A DNA stretch of 57,305 bases from a virus (Duplodnaviria > Caudoviricetes). This document shows positions 1 to 57,305 of the stretch, piece after piece. The stretch spans positions 1-57,305 of the IMG/VR virus record IMGVR_UViG_3300021963_000150; one strand, 5' to 3'. Each line of letters begins with the position of its first letter. The stretch's first letter is position 1. The notes under the pieces were generated by a model, which saw only the letters and a list, made by a program, of their open reading frames with translations, did not search any database and was not told where the DNA came from. The position numbers were made by a program, and so were the translations under genes.

Positions 1-110
1 TACCTTGTGGTCAAGGCGGGCGAGCGGGCACGGGACTATCTGTCCGACCCCGACTCAGACCACGACGGTCTCGTGAGCGAAAGGTAGCCACGGGTTGTCA
101 TTACTCAATG
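1..110. repeat. 110-bp exact inverted copy of 15056-15165 (may extend beyond the window start)
   Basis: 1-110 (taccttgtgg...ttactcaatg) is the reverse complement of 15056-15165; identity stops at 111/15055. Confidence 0.95.
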
Positions 111-1121
111 AGCAAGGTAGAGTCGGGTGAGATTGAGCCACCCCGATGGGGGAGAAAGAGGAAAAACGTGAATAAGCCGTTGGCTAAGCGTCTCATCAAG
201 CAGATGTCAGACGAGACAATTTCGGCAATCAGGGAGGACATCCAGCGGGACGAGTATCGCCATGATTCCGAGATTGCGAAACTCCACGGAGTCCAATGGG
301 TTGTTGTTGCCCACATCAGGGATGGTCTTGGCTTGAAGCCGATGACCCTGACCCGTATGCGGATGTTTGACATTATCAAACACCTGCGAGAGAATCCGAC
401 CCACACCGACACCAGCATCGCCGAACACTTCGGTGTCAGCGGGGCTACGGTCGCCAAGTACCGCAGGATGTTGGGCATCCCATCAGTACGCAGGGGGAAG
501 CAGCAACCTTCTGATGCCACGCTTAAGGCTCGTGAGTTGCTGACCAACAATCCCTCCATGACTGACTTGGAGGTTTCTCGTCAGTCAAGAATCTCGTTTG
601 CCCACGTCGCTCGGCAACGGGACTTCCTTGGCATCCCACGCTCACCCATCAATAATCGTCGCCCAAGCCCTCGCCTAACTTACGACTACACCGCAGTTGA
701 TGCCGACATCAAGGCGGGCAATTACAGCGTCACCATGATTGCCAAGATTCACGACATTCCTATTGCTTGGGTGAAGAAGCGGATGAATGAGTTGGGTGTT
801 CGGCGTCGCCGTGCCCTCAGTCCCGAAGAGCGCCTACAAGTTGAGTCACTTCTCAAGTCGGGTTCTCCTCGTATGACGTGCAAGCAGATTGCCTCCTTGT
901 ATGGATGCTCTGTCAGCACCATTGACAAGATTCGCAAAGAAGCGGGGCTACGACGGCTCCCTCCGGGCAACCCCAAGTGGGAGGAGCGACGAAAGGCTCG
1001 TGAGATGCTGAACGCATCCGACCGCAAGTCGCTAGAGGTTATCGCTCGTGAGTGTGGTCTCAGCATGACCACCGTCATAAAGATGACCAAAGACGTCAAC
1101 GGGGAAAAGTGGGGAGTCTGA
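108..1121 (+). CDS. multi-helix-turn-helix DNA-binding protein
   Basis: 337 aa, basic, several tandem HTH-like units (IAEHFGVSGATVAKYRRMLG, IASLYGCSVSTIDKIRK, IARECGLSMTTVIK). Confidence 0.75.
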   Translation: MSKVESGEIEPPRWGRKRKNVNKPLAKRLIKQMSDETISAIREDIQRDEYRHDSEIAKLHGVQWVVVAHIRDGLGLKPMTLTRMRMFDIIKHLRENPTHTDTSIAEHFGVSGATVAKYRRMLGIPSVRRGKQQPSDATLKARELLTNNPSMTDLEVSRQSRISFAHVARQRDFLGIPRSPINNRRPSPRLTYDYTAVDADIKAGNYSVTMIAKIHDIPIAWVKKRMNELGVRRRRALSPEERLQVESLLKSGSPRMTCKQIASLYGCSVSTIDKIRKEAGLRRLPPGNPKWEERRKAREMLNASDRKSLEVIARECGLSMTTVIKMTKDVNGEKWGV

Positions 1122-1444
1122 TGACCTTTTCTCGTAAGGAAGTTGCCTTTCACTTTGGATGGCACCCATTCGTCCGCAAGATTGTTTTCCAACTAAGAGA
1201 ACCGGGACGGTACATGTACTTTGAGAACTGGAGATTCACAAAGCGTGTCCGACGAATGTGTGTCTGGGATGGCTCGGCGTGGGTTGACGTTCCCGACAAC
1301 GTGATTGACGCTGACCCCAAGCACATTAACCTACTTCGCTCTTACTCTGACTTGCTTGGTATCAACTTTGATGCCTATCTCCCACGCCAGAGTGAGACCG
1401 ATAACGAAATCCTTACCGAACAACTACCGACAGGAGATGTATGA
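1121..1444 (+). CDS. hypothetical protein
   Basis: ATG overlaps the upstream stop (TGATG); part of ORF 1052-1444. Confidence 0.55.
   Translation: MTFSRKEVAFHFGWHPFVRKIVFQLREPGRYMYFENWRFTKRVRRMCVWDGSAWVDVPDNVIDADPKHINLLRSYSDLLGINFDAYLPRQSETDNEILTEQLPTGDV
1407..1443 (+). promoter_or_regulatory. start-associated phage promoter motif copy
   Basis: AAATCCTTAC-cgaacaactacc-GACAG-gagatgt-ATG, with ATG at 1441. Confidence 0.8.
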
Positions 1445-1659
1445 GCAACTTCCCGCCCCCCAACTTCCCATCCAACCCACCCAAAGGGGAGATGGGGCAA
1501 AAGCAATTCGCCAAGAAGGCAGGCTGTATCGGTGCTGGCATCGGTTTTATTGCCCCTCTCGCCAATGGTGGACTCCTGATTGATGGAGTCATAAACGGGG
1601 CCATTTGGTTTGGCATCGTCTATGGAGTCACTCGCCTCATTCAGAAGAACAAGAAGTGA
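1441..1659 (+). CDS. small membrane protein
   Basis: 72 aa, two hydrophobic Gly-rich segments; starts at the motif ATG. Confidence 0.65.
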   Translation: MSNFPPPNFPSNPPKGEMGQKQFAKKAGCIGAGIGFIAPLANGGLLIDGVINGAIWFGIVYGVTRLIQKNKK

Positions 1660-2285
1660 ACGGCAAAAAAGCCAAGAAGATGCGGGCTGAGAACGCCCGT
1701 CGTGAGAAGACGGTTCTTGCGGGACTCGCCGCGTGGTGGGACGGACACAAGGAGAGGTACGACTATGCCGCCTGCATCCTCACCGCCCGTGTTGCTACGG
1801 ACGTTTTGACTCACTTCAAGATTCCCCATCGCCTTGTTGCGGTCAAGTCCAATGCCATGAACCTGCAACGCTACGAACGCATCAACAACCTTGCTCAAGA
1901 CGATGACGGTATGACCTTTCTTGATGGCGAATACTGTGTCGGGGCTAACGACGGACAAATTGGCGAGCGAGGATTTGGTGGGCACCTTATTGTCGTCACC
2001 TCCAACGACACCCTGGTAGACCTAACCAACTATCAGTTTGACCGCCCAGAGCATGACATCATCACGGGCAATGCTGTGAGGATTCACAAGTCTCAGGGTG
2101 CTTTCCGAGACTTCACCAACAACAAGGAATTGACGATTCCTCTGGAAAAAGGTGTACTGCTTTACTGGCCATTAGATACGACCTCCTACCGAGATGCCCC
2201 CGACTGGAGACTGTCGTACGCAATGAGCAAGGAAGCGATTACCGCAATCTCTGCCTTGCTCGCCATTGAGGGAGCGAATGCTTGA
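1656..2285 (+). CDS. hypothetical protein
   Basis: GTG overlaps the previous stop; protein-like ORF (part of 1605-2285). Confidence 0.6.
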   Translation: MNGKKAKKMRAENARREKTVLAGLAAWWDGHKERYDYAACILTARVATDVLTHFKIPHRLVAVKSNAMNLQRYERINNLAQDDDGMTFLDGEYCVGANDGQIGERGFGGHLIVVTSNDTLVDLTNYQFDRPEHDIITGNAVRIHKSQGAFRDFTNNKELTIPLEKGVLLYWPLDTTSYRDAPDWRLSYAMSKEAITAISALLAIEGANA

Positions 2286-2318
2286 CGTTGCCATAAGTCC
2301 CGCCCTACTCTCTGCTTT

Positions 2319-2762
2319 ATGGAATTGTCACGAGCAGAGTTGCGTTGGCTTACGTCAGCCGTTGACATCTGCGATGGGGCAACCCACAAGCAATGGCGTG
2401 TTGGTGCGGTTCTCGTCCGAAGCGGGAATGTGCTTGCCTCTGGCGTCAATAGGTATCGCAATGACCCAGCACAGGTCGAATACGGTCATGTCTCGTATCA
2501 CGCAGAAGAAGTTGCTCTGCGCCGAGTCAGCGACCCCGAGGGTTCAACCATTTACGTCGCTCGCCTCACAAGGAGTGGCAAAATCGGGGCTGCCCGCCCT
2601 TGCCCTAGATGCCAAGCACTACTCTTGGAGCATGGGGTACACACGGCGGTATGGACTGAGCCAAATGGCTGGGGCAAACAAAGGCTCAATAGGCTGATAC
2701 ATGAAGAACTCATCACCCCAGCCGTCAGGCACGCCTCAGCAATCCATCCTCTACTTGGCTGA
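2319..2762 (+). CDS. cytidine/dCMP deaminase-family zinc protein
   Basis: VGAVLV, HAE and PCPRC zinc-deaminase motifs. Confidence 0.85.
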   Translation: MELSRAELRWLTSAVDICDGATHKQWRVGAVLVRSGNVLASGVNRYRNDPAQVEYGHVSYHAEEVALRRVSDPEGSTIYVARLTRSGKIGAARPCPRCQALLLEHGVHTAVWTEPNGWGKQRLNRLIHEELITPAVRHASAIHPLLG

Positions 2763-4683
2763 TGATGTATTGATTTTTGATTTCCCCTACGACCCAGACC
2801 AAGTCAGTCAGGTCAAGGCGTTGCCCGGGGCTAAGTGGGACAAAGTCAGCAGGGTATGGCGTCTGCCGGTTTCCAGCCTGAAGCAGGTTCGTGACCTTGC
2901 GCTGAAATGGAACTTTGACATCTCCAACGAAGTCCTTGCCTTTGACCTGCCCACACACGTCAACCCTGGTGACGGCGTTTCTATTGAGGGCAAGTACCTC
3001 ATGATGTCATTTAGGTATGACCCAGTTATGGTTCGCTCCGTCAAACAGATACCCAGCGTTACTTGGGATGCCAAGACGAAGGCATGGAAAGCCCCGCTGA
3101 CGTCGATTGAGAGCGTCATCAAGTGGGCAACCACATTCAGACAGCCAATACCCGACCATGTTCGTGCCGAGGCTGACCGTATCTCTGCGTCATTGACTGA
3201 GATTCGTGAGGCAAGTCGCTCTGTTGATGCCGACATCTCCATACCTCGCCTCCACGGGGAGTTGCTCCCCTACCAACGGGCTGGGGTTTCTTACGCATCT
3301 CATACTCGTCGCTCGTTTATCGCAGACGAAATGGGGTTGGGTAAGACCATTCAGGCAATGGCGACACTTGAGTACATCCACTCACAGTATGGCGACGACG
3401 ACACAAGTCCCGTTTATCCGGCTGTCGTCGTATGCCCACCAAGCCTTGTCCTGAACTGGAAGAAGGAATACAACAAGTTCTTCCCCGACCTCATCGTTGA
3501 GACGGTTACCAACCGTAAAGAGATTCCGATGTTTGGCACATACGACGTGCTTGTCGTTGGCTACTCCAACATCACGGCATGGGAGAAGCAACTCTGCAAT
3601 CACAACGCCTACGTTTTTGACGAGTCGCACTATTGCAAGTCCCGTGATGCCCAGCGAACCAAGTCAGCCAAGAAGATGACCAAGTCCAATAAGGACGCCG
3701 TTGTGCTCTGCCTGACGGGAACACCCGTTACCAACCGACCCGCGGAGTATGCACCGCAGTTGGACATCATGGGTCAGTTGGACAAGTTCGGTGGGTTGTG
3801 GGGCTTTTATCGTCGCTACTGCAATGCCTTCCAAGATAAGTGGGGGCAATGGCATCTTGAGGGTCACTCAAACCTTGAGGAACTCAACGATAAGTTGCGT
3901 GCTACTTGCTACATTCGTCGTACGAAAGACCAAGTGATGTCTGAATTACCGCCAGTTATCCACGATGAGGTCGTCGTCGACGGGGCTCCGGCAGTAATGA
4001 AGGAGTACAAAAAGGCTGAATCAGACATCGTTGCCTACCTTGTTGAGAGGGCAAAGCAAATTGCCGAAGAACTTGGCTTGCCTGTCGGTGCGGCTGGGGT
4101 AATGGCTCGCCTTAAGGCGGAAGCCAATGAGCATCTTGTTCGTATGAGCGTATTACGCAAGATTGCTGCACGCGCCAAGATGCCCATCGTTGAGGAGTGG
4201 GTGGATGCGCGTATTGCCGATGGCAAGAAGGTTGTTATCGCGGCTCATCACAGAGACATCGTGGACATGCTTGCGAGCAGGTATGGCGGGCTAAAGATTC
4301 AGGGCGGCATGGATGTAGAGGCAGTAGAGGAAGCCAAGCATAAATTCCAGACTCTCCCCGTAGGGGCGGCTCCAGTCATTGTGTTGTCCATTCAGGCCGC
4401 GAAGACGGGACATACGTTGACGGCCGCCCAGGATGTCCTATTCGTGGAGTTGCCATGGACTCCAGCCGATGTTGACCAGACCTACAGTCGTTGTCACCGC
4501 ATTGGGCAGAAGGGTTCAGTAACTTCCACCTACATGCTTGCCTCAGGGACGATTGACGAAGAAATTTATTCTCTAGTTGAACGGAAGCGTGCTGTTGTTG
4601 GCAAGGCGACAGAAGGAGAAATCGTCTTTGACGACAATGATTCCGTTGCGAACCTCGTACTCAGATTAATCAATCTGGACTGA
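2701..4683 (+). CDS. SNF2-family helicase with two N-terminal HARP-like domains (SMARCAL1-like annealing helicase)
   Basis: ADEMGLGKT, DESH, LTGTP, RCHRIGQ motifs; two repeats of F.YDP...VK.LP...WD.....W. Confidence 0.9.
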   Translation: MKNSSPQPSGTPQQSILYLADDVLIFDFPYDPDQVSQVKALPGAKWDKVSRVWRLPVSSLKQVRDLALKWNFDISNEVLAFDLPTHVNPGDGVSIEGKYLMMSFRYDPVMVRSVKQIPSVTWDAKTKAWKAPLTSIESVIKWATTFRQPIPDHVRAEADRISASLTEIREASRSVDADISIPRLHGELLPYQRAGVSYASHTRRSFIADEMGLGKTIQAMATLEYIHSQYGDDDTSPVYPAVVVCPPSLVLNWKKEYNKFFPDLIVETVTNRKEIPMFGTYDVLVVGYSNITAWEKQLCNHNAYVFDESHYCKSRDAQRTKSAKKMTKSNKDAVVLCLTGTPVTNRPAEYAPQLDIMGQLDKFGGLWGFYRRYCNAFQDKWGQWHLEGHSNLEELNDKLRATCYIRRTKDQVMSELPPVIHDEVVVDGAPAVMKEYKKAESDIVAYLVERAKQIAEELGLPVGAAGVMARLKAEANEHLVRMSVLRKIAARAKMPIVEEWVDARIADGKKVVIAAHHRDIVDMLASRYGGLKIQGGMDVEAVEEAKHKFQTLPVGAAPVIVLSIQAAKTGHTLTAAQDVLFVELPWTPADVDQTYSRCHRIGQKGSVTSTYMLASGTIDEEIYSLVERKRAVVGKATEGEIVFDDNDSVANLVLRLINLD

Positions 4684-4732
4684 GTGCTTTCCGCCACCGT
4701 AAACCCTTGAGGTTATTGGATTGCCTTAGCCT

Positions 4733-4975
4733 TTAGAAAGGGTGTGCCCCGCGAAACGGATAGCGGTTGCCTTCTTGGTCATTGACATCCACCTGCCCAC
4801 CGACACCACGGGTTTCGGCAAGACGATTGGCCATGAGGTTCTCTTCTTTGTTGAAGAAAAGGCACGGCTCCGACTCCATAAGGGCACGTACGACCGTAGA
4901 GATTTGGATGTTTGTGCCCGACTTCCCCTGCTCTCTACTGTATTCCTCAATGTCGTAGGTGTCTCTGTTGGTCAT
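4733..4975 (-). CDS. hypothetical protein
   Basis: 80-aa ORF in a minus-strand gene run. Confidence 0.5.
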   Translation of the reverse strand: MTNRDTYDIEEYSREQGKSGTNIQISTVVRALMESEPCLFFNKEENLMANRLAETRGVGGQVDVNDQEGNRYPFRGAHPF

Positions 4976-5147
4976 GCCGCAAGACTACGGCAATGAATAG
5001 AGCATTACGCAAGGGAGCGACTACGGGTTGCAATAAAGTTTGTGAATTGTAGCGTTTTGCTGTTGCTGGAACTACAAGACAATAAGTAGTGTGCATTCCG
5101 AAGGCGTTGAGCCCCCGTACCTCACCCCCAGGAGGCGGGGGCTCCGC

Positions 5148-5438
5148 TTATTGTAGGCGACGATTACGCTCTCGGTTTCGTGCCTGAAGAAGCGTTTCCT
5201 TCTCGGGTCGCCATCCAGTCTGCATGATTTCGCATGGCCATGCCGAAAGATTTGATATGTATGGGATGCCACACTCGGAGCAGTAGTTGGCAGTCCCGAC
5301 CATTGACTCGCACCCAAACTTCTGTGCGAGGTCAACCTCAACCCACTTATGGGCGTTGATGTTCTTCCAGCGCTCCTCGGGAGAAATATCAGGAACCTTG
5401 TGAACCCAAGAATTTTTCTCCAACCAGCGAGAACTCAT
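5148..5438 (-). CDS. hypothetical protein (CxxC)
   Basis: 96-aa ORF; start overlaps the upstream stop. Confidence 0.55.
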   Translation of the reverse strand: MSSRWLEKNSWVHKVPDISPEERWKNINAHKWVEVDLAQKFGCESMVGTANYCSECGIPYISNLSAWPCEIMQTGWRPEKETLLQARNRERNRRLQ

Positions 5439-5854
5439 GCACTGGCCTCTGGGGTTTCGTCATCCTCTTCTTCCTCAATTATTTCAGCGACGATTGACCG
5501 GGCGTACTTTTTTCTGAGTCGCCAAATCTTCTTGTTCAACTCAATGATTGACTCAGAGTTGCGTGCCTTGTCGACAATGTGGGAATCGTAAGTCCCGTGA
5601 ATAGCGAACATTGCATTATCGAAGTCTGCTTGCTCAAAGATGATGTCCGAAATCCAATTGGCTTTACGGTCAATCTCCATCATCAGGGCGCACAGACCCT
5701 CGTGTCCGAACTCCGTAAAAATCTTTGCCACCACGAGGGAGCAAAGATGGTCACGGTACATGACATCTGGATTGGCATTCTGGGACATGAAGTCTCCGAG
5801 GAACTCAATCAGTTCGCTACGGGACATCTCTGCGTCAAAATCATCAGGTTCCAT
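5435..5854 (-). CDS. hypothetical acidic protein
   Basis: likely start MEPDDF after AAAGGA; ORF 5435-5896. Confidence 0.6.
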   Translation of the reverse strand: MEPDDFDAEMSRSELIEFLGDFMSQNANPDVMYRDHLCSLVVAKIFTEFGHEGLCALMMEIDRKANWISDIIFEQADFDNAMFAIHGTYDSHIVDKARNSESIIELNKKIWRLRKKYARSIVAEIIEEEEDDETPEASA

Positions 5855-5913
5855 AGCACGTCCTTTTGTGGGGGCACGCCGTGTGCATGCACCCATTCTC
5901 TCACGACTTTACG

Positions 5914-6951
5914 TCAGATAAGGGAAAGGACCGCTACTTGTGCATCCTGCTTCTTCTTGGTCACCCAAGAGTTGGGGTCCATTGACGACTGAGCACGCTC
6001 CGAAGCCTTGGCATCTCGGTAGTGGTCAAGGTATTCCGCGATTGTGTTGTAGGCAGCCCACCCGTTGAAGCCGTATCCGCCCCCATTCTTTTCCGAAGGG
6101 TACAAACCTCTTACCAAAGCGACGATGTCCTCTCGGTTCTTCTGTTGGCGCTCTGTCTCATCCTTCCGCTTGGGGAATACGGCATTGATGATGGTGTCAA
6201 AGCGGGCCGAACTTTCGGGAACAGGGATTGACAGCATTCGCTCCGCAGTAATGCGGAACTCATCAGCCCACGCAGTTGAGAAGTTCAGTACCTCCTGTGC
6301 GTGTTCGATGGCATTGTCCTGATTGCGGGTGTGACGGGCAGTAAAGACTCGCAGGGCTGACTTCATGCCAGCGTTTACGGTGTTCTTGCATACTGCACGA
6401 ATGGAGGTATTGGCATAGGTGATGGGGGTCTTGCCGTCGTGTCCGTTGCGAACGAGCAAGTAACGCTCAATCTTGTCATTCACTCCACGAGGGTCAATGA
6501 TGAGTTGTCCGAGGTCAATGGAGGCGAAGAACTCACGACCACCGTTTAGTACGCCACAGGTGTCCACAACGGCATCACCAGAACTTGCGCCCACAATGTC
6601 CAACGCACGACCAAGGCAATCAGAGTTCTGCTGAACCACATAGCGAGTCCCGACCGTGGAGAGGGCATCAAATGTGCCATCGTTATTGACCCGAACGGTC
6701 GCACGGCTGTCCTCAATCTCCAACGGAATCTCAACACCATTGACATCCTCGGTCATAATGACCTTGCCGTATTCGTCTAGGGCAACAACTCGGGTAAGAA
6801 CGACAGTGAAGTCGGCTTCAGCAGCACGGAGCATCTCCTCTGCCGTACGCAGGCCTTTCATCGGGGTTCCGAGCCTGTGCCACGGGACTTCGTGGTCGGC
6901 GTAGGCCATCCGAATCTTCCCGTCCTTGGTGCTGTCTAATCCATGTGACAT
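5914..6951 (-). CDS. DUF932 phage/plasmid-like protein
   Basis: PWHRLG, VGTRYVVQQN, NGHDG, RAVCKNT, RHT motifs; start MSHGLD after AGGAG. Confidence 0.85.
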   Translation of the reverse strand: MSHGLDSTKDGKIRMAYADHEVPWHRLGTPMKGLRTAEEMLRAAEADFTVVLTRVVALDEYGKVIMTEDVNGVEIPLEIEDSRATVRVNNDGTFDALSTVGTRYVVQQNSDCLGRALDIVGASSGDAVVDTCGVLNGGREFFASIDLGQLIIDPRGVNDKIERYLLVRNGHDGKTPITYANTSIRAVCKNTVNAGMKSALRVFTARHTRNQDNAIEHAQEVLNFSTAWADEFRITAERMLSIPVPESSARFDTIINAVFPKRKDETERQQKNREDIVALVRGLYPSEKNGGGYGFNGWAAYNTIAEYLDHYRDAKASERAQSSMDPNSWVTKKKQDAQVAVLSLI

Positions 6952-7018
6952 TACAGTTCTCCTTCTGGATAAATCTCTTGATGGAAGAATAGCGCCCCCT
7001 TGGGGGTAGGACAACCTC

Positions 7019-7336
7019 TCAGACAGATTTTTCTGATTCTTTCCGGTTGCGTGTTTGGAGTCCGACCGGGGATGAGAGTTCGAACCCGGCATCGTGGCGC
7101 TCAAGTTCTGCTTCGCCGCCCCAAACTCCATATTCCCTGTTGTTCCTGCCGTATTCACGACATTCATTGGAGACAGGGCAAACCCGGCACATTGATTTGG
7201 CGAGGGTTTCACGGCGGACTCGTGTCTGTGGGCGCTCAGCCAAGGGGGCAAAAAAGATGTCAGTGCGACCTCGGCAGATGGCCATAGACATCCATGAGGT
7301 GCTTAGGGTATTGGGGTGGCGGAGAGTTTCTTGCAT
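7019..7336 (-). CDS. whiB: WhiB-family transcription regulator
   Basis: W...AIC....FF, C..CPV...C, GVWGG. Confidence 0.9.
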   Translation of the reverse strand: MQETLRHPNTLSTSWMSMAICRGRTDIFFAPLAERPQTRVRRETLAKSMCRVCPVSNECREYGRNNREYGVWGGEAELERHDAGFELSSPVGLQTRNRKESEKSV

Positions 7337-7645
7337 AGGCTCATACTAATGAACCCCCCTGTGGGGCGCAAGCAAATTACTCAATCTTCCCGATTTGGGC
7401 CCATTAGCAGGTCATTCTCGTTCTTGACGAGGTTCCACTGGGTGCGCCAGAAGTTCCGCTCTTCTTCCATATCCCACAATCTAGGGGCTGAAGTCATTCG
7501 CCAAGCGACGTAGCCAGTTGCAACGCCAGCCAAGTAGAAAAGTAAGCACATAGCGCCTCCCCGAATCAAAGTAAGACGAAAGAAATAACCTGCAAATCTT
7601 ACCCTGCTAAACCGACATCAGGGGTGACCTATTTGATTTATCTAG

Positions 7646-7912
7646 TCAGTCTGAGTAAATGGCACGCTTCAGGTGGGCGTACACGGTTACCTTCGTAACA
7701 TTGGCACGGGAGCAGAAGGTCTCGACCGAGTTCCGCATATCAAAGAAACCAATCCCGTACAGGAAGCGAACAGCATCACGGCGAGCATCGACATCAAGTT
7801 CGTTGAGGTCTAGTCCGATGCGTTCTTCATATTGGTCGAGAACAACGTCAATGATGCGGGTGAGGTTGGTGAGGCGTACCTCGCCGACAGTGACCGAGAA
7901 GTCGTGTTCCAT
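7646..7912 (-). CDS. small HTH protein (resembles the YheO/DauR C-terminal HTH_22)
   Basis: RRDAVRFLYGIGFFDMRNSVETFCSRANVTKVTVYAHL. Confidence 0.6.
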   Translation of the reverse strand: MEHDFSVTVGEVRLTNLTRIIDVVLDQYEERIGLDLNELDVDARRDAVRFLYGIGFFDMRNSVETFCSRANVTKVTVYAHLKRAIYSD

Positions 7913-7922
7913 TAGCGGGACC

Positions 7923-8432
7923 CTAGCATCTGGTGGCCCATGGGCGCCAGCCGCACTTATTGCGCTCTTGGCTGTAGTTCCACATGGCGAGCCCTGCACG
8001 TAAGTTGACCTCAGGGTTGAATAAATCCTCACAATTATTGAGGATTCCCTTGGCCTGAAGCCATCCACTCGGGTTGTATTTATTTTTTCGGCACCAATAG
8101 CCGTTGATTTGCATCAGCCCGCGACTTCCGCCATTGGGGTCGCTCTTATTGAATGAGCCGATGTTGCACCGGCTTTCCCGATGAATGACGTAACTCAACT
8201 TGGGCCATTGGGCTTCGGTCCAACCTACGGCAATTGCAAGGTCATGCCACTCACCGCACTTGCCGTACATGAGCCGTGCCAGCCCTGTCCAGTCAACCCC
8301 CGAAAGGTCAATGAGGGCAGTGGTCGTTTGGGTTGAGGTGGCTTTGGATTTCTCCACTCCACAGAGAGATGTCCCGACCGTAAGCACCAGTAGGGCAATA
8401 CCAACCACGAAGCCTCGTCCAATCTTGTTCAT
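7923..8432 (-). CDS. secreted lytic transglycosylase (SLT-like)
   Basis: signal/TM segment, RESRC, GLMQIN, LFNPEVN, GWRPW. Confidence 0.85.
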   Translation of the reverse strand: MNKIGRGFVVGIALLVLTVGTSLCGVEKSKATSTQTTTALIDLSGVDWTGLARLMYGKCGEWHDLAIAVGWTEAQWPKLSYVIHRESRCNIGSFNKSDPNGGSRGLMQINGYWCRKNKYNPSGWLQAKGILNNCEDLFNPEVNLRAGLAMWNYSQERNKCGWRPWATRC

Positions 8433-8453
8433 AATTATCCCCAGTCTTTTGTG

Positions 8454-8981
8454 TTATTCCGGTATCGGCCCGCTGAACCTCCACGGGCGCCATCCTGAGG
8501 TTTCCCAAAGACGGAAACCGAATAGGAGATTCTTCTCGGGGTCGAACATGTCCTCGGGGTGGGACATCCCCATCGTCCCCAGCCATTCTGTATGGACTTG
8601 ATTGACTTGCATGAGGCCTGCATCGGCTCCATTCCATGAATCCGGCTGGCAACGGGACTCGCGCCAGATGACCTCCCGCAGGAAATTCCACTCCTCCTCG
8701 GGCCAGCCAACCGAAATGGCCAAATCGTGCCATTCTCCACACTTCCCATAGGCACCCCTAGCCAAAGCAACAAAGTCCACCCCCGAAACATCGGGGAGGG
8801 TGGTGGTGGTCGTGCTCGTCGTGCTCGTCGTGGAAGCGGGCACCGTCTTCGGCACACTGACCACCGGAATCTCCTGCTGTTTCACCTCTTCCGCTGGAGC
8901 CCCGTGGGCTATTCCGACCATCAGGGTCAGCGTAAAAGCAAACGGGAATAAGGGAAGAGCCTTGCGCAGGAGTTGTTTCAT
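8454..8981 (-). CDS. secreted lytic transglycosylase (SLT-like), tandem paralog
   Basis: signal peptide, Thr-rich linker, RESRC, GLMQVN, GWRPW; shares YGKCGEWHDLAI with 7923-8432. Confidence 0.85.
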   Translation of the reverse strand: MKQLLRKALPLFPFAFTLTLMVGIAHGAPAEEVKQQEIPVVSVPKTVPASTTSTTSTTTTTLPDVSGVDFVALARGAYGKCGEWHDLAISVGWPEEEWNFLREVIWRESRCQPDSWNGADAGLMQVNQVHTEWLGTMGMSHPEDMFDPEKNLLFGFRLWETSGWRPWRFSGPIPE

Positions 8982-9100
8982 CGGTTCTCCAGTGTCGAGG
9001 GATACGGCATGGAGACGATGTCTCCGAGGGGAAGCCTAGCGACCCCGCTCCCCCAATGTTACCATTTCATTACGGATGTTGTAATGACGAATGAAATAGT

Positions 9101-9373
9101 TTAGATTTCAGTATCCGAAACAATTCGTGCTGAGTAAAAGGCGGAGACAAATTGCCAGGTGTCCTCGAGAGGCTTGATGCGCACCGTGATGGAGTCGCCA
9201 TCTGCCTCAACCACCTCGAGAGACAGAGACTGTAGAAGAAGGTCGGCAACATCGTCGCCGATTTCTGCATTCTCTTCAATCTCTTTCGGCGTGAGGTCAC
9301 CAGAGTCGTTGATGTCTTGGTAGACCGACGAGATGTGGCGGAGGATTTTTAGCAATTCCATTTCGTGTGCCAT
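9101..9373 (-). CDS. hypothetical acidic protein
   Basis: start MAHEME after AAAGGA. Confidence 0.55.
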   Translation of the reverse strand: MAHEMELLKILRHISSVYQDINDSGDLTPKEIEENAEIGDDVADLLLQSLSLEVVEADGDSITVRIKPLEDTWQFVSAFYSARIVSDTEI

Positions 9374-9527
9374 CGCAATTTCCTTTCGTTTCATTGGAGA
9401 CATTAGTGCATGTGGTCGCTCTTGGCAAGGACGAAAAAAAGATGCCGGAATGGTTGACGACCCCTCCGTGACCTGTGCTACGTTCACCTCACCGGATTGG
9501 GGCGTGCCCCAAAAGACAAGGAGAGTT

Positions 9528-9989
9528 ATGAGCCAGTCAGCAACAACAATTATCGGGAATGTCACCGACGACCCGAAACTCACATTCACGGGCGAAGGAA
9601 CTGCTCGCCTCAACTTCGGAGTAGCGGTCAACCACTACTACACCGATGCCAAGGGCGAAAAGCAGGAGAAGGTTTCCTTCATCAACGTGACCGCGTGGCG
9701 CTACCTCGCAGAGGACTCCGCCAGCGTACTGGAAAAAGGTGTTGGCGTTATTGTCAGCGGACGCTTGGAACAGCGTTCGTGGGACGATAAGGAAACCGGA
9801 CAGAAGCGGTCTGTTGTGGAAATCACCGCCGACAATGTTGGTGTACTAACCCGCTCAATCGAGTCCTTCGAGCGCAAGCGTCGTGGTAACTCCGAAGGGG
9901 GAGCCCCGGCCAAGAAGGCTGTGTCGCCCCGTCAGGCGCAATCGCGTCAGTCCGTGCCGAACATCACCGACGAAGAGGAGCCCTTCTGA
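9528..9989 (+). CDS. ssb: single-stranded DNA-binding protein
   Basis: IIGNVTDDPKL, GRLEQRSW, acidic C-terminus EEEPF; RBS AAGGAG. Confidence 0.95.
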   Translation: MSQSATTIIGNVTDDPKLTFTGEGTARLNFGVAVNHYYTDAKGEKQEKVSFINVTAWRYLAEDSASVLEKGVGVIVSGRLEQRSWDDKETGQKRSVVEITADNVGVLTRSIESFERKRRGNSEGGAPAKKAVSPRQAQSRQSVPNITDEEEPF

Positions 9990-10150
9990 TGGAAACCAAG
10001 CAAGGTCGGGGTCGCCCCCGCATCAATCCGCAGGAAAACTCACGCCGAGTCACCCTCACTTTTCCTCAGTCATTGATTGAGAAGTTGCAGGATGAGGCCA
10101 ACGGACGGGGCATCTCGTTCGCCGCTTTGGTGCGAGAGAAGATTTCCTGA
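9989..10150 (+). CDS. 53-aa ribbon-helix-helix/CopG-like protein with AT-hook
   Basis: below ORF-track cutoff; METKQGRGRPRINPQENSRRVTLTFPQSLIEKLQDEANGRGISFAALVREKIS. Confidence 0.65.
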   Translation: METKQGRGRPRINPQENSRRVTLTFPQSLIEKLQDEANGRGISFAALVREKIS

Positions 10151-10261
10151 ACACGAATTGCCGATAAGCGCTCACAGGGAGGACGCTCGGCGCAAAAAGT
10201 GTCGCCACATATCGCGACATTAGGGGAACCAAACAACAACGGGAACAAATTCTCCGCAAAG

Positions 10262-10288
10262 ACCCACTCCTTCGGGGGTGGGTTTTTT
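10262..10288 (+). terminator. rho-independent terminator
   Basis: ACCCACTCC-TTCG-GGGGTGGGT followed by a T run. Confidence 0.8.
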
Positions 10289-10332
10289 GTTGCATCCACC
10301 ACTCTCTTGCGCCTGCGAAGTATTGTCGGCTC

Positions 10333-10758
10333 ATGGACGAAAGACGACAAGCACCGAAGCGAGAAGTAAAAGAGATTCTTCGCGTCGGTGCTTGGGGAAA
10401 CGTCAGGTATCAACACGTTCTCGAATGTGGACACAGCGAGTACAAGCCCCGTGCTTCACGAGCAACACGACTTGCGTGCCTGTGGTGCGTCAAGGCTGGC
10501 GAGAGAGAAGAAGAGTTGCGTGAACTCAACCCGCCACTTCCATCAGTCATTGCATCTTACGAAGATGACAACACGGCATCATCAGAGATTCAACTCAGTC
10601 GAGTGCGTGCCTCGCTCGCATCGAAAATGAAAGTCCCGCTAGAAGCCATTGAAATTGTCGCTTCCGAGAATCGTGGTGTGCTAGAAATAAAAGCGGCGTA
10701 CGTGTTCTTGTCCGCTGGGGACATCAGCAGACTTCTGGGGAAAGGGGAAATGGGATGA
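10333..10758 (+). CDS. hypothetical protein (possible Zn ribbon)
   Basis: LECGH...CLWC. Confidence 0.6.
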   Translation: MDERRQAPKREVKEILRVGAWGNVRYQHVLECGHSEYKPRASRATRLACLWCVKAGEREEELRELNPPLPSVIASYEDDNTASSEIQLSRVRASLASKMKVPLEAIEIVASENRGVLEIKAAYVFLSAGDISRLLGKGEMG

Positions 10759-11060
10759 GTAATCCCCCAATCAATGGGGCTTGCAAAGGACAACCAACCG
10801 AATGGTGGTTTCCCTGTGCTAGCAATCGTGACTCTGCCAAGAATCGCAAAGAGGCTCGCGATGGTGCCGTCAAAGCGATTCAGATTTGCAACTCCTGCTC
10901 CATCCGTGAGGAGTGTCTTGCCTACTCCCTGGAATGGGAGCCGGTGGGCATCTGGGGCGGTATCCCCGAAAACCACAGAGACAAGATGCGACGCAGGCTT
11001 GGCCTGAGGATACTTCGTCCAACGCTCGCCGACGTCCTGGGGTATCCGTCCCGTGTTTGA
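10755..11060 (+). CDS. whiB: WhiB-family transcription regulator
   Basis: ACKG...WFP, CNSC...C, GIWGG. Confidence 0.9.
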   Translation: MSNPPINGACKGQPTEWWFPCASNRDSAKNRKEARDGAVKAIQICNSCSIREECLAYSLEWEPVGIWGGIPENHRDKMRRRLGLRILRPTLADVLGYPSRV

Positions 11061-12879
11061 GCACACATCTGACTTACTTGCTCGCCTAGATGGAGTTGTA
11101 AAGACGGGCAACGGATGGGACGCTAGGTGTCCTTGTCGCAACGATGACAAAATTCCGTCGCTTTCGGTTCACGAGAAACCCACAGGGCAGATTCTTGTGT
11201 ATTGCCACAGAGGTGGAGGGTGTAATGCTTCGCAAATTTGTGATTCATTAGGCATCTCCATGGCCGACCTCATGCCTCCGTCAGAGATGGCGCACGCAAT
11301 CGATACATACCCAACAACGAAGTCCTCAACGTACAACGGTGGTGGAAAGGAAAAGAAGAAACTTCGTTTCGTCGCCGAGTACAACTACTTCGACGCAGAC
11401 GGGACTCTTGCCTTCCAGAAGCGCCGATTCGTAGACGAGGATGGGCGCAAAACCTTCCGTCAGCGCCGACCCGATGGACAGGGCGGTTGGATTAGCACAC
11501 TGGGAAGCATCCCCCGAATCCTGTACAACCTACCGAATGTCCTCAAAGCAAAAGCCAATGGCGAAGAGATTTGGGTCGTTGAGGGCGAAAAGGATGCCGA
11601 CACCCTGAACTCAATGGGGGTCGTTGCGACAACCATGCCCAATGGTGCTGGTTCATGGAGCGACATACATACCGAAGCGCTTGCTGGCGGAATCGTCTTG
11701 GTAATTGCTGACAATGACGAACCGGGACGTAAGCACGCGGCACAGGTGCTGAGCGAACTCCAAAAGGCTGGCTGTGATGTTCAGGCATACAGTCCACCAA
11801 GATGTAAAGACATTACCGACTTCATCAACGATGGCGGGCACACGGATGAACTCGTCAGATTTATCCCGTCAGAAGATGACCAAGCCCCGATGGAGGCTGA
11901 GGAACATCCAGACGATGAGAGCGATGACTACGAGGAGGAGACTCGTGGCGTACCTCGCGTCAACAGCGACGAGACACTCGAGCGACTTCGTGACCTCCTA
12001 GACCGCCCAGACCTCTCTACGGCGACACTCCTGATGAAGGCATCGTCCATCATCAGTTCGGCAACGACGCAGATGCCACTCAACCAAGGACGGCTGGTCA
12101 ACTGGGACAAGTTCGTCAACGAAACGGATGTCGACAACTACGACTGGCTAATCCCGGGACTACTGGAACGTCGTGAGCGAGTCATTGTTGTTGCGGCAGA
12201 GGGCGTTGGTAAGACCATGCTTGCTCGGCAGGTGGCTATCACTACGGCTTGTGGAGTTCAGCCATTCTCCTTTCAGCGAATGCCACCCATCACGACCCTG
12301 ACGATTGACCTAGAAAACCCCGAACGAATCATTCGTCGGTCAACAAGAACCATCATGGGGGCATCCAAGAGTTTGGGCTATTGCTTGGAGCCCCGTGCGC
12401 ATCTTGTCATCAAGCCAGACGGACTCAACCTGCTCGATACCGCCGACAAGTTGTTGTTGGAGTCCTACATGGAACAGATAAAGCCCGACATGCTCATCTT
12501 GGGGCCCCTGTACAAGGCGTTCCTAGACCCCGGCAACAAGACGTCGGAAGCGGTTGCCATTGAGGTCGTCAAGTATCTGGACACCTTGCGTGTGTACTTC
12601 GACTGCGCCCTGTGGTTGGAGCACCACGCCCCTCTTGGCGAGTCACAGACGTCCCGTAATCTGCGACCCTTCGGTTCAGCCGTGTGGTCACGCTGGCCCG
12701 AATTTGGTCTTGCTTTACAGCCAGACCCGACTGCTGTGGGAGAATATGTGTATGACGTCAAGCATTTCCGTGGAGAACGAGACGAGCGTTACTGGCCCGT
12801 CAAGATGAAGCGTGGAAAGTCTGGCAAGTGGCCCTTTGAGACCATTGAGTACAAGAAGGTAGGAGATGGCGGACCGTAA
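11053..12879 (+). CDS. DNA primase-helicase (Zn finger + TOPRIM + RecA/AAA_25 helicase)
   Basis: CPC..D..PSL, VEGEKDAD, ADNDEPG, AAEGVGKT. Confidence 0.9.
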   Translation: MFEHTSDLLARLDGVVKTGNGWDARCPCRNDDKIPSLSVHEKPTGQILVYCHRGGGCNASQICDSLGISMADLMPPSEMAHAIDTYPTTKSSTYNGGGKEKKKLRFVAEYNYFDADGTLAFQKRRFVDEDGRKTFRQRRPDGQGGWISTLGSIPRILYNLPNVLKAKANGEEIWVVEGEKDADTLNSMGVVATTMPNGAGSWSDIHTEALAGGIVLVIADNDEPGRKHAAQVLSELQKAGCDVQAYSPPRCKDITDFINDGGHTDELVRFIPSEDDQAPMEAEEHPDDESDDYEEETRGVPRVNSDETLERLRDLLDRPDLSTATLLMKASSIISSATTQMPLNQGRLVNWDKFVNETDVDNYDWLIPGLLERRERVIVVAAEGVGKTMLARQVAITTACGVQPFSFQRMPPITTLTIDLENPERIIRRSTRTIMGASKSLGYCLEPRAHLVIKPDGLNLLDTADKLLLESYMEQIKPDMLILGPLYKAFLDPGNKTSEAVAIEVVKYLDTLRVYFDCALWLEHHAPLGESQTSRNLRPFGSAVWSRWPEFGLALQPDPTAVGEYVYDVKHFRGERDERYWPVKMKRGKSGKWPFETIEYKKVGDGGP

Positions 12880-13501
12880 CCCCCAAGTGATGACAAAGGA
12901 GTTTCTCGCAGAACGGGACCTCCGCATATTCAAGCAGCGCCAAGCCGGTGTGCCTATTACCGACATCGCAAAACGATTCGGCGTAACAACCGCTGTCGTC
13001 AACAAGGCAATCCAGCGACAGTTGGACAAGTTGAACCGTGAGGCGTTTTTGGCGTTTCCTGAGGTTCTTCGCATGGAACTTGAACGCCTAGACAGCCTCC
13101 AGTCGGCTATCTGGCCCCTTACCCAGCACAGGAAGGTAACTCTGGATGACGGCAGTGAAGTCACCGTTGAGCCAGACCTCAAGGCAATTCAGCAAGTCTT
13201 GTCCATCATGACTGCCCGCTCAAAGTTGTTGGGGCTTGAGCAAAACAATGTCAACATTCAGATGGATGTCAACTCGAAGCAGGAAATCAAGGCATCTCTC
13301 GCCGGGGCTACGGAGACATTGGCCATCGATGCCTTTGACCCAGAGGTTGAGGCGCGGGCCCTATTGGAAATCATGGGACGAACTGGGGTCATGCCCGCTG
13401 ATGTGGTTGCAAGTATCCTCGGGCAAGAAATAGAGCAACCCTCCCACCAGCCAATACTTGCTGAGTTAGTATCAGGAGAGGAGGTAGATGACAATGAGTG
13501 A
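12866..13501 (+). CDS. HTH protein, possible terminase small subunit
   Basis: N-terminal HTH and the ELERLD.LQ...W...AI..VL.IM..R.KLLGL pattern seen in actinophage HTH/TerS-like proteins. Confidence 0.55.
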   Translation: MADRNPQVMTKEFLAERDLRIFKQRQAGVPITDIAKRFGVTTAVVNKAIQRQLDKLNREAFLAFPEVLRMELERLDSLQSAIWPLTQHRKVTLDDGSEVTVEPDLKAIQQVLSIMTARSKLLGLEQNNVNIQMDVNSKQEIKASLAGATETLAIDAFDPEVEARALLEIMGRTGVMPADVVASILGQEIEQPSHQPILAELVSGEEVDDNE

Positions 13502-13874
13502 TGTGCGATTCCCACCAGGAACCCCCAATGCCAACCAGTTCGCCGAAACAGTCCCGACCGCAACGCCAACCGAGCAAGACAACCTAAAAGCCGCCGTAAA
13601 TAAACTTGCGGAAACGATAGACATGTCAGTGTCCGCAGTTGTCGGCGAAGATGGCCCGACAACAAAGCAGATTATTGTTCGTACAACCGATGACGACCAT
13701 GAAAGATGGAAGCGTGCATCTCAGCGGGACGGCAAGAGTATGTCGCAGTTCATCCGTGAAGTCGTAAATAGCCGTGTGTCAGAGATTCTTGACTGCCAGC
13801 ATCCGACCAACATGCGTCGGTATTACCCGTGGGCAGAGTTCTGCCTCAAGTGTAACTCTCGCCTACGAGGATGA
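13494..13874 (+). CDS. RHH-like DNA-binding protein
   Basis: IIVRTT...ERWKRASQRDGKSMSQFIRE. Confidence 0.55.
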   Translation: MSDVRFPPGTPNANQFAETVPTATPTEQDNLKAAVNKLAETIDMSVSAVVGEDGPTTKQIIVRTTDDDHERWKRASQRDGKSMSQFIREVVNSRVSEILDCQHPTNMRRYYPWAEFCLKCNSRLRG

Positions 13875-14075
13875 TTCCTCGGATTTACTGAAATCGGTAA
13901 TGGAGTCCCGAGCCTGAGTTACTAGCGTCTGAGCATCTTCTTCGGAAGTTCCAATGGCTACAGCGATGTCGGCGTACTCCATGTTCATTGCGTCTCGCAT
14001 AATGAACGCTTGCCTCTGCTCATCTGGGAGCGACTTGATGGCAAGGGTCAATTCCTCTGCGGTCTTGTTTTCCAT
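13863..14075 (-). CDS. stand-alone ECF sigma-70 region-4-like protein
   Basis: AIKSLPDEQRQAFIMRD...MEYADIAVAIG...QAR; no region 2. Confidence 0.75.
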   Translation of the reverse strand: MENKTAEELTLAIKSLPDEQRQAFIMRDAMNMEYADIAVAIGTSEEDAQTLVTQARDSITDFSKSEESSS

Positions 14076-14103
14076 GCCCGCACACTAGCACGAGCGGGAC
14101 CTG

Positions 14104-14274
14104 CTAGCGGCTGCGACCTTGCCCGCGATAGGGCTTTTTGTAATTCTTTGACGACTTCAACTGAGATGTCCCACGCTTGGCGTGGACGCCCTTTCTGTTC
14201 ACGGACTCGTCAATAACGACAACCGAGGGGGCGCTTGATTTGACTGTCTTTTTCTGAGGTGCTGGTTTAGCCAT
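14104..14274 (-). CDS. 56-aa basic phage protein (KxYRGQG type)
   Basis: below cutoff; MAKPAPQKK...SSKNYKKPYRGQGRSR. Confidence 0.55.
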   Translation of the reverse strand: MAKPAPQKKTVKSSAPSVVVIDESVNRKGVHAKRGTSQLKSSKNYKKPYRGQGRSR

Positions 14275-14488
14275 ACCCCATTGTAGTCGATTAACTGGAG
14301 TCCCGTTAGCAGGGGTTCACCCCCTCCCCCGCGATACGCATGGACTCGCATCTGTCGCCGAGGTGTGCGCCCGACGGCTCACAACTGACCAAGGGGGAAG
14401 GGGAGGACGACTCCTTCGGCCGAAAGGAGGTGACCGGCAGGCTCCCTGCTGTCGCCCTTATGCGACAGTCAGGGTAGCACAGCCCCGC

Positions 14489-15034
14489 GGTTCACTCTGC
14501 TAAAGCGGTTCTCTCCAGTTGGTCGGCTCGTTCCAAGGTCCTGGTTCTCTAATTTCGAGCGACTCGCACTACGTCATTGGTTCTCTTGGGTCTGATGGCT
14601 CACTCTATCAAGACGGTTCTCTCTGAAGCCCCGGTTCGTTCGCCCTACGTGGTTCTCTCATCGGCTACGACTCACTCCTTGTTCACGGTTCTCTCGCACT
14701 TCCTGGCTCGCTCATGATTGACGGTTCTCTCTGAAGCCTAGGCTCGCTTCAACTGCATCGGTTCTCTCACCACCTGCGGCTCGCTCTGTGAACGTGGTTC
14801 TCTCACTCTTCTCGGCTCGTTCATCCTCAACGGTTCACTCGTTCTTCGGGACTCGTTCGGGTGGCACGGTTCTCTTCACGCTGACGACTCGCTCTCGGTG
14901 TACGGTTCTCACTAGCACTGCGGCTCACTCAACGGTGTTGGTTCTCTTTACCATGTCGGCTCGCTCGCTCCTTTGGGTTCTCTCGCCGGAACCGGCTCGC
15001 TCGTCGGTGAATGGTTCTCTCACAGTCTCGGCTA
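14489..15034 (-). ncRNA. TIGR-type dual-repeat guide RNA array, 15 units of ~36 nt
   Basis: + strand GGTTCTCTC-like at 14507,14543,14579,14615,14651,14687,14723,14760,14796,14832,14868,14904,14940,14976,15013, alternating with G(G/A)CTC(G/A)(C/T)TC; unique ~9-nt spacers; same repeats abut the Tas-like gene. Confidence 0.9.
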
Positions 15035-15078
15035 TTCCTCACACCATACAGACTCCATTGAGTAATGACAACCCGTGG

Positions 15079-15297
15079 CTACCTTTCGCTCACGAGACCG
15101 TCGTGGTCTGAGTCGGGGTCGGACAGATAGTCCCGTGCCCGCTCGCCCGCCTTGACCACAAGGTAGCCAACTGCGAGGGGGACGACGACCCACCAGTTCA
15201 CCAACCCACCCAACCAACGGCTCGTGGGGGCGAATACGATGAGGGCGAATACGACCGCCATCTTGTGCGTCCAGATGAATCTTGCGATGTTCTCCAT
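15079..15297 (-). CDS. small membrane protein leading the array transcript
   Basis: MENIARFIW... starts at the motif ATG; its 3' part is duplicated at 1-87. Confidence 0.65.
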   Translation of the reverse strand: MENIARFIWTHKMAVVFALIVFAPTSRWLGGLVNWWVVVPLAVGYLVVKAGERARDYLSDPDSDHDGLVSER

Positions 15298-15927
15298 ACT
15301 TCCTCTGTCCCCGTCACCCCCGTAAGGATTTGGGGCAGGGGGCGAACCCCCACCCCGTAGGGTCACCCCTTGATGATGTCACCATCCCAAATCGCTCGTT
15401 CCGCGCAACCGTTTCCTCGGAGCGAACCACACAAGGCGATGCTCCCATCGGTCACTGCGTCGTCTGCGTGGCACGGGTGTCCGCACTCATCGCACATAAC
15501 GGGTTCTTCCACATCTTGGTAGTAGTTGGTGTTCATGCCTACTCTGTCCCCACCCAACCAGTATGGATTTCCACAACCGCCTGTGGATAACAATTAGTGC
15601 TAATTCGCAAGCGTTGCTAACTTACCCGTGGGTAACTTGTATGATGCAAGTATCTTGTTACGCCTTACAGGGCACAACAAAGTCCCGCTCGAGTCGAAGC
15701 CTCAACACTTTACGGTGGCGGAAAGCGACACGCAGATAGATTCAGTTGGACACCTTATGCCCACTTTCGGTGTAGATAGATTCAGAACGAGGAGCATCTC
15801 GCCTCGAAGCACGGGACTTCTCCCCGAACTCGAGGGCGCGGCAAATCTCAAATCTCCTCAACGGCAAAAAGAATAAAAAAACAGTGTGAGTCCAAATCCT
15901 TAGAGGGAGAGACGAGACAGAATAAGC

Positions 15928-16098
15928 ATGGACACCGACGACATCCTTGACCAGATACTTCGCCCACTCACCGAGTGCTGTGGACGAATCCCAACGAACC
16001 ACCTCGCAGACAAGCGGTACTGCCACTACTGCGAGATGAGCGCAGAGTGGTGCCAGTGCGATACGCAGGACATCTGCCAATGCGAGGGGGACAAGTGA
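15928..16098 (+). CDS. Cys-rich small protein
   Basis: starts at plus-strand motif ATG; MDTDDILDQ...CQCEGDK. Confidence 0.55.
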   Translation: MDTDDILDQILRPLTECCGRIPTNHLADKRYCHYCEMSAEWCQCDTQDICQCEGDK

Positions 16099-16956
16099 GC
16101 CTAGACACCTTCCTCTGCCTGCTACTGGGTACCGCCACAAGCATCCCGTGCGGATGGTTCTTCATCAGAATCGCCGACCACATCTCTGGGCAAAACAAAC
16201 TCTGGGGCAAGTAACCACGAGCGGGGCTTCGCCACTGTCGGTGGTCACTACACGTCTTAGATAAATCTACACGAACGTGTTTTATGGGGGGCGGATGACA
16301 TCAAATCTCACGGAAAGTGAAAACGCCGGGAAATTCGCGGGCTTTTCGCCTTTGTTTCGCCTCTCTCAGTAGTCCCGCAGCGTCGCCCCAGCGTGTCCTA
16401 CCGAACTCAACTCTTGATTCCACACTCACTCAGGGTGGTCAATCGGTGTTTATCATCACTCCGAGTGGTATTGAGTAAGGTATGAGGAATGGTGTGTGGT
16501 GTGTGGTTCCCCCCATGAACTGCGAGCCAGAGGTCGGCTGATGTGGGAGTCCCGGGACGACCCCCAGACCCGCACGGTGATGTCTCTGTCCCTCGGGGTT
16601 CTCTTCTCCCCCTCTATGTCTCTCCCTCTGTATCTACCGCCTTCGTTATCCGTTGAGGAAGTAAAAGCGCCCATTTGTCTACGAGGAGTTGCACCGAGAC
16701 GGGACTAACCCGCACTACGGTGACAGGGATGGAGCATGATGAAATCGCTAGTCGCCTTGACCGCCTAAATGCCGACCTAGCCCGCCTAGAGGATGTCATC
16801 GGCACGGTCTACGAGGAAGTTCTTCGCCTTCGAGCCGATGTCTCGGGGACGGAGCCCCGCGGTCGACGCTGGGAAGTGTCCTCGGTCAAGTGGTTCCCCC
16901 CGATGCCCGATTGACGGGCGAGTGGGGGGAGGGTCTCCCCTGCCCCCCGTGACCCG

Positions 16957-17127
16957 TCAGAGCCAATCGAAAAGGTCCCCGTCGGCGATTTCGGAGTAGT
17001 CGAGGTCATTCGCATCGGCGATTGCCTGCCAGACCGCATCCTCCGTGACGGGGGAATCCCAATCAACGTAGTCCTGCCAATCCTTGCTCGGCGTGGGGGT
17101 GGGTTCGGTGTCATGTGAGTGTTCCAT
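16957..17127 (-). CDS. small acidic protein
   Basis: motif-defined start; MEHSHDTE...GDLFDWL. Confidence 0.55.
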   Translation of the reverse strand: MEHSHDTEPTPTPSKDWQDYVDWDSPVTEDAVWQAIADANDLDYSEIADGDLFDWL

Positions 17128-17211
17128 ACCTACTCTGTCTCATCCTCTCGGATAAGGATTTAGGCAACACGCTGGACAAATCCTTACTGGCACGTCGGGG
17201 ACAGACTAGGC

Positions 17212-17421
17212 ATGAGCCACTACCTAGAAATCAACGACACACTGACCGGTGACCTACTGGACATCATCCCGTTCTGCTCGGACTACTGCCACTATTGGTA
17301 CTGCCACGAGAACAACGTGGAGTACGGGGGATGGAACGGGTGTCACGAGCATCCCTACGACGACGAGTGCCGTGAGTGTGGCACTCTCATCAAGGGGCTC
17401 GAGCAGGCGGTTGCCTGCTAA
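17212..17421 (+). CDS. Cys-rich hypothetical protein
   Basis: motif-defined start; FCSDYC and CRECG. Confidence 0.65.
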   Translation: MSHYLEINDTLTGDLLDIIPFCSDYCHYWYCHENNVEYGGWNGCHEHPYDDECRECGTLIKGLEQAVAC

Positions 17422-18396
17422 CCCCCCCCGCCACGGTTCTGCCCACACGCAACAGCAAGTGAGCGTGCGGGACGTGCCCGCCCGTGCCGTCGCCCCTATC
17501 AAGGGTGATAGCACGGGCATTTGGCGTTCTGAGCAGGGATTATAGCGAATACGCTCTCCGAGTAGCCAGAGCCAGCGTCACCCCTGCCCCCACCCGTGTC
17601 GACGCCGGACGTCCCGTGGTCGACTCGAGCCGCCACAACTGTGGGTCATTTCCAAAATTTGCCGATTGAGCAGGGGTGATGGCAGTGATAGCAGGGCTTC
17701 GAGGAAGACGGGACTATCCCATGCTGAGCGTGGGTGCTGTGGTTGTGGGGGTAAATAGAGAACCGGAGAGGCTTATCCAGCCCCTCCGGTGGCGAGGAAT
17801 CGCGTTCCTAATGCCCGTGTGGGCTATGTTGCCTGTCCGACTACTTGCGGACGAGGGAACGGACGACCGCGTGTTTGGCGCGAGCGAACAAGCCGAGCGA
17901 AACGCCCATGACCCAGTGTCCGTCATCCTCCTGTACGGCTTCGTACCGAGTGAAAAGGTTCATCATCACCTCCTACTGATTCTGTCCCCAGAGGTCGGGT
18001 ATGGATTTCCACAGAACAAGTGTTCGCGAGTCCCGTACGGAGAATTTGTCGCCGAGGACAAGTTGTCAAGCCATCTAGCAGGGATTATGTAACAATGACA
18101 AATTTGACGAACGGTCTACTGCCGAAAATCGGGGTCGGAACTGCCGTCTGATGGGGTGATAGCACCGGACGGGACTCTCCCGAGGGGGTTGAGTGGGGGC
18201 GAAAGCAGGGTATGGAGGAGCCCCGCTCTCGCCCCCGTGTGGGGGTCGGGCGTGTTGTGGAGGCGGTCACCCGACCGCACGAGCGTTGTGGGGGCTTCTG
18301 CCCCCCGTCCCCGTGGGGGCACTTCGGGGTCACACTCCCCGTTCTGTTGCCACGCCTCATCGGCGCCGACTCTCAGTCAGACGGCTTTACAGGCTC

Positions 18397-18534
18397 TTAG
18401 ACCAGCAGTTCGGCGATGAACCGTGCCACCGTCGCCCGAAGGGCGCTGGAGCCGGTTCTACCGTGCTGAGCCTCAGCCTGCGCCAGAGTAGCCAGCAGTT
18501 GCTGAGCCATCTGGAGCCGGAAGGACTCGCTCAT
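18397..18534 (-). CDS. 45-aa helical peptide, paralog 1 of 3
   Basis: MSESFRLQMAQQLLATLAQAEAQHGRTGSSALRATVARFIAELLV; SD GGAGGTG. Confidence 0.7.
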   Translation of the reverse strand: MSESFRLQMAQQLLATLAQAEAQHGRTGSSALRATVARFIAELLV

Positions 18535-19482
18535 TCTTTCACCTCCATGCCTACTCTGTCCCCGTGGGGTAGGTAAGGATTTCCACAACCCTGTGGATAA
18601 CTTGAACCAGCCCTGTGGATAAACCTCAACGAACTTCGCACCCGCGCCCGCAGACGCGGGACTAGGAATACACGGCTAAGCAATACGGTGGCGGAAAGGA
18701 ACCACGCCTACCTGTCACAACGACCGAGTTCATCGGAGATGAGTCGTGATAGCACGAAGTATTCCCCCTCAAGTCTGGAGACGACCGAGTCCCGCTCGAT
18801 GTAGCCCAGATGTGGCGACCTACGAGTGAGGTCAAGAAGTTCAGCCGTCAAAGACACCAACTGTGCGGCGAGGTCTTCGAGGGAGGCGGGACTGGGCATC
18901 CCGTTGAGATTAGTTCAGTCGGGTCGCTCCGACTGGGAGCCACCAACGACAACCAACTCAATGCTGTCGCAGTCAATGTCGTGACCCCACATTCCTCGCC
19001 TGAACCCGTCAAGAAGGTCGGCGATGAAGTCCCGCGCTCGACGCTCCTCGCCGAAGAAGTGGGCGCACTCGGCTTTGGTGTAGTAGCGGTCGGCGTAACG
19101 GGTGTATGAGACTTTGTAGCGCATGACGGGGCTCCTGTCGTAATGATGGCACACGGAGAGAGGGGGCTTGCGCCCCCACCCCCGTCGTTCAGGCTGGCTC
19201 GGTGATTGCCTCGTACCAGTCGGCACCGCAGTCGTCGCAGATGAGTCCGTAGTCCTCTCCGCAGTCGTTGATGTCGTCGGTGGTTCCGCAGAACCGGCAG
19301 GTGTGTTCGTTGTTCTCCATACCTACTCTGTCTCCCGTGGCACGGTAAGGATTTGGGAATACTTGCGTACGCCAAATGTATGTCATCGGTATGTTTGCTG
19401 GCCTATCAGGCCCGTGCCAAACAGGCCGACCCACACGGGCCGGAGCCGTGGGCCGGAGGCCGAAGCCCCCGACCCGACCGGC

Positions 19483-19716
19483 TCAGAGGTTCCGGTGAAA
19501 GTCCCACTCTTGCCCGACAGCATCCTGTGCCATCTGGAAGAGCGTTCCCTCAACGAGTCGCAGGATGTCCTTGACTGTGGGGTCGTCGGAGAACCGAGCG
19601 ACATTCAGGTAGGCGTTCTCGGCCCAATCCTGAGGGTTCGCCCCATTGTTCTCCAAGATGGTGGTGATGGCTTGCTTGATGAGTGCCTCCGGTGCGGTCG
19701 GCAGGTTGATGTTCAT
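19483..19716 (-). CDS. hypothetical protein, paralog of 26958-27176
   Basis: MNINLPT..EALIKQAITTILE vs MSINWPT..EALKQVITAILD. Confidence 0.65.
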   Translation of the reverse strand: MNINLPTAPEALIKQAITTILENNGANPQDWAENAYLNVARFSDDPTVKDILRLVEGTLFQMAQDAVGQEWDFHRNL

Positions 19717-19844
19717 GCCTATCCTGTCCCCCGTGGCAAGGTAAGGATTTCCACAGAACAGATGTTCGCCTGTGGACAAACCTGTGGACAAACCTCAACG
19801 AAGTTCACACATCAGTCGCCCGTGCGACGGAAGTCCCGTCCGCT

Positions 19845-20312
19845 CGAGAGCGAAGTAAATGCGTCAAGCACACACGACATTTGCGTTCGAGGTCGTCGAA
19901 ACCCGAGTGAACCACAGCAGTCGACGAAGACGGGACTCTCGTTACTCATCTCGAGGGGGTGTCGTTACTAATCTCGAGCGGTGACTCGACGCCTCGAGTG
20001 CCCCATGTCGACTCGTGGGCAGTCCCGGGACGGCTCGATGACTCGATGACTCGAGCGCTCGAGCGGTCGGGCGGTCGAGTGGGCAGTCTTGGAATGGCTC
20101 GAGTGGTCGAGCGGTCGATGACTCGAGCGGTCGACATGACTCGTCGAAAAAAGACGGGACTGGACGGACTCGAGCGCAGTTGCTGAGTGGTCGAGTGGTC
20201 GAGTGGTCGAGGACTCGAGTGGTCGAGTGGGCAGTCCCGGGACGACCCGACTCGAGCGGTCGATGGCTCGAGCGGTCGATGGCTGACTCGACTCGATGAT
20301 TTGGTTGCTCGA
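19845..20312. repeat. TCGA/CTCGAG-saturated non-coding low-complexity tract
   Basis: >30 TCGA in ~470 bp, in units such as CTCGAG(C/T)GGTCGA. Confidence 0.85.
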
Positions 20313-20505
20313 GCGAGAAGACGGGACTTTCCCGTCAAAACGCAAAAAACCGCCCGTGTGGGGCGGTGTGTCTGCTGATGTTGTGTTCGGCGGGTTTCAC
20401 CCGACCAGCCCGCCGAGGGTCGTCCTCCGTCCCCCCTGCGGGCTACCGCTTCTGTTGCCAAGGCTCCGTGCCTCCGAGTCTCACTCAGAATCCGCTGTGG
20501 GGCTA

Positions 20506-20646
20506 CTAGGCGAGCAGGGTAGCCACGAAGCGAGCCACCGTCGCGCGAAGCGCGGTGGTCGCCGTGCGACCATGCACGCGCTCAGCCTCAGCGAGAGTAG
20601 CCAGCAGTTGCTGAGCCATCTCCAAGCGGAACGACGTACCGTTCAT
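20506..20646 (-). CDS. 46-aa helical peptide, paralog 2 of 3
   Basis: MNGTSFRLEMAQQLLATLAEAERVHGRTATTALRATVARFVATLLA. Confidence 0.7.
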   Translation of the reverse strand: MNGTSFRLEMAQQLLATLAEAERVHGRTATTALRATVARFVATLLA

Positions 20647-21292
20647 CATCACCTCCTCCACGCCTACTCTGTCCCCGTTGAGAAGACATGGATTTCCACA
20701 GGGGTGTGGACAACCAAGAGGCTCCTGTGGATAAACCTAACGAAGCGTGCGTGCGTGCGTCACCGGACGGAGTCCCGTCACTTACGTCTAGGTATTACGG
20801 TGGCGGAAAGCGTCGGCAGGAAGATGTGCCTTCGTCCAATGAAGCAACTCATCCATGTCCGTGTGCCTGTTCCACAGGTGAAGCGGGGCTTGGTGCCACT
20901 CCTTACCATCCCACACACACAGGTTCGTGATGATTCCACCAAGCCGACGAGACTCGGAATAGATGATGTACCCGTTGGGGTGATGAAGTTGGTGCGTCTT
21001 GTGGGTGAGCCAGCGAGGGATGCGCATCACGTCCCGCTCTCGGGTTCGGCACACGCCTCGCAGGTTTCGCAGGCAAGATGGTCGCCGTGCTTGACGATGT
21101 GGTCGGTCAGGGTGATACCGCAGTAGTGGCAGGTCATCGCTTGTCGTCCTTTCGGAAAGCGTCTTGGATGTCTTCTCGGAAAATCGCCCAAAGCCCCCAG
21201 ATAATAAGCCCAAAGGGGATGGCTGGCTCAAGAATGTAGTCAATCAGTTCCATACTTACTCTGTCCCTTGGACTCCAGTAAGGATTTGCCCG

Positions 21293-21508
21293 TTACTCGC
21301 TCTCGCCCCACTCCTCGTAGATGTATGCGATGAACTCGGCTGGCACATAGTCCTTGTGGAACGGGTCGAGCGGAGTCCCGACCACCGTCTCGGCGAGGTC
21401 GGGTCGCACTTCGTACAAACGGTTGAACCAATGCTGACCCAAACGCTCGGAACGGGACCCCGTGTCCCACGAGCGGGAGGCGTAGGCGACGAACTCGGAG
21501 GGGGTCAC
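21293..21508 (-). CDS. hypothetical protein, paralog of 31066-31323
   Basis: R.GQ..FN.L...RP..AE......LDPF..D shared. Confidence 0.65.
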   Translation of the reverse strand: MTPSEFVAYASRSWDTGSRSERLGQHWFNRLYEVRPDLAETVVGTPLDPFHKDYVPAEFIAYIYEEWGESE

Positions 21509-22295
21509 ACGACCTCCCCCTTGACTCGGAAGAACTCCAGAACCTCCACGATGGCGGTCAGGAAATCCTCGGGGGTCACGATGGACTCGCCGTCGTGCGA
21601 CCACGGGAGCATTCCGCTCTCGGGGGTGCGAGAGAGGAAGTCCTCAATCGCGGCTTGGACGGCTTCGCCACCGGAGCAGAGTGTCCAGTATCCGTCCACG
21701 ATGGCTTCGGCAATGGGGCTGAGTGTGTTGGTGTTGGTGTTCATACCTACTCTGTCTTGTGAAGGGTGGTAAGGATTTAGGCGGTACGCCCGTCTAGCAC
21801 GTCCGACAGAAGGTTTCTCATGTCCAGTAGGTGGTCGGCAACCACAGCCGACGAGCAGATGTTCGTGCCACCCACCTCTCGGAGAGTCCCGTCGATGAGC
21901 GTGAGCAGTTCACGCAGTTGGTTTGTCTCGGCTTCTCGTTCTGCGAGAGCCAAGTCGGCGATGGCTTCATCCACCTGCTCGACCGGCGAAGCGGGGCTAT
22001 TTGTCATTTGTTACTCCACCATTCGGTGCGTAGTTGTTGTAGGGCTTCCATTACCTCGCCCAGTTTCTCGTGGGTTGAGTTGTTGATGGAAAGGTTTCGT
22101 ACGAGCCAAGCGAGGTTCTCCGAAACGATGTTCGGTGGCTCTCCGATGTCCCGCCTCATCGCTGGTATGTCCATACTGGCGAGTGCTGTGGTGAGTTCGT
22201 CGTGGTTCATCGCTCTCTCCTGTGTTGTCGTTCCCACGCCCTGTTGAGGCACACCGCAAGTGTACCCACCGCAAGGAGAAGGAGAACGATGGGGG

Positions 22296-22592
22296 TCACA
22301 CCCCCACCGCCTCTCGCTCCTTGTTGAGGTGGACGGCGTAGGTGGCGTTCGGCTTGACGACCGTTGCCACGAACCGCCCGACCGACTGCTCGCCCAGACC
22401 AACGAGAACGACGCTGTTGGGGACGAAGTAGCCCCACTCCGCTCCCGAGCGGTAGACGACGTGGACGAAGGCTTCGCCGAACTCCGCTCGCACGGTCACG
22501 ATAACCTTGCTGACCGCCGTGCTGTCCTCGCAGTTCACGACGAGCAGGGCGGTCTGGTCTTTGTCTGTTTTGGGAATGGTTGTGATGTTCAT
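22296..22592 (-). CDS. KTSC-like small protein
   Basis: STAV...V.YRSG..W.Y..VP......SVGRFV...VKP pattern. Confidence 0.5.
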   Translation of the reverse strand: MNITTIPKTDKDQTALLVVNCEDSTAVSKVIVTVRAEFGEAFVHVVYRSGAEWGYFVPNSVVLVGLGEQSVGRFVATVVKPNATYAVHLNKEREAVGV

Positions 22593-23111
22593 ACCCTCTC
22601 TGTCCCCTGATAGTCGGTAAGGATTTCCACAGGAAACACACAGGCTGTGGATAAACCTGTGGATAACACCAAGCGGAGTCGCTCGTGCGTCTCATCCGTG
22701 AGACGGGGCTTCGCTACTCGTGTCTAAGTAATACGGTGGCGGAAAGCGAACGGTGTTCAGACGGGAAACTGCCCCTCCCCTCGGGATGTGGAGGTGAGGT
22801 GAGGGGAGGGCAGCCCCGTGGTGCGGGGGTCGGGGAACACCGACCCGCCCCCGCCGACTGTTACTTGCTCGGGTAGAACTGGGGGTCTAGCCCCAACTTC
22901 TCTCCCCAGAAGCGAGCGATGATGAGAGCCTGCTCGTGGCTGAGGCACTCCATCGTCATCACCCCGAAGTCCGAGGAGTCACCCGTGGGACTCTGGTAGT
23001 GGAACCAGACGATGTTCCCGTAGGCATTGACGGCAACGATGTCGCCCTTGTGTGTGGTGGTGGTGTTGTTCATACCTCTACTGTCTCCAGTCGTGTCGTA
23101 AGGATTTGGAC

Positions 23112-23435
23112 TCACTCCTCGTCCTCGTCGTCCTCGTCAGCAAACTGACTGATGAGGGTGACGAAACCAGCGTTGGGGTCGTCCTCGTTGTGATAGACGG
23201 CGTTCACGAACCGCAAGAAGCACGAGTTCTCGTACCAACCGATGACGGTGACGAGCATCTCCTCGGGAGTCCCCTCCACGATGTGTTCGTAGTTCTCACG
23301 GAACCAGTCGGCTTCGATGTCGTCCATAGCGAGATAAATCTTGTGGCAACCGTCAGTCGCTACGAGTACGGCGTTTTCGCAATACTCCCGTACTGAGTCA
23401 AATAGTTCTGTGTTGAGTTCGTCGGTGTCGTTCAT
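23112..23435 (-). CDS. hypothetical acidic protein
   Basis: motif-defined start MNDTDE; DGCHKIYL motif. Confidence 0.65.
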   Translation of the reverse strand: MNDTDELNTELFDSVREYCENAVLVATDGCHKIYLAMDDIEADWFRENYEHIVEGTPEEMLVTVIGWYENSCFLRFVNAVYHNEDDPNAGFVTLISQFADEDDEDEE

Positions 23436-24964
23436 ACTTCTACTGTCCGTTGCCGTCAGATAAGGATTTGTGCCACTCCTCAACAACGAGGGCAGAAGCG
23501 ACGTACGGAATGTTGCCCGTACCCCACTCGTGCTCGGGGAAGTCCCGCACCTTCGTTGCCCCATCACTATCAACGAACCACAATGAGTATGCCCACTTGG
23601 GGTTGTCGTCGTAGTCGTCCCATACTCGGACGAGGACATGGAACTGCCAATCGTGGTCGTAGACGACTATCGGGACTACGCCACCGAACTTGCTGAAGTA
23701 GATTCCATCAACCTCTCTACCAGTCCGATACACGGCATCAACGATGAGTTCGGGGATTGCCTTGAGTGTTTGGTCAATCATCCCACCCTCGGCTTGTCGC
23801 TCTCCCGAAGCATCGGGTTTCGCATCGCCAGACGGAACGCTCGTTCGTGGCTCACGCCATTGACGTAACGCTCTAGGACGTATGCCTCGCTGAACGCCAT
23901 TGTCCAGCCGTGCCGGTGCCGTGTCTTTAGGGCTAGGTGCTTGATGCTGTATCCACTCATACCTACTCTGTCCCCGAGCCTCTGATAAGGATTTGGGCGT
24001 TTCGGGCAAAGATGTCGTCGCCCAACTCGGCTATCTCCTCGTCACTCAGGACGAATAGTCCCGCATAGGTCGAGTGCTGAACTTGTAGGCACTCATCAAG
24101 CGTCCCTGAGAACAAGATGAACTTGTCGCCCCAGTCCACAACGTGATAGTGGCTCACAGGCTTACTATCTTTGCCGAGACTTCACGAACCTGAACCTCTC
24201 GGTACAACTTACGCCAACGCTCTTGCTCACGAAGTAGGCGCGGGACTTCGGTCTCGCTGTAGATACGCCACTCGCACGGGAACAGTCCGTGTATGGCGGT
24301 GAACTCCTCATAATCCTTGTTGATGGGAAGGTGAGCCATGAGGACATACCACTTTCGGTCGCTCATCTCAGTACCCCTCCTCGTCGTCGTCGTTGGGGAA
24401 GTCGTCGTAGGCGTGGTTGTAGCACCGCTCGTATGCCTCGCAGAGGTCGTTCACGAAGTCCCCGTCGTCCCCACCGCTGATGATGAGGTCGCCCAGCAGT
24501 TCCGTGATGCTCTCGCCAGCCCACTCGCCGGAGAGAGGAGCGTCGTTGCGAGGCATACCGTTGAGCCTGTCGTCCTGCCCTCGCAGGATGCCACGCCAAC
24601 CAGCCTCGTTGAGCAGGTCGTTTTGTGTGTTGGTTGTGTTCATACTTCCCCTGTCTCTTGATGGTCGGTAAGGATTTCCACAGGTCTGTGGATAAGTGGG
24701 CTGGATGGTGATGCTAACGGGACTCCGTAGGAGCGGAAGCCCACCGCCCTCGGGCGTTGAGGTGTGGAGGTAGTTGCCCGTGAACGGGGGCTTGCCAGCC
24801 CCGCCTCGGTCGCTCGTGGCGACCCGTGCGCCCCCGTGTGGGGGAGCGGAGGGCGTTCGCCCCCCGTCCGACGGGGAGGGGTCGCATCACCCCGTCCCCA
24901 CCGGACACCGCTTCTGTTGCCAAGACGCTCTGCGCCTCCGATTCTCAGTCAGGGTTCCGTCTGG

Positions 24965-25105
24965 TCAGACCAGCAACTCGGCGATGAATCGCGCGACGGT
25001 CGCTCGGAGAGCGGTCGTGGCGGTTCTGCCGTGATGCTTCTCTGCCTCGGCGAGAGTGGCGAGAAGATTCTGCGCCATCGCGAGACGGAAAGAAGTACCG
25101 TTCAT
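24965..25105 (-). CDS. 46-aa helical peptide, paralog 3 of 3
   Basis: MNGTSFRLAMAQNLLATLAEAEKHHGRTATTALRATVARFIAELLV. Confidence 0.7.
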   Translation of the reverse strand: MNGTSFRLAMAQNLLATLAEAEKHHGRTATTALRATVARFIAELLV

Positions 25106-25656
25106 TGTCACCTCCATGCCTACTCTGTCCCCTGATGGTCAGTAAGGATTTCCACAGGCTGTGGATAAGTGGGTTGTGGATAAGTGGGCTGTGGATAACT
25201 CGCTTCGCGCCCGTACGCTCGAGTGAACGGGACTCCGCTATTACGGCTAACTATTACGGTGGCGGAAAGGAAACCGAGAACTCCTCAGCGTCGCTCGAGT
25301 GTGCCGAGTCCCGTCATGCTCGAGTTCGATGGATGATGATTTCTTTCTTGGGAAGCCAGCCAACCCATTTGCTTGCGAGTGACGACAGAAGAACCTGACC
25401 TTTACGGGAATCGTCCTCTTGTCGAACAAGCACAAAGCGGGGCCCCTGCGAGCGGGTGAGTTTGCGAGTGCGAAGCGAAGCCGTTTGCCCGTTGATGGTG
25501 ATGAGGACTTCCGAGCCGTCAAGAATCTCGGTCACTCTTCCTCTATCCACATTTCCTCGCAGGTGTCGCAGGCGTACTCAGTCCCGTGGTCGTACTTCTC
25601 CACGAACAAGCCCGTGTGTGTCTCGCAGTTCTGGCAGTAGGCGAAGTCTTGTTCGC

Positions 25657-26070
25657 TCATTCTTCCTCCTCGCTGAACGGAGTGACCACGATGTTTCCTC
25701 CCATCGGAGCATCGTGGTGGTACAGCCTGCCCGTCAGGTGGTCGGCGTGAACCGTGACTTCCAGTCGCCACTCGGTACGGTCGGGAGTGATGGCGTTCAG
25801 CAGTTCGCTGGCGTTGCGAGCCGAGAAGTATCCGTCAATCGTTCCGTTCCACACGGGGAAACCCGTGATGCGGAACCCTTGATTGTTCTCGGAGAACAAG
25901 TGTTCGGTGATGTTGGCGAAGTCCTCAACGGTGAAGTCCCAGCAGTCGCCATAGCAGTCGTTGGCAGGGACACACTCGTCGGTTTCCTCGTTCCAGACTT
26001 CACAGGAACAGGTATTCGTGTATTCAGCGGAGTAGGTTCCGCTCTCGGTGGGAATGATGGTGGTGGTCAT
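25657..26070 (-). CDS. hypothetical protein
   Basis: motif-defined start; C-terminal HHDAP.G motif. Confidence 0.7.
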   Translation of the reverse strand: MTTTIIPTESGTYSAEYTNTCSCEVWNEETDECVPANDCYGDCWDFTVEDFANITEHLFSENNQGFRITGFPVWNGTIDGYFSARNASELLNAITPDRTEWRLEVTVHADHLTGRLYHHDAPMGGNIVVTPFSEEEE

Positions 26071-26957
26071 ACCCTCTCTGTCTCAACGTCACTCATAAGG
26101 ATTTGTGAGATTAGTCGTTCTTCCACGGGAACAGTTTCCTCAACCGGCGATACGGGAGCCCCGGCTCGCTCGACTCAGGCTTCGATGGGGGGTCGGGAAT
26201 ACAGTCAGGATTGGCTGAATACATCCAGACTCGAGTGCCATCCTCCTCAAACAATTCGAGTCTCCATCCGCTGAAATGAAAATCGGCAGGCACATACTTG
26301 CCATCGACGCCTTCGACAACGGGACTCTCGAGCGAGTCGGCGAGTTGGAGGCAAATGTCGCCGAGTTCTAAGTCGGTCGGCTTTTCGCTTGCCACGACTC
26401 GAATCACGATGTCGTACACCTCGAGTCGTGATTCATCCATGCTCGGCAGGGTAGCACCGCAGTCCCGTGTGCCAGTCCATGCCGAGAGGAGGGGGCTTTC
26501 GCCCCAATCCCCTTGATGCTCGGGTCACTCGCAGTCGCTGACTGCCATCTCCTGCGTGTAGTACAGTCGCCCGAACTGTTTGGCGAGGTGCGGTGCGTCT
26601 GCCACCGAGGTGAACTCCAACGCCACCCGAGAACGATTCGGCTTGTAGCGGAGGGTCTCCAAGATGTACGGCTCCGTGATGCCTCGGGCGACGTAGTGGT
26701 GCGACACGACCGAGTACGACACCGACCCGTCCTCATGCTCTGCGTAGTCTGTGACCAGACCGTGCGTCGCCATGCCGACCCGAGGTGCGCCACTCTTGCG
26801 GAGGGGGGTGAGGGTGATGATTCCTGTGGTGGTGGGGTTGATGTTCATGTCTTCTCTGTCTCGCCGTTGCCGGTATGGATTTGGGTCAGCCTGCGCCCTG
26901 CCCTGAAGGTCAGGACGTGGGGAGGGCTGGAGCGTCATGTCCAGCCCCCCCCGAAGG

Positions 26958-27176
26958 TCAGGAGGAGAGAGGCTCCAACGCCATGTCCAGCATCACGTTC
27001 TGAACCAGCATGACGAAGTTCTTGACCGTCTCGTCCTTGACGAACGCCTTGTTCGTGTCCAGACTCCGAATCCAGCCCTCCGTGTCGCCGTGGGTGTGAA
27101 TCAGACCCTCGTCAAGAATGGCGGTGATGACTTGCTTGAGTGCCTCCGTGTGTCCGGTCGGCCAGTTGATGCTCAT
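26958..27176 (-). CDS. hypothetical protein, paralog of 19483-19716
   Basis: motif-defined start. Confidence 0.65.
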   Translation of the reverse strand: MSINWPTGHTEALKQVITAILDEGLIHTHGDTEGWIRSLDTNKAFVKDETVKNFVMLVQNVMLDMALEPLSS

Positions 27177-27402
27177 ACCTACTCTGTCTCCGACCCATCC
27201 GTGTGGATTTCCACAGAGGTGTGGACAAACCTGTGGATAACTTCCGTGGACAAATCTCAACAAATGCGTTGCCACTCGAGCGTCGAGCAATAGTCCCGCT
27301 CGAGTCGATACGGCTAACTCTTACGGTGGCGGAAAGGGTTGAGTTGTATCAACTCAAGTTTGATGCTTGCCGGAGAAATTCATCTATGAGATACTCGTCG
27401 AT

Positions 27403-27693
27403 ATGACAACAATCGACGACATCATCGAACGAAACAAACAAGCGGGACATCATTTCTTCGACAGCATCACGATGGCGTGGTTCGACAGCAAAATTTACCC
27501 ACAGGTATTTGGGGATTATTTCGTTACCTCGGAAGACCCACATCTGCCCAGTTCCGTGCGTCGTTACACCGTTCGTCAAATTGACTGGAACACGGGGGCG
27601 GTCAATACCGTGGGTAGATTTATGGGTCACTCGACGCTACGCGGGGCTTATCAGCACGCAGAACGGCTGTCCGTTGGGGAAAATGTAAAGTGA
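27403..27693 (+). CDS. conserved phage hypothetical protein (HFF...M..F.S.I...FVTSE type)
   Basis: recognisable phage small-protein pattern; lone plus-strand gene. Confidence 0.65.
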   Translation: MTTIDDIIERNKQAGHHFFDSITMAWFDSKIYPQVFGDYFVTSEDPHLPSSVRRYTVRQIDWNTGAVNTVGRFMGHSTLRGAYQHAERLSVGENVK

Positions 27694-28069
27694 GCACCTT
27701 TTACGACATGCTCAGGTCGGCGTGACTCCTACTGATACGGCTTCTCAAGGTCACGACAACCCGTATCGCACCGCTGTTTCCCACAGCAGTATGGGGGAGG
27801 ACAGAGGGAGCGACCCTCTGCCTGTCAAGCAACGCCTACCTTGCGCCCGTAGCCTAATTTGTCGCCCCACGCGACCGGCTACACACGGAGGGGCTTTCTC
27901 GGCATACGAGACTCGCTGTTCTCCCCCGATGCGGGAGACTTCGCTACCCTGTTACGACTTACAGGTCGTAACCCCAAAACGGCTGTAACCCTTTTGGGTG
28001 GTTCTCTTACGAGGGTTTCCCCTCCGCTCTGAGCCTAAAAGACTGTTTAGAGTCGCTCAGACGACTTGT
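27690..28069 (-). ncRNA. candidate ~370-nt structured non-coding RNA
   Basis: promoter motif at 28067-28103 is followed by no ATG; at least 8 hairpins on the minus strand. Confidence 0.6.
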
Positions 28070-28270
28070 AACTACCCTGTCCCCAGTCGTGCCGTAAGGA
28101 TTTGGGAGTTAGTGATGGGTAATCATACTCGGCGGTAATGAGTGCTGGCACAACCCCCAGCCTACGACCCTTGTTGTCCCACCACTCCCACGCATCACGC
28201 TTGGAGGCGAATGGTCCGTAGAGTCCCGTTGGCGTTACTCGCTCATCGGCAAAGAAGTATCCCTTGCGAG

Positions 28271-28711
28271 TCACTCCTCCCCCTTCCATAGGTCGTCCTC
28301 GGAGAGGAGAGCCGTTGCCTGCTCAATGGCATCGGTCAGGCTGTGGTGAACGCAGTCCAACCAGCCAGCGTCCCCGACATTGTGGTCGGTCGCATACAGG
28401 TCAAACCAAGAGTTGTTCACCCACTCAATGCGTCCCTCCTCGGAGGCTTGGAAGATGTCGGCATCGTTGTTGATGCCGTGTTCCGTCCAACGGTCGCAGT
28501 AGCGAATGATGGAGGGGTCGTTGGTGCGGTCGGCAAGGTCGTACACGAGGACACGCATCTCGCCATCGGCAAAGATGTCTATCTCACGGTCGCCGTTGCT
28601 CACGGTCACAACAAGGTCGTGTGCCGACTGGTAGGTGTACCAAGCGGAGTCCTCACGCCCTTGCGAACGCTCGTCAGGCTGATGCCAAGTGATGTTGATG
28701 GTGGTGGTCAT
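28271..28711 (-). CDS. hypothetical protein
   Basis: motif-defined start; WVNNSWF motif. Confidence 0.7.
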   Translation of the reverse strand: MTTTINITWHQPDERSQGREDSAWYTYQSAHDLVVTVSNGDREIDIFADGEMRVLVYDLADRTNDPSIIRYCDRWTEHGINNDADIFQASEEGRIEWVNNSWFDLYATDHNVGDAGWLDCVHHSLTDAIEQATALLSEDDLWKGEE

Positions 28712-29012
28712 ACCCGTACTGTCTCTGGTCGGCTGGTAAGGATTTACAGGGCTTGGTCAAGAGCCTGTGCCAAGAGCCGAGCCTTCTCCCGTTCAGCCCA
28801 CGCCACGGCAGCCCCGAGCGCCCGTGCGAGCGATGTTGCCGACCCGTCTAGGGGCAACACATCGTCATCGTATTCCCCGTACCACTCGGACACGGGAACG
28901 AAGCCGTCATCGGTGAGAACCGCCACCTCGGGACTCCGGTTGAGGGAGACAAGGGAGAAAGTCGCACCGTTGGGCAAGGCAAAGCGAATGTGGTTGTGTT
29001 CCATCTCTCCCC

Positions 29013-29477
29013 CTACCACGACGACTGGTAGTAGAAGTACCACTCGTCGGGCATGGTGAGCAACTTGTCAATCTTGTCTGCCGTGTAGGTCAGACCCCGT
29101 GTGTACCACTCGTCGTAGTCCGTGCTTCCGAAGAAAAAGCCCTCGGCGGTCGGCAACAGGTCGCTGGCGAGCGAGGGGTCGGCAAGCACCTTGCGACAGG
29201 TGTCTCGCAGTTCTTCCAACTGCTCACGCCCGACGCTCACCTGCTGGCACTCGTCCTCGCCGTTCTGACAGTTCTGAACGAACCAGTTGTGAATGGCGTT
29301 CTGCTTGCGCCAGTAGGCGACGCAGACTTCCATCGTGATAGACGGTGAGTAGTCGTCCATGAACTCGTCCACATTGGCGAGTTTGGCGAGAGCAGAGAAG
29401 ATTTGCTTCTCCTCATCGGGTCGCCAGTCGGAGTTGCTGGTGTAACGCTTTGCGTGTAGGTATTGGTCAAGTCCCAT
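29013..29477 (-). CDS. conserved phage protein (MGLD.YL / YWRK.NAIH.WF / GFFFGS family)
   Basis: family motifs; motif-defined start. Confidence 0.75.
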   Translation of the reverse strand: MGLDQYLHAKRYTSNSDWRPDEEKQIFSALAKLANVDEFMDDYSPSITMEVCVAYWRKQNAIHNWFVQNCQNGEDECQQVSVGREQLEELRDTCRKVLADPSLASDLLPTAEGFFFGSTDYDEWYTRGLTYTADKIDKLLTMPDEWYFYYQSSW

Positions 29478-30246
29478 GTCTCTTCTGTCTCCAGTCTGTC
29501 GGTAAGGATTTGGAAACCCCCACCCCCGAATGGGGGCAGGGGCGAACGTGTGTCATTCCTGCGTCAGGAACGCCTTACACCCACTCAGGAACGAGTCGGG
29601 GTAGGCGATTGCGTAGGCGACGACGCTCATCGCCTTGACGGTAGGGAGGCGGTACTTCATGATGTCACCGCAACCCTCGCCTGAGATGACAATACGAGTC
29701 TCCTCGCCGTGAGAGTGGAAGTGTGCGGTCAAGCCTTTCGGCAACTCAACTTGGACATAGTTACTGCCCTCCTGTAGGGAGAGGAAGGAAACGCCCTTGA
29801 TGATGGTGATGGGGGTGGTGTGGGTGGTGTTCATACCCTCTCTGTCTCAACGTCGGGCATAAGGATTTCCACAGCCTGTGGATAACACAAACCCCCCTGA
29901 CATGAACACCGGAGTCAGGGGGGTCGTGTTGGCTCGCTCGCACCCGTAATGGAGGTGGGGTGTGAACGAAGAATGAAGACTCGGGACTTCTCCCTAAGTC
30001 AAACGGTGGCGGAAAGGTCTACTCGCTAGGTGGGGGTGTAACTCCCTTGCGGAACAAACGCTGGGAAAGCAGTCGTCCCATTTCCCTGTTGGCGAGGACG
30101 GTTGCCCGTCCTTGCTTGCGAGCCTCCTTGCGTCGGAGGTTCTTCTTGGCAAATAAGCGTCGTCGCTCTGCCTTCTTGGGGTTCTCGGTTTCTTTGGTCA
30201 TAGTTCCTCTGTCTCCAGTCGTGTCGTAAGGATTTGAGTCCTGTCG

Positions 30247-30765
30247 TCAGCAGATTTGGAAGCCTCCGCTGTCTATTAGGAACTCTGCGAACGCTTGGAC
30301 ATTGAGGACGGAGAACGGGTAGTTGGCTTCCCACGCAATCGTTCTGCCTACTCCCCGACACCCATTACAAGTCCCGAATGCTCGCCCCAAGACGATAGCA
30401 ACATCTTCGGGCAGTTCTTCGGTGTCCATGCCCATCTCCTTGCCAACATCATCGGTTCGGATACCCGTTGCTTGGCAATAGGGGCAGTCTTTCATCGGCA
30501 ACTCAGACATAGCCTTGCGGTACTCGTCCTCGTATGTCTGCGTCACGCCACTTGCGATGTCCCGCAGTAGGCGTTCGCCCAACTCCCGTGCGTCGTCAGC
30601 ATCCAGCCCGTCGCCGTCGTTGAGGTGTCCATTCTCAACCTTGTCGCACAGGTCGGCGTGTAGGTCTTGGCAATACTCCCATAAGGGATGCCACCACCAC
30701 ACATTGTTGCGGAAGTAAGACCCCTTTTCGGAGGTCGGGTTCACCCCGTACACATCCATCCCCAT
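30247..30765 (-). CDS. conserved phage protein (YFRNNVW.W.PLW family) with CxxCxGxG insert
   Basis: motifs in translation. Confidence 0.7.
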   Translation of the reverse strand: MGMDVYGVNPTSEKGSYFRNNVWWWHPLWEYCQDLHADLCDKVENGHLNDGDGLDADDARELGERLLRDIASGVTQTYEDEYRKAMSELPMKDCPYCQATGIRTDDVGKEMGMDTEELPEDVAIVLGRAFGTCNGCRGVGRTIAWEANYPFSVLNVQAFAEFLIDSGGFQIC

Positions 30766-31814
30766 TAGAGGTCATCCTCCTCATCGTCATCGGTCACGCC
30801 TTCGGGGACTTCCACATTCGGGAAGTAGACGATGATGCCCTTGCCCATGTCGTCAAACTTCGGGGACATGAGGGCGACGGCGAGGTCATCGTCGGAAACG
30901 AGCAGGGCGAGGCGAAAGGCATCAGCCAAGTCGTCCAAGTCAATGCCCAAGCACTCCTTACCGAACATTCCCCGACCCGAATAGGGTCGCATCTCTGCCC
31001 CCAAGTCGTCAAGGTGCTGTTCCAGCAGTTCGGTCTGTTCTGTGGTGAGTGTGATGTTCATACTTCTACTGTCCCCCAGACTCCGATAAGGATTTGTCCC
31101 ACTCCGATGCCACGAAAGTCCAAGTCTCGTGAGGAATGTCGGCGGGACTGTCCCTGTAGAAGGGGTCAAGTGCCGTCGCTCGCAGTTGCTCTGCGATGCT
31201 AGGTCGGGCAATGGCGAGGATGTTGAACATAGCCTGCCCGTACCTTTCCTCTCGCATCTCCATCCGCTGTGGGATGAGACTCAGGAACTCGTCGTATGCG
31301 ATGTTTCTGTTTGTGATGTTCATACTTCTACTGTCCCCTGCCATCGGGTAAGGATTTTGACTCACTCCCCCTCATGCCAAGGAGCGTCAGGCTCCATCCA
31401 GACCGTGGTGCCGGAGCAAGCCCAATCCAGCACCCACAGGACGGTGTCGCGGCACTCACGGTTGCTCACCTCGCTCACGCCGCTTCGCTCCTCAATGATG
31501 CCCATGAGGTGGTCACGGTCGTCCCAGATGAGGTCGGTGTTGATGCCCTCAGCGAGCATCGTGATGACCGTCTGGGCGACCCTCTGATTGTCCTGACGGG
31601 AGTTCACACCCCAGTCGGCGTTCTCCCAGTTGGTCGTTTGGTCGGCTGTGAGTGTTGCTTTGAGTGTCTTAGTTGTGTTCATGCCACTCCTGTCTCGGGG
31701 TGTCGTGTAAGGATTTGGGCAACTGTGAAACGAGCATGGTCGGTCGCCCACCCGTGCGTTGTGCGTACCGGACGGGACTTATGTCCGGCTAACTCTTACG
31801 GTGGTGGAAAGCGG

Positions 31815-32390
31815 TCAGCAACTCGCCAATCCGCAGAACAGCCACTCGCCGTCGTTTACCTTGATAGCGACACATTCTTCCCACTTCTCGTCAAACACAT
31901 CGCACATACGCTCCCAGTCCTTGCGTCCCATCCTGTCGGCAAAGAACTTCGCATCGGCACGGGAGTTCTCTTCACGCTTGCGCTCTTTAGCGAGGTAGTC
32001 CTCACGGTTTTCTTCCTTGACCCAACTCGGAACGCCCTCGCTCTCAATCGGAGTAGCGAACACATCGGAAACAGCGATGGGGTTGTAAGTGCCTTTCTCA
32101 TAGCGATACCGCTTGCTCTGATACCAGTAGATAGCGTTTCCAACGCGACTCTCAAGGGGGACGGTGACCATCATCTTCGTCGCACCCGTACGGGTGTAGT
32201 AGGACTGTTCCATCTCTTGGATGGGCAGGTCGGAAAGCGGAACATAGAACTCAATGAACGAGGGCTTCTCGGCAATCGTCCCCGTGTATCCGCTATGTCC
32301 GTGGTCGTAGCGAGCCTCTGCCTGTGCGGAGGCGAATGCCTCGCTGACAGTCTTGCCCGTTGCGTAAGTGAAGAATGTTGTTGCTCCCAT
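31815..32390 (-). CDS. conserved phage protein (MGA..F / GH.GYTGTIAEK family)
   Basis: motifs in translation; motif-defined start. Confidence 0.7.
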   Translation of the reverse strand: MGATTFFTYATGKTVSEAFASAQAEARYDHGHSGYTGTIAEKPSFIEFYVPLSDLPIQEMEQSYYTRTGATKMMVTVPLESRVGNAIYWYQSKRYRYEKGTYNPIAVSDVFATPIESEGVPSWVKEENREDYLAKERKREENSRADAKFFADRMGRKDWERMCDVFDEKWEECVAIKVNDGEWLFCGLASC

Positions 32391-32642
32391 ACCTCTACTG
32401 TCTCCTATTCACCCGTAAGGATTTCGTCGCTTCGTGGGTTCATCTCGTAGTAGGCGTAAAACGCCTCCAACAGAGCGTCCTTGATGTCGTTGTCAGTCCC
32501 GCCGTTGTCCTCGTTGATAGAAACCCACGCCTCACCCGTCCAGATTGGGCGACTTGTTGAGAAGTTTCCAACCTCGTCCTCAATAGTGAATGAGATAGAA
32601 CCATCGGCATTCATCGTTCCAGCGACGAGGAAACAATGTTGA

Positions 32643-32990
32643 TTAGTCAAGGTCGCCCTCCTCCATCATCACGACACGGACGCTGGCAATACGCTTGCCC
32701 CACACGGGGTCATCAACGATGACGGCATACACGGGATACACCCCGTCGCCTAGTCCTGACGAGAACGCCACAGCCGTAGCGTTGCCGATTTCTCCGAACC
32801 TCTTGTCGGACAGAGTTGCCGCACACACTCCGTTGAGGGTCATCGGGTACTTGCCCGAGGCATCGGGGCTAGAGGGATTGAAGTCATCGTCGGCAAAGTC
32901 CTTGCCGATGTAGCACGGGTCGCAGAGCATCAGTTGCCCTGAGTCCACGCCGACATACCCGATGAGTTGTTCGGTGTAGGTGATGGTCAT
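32643..32990 (-). CDS. DUF4241-like protein
   Basis: VGVDSGQL..CDP, SGLGDGVYPVY. Confidence 0.7.
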   Translation of the reverse strand: MTITYTEQLIGYVGVDSGQLMLCDPCYIGKDFADDDFNPSSPDASGKYPMTLNGVCAATLSDKRFGEIGNATAVAFSSGLGDGVYPVYAVIVDDPVWGKRIASVRVVMMEEGDLD

Positions 32991-33358
32991 ACCGCACCTG
33001 CTTCCGTGACTCGCAGGTGGTTCTCCACCCACATCTTGTAGGCATCGGCGTGAAAGGCGATGACCGACAGTTGCTCCAGCGTGAGGGGATGCGAGTCCCC
33101 GTCATACTCGCCCTTGTCGTTGAGGTGCGAGTAAACCACGCAGTTCCCAACGAGGATGCGACCGAACAGGGCGGTGGCAATCGGGTTGAGTTGTAACCCG
33201 ATGAGCAAACCCTCGTCGTGGACATAGCCCACGAGGGATTCGGTGGTGACGCAATCAAACCAACCGCCCACCTGCTCGTGGATGGTGGTGTGGTCGCCCA
33301 ACGGAATGGGCGTGATTGAGGTGTGGGTGATGAGGAGTCCTTGCGGTGTCGTAGTCAT
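32987..33358 (-). CDS. DUF3846-like protein
   Basis: VGGWFD.V, DEGLL..L..N..AT.L....LVG..V. Confidence 0.7.
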   Translation of the reverse strand: MTTTPQGLLITHTSITPIPLGDHTTIHEQVGGWFDCVTTESLVGYVHDEGLLIGLQLNPIATALFGRILVGNCVVYSHLNDKGEYDGDSHPLTLEQLSVIAFHADAYKMWVENHLRVTEAGAV

Positions 33359-34340
33359 ACCTCTACTGTCCCCTCGCCTGCCGTATGGATTTGAGTGCTG
33401 GATGCTCTCGGTACTGCTCCGACAGGATGAACACACGGGACTTCGCTTCGGGGAGAGTGTCGTAGATGCCAAGCATCGTGTCGTCCCACCCATAGGCAAC
33501 CCACGACCACGGACGGGAGAAGAACCCGTCACGCAATGGAACGGCGTAGCCAATTTTGACTTTGCCGATGTAGCAGTACGAACGCTGGTTCATTGTCCAT
33601 TGTTCACGGAAGTCGTAGTACGAGTCCCGCAGTCCGTTCAGAGCCATGTATCTCTCACTCCTGTGATTTCTACGGTTGCCACTTTCTCCATGTCCCACCC
33701 GTAGTGGTGCGACAGAATGTTCTTGGCGAGGTCAATGGCGACCCCCTCCAAAGCGTCAAAGTCTTTGGGGTCAATCTCGGGGGTGTCCTCAGGCTCAACC
33801 TCTACGGTCGTTACCAAATAGAAGTAGTCACCGACAAAGGTGATGTTCCAAGTTTGGATACTCACCGCTTGCCACCGTTCATCTCGTAGGACGGAACGAG
33901 TCCGAACTCCACACGAATCCACTGCTCGTAGGCGGTTTTGTATTCGTTGGTCAGGGCAAACGAACCCTCATCGGTCGGACGACGGAGAATCCGTCGCCAC
34001 CACACACTTGCCCACTTCGTGTAGACGGTGCGGAACTCATCGCTGGCAAGCCAACGCTGGTCGTAGAAGTCGCCCTCGTCCTGCTCCTCACGATGGGCGA
34101 GCCAACGCTCCACCCACTCGTCAAGCGACTTCTCATAGTCGCTGGTGGACAGGTACAGGTCAAGAACCGAACCCGTCACGGGCTGGTGTTCGGACAGGCA
34201 GTCTCTCTGCCAAGTCTCAAACGCCGACTGGTGTTCCTCGGAGGAGAGATACAACTCCTCCAACGCTTCCAGAGCCTCGCCGTTGCGGAGACTGTCCTGA
34301 TAGGGGGCTTCCAGCCAAGTGTCGTAGTTGCTGTGAATGT

Positions 34341-34646
34341 TCATACCCCCTCTGTCTCAGGATTGCCCGTAAGGATTTGCCGTTTCCCTTTCTTGGTTGG
34401 CTTCCTATGGCGAGATGAGACAGGCTCAACAGCCCCGTTGGTGAACTCACGGATGATTTTCCGCAGGTTATGGAGGTCATTTCTTGGGTCGGTCGGTGTT
34501 AGAGCAATCATCTGCGTCCGTCCTCCCAGACGAATCATCACATGGTTCTTTCCTGTGATTTTCAGCAAGCCACCCATCTCCGTAATCTGTCGGAGAAGTG
34601 GGCGAACTTCCTTGTCGCAGGCTCTAATGATGCTGTGGTGGTTCAT
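34341..34646 (-). CDS. HicA-like small basic protein
   Basis: G......GKNH......G......TP.D.R...N pattern. Confidence 0.45.
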   Translation of the reverse strand: MNHHSIIRACDKEVRPLLRQITEMGGLLKITGKNHVMIRLGGRTQMIALTPTDPRNDLHNLRKIIREFTNGAVEPVSSRHRKPTKKGKRQILTGNPETEGV

Positions 34647-34791
34647 TTCCCCTTCTTGTGTTGGCTCCTAATGGGAGAATTTACTAATGAGAATCGCCAT
34701 AACAATCATCAGCAGGAGGAGGATAAAGAGGTTCATGTGGTAACTCCTACGGTGGCGGAAAGCAGGCGACTCGAGGTGCGGGACTTTCGTG

Positions 34792-35145
34792 TCACAGGAT
34801 GATTTCCTGAACAATGATGGGTGTTTGTTCACCGACCCACGCACCGACGCAGTTGTAGTCAATGTATTCGGTCGCTTCGTCGTAGTCCATGCCGTCACGG
34901 GTCATTAGCACCTCAACCATCTTGTCGTATGAGTAGACGGCGAGAACAGGCTCGTTGATGCGACGAGAGAAGCCAAGAAAGGCATCCTCAAAGCCGTCCA
35001 TGAGGAGAGTGGACTCGTCCATGTCCTCCAAGTAGTCGCTGAGTTGCTGTCGGGTGGGCATTGGGGGTTCCTTTTCTAGTAGGTCGTGGTACGGGCTGGC
35101 ATCTATGTAACGGAAATGCGAGTGGAGAAGGTCATTGGTCGTCAT
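34792..35145 (-). CDS. conserved phage protein (DGF..A..G / GAWVGE.TP family)
   Basis: motifs in translation. Confidence 0.65.
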   Translation of the reverse strand: MTTNDLLHSHFRYIDASPYHDLLEKEPPMPTRQQLSDYLEDMDESTLLMDGFEDAFLGFSRRINEPVLAVYSYDKMVEVLMTRDGMDYDEATEYIDYNCVGAWVGEQTPIIVQEIIL

Positions 35146-36327
35146 CGTGCCACCTCTTGATGGCTAGCCCACCGCCGATGGTGATGAACAGAAACAGGGT
35201 AAGAACAAATCCAACCACGGCTAAACCTCCTGAGTTGCGAGTCAGCGTCGTGGGCAACAGCCCCGTGGTCGCTGAACAACACGGCGTACAAATTCCGGCT
35301 TATTCTCAGCAGGCTTTTCTTCGGGTTGTGGCTCGGGTTCACTCATTCTCCTAGATTACACCGAACCGTAGTAAAGGGCATTCAGGGACTCAATTTCTTC
35401 CCTATCATCAGACGAACACGATTGGGGCATGAAGTGATAGTAGACACTCATGGAAGGGCGGTTGCTGGCATCTTCCCAAAATTCCTCGTATTCGCTGTCG
35501 CTGAATTTCTCGGTGTCCCTATCCAGTTGTATCCATTCACCCACATCGCCAAGATAGTAAAGTTCGGTGGTTGAGAGATTGACAAAGTTGGACACACAAT
35601 CAAGTTGCGATTCGTAGTCAATGTTCGGGTCGGAGTCGCAATAGTCCCGTAGGCGAGCCATGAGCGTGTAGACATCGTGTGCTCCGTCAGGTCGGTGCTG
35701 GCGACCGTTTTCTACGACCCAGCGAACCTTTGCCATCGCTCCAATGAGAAATCTGTATTCCTTGCTGTATTTCATAACTTTCCCTAGAACAGGGTCGGTG
35801 ATTCTTCAGGCTTGCTCGTCAGACAATGCTCGTGAGCAAACACTGGTTCCTCATCAACAATTTGATAAACGGTTTTCTTGCCGATACGAACCCACGCCCG
35901 TACACGACGCAGGGCGTACTGGGACTTGTCGTCCACTTCCAACTGGCAGACAGCACAGGTAATGAGGGGTGGGAGTCCCATCGCACCACGGTTCACGGGG
36001 CTACCTCGGCTTCACGGATTTCTCGTAGCCCATCGTTGATGGTGTCCCACACGCCGTCCCACATGGCTTCGGATAGTCCCTTACGCCATGCCCAAGTGTC
36101 TTGGAACTTCTCCCACATCTCGTCGGTGAAGGGGGGTGCGTCCTTGTCGTCTGCGAGGTAGTCCTCACGCCAAGCGTCTGCCACATCGCCACGGGTTACG
36201 ACCGTTACAACAATGCCGTACTGCTTCTCCATTGAGTAGAGGTGTGTGATGAGTTCGGTCATCTGCTCGGGCGTGTACCTCAGGGGGTTCGGCTCGGGGT
36301 CAGGCTCGTCAATCGGTTCACGGAACA

Positions 36328-36687
36328 TCAGACCGTGACTTCCTCACGGAGGCGGTCGGTCACCCGTGTACCCAGCGAGGGGTCGTGAGCCTTGACCTTG
36401 ACGACCTTGCCAAGGGGCTTCACATACGAGTTCAGCCACTTACCCAACGAAAGGACGGGCTGGGTGAACAGTGAGCCAAAGATGTTGGCAAGGGTGAACT
36501 GGGTGGAGAAGTAGGCGTACTCCGACCCGTCTTTGAGGACGAACAGGATAAGCCATTCGTCCTTGTCGTCGTTGGGCTTGGAAAGGGCGACAGCCTCCAC
36601 GAACGCCGACTCTTGGGCGTAGATGAAGTAAGCCTCCCCGTCTTGCTCAACGGCGATTGCTGGAAGTGTCTCGGTTGTGGTTGTCAT
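36328..36687 (-). CDS. KTSC-like protein, distant paralog of 22296-22592
   Basis: S.FV......L.F..KDGS.Y.Y......SLGKW.N..VKP. Confidence 0.5.
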   Translation of the reverse strand: MTTTTETLPAIAVEQDGEAYFIYAQESAFVEAVALSKPNDDKDEWLILFVLKDGSEYAYFSTQFTLANIFGSLFTQPVLSLGKWLNSYVKPLGKVVKVKAHDPSLGTRVTDRLREEVTV

Positions 36688-38531
36688 GTTTCCTCTGTCT
36701 CCCTTTGTCCTGTAAGGATTTACCCGTCAGACCGCTTGGAGAACGCTGTCGCCGTTCTCGTCGGTGATGACGGTAGTCCCGAGTCCGTTGAGCGAGACAA
36801 GTGAGTCCACGCACAGGTCGCCAATCGTGACCTCGGGAACCTCATCGGTCGCACCCGTGTCGTACCACAGGCTCTCCACCGTTGCGTTGATGGGGAAGTC
36901 CGTCAGGGTGTTTATCATGTCCTCGGCGGTGAAATCGTCGGGAACATCAACATCAACCGTGATGGTCAGTTCGTAGGTCTGCGTCAGATAGACACGCTTC
37001 ATCGTGACCACCACGCTTCCAGAGCGTCACGCAATCCACCCTCGCTGTTTTCCTGCTCGGTCACATCGTCAGGCTCGTTGGCTTTCGTCAGCAGGGAAGT
37101 GAACGAGTCCATTCCCTTACAGGCGACAACACGCACACGAATACGCTCGGGGTGCTTGCTCGGCGGTACTCCGTCATCGCAGGTCGGGGAAGCCCAGCCC
37201 GTCGCAACGAGGGCAACGGCGGTCAGTCCGTTAGGACGAGGCGTACCCCAAATCAGTTCGTAGGGGTCGCTGTCCTCACCCAAGAGGTACACCCCATCAG
37301 GGTCGCACCCGTACAGGCGAGTCTCAAACTCAAAGGGGTCGCTTGCGTCACGGGCAACGAGGTCGTTCACCTTGTGGGCAACTTGCGAAAGTGTCGGGGT
37401 CATTGTGCCAATCCAATCTTGTTGAGAGCGTCGTGAATGTTGTGGAAGTAGTCGCCCCCACCCACACTCCACCCGTGGGGCAGAGCAGAGATGGTGCGAG
37501 TGGCGTAGTCGTGGAAGTTCTTGCCCCCACGCACGGTGACGGCGTACCACAAGTGGTAGTTGTAGCCCCCGTCCTCGCAGAGTCGGTGGTCATCCAACTT
37601 GCGGAAGGCGATGACGGTTTCCCCGTTGGGGAGAGCCATGCCAACCGTCAGTTGGGCGGTGGCACAGTCGTAGGTGGTTTCGGTGATGGTCATACCCCCT
37701 CTGTCCCCTCGTCTGCCGTATGGATTTGCTCGTACTCGCAACGCATCCCGTTACACGACCCGTATGACTTACAGTACGACTCGTAGTTCAGGCACTCGGA
37801 GTCACGGTTATCGTGGACAACGATGGTCTCAGAGTCCCGTTTACCGCTCCGCTTGCCCAACTTGTAGGCGATGACGGTCGTGAACAGACCCATTACTCCA
37901 ACTCCTTTGCTAGTTCAGCGAGGATTGCGTCCTCACGCTCTCGTTGTCCCATCCGCTCGGAGATGAAACTAAATAGGTCATCCTGTAAGGCAATCATCTC
38001 TGCCTTGCCCTCGTCGGATAGTGCCTCATACTCGCGGTTTGCTTCTTCCTCCCAGTTGGGATTCAGATGTTCGTCGGCTCGCAACCAGCATTCGTGAACC
38101 TCGTCCTCGGAGTAGCGACCGCCAAAGAACTTCTCGGCTTCCTTCTCAAAGTACGAGGGGAGCCACTCTTTCGTCACAAGCCAATGGCTCGTTCGGGCAT
38201 TGGTGAAACTCTGCCACGCTTGGAACAGCAGTACGGAGTTCTCCAATACCGTGATGTCGGTGTCGGGCGTGATGCCGTGCGATGCCATAATGCCGTTGAT
38301 GGTCACTTCGCCTCCTCAAAGCGATGAAGTTGTCCGCAGGGAGGGCAGAGATACAGCCCGTCCCAGTCGGAGTCCAGCGTCGGCTCCATCTCGTTCCCCT
38401 CGCTATCGCAGGGGAAGAAGCCGTCAGAGCGAGTGTCGTTTCCGCACTCGCACACAATGTCTGTTCCGTCAGGATGAATGGTGATGATGCTCATACCGCT
38501 TCTGTCTCGGGGTGTCGTGTAAGGATTTGGG

Positions 38532-38906
38532 CTAGGGATTCCACTTGTACGCCTGTTTCGGACAGATGTAATACGCTGATGCCTCGGCAGATGCCAGCCA
38601 CAAGTCCATCTCGGCTTGGTCGCTCGCCATCTCCGTAATCCACGCAACCACATTGGTCTTGCCCATGCCCCGTTCCATGAAGTCACACCACGTTTCTGAA
38701 TGCTCCAAGAGCGTGTTGTGGGTAATCATTGCTGGGACAGACACCCGTTCGTGAATGAACACAAAGTATTTCCCAAAGTCTGCTTGTTCGTCACTTGGGC
38801 TTGGTACACCCGTCGTCGGTAACGGCGACAAGGTGTCGGGGCTTGCGGTCTCGCTAACGCACCCAATGAGGGTGATGCTGGCTATGAAGGCAATCAACGC
38901 TTTCAT
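38532..38906 (-). CDS. putative lipoprotein
   Basis: MKALIAFIASITLIGC lipobox-like; its RBS lies inside the last mini-array spacer. Confidence 0.6.
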   Translation of the reverse strand: MKALIAFIASITLIGCVSETASPDTLSPLPTTGVPSPSDEQADFGKYFVFIHERVSVPAMITHNTLLEHSETWCDFMERGMGKTNVVAWITEMASDQAEMDLWLASAEASAYYICPKQAYKWNP

Positions 38907-38981
38907 GCGTTCTCCTTTCTCGGTTCTCTCCCACAAAATGACTCACTCATCATTTTCGGTTCTCTCAACGACACTGGCTTA
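38904..38981 (-). ncRNA. 2-unit TIGR-type mini-array abutting the tas stop codon
   Basis: GGTTCTCTC 38922, GACTCACTC 38940, GGTTCTCTC 38958, GGCT 38976; 9-nt spacers. Confidence 0.85.
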
Positions 38982-39866
38982 CAACTTGGGCTTTGCGTCC
39001 TCAACCGCTTTGGCGTGTGCCTCGGGGATGTGCGGAATCGGAATGTAATGGGCGTGTCCACCGTGTTCCAGTACCCACGGCTTCGGGGGCAACTTGCCGT
39101 TGTGGGCAAAGTAAGCCACCTCAAACCAATGCGACAGGAAAATCTTGGTGGCATAGCGACGGGCTTGTAGTTCTATCCGTCCCGCTGGCAACATTCCCCG
39201 TTCCAGCGTCGCTCGCAAGTCCTTGTCTCGGATGTTCTTGGAGTTCAGGGTTTCTTTGGCGAGGTCGGCGTAGTCCCCAGCCTCGTTCTTGGCGAGGCGA
39301 CGAGCCTTGTCTTGGGCGTACAACTTGCCGTAGAAGCAGTCATCTCGCTTGTGGAACTTCATAAACGAGTCGCCAATCTTGTAGCACAGAAGTTTGAGTT
39401 CGGCATTCCACGGTCGCTTCTCGCCCTTGTCCCACTTGGTATTCGGGTCTAGACCGGCGTATCGCCAAATTTGTCCGACCGTTTCCACCCGTGAGATGTC
39501 AATGTGGGCGAGTAGCCCCGCACTGATGACATGACCAATGCCGTACTGCTCCATTGCCCAACGCCCAGCGGTGTGTGCTTCGGCAAACTTCTTTAGAGCA
39601 GGCTTGACAGATTCCTCCAACACAGCCATCTGAACATGGAAGTGGTCAATGATGGTGTTGTCATCGGCGGTGAGCGAGGCTTTCTGATTGCCCATACCGA
39701 CTCGCATCTTCTGTAGGCGGTAGTAGAAGTCCACCAACGCCCTTGCTCCTGACGCATCCAGCGTCCCTGCCTTTACGAGGAGGTCTTTCTCTAGTCGCTT
39801 GGCGACCTCGGGGGCGAGAAAGTCCTCTGTCTCCATGAGGAGACTGTCGTAGTAGGAGTCGGTCAC
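38979..39866 (-). CDS. tasA: Nop/IS110-related RNA-binding protein, TasA-like (no evident RuvC or HNH domain)
   Basis: coiled-coil N-terminus (LVD.YY.LQK.R), GIG.VISAGLLAHIDI, IWRYAGLDP, PWNA.LK.LC.KIG.SF.K, ARR.A.K.FL.H; 295 aa; cognate dual-repeat array adjacent. Confidence 0.8.
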   Translation of the reverse strand: MTDSYYDSLLMETEDFLAPEVAKRLEKDLLVKAGTLDASGARALVDFYYRLQKMRVGMGNQKASLTADDNTIIDHFHVQMAVLEESVKPALKKFAEAHTAGRWAMEQYGIGHVISAGLLAHIDISRVETVGQIWRYAGLDPNTKWDKGEKRPWNAELKLLCYKIGDSFMKFHKRDDCFYGKLYAQDKARRLAKNEAGDYADLAKETLNSKNIRDKDLRATLERGMLPAGRIELQARRYATKIFLSHWFEVAYFAHNGKLPPKPWVLEHGGHAHYIPIPHIPEAHAKAVEDAKPKL

Positions 39867-40285
39867 TTCACCAACTCCTCAATCGTCTTAGCGACTCCCT
39901 TACGGCAGTCCACTCGCACGACCGGCTTGATGGTGACGACTTCCTGCTCCACGGTGGAGGGGATGAGTCCGTCCTTGACAGCCTTGTCAAAGGCATCCTT
40001 GTCCACGGTCATCTTGACGACCTGACGCAGGACGCTCGCAGGGATGAGTGCCTCCAACTTCTCCAAGTCAAAGTCACGGTTCGTGACGGCGACGCACTCA
40101 ACTTTGTGGTCGTCCACGAACACGACTTCCACGCCGTCAAAGGCGAAAGCGTCAATGACGGTCTGGCGAGCAGAGTCGTATGCCTTGCCAGCGTCGGTCT
40201 TTGCCTGCTTCGCACGGATGAAGGTGCGTCCAGCCTGCTCAGAGGGGGTTTCGGTGGTGGGGGTGGGGGTGATGATGGTTTCCAT
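39863..40285 (-). CDS. hypothetical protein translationally coupled upstream of tasA
   Basis: motif-defined start; its stop overlaps the tasA GTG. Confidence 0.7.
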   Translation of the reverse strand: METIITPTPTTETPSEQAGRTFIRAKQAKTDAGKAYDSARQTVIDAFAFDGVEVVFVDDHKVECVAVTNRDFDLEKLEALIPASVLRQVVKMTVDKDAFDKAVKDGLIPSTVEQEVVTIKPVVRVDCRKGVAKTIEELVK

Positions 40286-40442
40286 GTCTCTACTGTCTCC
40301 TATTCACCCGTAAGGATTTGCGTCCTCGGCGTGATGTTGTCCTTTCTATGTAACGAACGGTTGTGTGCGGAATGTGATTCTGTTGCGGAATAGTCCCGTG
40401 AGCAGGGATTATTCAGGCTAGGTATTACGGTGGTGGAAAGCC

Positions 40443-40652
40443 TCAGTCAAGGACGACCCAGCGGTCGCCAAACTCGGCATTTAGCCCTAAAGAGGAACCG
40501 CTGTCCCACTTCACGGACACAGTTCCCGTGTCGTCCACAAAGTCAATGACTCCCTCGTCGCCCTGACGCAGTTTCGTGTAGGGGTCGTTGGTGTACTGGA
40601 GTTGGACTCGCTTGCCAATCAAGGCTCGGAGATGTGCGTATTGGGTGTTCAC
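40443..40652 (-). CDS. DUF4314 protein
   Basis: G.RV.L....DPY..L..G.EG....VDD.G...V.WD.GS.LGL. Confidence 0.85.
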   Translation of the reverse strand: MNTQYAHLRALIGKRVQLQYTNDPYTKLRQGDEGVIDFVDDTGTVSVKWDSGSSLGLNAEFGDRWVVLD

Positions 40653-41451
40653 TCGTCCTCCTCGTAGTCGGTGATTTCGTTGCCGTTCTCGTCTTGGAAG
40701 ATGAGGTCACGCAAGTGCGTTACTTCCGCAAAGTCGTCGTAGCAGTAGTTCTCAATCCTGTCCATCACATCGGCAAGGGTGATGGGTTCATCGGATGCCA
40801 GCGGGCGAGCCCCGTTGCGGTCGTAGATGACCTCGGACTCTCGGTCGGCTTTGATTTGTTCCACGATGGTCGCCACATCATACGAAATGACTCGCATCGC
40901 ATTGACTCGTTCAGGCAGGCTCATCGGCTGTTGCTTCTCCATTCGCAATAAGCGTTGTAGGTTTCGTCGTCGTCGGGGTCAAGTCCGTTCGCTTCGCACC
41001 ACTCGTCGTAGGTCGGGTCGGACTCAAAGACTCGGATAGTCATACCTTCTCCTTGTAGATGCTCGGCAAGAAGTACCAAGAGTTGTCCGTGATGAACAGT
41101 TGTGCGTCAGCAAGCGTCGCAAACCGATTGGTCGTGGAGGACGGTTGGAGTTCTACGCACCAACCAAGACCGTCTGCTTCCTTCATGTCTGCGTCGTAGT
41201 AGATGACGATGTGGCGAACATTGAGTTCCTCGCTCATTCTCCCTCTACCTCCTCAATACACGCCGACGAAATAGCCGTGTAAATGTCGGTGTCGTCGTAG
41301 TGCTTGTAGAAGTTGTCGGCAACAGCGAACCACGCATCGTCAGTGATTTCCAGTCCACCGCCAGTGAACATCGCCTTGTGGTAGATGAGGGCGATGATTT
41401 CCTCGTCGGGGTTCAGTTCGGCGGTCAGCCGTGTGATGAGTTCGTGAACTT

Positions 41452-41838
41452 TCATAGTTCCTCTGTCGCCACAGTGTCGGTAAGGATTTTGACCCCGTGA
41501 GCCTCCATCCACCCCTCGGGCGTGAACTCTCCGCACCCGTAGTGAATCTTGGGCATGGCTCCGAATCCATCCCATACGACATAGGGAATCTCATGCTCGT
41601 TATCGCACGGTGAGCCAACGGAGATGCCGTAGCCCGTAGAGCCACCCGTCAAGCCCGTGAGGGTGTCAAAGATGATTCGTGTCGCATAGGAGGGGTCGTC
41701 CAAGCGTCGCTCCTCAGCACACTTACGCAGTCCCTCTGCGAGGACATGGCACACTTCGCTACCGCCCCAGTGCGTGTAGAGGTAGATACTCACTTCCTCA
41801 TGCGGTTGGCGAATGCCAATGTTTCCACGGTCACCCAT
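41452..41838 (-). CDS. conserved phage protein (MGDR.NI / YLYTHW.G family)
   Basis: motifs in translation. Confidence 0.7.
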   Translation of the reverse strand: MGDRGNIGIRQPHEEVSIYLYTHWGGSEVCHVLAEGLRKCAEERRLDDPSYATRIIFDTLTGLTGGSTGYGISVGSPCDNEHEIPYVVWDGFGAMPKIHYGCGEFTPEGWMEAHGVKILTDTVATEEL

Positions 41839-43547
41839 TGTCTTGCTCCTTGTGTTGCTCGTGTCCCCATTTGAGTCCATCGGTCAGAGAGACTCGGTAG
41901 GTTGCCCACAGGTCGTCGTCGTTCAGAATCCATGCTCCGACTTCATTGAGTTCGTCGTCGGTGGCGATGTAGGCACACCAACGGACGGCTTCTGCTTCCT
42001 CGCTGGTGTCCTCGGGTTCGTAGTAGCCCATACCACCCAGCAGTTCCCGTGCCTCCTCACGCAGGGCGAGAGGCGAGAATGCCATGATGTTCGGGGACAG
42101 CAGTTCGCTGACGGGCAACCCGTTGTCCTCGGCTCGCTCCACGATTTCGTGGTCGTCCAAGTGGGTTCCCGTGCCAGCGTCCTCCAAGTCCTCGTCAGGG
42201 AGGGTAACGATAAGGCACTCATCGGCAGGGATAATCGTGCCAGTTCCAGCGTGAACAATCAGTTTCATGGTTTCACTGTCCCCGTGTCCGTCGTAAGGAT
42301 TTCGTCGTAGGTAAGTCGGAAGATGGATACAACATTTATCGGCTCAAACGCATCCGTAGGGTCGTCGCCCCACGACATACCGCCCGTGATGAGCCAATCA
42401 GTCCCGTCAATGGTGCGTACATCGGTTTCACGGGAGCCACGCTCGTAGTACCCGTAGACCTCGGCAACCTTGCCCGTGAGCCACTCAATCGCTTCGGCGT
42501 ATTCATCTTCGTCAGATTCGTTGCCGAACTCCATCGCACAGTAGTTGTACATAGTGTGAAGCACATCTTCTTGCGTGAGCGACTTCAGTTTGGCAATCGC
42601 TTCGTCCTGCGTCTTACGCATCGGAATCATGGCGACGATTAGGTCAGCACCCATCAGAAATCTCCTTCGGGAGGGTCGCAGTCAAAGCACCGACGCTCCT
42701 GCGTCACGCCCGAAAGCGTGAACACATCAAACAGGGTGCTGGTGTCGTCGTGGGTATCGCACCCACACAGGTCGCAGGTCACTCGTCCTCCAAGTCAAGA
42801 GCGAGTGGCTCAATCTGCTGAAAGTGGAACAACAGCCTGTCCCAGTCGTACTCCGACCAATCGGGATGGTCACCCGTGGAGTCGGCAAAGTTGAGCAAGG
42901 CGAGCGTGTCGTCCTCGTTCCACCCCAAGTGGAGAACCGTGTTCACCATGTTGGGGGACTTGCCACGAAACTTCTCGGGCAGAGGATTGGTGCTGTTGTT
43001 GTAGTTGTACTCACAAGAGATTCGCATTCTCTCGTTCCAAGCAGGATTCCGCTCGGACAACATCTCGGAGAACTTCGTGTTACGGGTCATGCCTGTCCTG
43101 TCCCAATGTCGTCCGTAAGGATTTCGGTCAGAATGTCCTCATTGTCGGCGAGGCTCCAATACTGGTCAAGCAAGCGACAACGCTCGCACTCCTCGGCAAT
43201 GCCGTTGTTCTCAAACTCGGGAGCCTCAAAGATGAGGTACAGCATTCGCTCCGCAGGGGTCTTACGCTCCATGATGGGAGCCATCTTGGTTTCCCATTCG
43301 GCGTATTCGGGCGTTGATGAGCATTGGCACTCCTGCTTGCCAACAAAGGACTTCATTGCGTCAGCAATAACTCGCCAGTTGGGGTTGCTTGATGAATCGG
43401 TCATGTCTCCACTGTCTCCGTGTCTGTCGTAAGGATTTGCGTGTCTCGGCATACCCAATCAACGAACAATGACCGCCAAAGTGTGCGTCGCCGAGTCTGG
43501 AGCCCCGTTTGGTATGATTTACCCCTACAGGACGCAAGGAGAATGCG

Positions 43548-43772
43548 ATGAGGAAACTAACCCCCGAGGAGCGAGCCGCCAAGAAGGCTCTCGCCCATGT
43601 ACACGACGAGAACTGCGGTCATTCGGTCGCTGAAGCACCCGTAGCCGAGGAAACCCCTGCTCAAGAAGCCTCTGCCCCAGCCGAGGAAGCCCCAGCCGAG
43701 GAATCAGCCGAGGAAGCCAAGCCCAAGAAGAAGAAGAAGGCGGAAGAAGCCACGGTGGCGGAAGAAGCCTGA
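43548..43772 (+). CDS. low-complexity Ala/Glu/Lys-rich protein
   Basis: RBS AAGGAG; HVHDENCGH. Confidence 0.6.
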   Translation: MRKLTPEERAAKKALAHVHDENCGHSVAEAPVAEETPAQEASAPAEEAPAEESAEEAKPKKKKKAEEATVAEEA

Positions 43773-43780
43773 TTAGAGGC

Positions 43781-44476
43781 TCATTCCACCCCAACGGGTA
43801 GGAAACCACCCGAACGCAGGAGGCGGTACACCGTGTCCTCGCAAAATTCCTTCATCTCCTGATTTATGTCCATGAGTTCTTCGTGTGCCTCCCACTTCAC
43901 ATCGTCATCGTCGGAGTTCCAGCGTTCCTCAATGTCCTTGCGTCGCTCGGCAAAGACTTCGGGCATCTCTCCGTCAGACATTCCGTGAGAGGCAATCTCC
44001 TTGCCTGCCTGAAACGCCTCGCAACCCCAAAATCCCATTCCTTCTTCGTCAAAGGAGTTGGTGATAAGGAGTGTCGGGAAGATTTCGCTGATTTTCCGCA
44101 ACAGACCCGTGGGGGGCGACCAAGCGGTGTCGTAGGACAGGGAAAGGACATCCCCGTCAATCTCCACCTCGGATTCCTCCAAGTCGGGTGACCACTTCGT
44201 TCCCCAGTTGGCGATGTTCCAGTCGTACCAGTCTTGGTGTCCGTACTTCGCCTTGTTCGCTTCGTACTTTTTCAGCAACTCCTGATGCTCAGGGTCGTCG
44301 CTGTCGGTACGGAAGAACACGGACGGAATTTGGAGTTCCGTTGGGGTCGGGAACAAGAGCGTCAGGTCGTGACGAACCTTGCCGTCCTCGTTGGTCGTTG
44401 TGATGGCTTCCACGAGTTTCGTCAGAGTCTCGTTGTCGCCGTGGAAAGTTGTTGAGTTGTAGCACCAGTTAGGCAT
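43781..44476 (-). CDS. DUF1281/YubB ferredoxin-like family protein
   Basis: MPNWC.N, WYDW...NWGTKW, TAWSPP. Confidence 0.8.
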   Translation of the reverse strand: MPNWCYNSTTFHGDNETLTKLVEAITTTNEDGKVRHDLTLLFPTPTELQIPSVFFRTDSDDPEHQELLKKYEANKAKYGHQDWYDWNIANWGTKWSPDLEESEVEIDGDVLSLSYDTAWSPPTGLLRKISEIFPTLLITNSFDEEGMGFWGCEAFQAGKEIASHGMSDGEMPEVFAERRKDIEERWNSDDDDVKWEAHEELMDINQEMKEFCEDTVYRLLRSGGFLPVGVE

Positions 44477-45828
44477 ACTTCTACTGTCCCCCAGTATCCG
44501 ATAAGGATTTGCGAATCACACGCTGGGGTGGGAGCGAACCCCCACCCCACAGAGCGTATGAATCAGACCTTCGCCTTGGGCTTCTTGGCGGTGGTCGCCT
44601 TCTTGGGGGCAGTCGCCTTCTTGGCTCGCTTCGTGGCTCGCTGTGCCTTCTCGGCAACACGGCTCTTGATGCCAGCCTCGGTCAGCACCATGAAGTAGAC
44701 GGTGAAAGTCTCGCCGTCCTTGTTCTGACGAACCGACACACGGAGGTCATTCCGCTTGGAGGCGATGGAGTAGTAGTACGAGATGTACTTCGCCTCACGG
44801 GTGTAGACCGCCCACTTGTCGGGGGTTTCGGACAGACGGGCGATGAAGGACTGAACAGCCCCGCCGTTGCGTCCACGAGTCGCAGGTGTCGGATTCTCAA
44901 ACACAATACGCTTATTCACTTGATTCCTCTTTCTTTCTTGGTGAGTAAAATGTCCAATTTGGACTTGACTTCCGAGAACTTTCGTTCTGCGTCGTTCTCC
45001 AGATGAAGTGCCTTTCGTTTGGCTACCTCATCCCTGAAAGACGGTGCGTCTACTACTTGCTCTCGGGACTTCCTCGCTTGTGACAGCGATGGCTGGATTC
45101 GGTCGGTGAACTTCACCCGTGAGGATGACACCCACTTCTTCCCCTCTCCGAACTTCGGCGTGATGCTGAAGTCCAGTCGCCCGTAAGCCAAACGGGCTGA
45201 GACTATGGTGACGGCGACATCTAGCCCATCTAGGCAGATAATCCCATCTTTGTTCTTGTATGCGTCCACATCCAAAGAGCCGTCCGATGTGCGGATGACC
45301 TCTGTTGCGTGTGTTGCGTCTTGTTCGTTATTCATGTGTATCCAATGCGTGATGTAAGCGGAAATTACTTCATCCGACAACCTAGTGTGACGAGAGTCAC
45401 AGACTAGGGTCGGCTGTGGGGCATGAGTCAAACCACTCCTGCCATGTACGTCCTGTGGTTCGCACGAGTTCCCCATCGGTGTAGAAGTCCATCAGTAGCC
45501 CCTCGTTTGTGAGGTGGACGATACAGACATTCTGCTTGAGGTCGTACTTGTCGTCAATGACCGTAACAACGATGTCCAATGGTTCGCTGATACCGCAGTC
45601 AAAGTCAATCGGCTTCACTCATGGCTCCTGTCGTGATGATGTCGGTGAGTCGTTGCGTCATCTCCCTGATGTCCTCTAAGAGCGTCGTCGCAAACAGCGT
45701 GATGTCCTCGTCAGGGCTTCCGTCCGTCCATTCGTTTATGGCATCTACGAATAGGTTGTGGAAGGCTCGGTATGTATTCCATCCCCAAGCGTCGGGGTCG
45801 GGGAGCAGTGCGTAGAGTTCCGTGCGGT

Positions 45829-46086
45829 TCATGCGTCCTCCGTCTGTGCGTCAAACGCCCCCCGTTGGACGAGGCTCTGAATGGCTCGTGCCTCGGTGCG
45901 ACGGACGCTTTCACGGGTTTCCCCGTTGCCAAGAATCTCGGCGACCTCACTGAGGGTTCGTGCGATGAATCCGTTGTCCACTCCGTATCGGAGCGTGAGA
46001 ACCTGTCGCTCGTGCGTGTCCAGCATCTCCAAAATCTGAATGCGACGCTCCCGTGGGTACGAGGCGAGGTTGATGTTGTAACTCAC
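45829..46086 (-). CDS. stand-alone primary sigma-70 region-4-like protein
   Basis: L...ERQVL.LRYG......RTL.EVA..L...TRESVR..EARA. Confidence 0.8.
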   Translation of the reverse strand: MSYNINLASYPRERRIQILEMLDTHERQVLTLRYGVDNGFIARTLSEVAEILGNGETRESVRRTEARAIQSLVQRGAFDAQTEDA

Positions 46087-47897
46087 TTATCCTCCTCAAA
46101 GGTGTCAAAGCCTTCTAGGGCTTCCAACATCTCTTGATGGTTCGTGGTCATTTGGGCAATACGCAAGAGCAACGCCTTGATGACGAGCATTGGCTCGTTC
46201 CTGAGGCAATCGTCGGCATCCTCATACTCGGAGCCAGCCACAGCGACACCCAGCGAGTAAGCGTGGTTGTAGGTGGTCATCAGTCCCCCTCAAAGTATTC
46301 AGGGTAATGACCCTCAATGACGAACTCGGGGTTCGCCGATTCCGCAACTCGGTAGTAGAGCGACCCATCAGGCTCACGAATGAACTCAATCGCAAAGATT
46401 TCATCGTCAGCAACACAGATGGACATTAGGTACGGGCTGTCCTTGCGACAGTCGTCCTTGTGAACGATGACAATCGCATCATTCCCTCGGTGTATTTCGG
46501 TCATCAGAGGCTCACCATCATGTCGTCGGGCTTGTGTCCAATCGCACGGAGAACGAGGCTTCCCAAAGGGACGCTATGTCCACCGAACTCCCTGTCCAGC
46601 ACATCGGCGTGATACAGGGCAACGCCCGTGGGCATAATCGCTTCGGAGAAAGCCACAGCGTCCTCCAGTGTCTCAAAGTTCATCGTCAGGGTGTACTTCT
46701 TCGGTTTCATACTGTCTCCTCAATGTTCTCGCCGTAGTTGGCGATTCCGTGCTTGCTTTCGTCGTAACACTCGGTGTGGTAGTTGCCGTAGTGGTAGTTG
46801 CCGTCCTCGTCCTCAAACTCCACTCGGGTTTCGTGGTCAAGGTAAATCTGCTTCTCGCACTCGTCGCACTCAAAGCCCGAACACTCGGCACAGCCCCAGC
46901 CGTCATCCACGGGGATGCGGTTGATGAACTTGCCGATGAGTGAGCCGTCCGCACGGGTCGCACCGAACTCGGTGGACTCTCCGCAATAGACGCAGTTGTA
47001 GTTCGTAGTCATAAGGCTTCTGTCGCCAATCGTGCCGTAAGGATTTCGGCATCACGGACACACCACCCGTGGGCGTACCCGTCGGCATAGCGTGTCGGGC
47101 GAGAACCGTCGCCCTTGCCACGCATCGGCTCACCGCACTCACCACACGACTCGTCGTAGTGCCACTCGGCAGGCTCCTGAATGAAGCCGATGGTGACGAA
47201 CTCGCCATACGCCGTACGACCGTCAATGGTCATCGGGTAGGCGGTCACACGGGTTGGCTGGTCGTATTGCCCGCTCCCAAGTTCGTAGGAGTCCCAGATG
47301 TTCACATCCCAGTCGTCGTTGTACGCACCCCACCAGTCGCCCCCGTATTCGGATTTGGGCATGGTGTCCAGTTGTTGTTGCGCCCAAGCGAGAATCGCCT
47401 GCTTCATCTGTTCGTTCATGCTCCCTCTGTCTCCTTGTAGGTCGTAAGGATTTGCTGACGGATGCGACGCACCAGTTCTGATGCCTGCGAGCCACGACCG
47501 TTGTAGTCGTTGTTGGAGTCAATGCCCAACGCACCGCAGAGCCAGTAGAGGAACGACAGGTTGTAGACACCCTCCATCTTGTCCACGGGGTTGCCGTTGG
47601 CATCAAAGATGGTGGACTTCGGGTTGGAATAGTCGGATTCCAGCGTCTGAATGAGTCGTGCCTTGCGGAGTTCATCCTCGGTGAAGTGGGGGGCGTAGAA
47701 CTCGGGAAGGAAGATGGTATGCCCGTCGCCGATGACTTTGCCGTCAGCGAGGGCGTTGCTTGTGCGTTGTAGTAAGTCGGTCATACTCCCTCTGTCCCCC
47801 GACACGGGATAAGGATTTATGGGTCGTGAACAGCGGAAAAGCCCCGCGATGAGGGCTGGGAAATCCTTACGGTGGTCATTGGGGCAGTGTGATTCTA

Positions 47898-48385
47898 TGA
47901 TGACCGACATGACCCAACCATTGACTGAGCAAGAGGCGGTACGCCGTTACAAGGAGGGCGTTGCCCTGTTGGAGAAGGAGTACGGGAGCGTATTCCGTGC
48001 GCCCTCCGAGGAAGTCCGTGAGAACTCCGAGCGCATGAGGGCGTTCTACGTCATTCAGAAGTACGGCGGTTCCATCACTCGCCAAGTGCTGTCCCAATAC
48101 ATGATTCCCCCCTCCATTGCCGAGGCTGTTCTTGCCGAGTGTGGGGGCGATGGGGTGACGACCGTTGAGCCGAAAGTGAGCCGTGCCGACCAATACAAGG
48201 CGTTTGAGCAGTGGGCGAGCGACCACGACTCCGAGCAGTTCACGACCGACCAGTTAGTTGAGCAGTCGGGATTCTCGTACCCCACCGTTCTCAAGTTCAT
48301 TGAGGGCAGTCCGTACTTCCGCAAGGTAAAGAAGGGCTTGTACGAGTGTCGTAACGACCGCCTGCGTCGGGAGCAAGCCGAATAA
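47898..48385 (+). CDS. hypothetical protein (possible C-terminal winged helix)
   Basis: follows variant motif at 47861; FTTDQLVEQSGFSYPTV. Confidence 0.6.
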
Positions 48386-48437
48386 CCCCTGCGTGAGGGT
48401 CGCAAATCCTTACGGCGAGGGTTGCGACAGTAGGGGT

Positions 48438-49178
48438 ATGACCATCACAACCGACATCACCAAACTTCCCCCCTGCTGGCAGAAAGTCGCTAAGGCTCTC
48501 AACGCTGGCATTGACCGCATCATTCTGTTCGGACCTTCCGGCACTGGCAAGACCTACGCCGGACTGTCCTACGGCTTCACCCGTGGAGGCGCACACCGCC
48601 TCGTTTGTACGGAGGACATGACTAACGCCGATGTGTGCGGTGCGTTCATGCCCGACCGAAGTGGCTCGTTCTCGTGGGTCGCTGGTTCTGCGCTCAAGGC
48701 GTGGGACGGCGACGGCATCGTGGGCGGTCGCCTCGTTGCCGACGAAGTGGACAAGGCTGGGGGCGATGTTCTCGCTACCCTGCTCGCCTTCATGGACTCT
48801 CCTGAGTCTGCGTCGTGGGAGAACCCCGAAACGGGTCGTGTCCACCGCCCTCGTGAGGGCTTTTCGGTCGTAATGACGACCAACATTGAGAACATGAGGG
48901 AGTTGCCCACGGCACTCACCGACCGTTTCCCTGTTCGGATTCGCATTGACCAACCGCATCCCGACGCTCTCGCTCGCCTCTCACAAGACTTGCGTGGGAT
49001 TGCCGTGCGTCTTGCCGACGCTGGGCGTGAGCGACTGTCGCTCCGTGCGTTCTACGCCTTTGACAAGTTGCGCTCGTCGCTCCCCATTGAGGAAGCCGCC
49101 GACATTGTGTTCGGTGACCGTGCGACGGCGATACTGGAAGCGATGCGTATTGACTCGTTGTCGGGGAGTTCGCTGTGA
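48438..49178 (+). CDS. MoxR/CobS-like AAA+ ATPase
   Basis: GPSGTGKT, VADEVD, TTN, AL.DRF; motif-defined start. Confidence 0.9.
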   Translation: MTITTDITKLPPCWQKVAKALNAGIDRIILFGPSGTGKTYAGLSYGFTRGGAHRLVCTEDMTNADVCGAFMPDRSGSFSWVAGSALKAWDGDGIVGGRLVADEVDKAGGDVLATLLAFMDSPESASWENPETGRVHRPREGFSVVMTTNIENMRELPTALTDRFPVRIRIDQPHPDALARLSQDLRGIAVRLADAGRERLSLRAFYAFDKLRSSLPIEEAADIVFGDRATAILEAMRIDSLSGSSL

Positions 49179-50674
49179 CCGACACGATGACTACGGGCAT
49201 TCGCCCCTTGCCCGAGGCGTTGGGGCGTGGAGACATTGCCCCTCGCACGGGCGAATGGCGAGTGAATGAGTGCGCCCCTGTCCGTGGAGTACCCGTGACC
49301 TCTGTTGAGGACAGGTTCATGCGTGTCCCTATGGGCAACGACGAACTCTCCGAGATTGTGCGTGTTCACGAACTTGTCCATGCCAAGGTGTCGCCAAGAG
49401 ACTTGCGACCGTGGGTTGCTCGTGGCATTGCGAGCGATGATGCCATGCGAGCAGTAGAGGAGATGCGAGTGAACTACCTCGCCTCCACGCTGGGGTACGA
49501 CATGAACCTCATCGTAGACGGTTCGGAAACCCAGTCGGGCGAACAACTTGCCAAGATGGGCGAATGGCGTGGACTCGTGATGATGACTATGGCACTCGCT
49601 GGAACGGGTGGACTCAAGAAGTTTCTCACGGGCGTTCGCCGTCATAACCGAGTGTGGGGCAATGTTCTGAACGACATCGCTAAGAAGGCGATGAAGGAGA
49701 TGAAGCGTACGGGTAAGGAGAGACTCGCCTCCACCGATGTCGGGCTGAACGGACTCCCCATCGGGTTCTGTACGACCGAACGCATTGCGGAGTGGGCAGA
49801 CCGTATGGCTGGCGAAGCACCTGACGACAAGTCGTCTGACGACAAGGGCGATGCTGGCGGTGACGACAAGGGCGATGCTGGCAGTGACGACACGGACAAG
49901 GGCGAGATGTCTCCCAAGAAGCGTGGGCGACCGAAGTTGGGCGATGTTGATACTGGCGAAGCCTCCAAGAAGGTTCGTGACTCTGCCATTCTCCCTGACG
50001 CACCTCCATCGTGGATGTCGCTGAAAGTAGAACGCCTACCACTCCCCGAAGTGTTGGGTGGAGCCATCGGCAAGAAGCGTGTTGCCTCACAAGTGGGCAA
50101 GAACCCTCGTCGCCTTCATCGTTTGCTCACCGACCCTCAGAAGCGTGTGTTTGACCGAGTGGTACGGGGTAAGGGTGGAGTCGTCGTCATTGACGCTAGT
50201 GGCTCTATGTCTCTCTCACGGGAGCAAATTCGTGAAGTGGTCTTGTCTGCCCCAGGGTGTACGGTTCTCACCTACACTTGCTTTGAGTGGGAGAAAGATG
50301 AGAACGGCGAGGCTATTCGCCCTAATGCGTGGGTGCTTGCCAACAAGGGGCGTATCTGCGATGAGATGCCATTCAGTAGTGGCAGTGGCAATGGAGTAGA
50401 CCTTCCTGCGTTGGAGTGGGCTGTGGCTCATCGCCAGCGTTCGTCTACTCCTATCGTGTGGGTGAGCGACATGGGTGTATCGGGTATGTATGACCGTTTC
50501 CACGATGCCCTCACTCTCAAGTGTGTGGAGTATTGCGAACGGCACAACATTGTCGTCGTACCTGACACTAAGACGGCGAGTATGTACCTCACGGCATTGG
50601 CGAATGGGGAACGAATGAAGGTTCGGAAACCGAGTCGCTGGAAAGATGTGGAGAGTAAGTACCTCTCCAAGTAA
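49175..50674 (+). CDS. VWA-domain (CobT-like) partner of the AAA ATPase
   Basis: HELVH metallopeptidase-like motif, acidic linker, MIDAS DASGS, WVSD. Confidence 0.85.
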   Translation: MTDTMTTGIRPLPEALGRGDIAPRTGEWRVNECAPVRGVPVTSVEDRFMRVPMGNDELSEIVRVHELVHAKVSPRDLRPWVARGIASDDAMRAVEEMRVNYLASTLGYDMNLIVDGSETQSGEQLAKMGEWRGLVMMTMALAGTGGLKKFLTGVRRHNRVWGNVLNDIAKKAMKEMKRTGKERLASTDVGLNGLPIGFCTTERIAEWADRMAGEAPDDKSSDDKGDAGGDDKGDAGSDDTDKGEMSPKKRGRPKLGDVDTGEASKKVRDSAILPDAPPSWMSLKVERLPLPEVLGGAIGKKRVASQVGKNPRRLHRLLTDPQKRVFDRVVRGKGGVVVIDASGSMSLSREQIREVVLSAPGCTVLTYTCFEWEKDENGEAIRPNAWVLANKGRICDEMPFSSGSGNGVDLPALEWAVAHRQRSSTPIVWVSDMGVSGMYDRFHDALTLKCVEYCERHNIVVVPDTKTASMYLTALANGERMKVRKPSRWKDVESKYLSK

Positions 50675-50798
50675 GTCTGACGACTACTCACAAGTGGTGT
50701 TGGTCATTCAGTAGTGAGTGGTCGTCACCTAAGGGGAGTGGTGTACCTGATGAGGGTATGCCACTCCCTCTCTCTATGTATGGGGTAAAGCGAGGGGG

Positions 50799-51126
50799 CG
50801 AGTGAGAGATGAGAGTGATGAGTGAGTAGGTGAGTGAGTAGGTGAGTGAGAGATGAGAGTAGGTGAGTAGGTGAGTGAGTAGGTGAGTAGGTGAGTGAGT
50901 AGGTGATGGGTGAGTAGGTGAGTGAGTAGGTGAGTGAGAGATGAGTAGGTAAGTGAGTAGGTGAGTGATGAGAGTGATGAGTAAGTGAGTAGGTGAGTGA
51001 GTAGGTGATGGGTGAGAGTGATGAGTAAGTGAGTAGGTGAGTGAGTAGGTGATGGGTGAGTGAGTAAGTGATGATTGTTTGTATGCGTCTATGTATGCGT
51101 CTATGTATGCGTCTATGTATGCGTAT
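50799..51126. repeat. GTGA/GTAG microsatellite-like tract plus (ATGTATGCGTCT)x3
   Basis: ~270 bp with essentially no C on the + strand. Confidence 0.9.
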
Positions 51127-51557
51127 GACGATAATGGGATAGTGGTATGTGTGTAGTACCCGTAAGCAACCCGTGGCACTTGTGCGACGACTATGTAGTG
51201 AGTGAGAGATGAGTACGGGGTGGGGTAGGTATGTAGGTGGGGTATGTAGGCAAGTAGGGAGAGGGGTATGTATGTAGTACCCGTAAGATACCCGTGAGGC
51301 TTGCGACTAAAGCAACAACGACGACGACTCTCATTACCTACCTCAACGACGTGACTAAGAGTGATTGCTCACACGATAAAGATGTGACTCATTACGAGTT
51401 CGGGTAGACGGCAATCGTGTTGGCGAGACAATGAGACACAATGTGTCCACTTGTATCACTATGTATGACTGTGTAATACAAGCGTCACTGTAAGTATGTA
51501 TGTGGTTATGTATGCGTAAACATACGGAACAATGTATGACCATACGGCATACGCAGT

Positions 51558-51849
51558 TGTGGATAACTTGTGAATAACTTGTGGACAACTTGTGAATAAC
51601 GAAGTGTAATAACTACTATTACTGTAGAACAATAGTTCAGGTTGTGGATAACTTTTATCTAACGAAGATAGACAAGGTGTTATCAACAGATTTATCAACA
51701 GGTTGTGGATAACTTATCAACAGGTTTATTCACAGATTGTGGATAAAGTAACAAGTTATCAACAGAATGAAAGCGGTTATCCACAAGTCCATAGGTGATT
51801 TCGGCAGTCCCGAGTATTGATTATCAACTTATCAACAGGGTTATCCACA
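51558..51849. promoter_or_regulatory. DnaA-box cluster (oriC-like origin or DnaA-binding locus)
   Basis: perfect TTATCCACA/TGTGGATAA at 51558,51643,51704,51738,51777,51841 plus ~9 one-mismatch boxes; AT-rich and intergenic. Confidence 0.85.
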
Positions 51850-51850
51850 T

Positions 51851-51911
51851 CGAACGAATGTTTTCCGAACAGATGTTCGGTGCGAACAGGTGTACGACGA
51901 ACAAATGTTCG
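51851..51911. promoter_or_regulatory. tandem LexA (Gram-positive/actinobacterial SOS) boxes
   Basis: CGAAC-N4-GTTCG at 51866 and 51898; near-matches at 51851 and 51883. Confidence 0.75.
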
Positions 51912-52107
51912 CCTCACCGACCCCGTAAGAGAAACAGCGGGACTTTTTCGCGAAAGACTTTCGAGGGGGGCAGCCCTGTACACAATTTTGAGGTCAGCCT
52001 CATCTCAGTTAGATTTATCTAAACCGTGTTCAGGATGACTCAAGGCATAACGGTGGCGGAAAGGGCCCCTGATGTTGTTCGTCCCCTGGGGGATGCGGCG
52101 AATGTGG

Positions 52108-53193
52108 CTACATTTCCACTGCCGATGTGGCTACATTCCCTCTAGCCCACTCCAGGCGCTTGTTGATTATCTCTAGGTACTCCCCAGTCATCTCTATCCC
52201 GATGCTGTTGAACCCCTCTAGGGTTGCTGCCACTAATGTGGAGCCGGAGCCAGCGAACGGGTCCAAGATAGTCCCGGCCGTCGGCGTTATCAGTTTGCAG
52301 AGATAACGCATTAAGGCTAAGGGCTTGACCGTTGGATGATTGTTGCCGTCTTTGACGTCCATTCCGGCATTTCTTTCTGACTTGGACGCTTTTGCGCAGT
52401 AGAAATATGGCGTCCAGTCCGCCTCGATGGAATCATCGATGATGACGTTGGCGGGCCATCGCCCCACGGTGGAGGAAAGCAACTCGGCTTTTTGCTCCGA
52501 ATCGGTTTTCCAGATGCCGCCTCGCGGGGATGCCCACTTACCCTGGCCGCCCTCCCCTACCCGGGTGGCATCAATATTGAGAGCCCCGGTTCCGTGTGTC
52601 AGGACATTGTTGGCGTTCGAGCCCTCGAAGGGCTTGCGGGCGAGCACAATTGGCTCGTGGGCCGGTTTTAAAGCCGTTCCCCAGCCTTCCCACTGTTTTG
52701 CTTCTTTCGTTGAAGGAGCGGTGATTGGCACGCTAATGGCGGCAACTCCGACGCTGTTTGTGTTTGACGCGTACGTGCCGCCCTTTTCTTTGGTGGATTG
52801 GGCCGCATTGCCGCCGAGTTTCTTTTCGCCGATGACTTCGCGCGTCGCTCCGGCCGCCTTGTCGATGGCTTTTGAAATATCGTGCGATTTTGGAAAGCCG
52901 CTGCCGTAAATCCAGTGCAGGGAGTCTCGGGTTTCAAAACCGGCGTCTTCGATGGCGCATGCCATCCGGTGGTAGGTCCTGGTGCCCCCGAAGGCTACAA
53001 GATGTCCGCCGGGCTTGAGTACGCGTAAACAGTGGGCCCAAATGGTGACGTTGTACGCGATTCCTGAAGAATCCCACTTTTTGCCCATAAAACCTAATTC
53101 ATACGGCGGGTCGGTGACGATGGCGTCGATGCTGCAGTCGGCGAGGTACGGGAGTTCGTTCAGGCTATTTCCATGGATGATTTGCGTGTTCAT
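52108..53193 (-). CDS. N6-adenine/N4-cytosine DNA methyltransferase (beta class)
   Basis: VTDPPY, HPTVKP, LDPFAGSGST. Confidence 0.92.
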   Translation of the reverse strand: MNTQIIHGNSLNELPYLADCSIDAIVTDPPYELGFMGKKWDSSGIAYNVTIWAHCLRVLKPGGHLVAFGGTRTYHRMACAIEDAGFETRDSLHWIYGSGFPKSHDISKAIDKAAGATREVIGEKKLGGNAAQSTKEKGGTYASNTNSVGVAAISVPITAPSTKEAKQWEGWGTALKPAHEPIVLARKPFEGSNANNVLTHGTGALNIDATRVGEGGQGKWASPRGGIWKTDSEQKAELLSSTVGRWPANVIIDDSIEADWTPYFYCAKASKSERNAGMDVKDGNNHPTVKPLALMRYLCKLITPTAGTILDPFAGSGSTLVAATLEGFNSIGIEMTGEYLEIINKRLEWARGNVATSAVEM

Positions 53194-53439
53194 GATGCAA
53201 AAGACATTAGTTCACGTCTACGTGGCGGCCGTGCACTCGATGGAATTCCTTGACCGGTCTCGAGGGCTGCCGGGCGGGTTTTTTATTTATTTGATGTTTT
53301 TCCCAGGGGCCCTTCAGCCAGGGGCTCAAAATATATAACTCGCGATTTGGTGACTGGATAAATTTAACCAAACGTGATGGGGGTATGCGCTACGTATGAC
53401 GGTGGCGGAAGAGCCTGGCGGCCGGAGCCTGAAGGTGAT

Positions 53440-53664
53440 TTATTCGCTTTTTGCGAAATTTGACGTGAGGGCCGTGAGCCACATGCGCGTGAACAGCCAA
53501 ACGAAGGACAGTCCGGCGGCCTCAAGCCAGGAGATATCCAGTCCGGCCGCTGACGACGTCAACCAAATCGCGAACTGCAGCAGCAGCAGCGAAAGTGCCC
53601 ATAAAAAGATTAAAGCCATTGCGGCGCCCGGCGGCAGGTTCGAGTATTTGTTTTCAGGCGCCAT
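53440..53664 (-). CDS. small membrane protein
   Basis: two TM segments. Confidence 0.55.
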   Translation of the reverse strand: MAPENKYSNLPPGAAMALIFLWALSLLLLQFAIWLTSSAAGLDISWLEAAGLSFVWLFTRMWLTALTSNFAKSE

Positions 53665-54025
53665 TGCTTTTCACGATTTGATGCACGCGCTGCCGAGAAA
53701 TATTGAATTCATCGGAAATTTGCGTAATCGACAGGCCATCGCGGCGCATTTCCAGGATGCGGGCATTGCGCTCAGCCTTGCGGCGCGGGCCGCGCTTCAG
53801 AGGGCCCCAGGTCCATCCGGAGATTTTATTTAATTCCTCGAGATACGACGGCGCAATCTTGCCAGTCTTCTGGCGCTGCCGCATATAGGAGACCCAGGCA
53901 CCAAGTTGGATTTGTGAGCCGTTGAGAATCTCAATGTGCTTCGCCGGTACCCGGGGGTGACCTTCGCGTGCGGCGAATTGGGCGAGGGCATTGATGTACT
54001 GAGTGAAACGTGTTCCGTTGTCCAT
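53654..54025 (-). CDS. helicase-associated (HA) domain + HTH protein
   Basis: F..REGH.RVP..H......LG.WV..R......L..I.GW.W, then HTH with SRQRVHQI. Confidence 0.75.
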   Translation of the reverse strand: MDNGTRFTQYINALAQFAAREGHPRVPAKHIEILNGSQIQLGAWVSYMRQRQKTGKIAPSYLEELNKISGWTWGPLKRGPRRKAERNARILEMRRDGLSITQISDEFNISRQRVHQIVKSNGA

Positions 54026-54108
54026 GCCGTGAACCTTAATCGACGTAACCCCTTGCGTGGTGTAACTTTGATATGTGCTACCCCTCACGGTGGCGGAAAG
54101 CAGGCGCC

Positions 54109-54639
54109 ATGAGTTCCTGGGAAGATGATTACGATGAAATTATCTACTGGTTGGACAGAGATGAAGATGGCGTAGTCCCGATTCCGCCGGACATGCGTGA
54201 CAATTCCGTGCTTGGGTTTATTGCGGGTCTATCTCATAAAGACCGCTCGAGGCTGCGTGAGGCACTTGATTCACTGATGAATGAACTATCAGGGAATCTT
54301 GATGATGAGATGGAATTTACAGGCAGAGCCCCGGAAGATTTATTATTTATCGGCTCAGATGGAAAACGTGTTGTCAAAGGTTTTCATTATGCGCGCGAAG
54401 TTTTGGGCGAAGACGGACCGGTTATTTTGCCATCCTCCTCTCCATTTGTGATTATCGGGGCTTTTTCCGACGAGTACGTACGGGAGCATGCCGACGAAAT
54501 CAATGATTGCTACGACTCCCATGATGAAAAACAAGCAGCATGGGAACAACAAATGGCCCATTACGCAGTTTTAATCGCCGAAAAGCACGATTTATATCCG
54601 CCACTGACGCCGGATGAATTTCTTCGCAGCATCGACTAG
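54109..54639 (+). CDS. hypothetical acidic protein
   Basis: ORF 54073-54639, likely start MSSWED. Confidence 0.6.
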   Translation: MSSWEDDYDEIIYWLDRDEDGVVPIPPDMRDNSVLGFIAGLSHKDRSRLREALDSLMNELSGNLDDEMEFTGRAPEDLLFIGSDGKRVVKGFHYAREVLGEDGPVILPSSSPFVIIGAFSDEYVREHADEINDCYDSHDEKQAAWEQQMAHYAVLIAEKHDLYPPLTPDEFLRSID

Positions 54640-54675
54640 CCTTCGCCGTGCGTGCACACTCGGTGCACCGGTTGA

Positions 54676-55275
54676 TTGGAGAATGTTGTGCATTTTTGGG
54701 AGCAGGCCTCTGAGCAGGCCATTTCCGAGATTTATAAAGTTGACTACGCGCTAACGGACAATCTTCAGGTTGAGGTCCTCCTGGGCAACGTCCGGGCCCG
54801 GCTGGAAGGGCATATTGATGCATATTGGGCACCGGTCGACGGAGACGCTGCAGACGTCTACGAAGGTTGGCGCGAATTTGGCGCAGCAGCCAGGGCCCTG
54901 GGAAGAAAACTCGGTTTTTTGAAAAAATTCGGTCTCGAGTATTCGGACGTGCACGCAGTGGTCTGCCGCAAGCAGCGCGATTATGGCCACAAAAACATTT
55001 CGCGTTTCGGCCGCCAGGGATTAATGGTCCGCCTTCATGACAAGGTCGCGCGCCTGGAGAATCTCATCAGCGCTTCGCGGGAACCAAATAACGAGTCCGT
55101 TGAGGACAATGTGTTGGACCTGGTTGGTTATGCGTGCATCGGGATGATGTGGGAAACAGATACGTTCCTTCTTCCGTGCTACGACTCAACGGTGGCGGAA
55201 AGCCCAAAGATTTTGCATGTTGGTCGGGCCATGGACGACTTGTTCGCTAAAATGGGTATCGGCAGTTCTCTGTAG
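54676..55275 (+). CDS. nucleotide-modification-associated domain 1 (DUF1599-like) protein
   Basis: KQRDYG, RLHDKVARLENL, ESVED..LDL.GYA. Confidence 0.8.
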   Translation: MENVVHFWEQASEQAISEIYKVDYALTDNLQVEVLLGNVRARLEGHIDAYWAPVDGDAADVYEGWREFGAAARALGRKLGFLKKFGLEYSDVHAVVCRKQRDYGHKNISRFGRQGLMVRLHDKVARLENLISASREPNNESVEDNVLDLVGYACIGMMWETDTFLLPCYDSTVAESPKILHVGRAMDDLFAKMGIGSSL

Positions 55276-55857
55276 GAGAGATTGGGGGCCCCGCTGCGGC
55301 GGTATGGGGAGCGACCCGGGTTGGCGCCACCTGCTAACGCCTCCCCGGGTCGGCTCAACCCGGTCGACCTCCAGAGAGAAAGGGGGAAAACTCCTTCGGC
55401 CTGGAGGGCACATTACTGAGCCCATCATCTTCGTGCAAGTAAAATTAATTTGCGAATAGTTCTCTCGATTTGCGCAGCACGCTGGGAGGATTTTTCGAGG
55501 TCGCAAAGAAATTTGTCTGGAATGCTTGCACGGCCCCTGACCTTCGATTACGTTGTCGAGTACAACCAAACAGGGGCGCCCACACACCTGTAGAACTCTG
55601 AGTCCAAGACCAGAAGTTCTCTTCGGCGACCCCCGGAACGAACTTTTGTTTATCAAAGGTTCCCCCGGACCCCCTCCAAAGTAGGGTTAAGTTCTCTGGG
55701 ATTGTCCTGTTCTGGTAAATCGAGCCTGTGTTATTTCCGTTGATGGAAATGATGAGTCCTTGACTGTCTTTCCTCAACGGTTTAGTATTCGAATATCGAC
55801 ACGCGTGCGCGCGCGAGACAAAGGGGAAAAACTTGGTCACTATACTGACCCTCAGCA

Positions 55858-56246
55858 TGGAAGAAATCCCTCACCAGCCGAAAAAGCCCAAGAAACGGCG
55901 GGCTTCGCCACTCCAAAAGGCTGAACAGTCAGGCAAAGCATCAACGGTGGCGGAAAGCGAGATGGAAGAGGTTTATCAGTACTGGCTATCGGTGATGCGT
56001 CCAGGTCGTACGAGGGTTCCCAAGATGGACGTGGAGAGGTCCCGCAAGGTGAAGGCCGCCATTGCCGACTACGGGGTGGAGATGTGCAAGCAGGCAATTG
56101 ATGGCTGCGCGGCGTCGGACTTCCATATGGGCAAGAACCGGGCCAATAAGCGCTACGACGACTTGGAACTGATTTTCCGAGACCAATCGCACATCGAGAT
56201 GTTCCTCGAGCGCTCCGAGGGAAGAAAACAAAAAGGCGATTTTTGA
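55858..56246 (+). CDS. phage replication-initiator C-terminal-like protein
   Basis: V..YW......R..K...AI..YG.E....AIDG...SDF.MG.N.....D.E.I.R pattern; precedes a loader-like gene. Confidence 0.55.
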
Positions 56247-56247
56247 T

Positions 56248-56715
56248 ATGACCAAGGTTGAACTCGAGGACTTCGTGCGCGAAGCATTTGCGACATACAA
56301 CCAGACGTTCTACGAGGCCGACCGGGAATACATCTTGCGGGCATGGTGGAATCTGCTCAAGGACTTGGACGTTGCTGATGTGCGGACCAAGTTCTCCAAG
56401 ATGGCCGTTGCCAGTCGTGTATTGCCGACCCCAGGGATGCTGCGGCGAGCGGTGGTGGAAAGCAAGATGGACAAGGTGCCACCAAGCCCCCAGGAGGCCT
56501 GGGCGTTATTGCAGCGAATCACCCAAGGCATGAACCAGGGCACGCACCAGACCTCCGAGATTCACCCCGTCTTAGGGGAGACCATCAAGGTCCTGGGGCC
56601 CGTTGCCTTCACGTTGTCCACCAATGGCGACCGCGAATACTTCATGGGTATCTATTCGGACCGTTTGGCCGACTATCTTGTGGAGACGTACGAGGTGGAT
56701 GGAGGTGTGGGATGA
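56248..56715 (+). CDS. helicase loader/inhibitor (G39P-like)
   Basis: W..LL.DL....V.........S...PTP..LR, EAW. Confidence 0.6.
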   Translation: MTKVELEDFVREAFATYNQTFYEADREYILRAWWNLLKDLDVADVRTKFSKMAVASRVLPTPGMLRRAVVESKMDKVPPSPQEAWALLQRITQGMNQGTHQTSEIHPVLGETIKVLGPVAFTLSTNGDREYFMGIYSDRLADYLVETYEVDGGVG

Positions 56716-56882
56716 AACGCAACACAGGGCGCCCGGCAAAGATTCCTACAACGGATAAAACGACGTTGACCATGAAGATTGACGCCGACCTCAAGCGTCT
56801 CATCATCAAACAGTCGCAGGCCTACGGAATGACCATCACCGAGTATGTCACCATGCTGGTTGAGAGGGATGGGGGTTTGTGA
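56712..56882 (+). CDS. 56-aa RHH-like protein
   Basis: below cutoff; MKRNTGRP...TLTMKIDADLKRLII..S..YGMTITEYV. Confidence 0.6.
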   Translation: MKRNTGRPAKIPTTDKTTLTMKIDADLKRLIIKQSQAYGMTITEYVTMLVERDGGL

Positions 56883-57305
56883 TGGGGGTGGATATTCTCT
56901 CAGCAAGGGAAGTGTTTGATTTTGATGTCACAAAACTCATTAACTCCATGCCGACACCCAGCGCCTTGCCTGTTCCAGCAACAGAGGAAAACCAACGACT
57001 GAACGACGAAATCCTCAAGTATGCGAGCAATTGGGGTAAGCCATTTGGTTTTGCCAAAGAGCAAGGTGGAAGGTTGGTTCAAGACCTATTCCCAATCAAG
57101 AAAAATGAGACCGAACAGATTTCATCGTCATCCAAAGTTGATTTGGAAATGCACACCGAAACCGCATTCCACTCTCATGCCCCACGTTACGTCTTGTTGT
57201 TTTGTGTCCGCGGTGATGAAAACGCTGGAACAACATTGTCGTTTTTGACGGACGTGGTGTCAGGCCTCCATGATGACGAGATATCAATCCTAAGCCAAGA
57301 AATGT
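56882..57305 (+). CDS. TauD/clavaminate-synthase-like Fe(II)/2OG dioxygenase (truncated by window end)
   Basis: EQGGRLVQDLFP...EQISSSS..LEMHTETAFH..PRYVLLFCVRGD. Confidence 0.8.
   Translation, partial: MGVDILSAREVFDFDVTKLINSMPTPSALPVPATEENQRLNDEILKYASNWGKPFGFAKEQGGRLVQDLFPIKKNETEQISSSSKVDLEMHTETAFHSHAPRYVLLFCVRGDENAGTTLSFLTDVVSGLHDDEISILSQEM

Follow-up and report, generated by a model that had tools for sequence, protein, structure and literature searches.

Introduction

TIGR-Tas systems were described in 2025. [quoted passage not shown] According to the same report, TasA proteins bind 36-nt tigRNAs and TaTasR arrays are processed in E. coli. In SpTasH, Tyr289 is the catalytic Tyr of a Y/H processing dyad (PMC13421893), and TasA is described as mediating RNA-guided transcription repression (Xu 2026 preprint). 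The surveys cover 5 kb (Faure 2025, PMC12045711) or at most 10 kb (Xu 2026 preprint) around tas, and the discussions of both papers list as open questions the natural targets, the dynamics of the arrays and why some Tas proteins seem to be arrayless.

The window analyzed here is the whole 57,305-nt stretch of a Caudoviricetes virus record (IMGVR_UViG_3300021963_000150). It contains a dual-repeat array far from its lone tas gene. We consider it likely that this functional-looking distal array encodes 15 36-nt tigRNAs for a phage TIGR-TasA system. What is new is the genomic layout, and the known mechanism is unchanged.

Box C/D snoRNA genes may lie scattered or yield their RNAs from polycistronic transcripts, and snoRNAs contain K-turns and guide RNA methylation together with fibrillarin and L7Ae. 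Clusters of such genes in archaea and plants are like the present locus in having two guide segments, box C/D-like bounds and a Nop-domain dimer; in a shallow look, neither fibrillarin/L7Ae partners nor K-turns were noticed here. The discussion of Faure 2025 (PMC12045711) counts such clusters among the relatives. The locus resembles dual-repeat TIGR-TasA systems such as FpTIGR of Flavonifractor plautii in that report (PMC12045711), with which it shares 9-nt edge and loop repeats, paired 9-nt spacers, 36-nt units, a 5′-truncated first edge, about 15 units, a solo nuclease-free Nop-domain Tas and carriage by a phage. Unlike these systems, it has its main array 23.9 kb from tas, only two adjacent units and no canonical terminator.

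A 15-unit dual-repeat array at a distance from tas

The pattern GGYTCKCTC-N9-GGYTCKCTC, scanned over the window at ≤3 mismatches, gave 31 matches, 27 of them chained at 18-nt steps in 14489–15002 and two in 38922–38966, versus 0.68 on average and never more than 4 in shuffled sequences. The two others, at 27892 and 33203, have 3 mismatches each and look like chance. The array is the 15-unit dual-repeat guide array that an initial annotation of this DNA had claimed, and it is a real dual-repeat TIGR array. Tandem Repeats Finder did not report it in the window, because the spacers break identity.

In the minus-strand direction the array is made up of 15 units, in each of which spacer A is followed by a loop repeat GAGAGAACC and spacer B by an edge repeat like GAGCGAGCC. 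The array opens with a 5′-truncated or degenerate edge (..AGCC at 15030–15033), ends with an edge/loop hybrid (GAGTGAACC, 14489–14497) and contains 15 loop and 15 full edge repeats, all of 9 nt. The loop ends in ACC and the edge in GCC or GTC; GAG stands first and CC last in both classes, and the base that follows is a purine in most units. Column counts for the two repeat classes are 14/16 and 11/15 for G1, 14/16 and 14/15 for A2, and 16/16 and 15/15 for C9; degenerate repeats include GTGCGAGTC, TAGAGAACC and GAACGAACC. The minus-strand orientation is supported by this GAG start and CC(R) end, which match the published layout with box D first and box C last; for TasR, UG...CCA is described where these repeats have GAG...CC(R) (Faure 2025, PMC12045711). 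The genes flanking the distal array and tas are all on the minus strand as well.

The 18/36-bp period, initially described as strict, is sound in its alternation and not in its strictness: 28 of the 30 spacers are 9 nt long, two are 10 nt (15003–15012 and 14750–14759), and the first has 8 or 9 nt according to the end assigned to the truncated edge. Its spacers had been called almost all unique; no two of the 30 are identical, the most similar pair being TAGGCTTCA and GGGGCTTCA. RNA folding predicts an unstructured array interior (z +0.76), and the ORF list contains no minus-strand ORF of ≥40 aa across the array. A CRISPR array has a single repeat of about 25–36 nt, spacers of comparable length and cas genes, and identity as such an array was rejected on the grounds of 9-nt repeats of two alternating kinds and 9-nt spacers; no Cas family was matched by the 10 ORFs searched against Pfam or the 10 searched against PHROGs.

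Table 1. Features of the two array regions and their surroundings (window coordinates)
Feature	Position	Strand	Basis
Sigma-70 region-4-like protein, 70 aa, downstream of distal array	13863–14075	−	ORF, Pfam, PHROGs
Basic protein, 56 aa, downstream of distal array	14104–14274	−	ORF
Strong hairpin directly 3′ of last repeat	14441–14478	−	RNA fold
Distal dual-repeat TIGR array	14489–15034	−	Sequence, pattern matches, register parsing
Candidate sigma-70-like promoter (TTGTCA, 17 nt, TATGGT)	15043–15071	−	Consensus scan
Small gene upstream of distal array, 72 aa, ATG at 15297	15079–15297	−	ORF 15079–15366
Gene-start cassette before the gene upstream of the array	about 15295–15332 (15298–15331)	−	Motif scan
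tas-proximal mini-array, 2 units	38906–38978	−	Sequence, 2 pattern matches, array finder
tasA, 295-aa Nop-domain protein without nuclease domain	38979–39866	−	Sequence and fold matches
140-aa ORF, stop overlaps tas start	39863–40285	−	ORF list
Gene-start cassette before the 140-aa ORF	about 40283–40320 (40286–40319)	−	Motif scan

The lone tas gene and its mini-array

The window contains a single tas, the only profile match among 901 stop-to-stop frames. Over its Nop and coiled-coil part the protein best matches TaTasR (PDB 9MTY) and SpTasH (PDB 9W03, 21KL and others): phmmer against the PDB returned 9mty_A (TaTasR) at E 7.2e-20 and TasH at E 2.9e-7, and a profile search returned TaTasR 9MTY at E 2e-24 and SpTasH at 5e-14, followed by IS621 and ISCro4. 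Among PHROGs it matches phrog_4285 (E 1.2e-37). Its AlphaFold model is all-helical (pLDDT 87.9), and Foldseek ranks 1–10 are all TasR/TasH chains with a probability of 1.00. Unlike TaTasR and SpTasH, the window Tas has no RuvC or HNH domain; no nuclease family was found in it in Pfam, and its alignment begins at TaTasR residue 123, with only about 50 query residues preceding. It is thus a Tas of the nuclease-free TasA subtype, consisting of the Nop domain alone.

The C-terminal loop motif KPW..EHGGH is common to the window Tas and TaTasR. In the profile alignment, Y289 and H296 of SpTasH fall on the PY....GH motif of the clade, and at this processing dyad the window Tas has W264 and H271 rather than Tyr and His. 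The His aligns with SpTasH H296, whereas Trp stands where SpTasH has Tyr289. At least 90% of the 32 Tas clade members have Tyr at the W264 position, and TaTasR likewise has Trp at the position of the catalytic Tyr.

Directly after the tas stop codon, the mini-array reads GCC (a truncated edge, 38976–38978), AGTGTCGTT, GAGAGAACC, GAAAATGAT and GAGTGAGTC, followed by ATTTTGTGG, GAGAGAACC, GAGAAAGGA and GAACG... The claim that its repeats match those of the distal array proved correct, since it has two copies of the loop GAGAGAACC and an edge, GAGTGAGTC, identical to the one at 14669–14677. Both arrays had also been said to start at a TA(A)GCC overlapping a stop codon. This is true of the mini-array, where TAAGCC (38976–38981) is the tas stop plus the truncated edge, but not credibly of the distal array, where TAGCC (15030–15034) closes only an implausible out-of-frame 61-aa ORF (15032–15217). 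Folding of the mini-array gave a 7–8-bp hairpin of spacer B1 with spacer A2 that is not significant (z −1.23). For the 140-aa ORF ahead of tas no Pfam family was found, and together with tas, and with a gene-start cassette ahead, it looks like an operon.

From the distal array to tas the distance is 23,945 nt (15034 to 38979) on the same strand, close to the 24 kb first estimated, so that 15 of the 17 guide units in the record lie 23.9 kb downstream of tas and 2 adjoin it. The term orphan does not fit, because the record has a tas and this tas has its own 2-unit array; distal is more apt. Only the mini-array, and not the distal array, is adjacent to tas, and we treat such adjacency as a discovery criterion rather than a mechanistic one. 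A second tas or more arrays may lie in the missing part of the record, whose completeness is 39% by CheckV.

Flanks of the distal array and its proposed expression

The small gene upstream of the distal array, whose start is fixed by the gene-start cassette at 15331, ends in TAGCC (15077–15081) 45 nt ahead of the array. Its product is hydrophobic and probably a membrane protein, and its only Pfam match is weak and below cutoff. The candidate promoter lies between the stop codon of this gene and the array and would start transcription at about 15036, in the first bases of the array; the consensus scan found this one site where 0.7 are expected in shuffles, which is chance level. On the other side, the fold of 14380–14492(−) has −47.9 kcal/mol (z −2.06), and the hairpin abutting the last repeat, of about 15 pairs with a GC-rich core of 7 bp, has no U-tract. 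Termination or a halt to processing may be its role; a terminator scan found no canonical terminator downstream of the array. Farther downstream, the 70-aa protein matches Pfam Sigma70_r4_2 (E 1.2e-11) and phrog_1740, a sigma factor. One 233-nt contig from the RNA-library run X18 maps downstream of the array (13996–14228), of unknown strand and with DNA carry-over possible; by nature, contigs from public runs cannot show 36-nt species. Another run, X19, is probably DNA.

The initial annotation had placed both arrays downstream of the same phage promoter motif. The motif is real at both sites and forms a gene-start cassette (AAATCCTTAC, N9–10, GRGACAG, N7, ATG), which is not specific to arrays: the window has 46 copies, 40 of them on the minus strand, and from 15.3 to 47.8 kb almost all genes are preceded by one. 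Because about 40 genes carry it upstream, it gives no specific tie between the two arrays, nor support for their co-expression from a shared promoter. A G002 spacer that resembles this motif (TAAATCCTT) was considered as a self-target and rejected, as that related record showed no self-targets.

The distal array would be transcribed by read-through from the small upstream gene or from the candidate sigma-70-like promoter. TasA made from the distant operon would bind the ends of each unit, i.e. the GAG start at the box D position and the CC plus purine end at the box C position, and cuts within the edge repeats would release 36-nt tigRNAs from the precursor. His271 is present; as Trp264 stands in place of the catalytic Tyr (cf. 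TaTasR), the cutting may be helped by a host RNase. TasA dimers loaded in trans would then recognize 18-bp sites in DNA, spacer A pairing with one strand and spacer B with the other, and the nuclease-free protein would block transcription or replication at the target. Points against this reading are the chance-level promoter, the missing canonical terminator, Trp264 at the Tyr position, the degenerate repeats, the failure to find targets and the one RNA-library contig, which lies outside the array. Isolated CRISPR arrays used in trans offer an analogy, as there too an array lies far from the effector gene and its repeats match those of an effector-adjacent array; by this analogy, supply of guides in trans would be the natural reading of a distant array with matching repeats. 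Unlike isolated CRISPR arrays, the present one has 9-nt dual repeats, split 9+9-nt spacers and a Nop-domain effector, and it comes without adaptation genes.

Distal arrays in related viruses

In GenBank phages, neither megablast with 13000–17000 nor tblastn with the window Tas (E 1e-5) found a match, and for this reason no cultured relative or host could be named. A search with the single Tas protein yielded no relatives, whereas the search for the repeat pattern did: the repeat type is present in at least 119 viral stretches. A Tas homologue of 30–60% identity is encoded at 84 of the 119 loci among the matches listed, and tas is present in 39 of 40 whole records. One of the related records has an array without tas. 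The repeat type is thus tied to this Tas clade.

The initial annotation had proposed a comparison with related phages. Of the 39 related virus records examined, 4 (arguably 6) have arrays at >10 kb from tas; in the four, multi-unit arrays lie 11–51 kb away and exist besides adjacent ones. G006 has arrays of 29 and 6 units 18–22 kb from tas, G030 has arrays of 9 and 2 units at 18 kb, and arrays in G001 and G002 lie as far away as 21.5 and 51 kb, respectively. The arrays of relatives also open with a 5′-truncated edge. Together with the present locus, these four to six records show that arrays can sit tens of kilobases from tas, between genes. A survey limited to 5–10 kb around tas would count too few guides and could label a system array-poor or arrayless, in keeping with the expectation that neighbourhood-based searches miss this array, given the 5 kb or ≤10 kb spans of the published surveys. 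Interest is moderate, since the known mechanism is unchanged and distant arrays have a clear CRISPR precedent.

We put forward, as a possible but rather doubtful generalization, that aquatic phages of this clade might have their TIGR guides spread genome-wide as between-gene cassettes, up to ∼50 kb away, all serving one TasA in trans. If so, catalogues made within 10 kb of tas would miss much of the guide repertoire (15 of 17 units here), and some apparently arrayless Tas proteins may draw on arrays far away. With the cassettes placed within operons, each TasA-dependent cut in an edge repeat would break the mRNA around it as well, coupling guide production to phage gene regulation.

Strain variation and the possibility of a relic

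The alternative that survives best, itself unlikely, is that the distal array is a decaying relic, stranded by an insertion or rearrangement of ∼24 kb of small genes from a once contiguous tas-array locus and supplying no guides. In the closest relative, G024, whose Tas is 60% identical and which has replication genes in common with the window, tas is followed by a 73-aa ORF and a contiguous array of about 36 units, and there is no distal array. Only 2 units are left beside the tas of the window, and several distal repeats are degenerate. Against decay, the 36-nt register is kept through all 15 units, positions 3 and 5–9 of the loop repeat are invariant in 15/15 by register parsing, and distal multi-unit arrays recur in four other records, one of them of 29 units.

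Natural variants argue against a relic as well. The stretch is retained at no less than half of its words in 17 runs. One DNA contig from another study is identical to the window over 13800–14807 and has, in 14808–15024, 19 listed substitutions, 15 in spacers versus 4 in repeats, and other contigs lack exactly 36 nt (14560>14597) and 37 nt (14740>14778) of the array. The distal array thus evolves as a unit-structured element, by whole-unit loss and spacer-biased substitution, and this strain comparison is direct natural evidence of array change. The changes fall in the promoter-proximal units 1–7. No A bias is present among the substitutions, and thus no sign of a diversity-generating retroelement. 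The 12 non-identical pairs of related arrays with at least 5 units in common, which are not independent of each other, showed no obvious leader-end polarity of unit gain as in CRISPR: of the unshared units 270 are internal, 61 lie at the 5′ terminus and 54 at the 3′ terminus, and the first unit is common to 7/12 pairs and the last to 6/12.

Next in standing, and improbable too, is the reading of arrays in operons as cis RNA elements, i.e. mainly sites of TasA-dependent cleavage or binding that regulate the flanking mRNAs, with no library of DNA guides. It would account for the many arrays of relatives that run from the stop codon of one gene to the RBS and ATG of the gene that follows, and for the last spacer of the mini-array, which doubles as the ribosome-binding region of the next gene (ATG 38903–38905). 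It would have no need of 30 distinct spacers with high turnover, and published TasA RNPs are described as binding DNA at targets that the spacers specify (Xu 2026 preprint). One role would not preclude the other.

Targets and host

Targets were sought by joining the spacers of each unit in both geometries (T1 and T2), with mispaired spacers as controls, a search that had been proposed at the outset and that gave no excess in the window or in related phage DNA. Within the window, T1 gave 10 matches at ≤4 mismatches versus 8.5 from 210 mispaired controls, T2 gave 4 versus 9.7, and no match had ≤2 mismatches. In 1.06 Mb of related loci there was no excess over mispaired controls either, and three 2-mismatch matches there include one site in two homologous loci. 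When 1,397 unique spacer pairs were searched against about 1.4 Mb, T1 gave 1 match and T2 gave 6, versus 3.0 for shuffled pairs.

These results bear on the idea that the guides act on the phage's own DNA and so set the timing of its gene expression. TasA represses transcription, and regulation of the viral life cycle is listed as a possible role in the discussion of the Xu 2026 preprint. We nevertheless regard self-regulation as very unlikely, as the 15 units show no excess of near matches in either geometry in the window, which is 39% of the genome, and G030, G006, G002 and G024 likewise show no excess of self-targets in their own records. For a guide library acting in trans, which we prefer, no targets were found in the phage fragment or the related phage DNA searched, and host DNA or competing mobile elements would be the likeliest targets.

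The suggestion of an actinobacterial host found no support in the pattern scan of prokaryote genomes or in tblastn of the Tas. The scan gave 86 stretches, nearly all with single matches, where about 140 are expected by chance. Array-like matches occur in a Burkholderiales MAG (L218, 3 at 36-nt steps) and in two other stretches (L211 with 5 and L174 with 3), and because so few prokaryote stretches look like arrays, they point to no host.

The last alternative, a protein-coding hexapeptide repeat in which the 18-nt period equals 6 codons, is almost certainly wrong: a 107-aa ORF (14788–15111, +) and a 46-aa ORF do cross part of the array, but their direction is opposite to that of all genes around them, neither strand has a frame that stays open through the array (which argues against the translated repeat protein that the initial annotation had itself named as the contrary case), the two 10-nt spacers shift the frame, natural variants include the 37-nt deletion, and the same repeats adjoin tas genes in 84/119 loci among the matches listed.

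A distal array with TIGR anatomy

Inspection of the plus strand of the distal array reveals 9-mers, GGTTCTCTC and GGCTCGCTC-like, taking turns in 18-nt steps. A search of the window (a linear IMG/VR record of 57,305 bases, estimated to be 39% complete) with a degenerate two-repeat pattern, allowing up to 3 mismatches, gave 31 matches. Twenty-seven of these were chained within 14489-15002, two fell at 38922-38966, and the other two lay elsewhere with 3 mismatches each; 100 shuffled controls had a mean of 0.68 matches and a maximum of 4. Tandem Repeats Finder, run on the window, did not report the array.

Parsed on the minus strand, the array opens with a degenerate or truncated edge repeat with an AGCC end (15030-15033). 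Fifteen units follow, each made up of spacer A, a loop repeat, spacer B, and an edge repeat. The loop repeat, GAGAGAACC, is invariant at positions 3 and 5-9 in all 15 copies. The edge repeat (consensus GAGCGAGCC) is more variable, yet has C9 in 16/16. The initial annotation had called the spacers almost all unique; no two of the 30 are alike. The strict 18/36-bp period of that annotation holds only as a 36-nt register with two 37-nt units, because two spacers have 10 nt and the other 28 have 9. Read on this strand, each repeat class opens with GAG and closes with CC, in most cases with a purine next. This corresponds in position and general form to published TIGR repeats, which have box D at the start and box C (CCA) at the end; the plus-strand reading does not fit this layout. 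Both tas and all genes neighboring the distal array are on the minus strand. No open frame spans the array on either strand, and the only ORFs within it (46 and 107 aa) are on the plus strand, antisense to every neighboring gene. The array interior has no excess of RNA structure over shuffles (z +0.76).

In the sections consulted of Faure et al. 2025 (PMC12045711), TIGR arrays are defined by alternating edge and loop repeats of 8-12 nt and 9-nt spacers A and B. They usually have 5-15 units with a 5'-truncated first edge, and their processing yields tigRNAs of 36 nt. The two spacers of each tigRNA recognize one 18-bp DNA site, pairing with opposite strands. By its anatomy, the distal array is a dual-repeat TIGR array as defined there.

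Coordinates of features in the window and in related virus records
Record	Feature	Position	Strand	Remark
Window	sigma-70 region-4-like protein	13863-14075		70 aa
Window	hairpin	14441-14478		after last repeat
Window	distal array	14489-15034	minus	15 units
Window	next gene after mini-array, start ATG	38903-38905		probable lipoprotein
Window	mini-array	38906-38978	minus	2 units
Window	tas	38979-39866	minus	295-aa ORF
Window	tRNA-Lys(CTT) call	39250-39338	plus	89 nt, ARAGORN
Window	palindrome-preceded cassettes	15570, 18582, 19750, 22626, 24677, 25151, 29868
Window	tandem repeats	19769-19795, 25157-25198, 51557-51911
G006	tas	34.9-35.7 kb		8 adjacent units
G006	arrays	12.1-13.1 kb; 16.6 kb	other strand	29 units; 6 units
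G030	tas	37.8-38.6 kb		8 adjacent units
G030	arrays	18.9-19.7 kb		9 and 2 units
G001	tas	66.2-67.2 kb
G001	arrays	44.7, 57.0, 61.2, 64.5, 66.1, 67.4, 68.5 kb
G002	tas	30.1-31.0 kb
G002	arrays	11.2, 21.2, 29.5, 31.0-31.5, 38.1, 81.2-81.7 kb
G005	tas	16.9-17.8 kb		one lone pattern match 58 kb off
G026 (record of L057)	array	about 45960-46782		10 matches; no tas found

A single Tas-family protein

Pfam gives the tas product only a sub-threshold match, to the IS110-family Transposase_20 model. Searching the PDB with phmmer identified TaTasR (E 7.2e-20; 9MTY, according to the data statement in PMC12045711) and TasH (E 2.9e-7). A 32-member clade profile matched TaTasR (E 2e-24) and SpTasH (E 5e-14), then the IS621 and ISCro4 recombinases. 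An AlphaFold model built from the clade alignment is all-helical (pLDDT 87.9, pTM 0.85). When it is compared with the PDB by Foldseek, TasR and TasH chains take the first 10 ranks, followed by IS621 and ISCro4. Because the alignment begins at TaTasR residue 123 and only ∼50 residues precede that point in the query, the protein has no RuvC or HNH domain. It is a TasA, and its gene is the only tas in the window, the clade profile matching 1 of 901 stop-to-stop frames. The gene falls in phrog_4285 "transposase," integration and excision (PHROGs v4, E 1.2e-37). This label probably goes back to the similarity with IS110, and phage annotation relying on it would mislabel TasA genes. The tRNA-Lys(CTT) that ARAGORN calls within the coding region of tas, on the opposite strand, is probably spurious.

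The processing dyad of SpTasH is Y289 and H296 (PMC13421893, sections consulted), with which the clade motif PY....GH aligns in the profile alignment. The window TasA keeps the His (H271) and has W264 in the Tyr position, which is Tyr in at least 90% of the 32 clade members. Since Trp replaces Tyr, host help in tigRNA processing is plausible. TaTasR likewise has Trp at this position, and processing of its arrays in E. coli nevertheless takes place and depends on TasR (PMC12045711, sections consulted).

Two further units adjoin tas

Just past the tas stop on the minus strand, TAA-GCC is followed by two units with the loop repeat of the distal array, and the mini-array edge GAGTGAGTC recurs at 14669-14677, confirming that the two arrays share their repeats. 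With 2 units adjoining tas and 15 in the distal array, the system comprises 17 units. The distal array lies 23,945 nt downstream of tas on the same strand, and the interval is filled by a long series of small genes, also on the minus strand. Within the mini-array, 7-8 nt of spacer B in unit 1 can pair with spacer A in unit 2, placing the edge repeat in a hairpin loop, with a fold z of only -1.23. The last spacer, GAGAAAGGA, is also the ribosome-binding region of the next gene. Translation of that gene may thus be linked to the binding of TasA or to processing.

Both arrays had been proposed to lie downstream of the same phage promoter motif. The motif is real, but it belongs to a general gene-start cassette (AAATCCTTAC, 9-10 nt, GRGACAG, 7 nt, ATG; fixed spacing, ∼37 nt in total) and thus does not tie the arrays specifically. 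The window holds 46 copies, 40 on the minus strand (15298-47818) ahead of nearly every small gene and six on the plus strand (e.g. 15894, 17178, 47861, and 48404); the cassette 14-mer has 39 matches vs 4.25 expected. The cassette could be a phage-specific promoter, leader, or translation-start signal. Between the stop of the upstream gene (15079) and the distal array there is a sigma-70-like TTGTCA-17-TATGGT with a predicted start at ∼15036, one such site being the chance expectation for this stretch. The strong hairpin after the last repeat has no U-tract (z -2.06), and a terminator scan found no canonical terminator 3' of the array.

Distant arrays recur in related virus records

Scanning IMG/VR for GGTTCTCTC-N9-GRCTCRYTC returned at least 119 stretches. 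Because 84 of the 119 listed encode a Tas homologue (30-60% identity), the repeat type belongs to a large Tas clade of virus records. We chose the 40 longest records among the stretches listed (37-121 kb) for a whole-record survey; tas is present in 39/40. Array positions were compared in 39 records, leaving out G033, and in 33 of these every match, among those listed, is within ∼3.4 kb of tas. Other layouts are in the table. In G026, a 50-kb virus record that is 62% complete, a search with the Tas of the window detected no tas: either the array is truly tas-less, or the gene lies at a distance of >46 kb or outside the contig. The closest relative among the records examined, G024 (Tas 60% identical, replication genes in common), has a classical layout of tas, a 73-aa ORF, and ∼36 contiguous units.

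Arrays in relatives typically begin at the preceding gene's stop codon (TAGCC, TAAGCC, or TGAGCC), making this start a family habit. They often reach the translation start (RBS and ATG) of the gene that follows, ending a few bases before the ATG (L128-L146 in G030, G006, G002, and G001; other loci), and are cassettes between genes. In the window, the previously claimed overlap of TA(A)GCC with a stop applies to the tas-proximal array; at the distal array, TAGCC is the stop of an implausible out-of-frame ORF only, and the credible upstream gene also ends in TAGCC, 45 nt further up. Spacers are sometimes repeated across arrays of one genome, such as ATCCGGCGT and AGCGATTAT in two G006 arrays, or AGGAGGATT and ATGAACCTT in different G002 arrays.

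The distal array changes by whole units

At least half of the sampled words of the 1.6-kb stretch around the array were found in 17 public runs. Some part of the stretch occurs in 20 run rows, which belong to 11 studies of metagenomes (marine, estuary, freshwater, and aquatic), three rows being possibly the source. Contigs of four runs were aligned to the window. A DNA contig of 1,307 nt from run X5 is identical over 13800-14807 and has 19 listed substitutions in 14808-15024, of which, mapped to the register parse, 15 fall within spacers and the other 4 within repeats; each of the two spacers of unit 2 is altered at 4/9 positions. X17, from another study, has the same substitutions, and one X17 contig lacks 37 nt (14740>14778) that correspond to the unit with the 10-nt spacer. 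An X19 contig has a deletion of exactly 36 nt (14560>14597). The flank at 15056-15400 shows one substitution and three small insertions. Change in the array thus takes the form of whole-unit differences and of replacements biased to the spacers, in largely constant surroundings, which argues against its being coding sequence and against a dead relic. CRISPR-like polarity was not seen: in 12 non-identical related pairs sharing at least 5 units (L009-L127; the pairs are not independent), unshared units are mostly internal (270, vs 61 at the 5' and 54 at the 3' end).

A proposed split guide store

A TIGR-TasA system whose guide store is split is the reading with the best support. We infer that the distal array is transcribed and processed, and that its guides are loaded in trans: TasA made from the operon at 39 kb would take up tigRNAs of the 15-unit array (14.5-15.0 kb) plus those of its own 2 units. 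Having no nuclease, TasA would bind 18-bp sites in foreign or host DNA and block its transcription or replication, as the Xu et al. 2026 preprint (10.64898/2026.09.09.750476, sections consulted) shows for other members of the subtype.

This is a known kind of system whose mechanism is not new, in a genomic layout unreported in the literature covered. Faure et al. took 5 kb on each side of tas (PMC12045711), and Xu et al. took up to 10 kb, recovering a median of 5.4 kb. The latter describe arrays upstream, downstream, flanking, or inside tas, and leave it open if a clade in which no arrays were detected has "an alternative guide RNA source" (10.64898/2026.09.09.750476). In the main-text sections consulted of these two papers and a 2025 review (PMC12385481), there is no statement on orphan, distant, or dispersed TIGR arrays, and a wider literature search for orphan, isolated, distant, or standalone TIGR arrays found none. 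With a survey reach of 5-10 kb vs 23,945 nt, neighborhood searches would miss the distal array, as had been anticipated. The split layout is useful for cataloguing and offers a clean test of trans loading.

The initial annotation had also proposed joining spacer pairs to look for targets. We used rc(A)+B and B+rc(A), both of which fit spacer A pairing with one strand and spacer B with the adjacent stretch of the other, and mispaired spacers as controls. Near matches showed no excess over controls in the window or in 1.06 Mb of related phage loci, nor did those of four relatives' spacers in their own records or of 1,397 unique spacer pairs in about 1.4 Mb. Self-regulation is therefore unsupported for the available sequence. 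Published TIGR-Tas papers describe the same difficulty in finding targets (PMC12045711; 10.64898/2026.09.09.750476; sections consulted). No cultured relative was found among GenBank phages by nucleotide or Tas protein search, and a repeat-pattern scan of prokaryote genomes was near chance, save for a few MAG contigs.

Other features of the window

CCACAG...CTGTGG palindromes stand directly ahead of about 7 gene-start cassettes, often within TTATCCACAG, which we take to resemble a DnaA box, and repeat clusters of TTGTGGATAAC and TTATCAACAG occur at 51.5-51.9 kb. These palindromes and repeats may act as operators or form an origin of replication. A block at 50800-51124, with low GC and strong G skew (50-52 kb: GC 0.48, GC skew 0.28), contains ∼35 GAGTGAGT-like 8-mers, then 3.8 copies of TGTATGCGTCTA.
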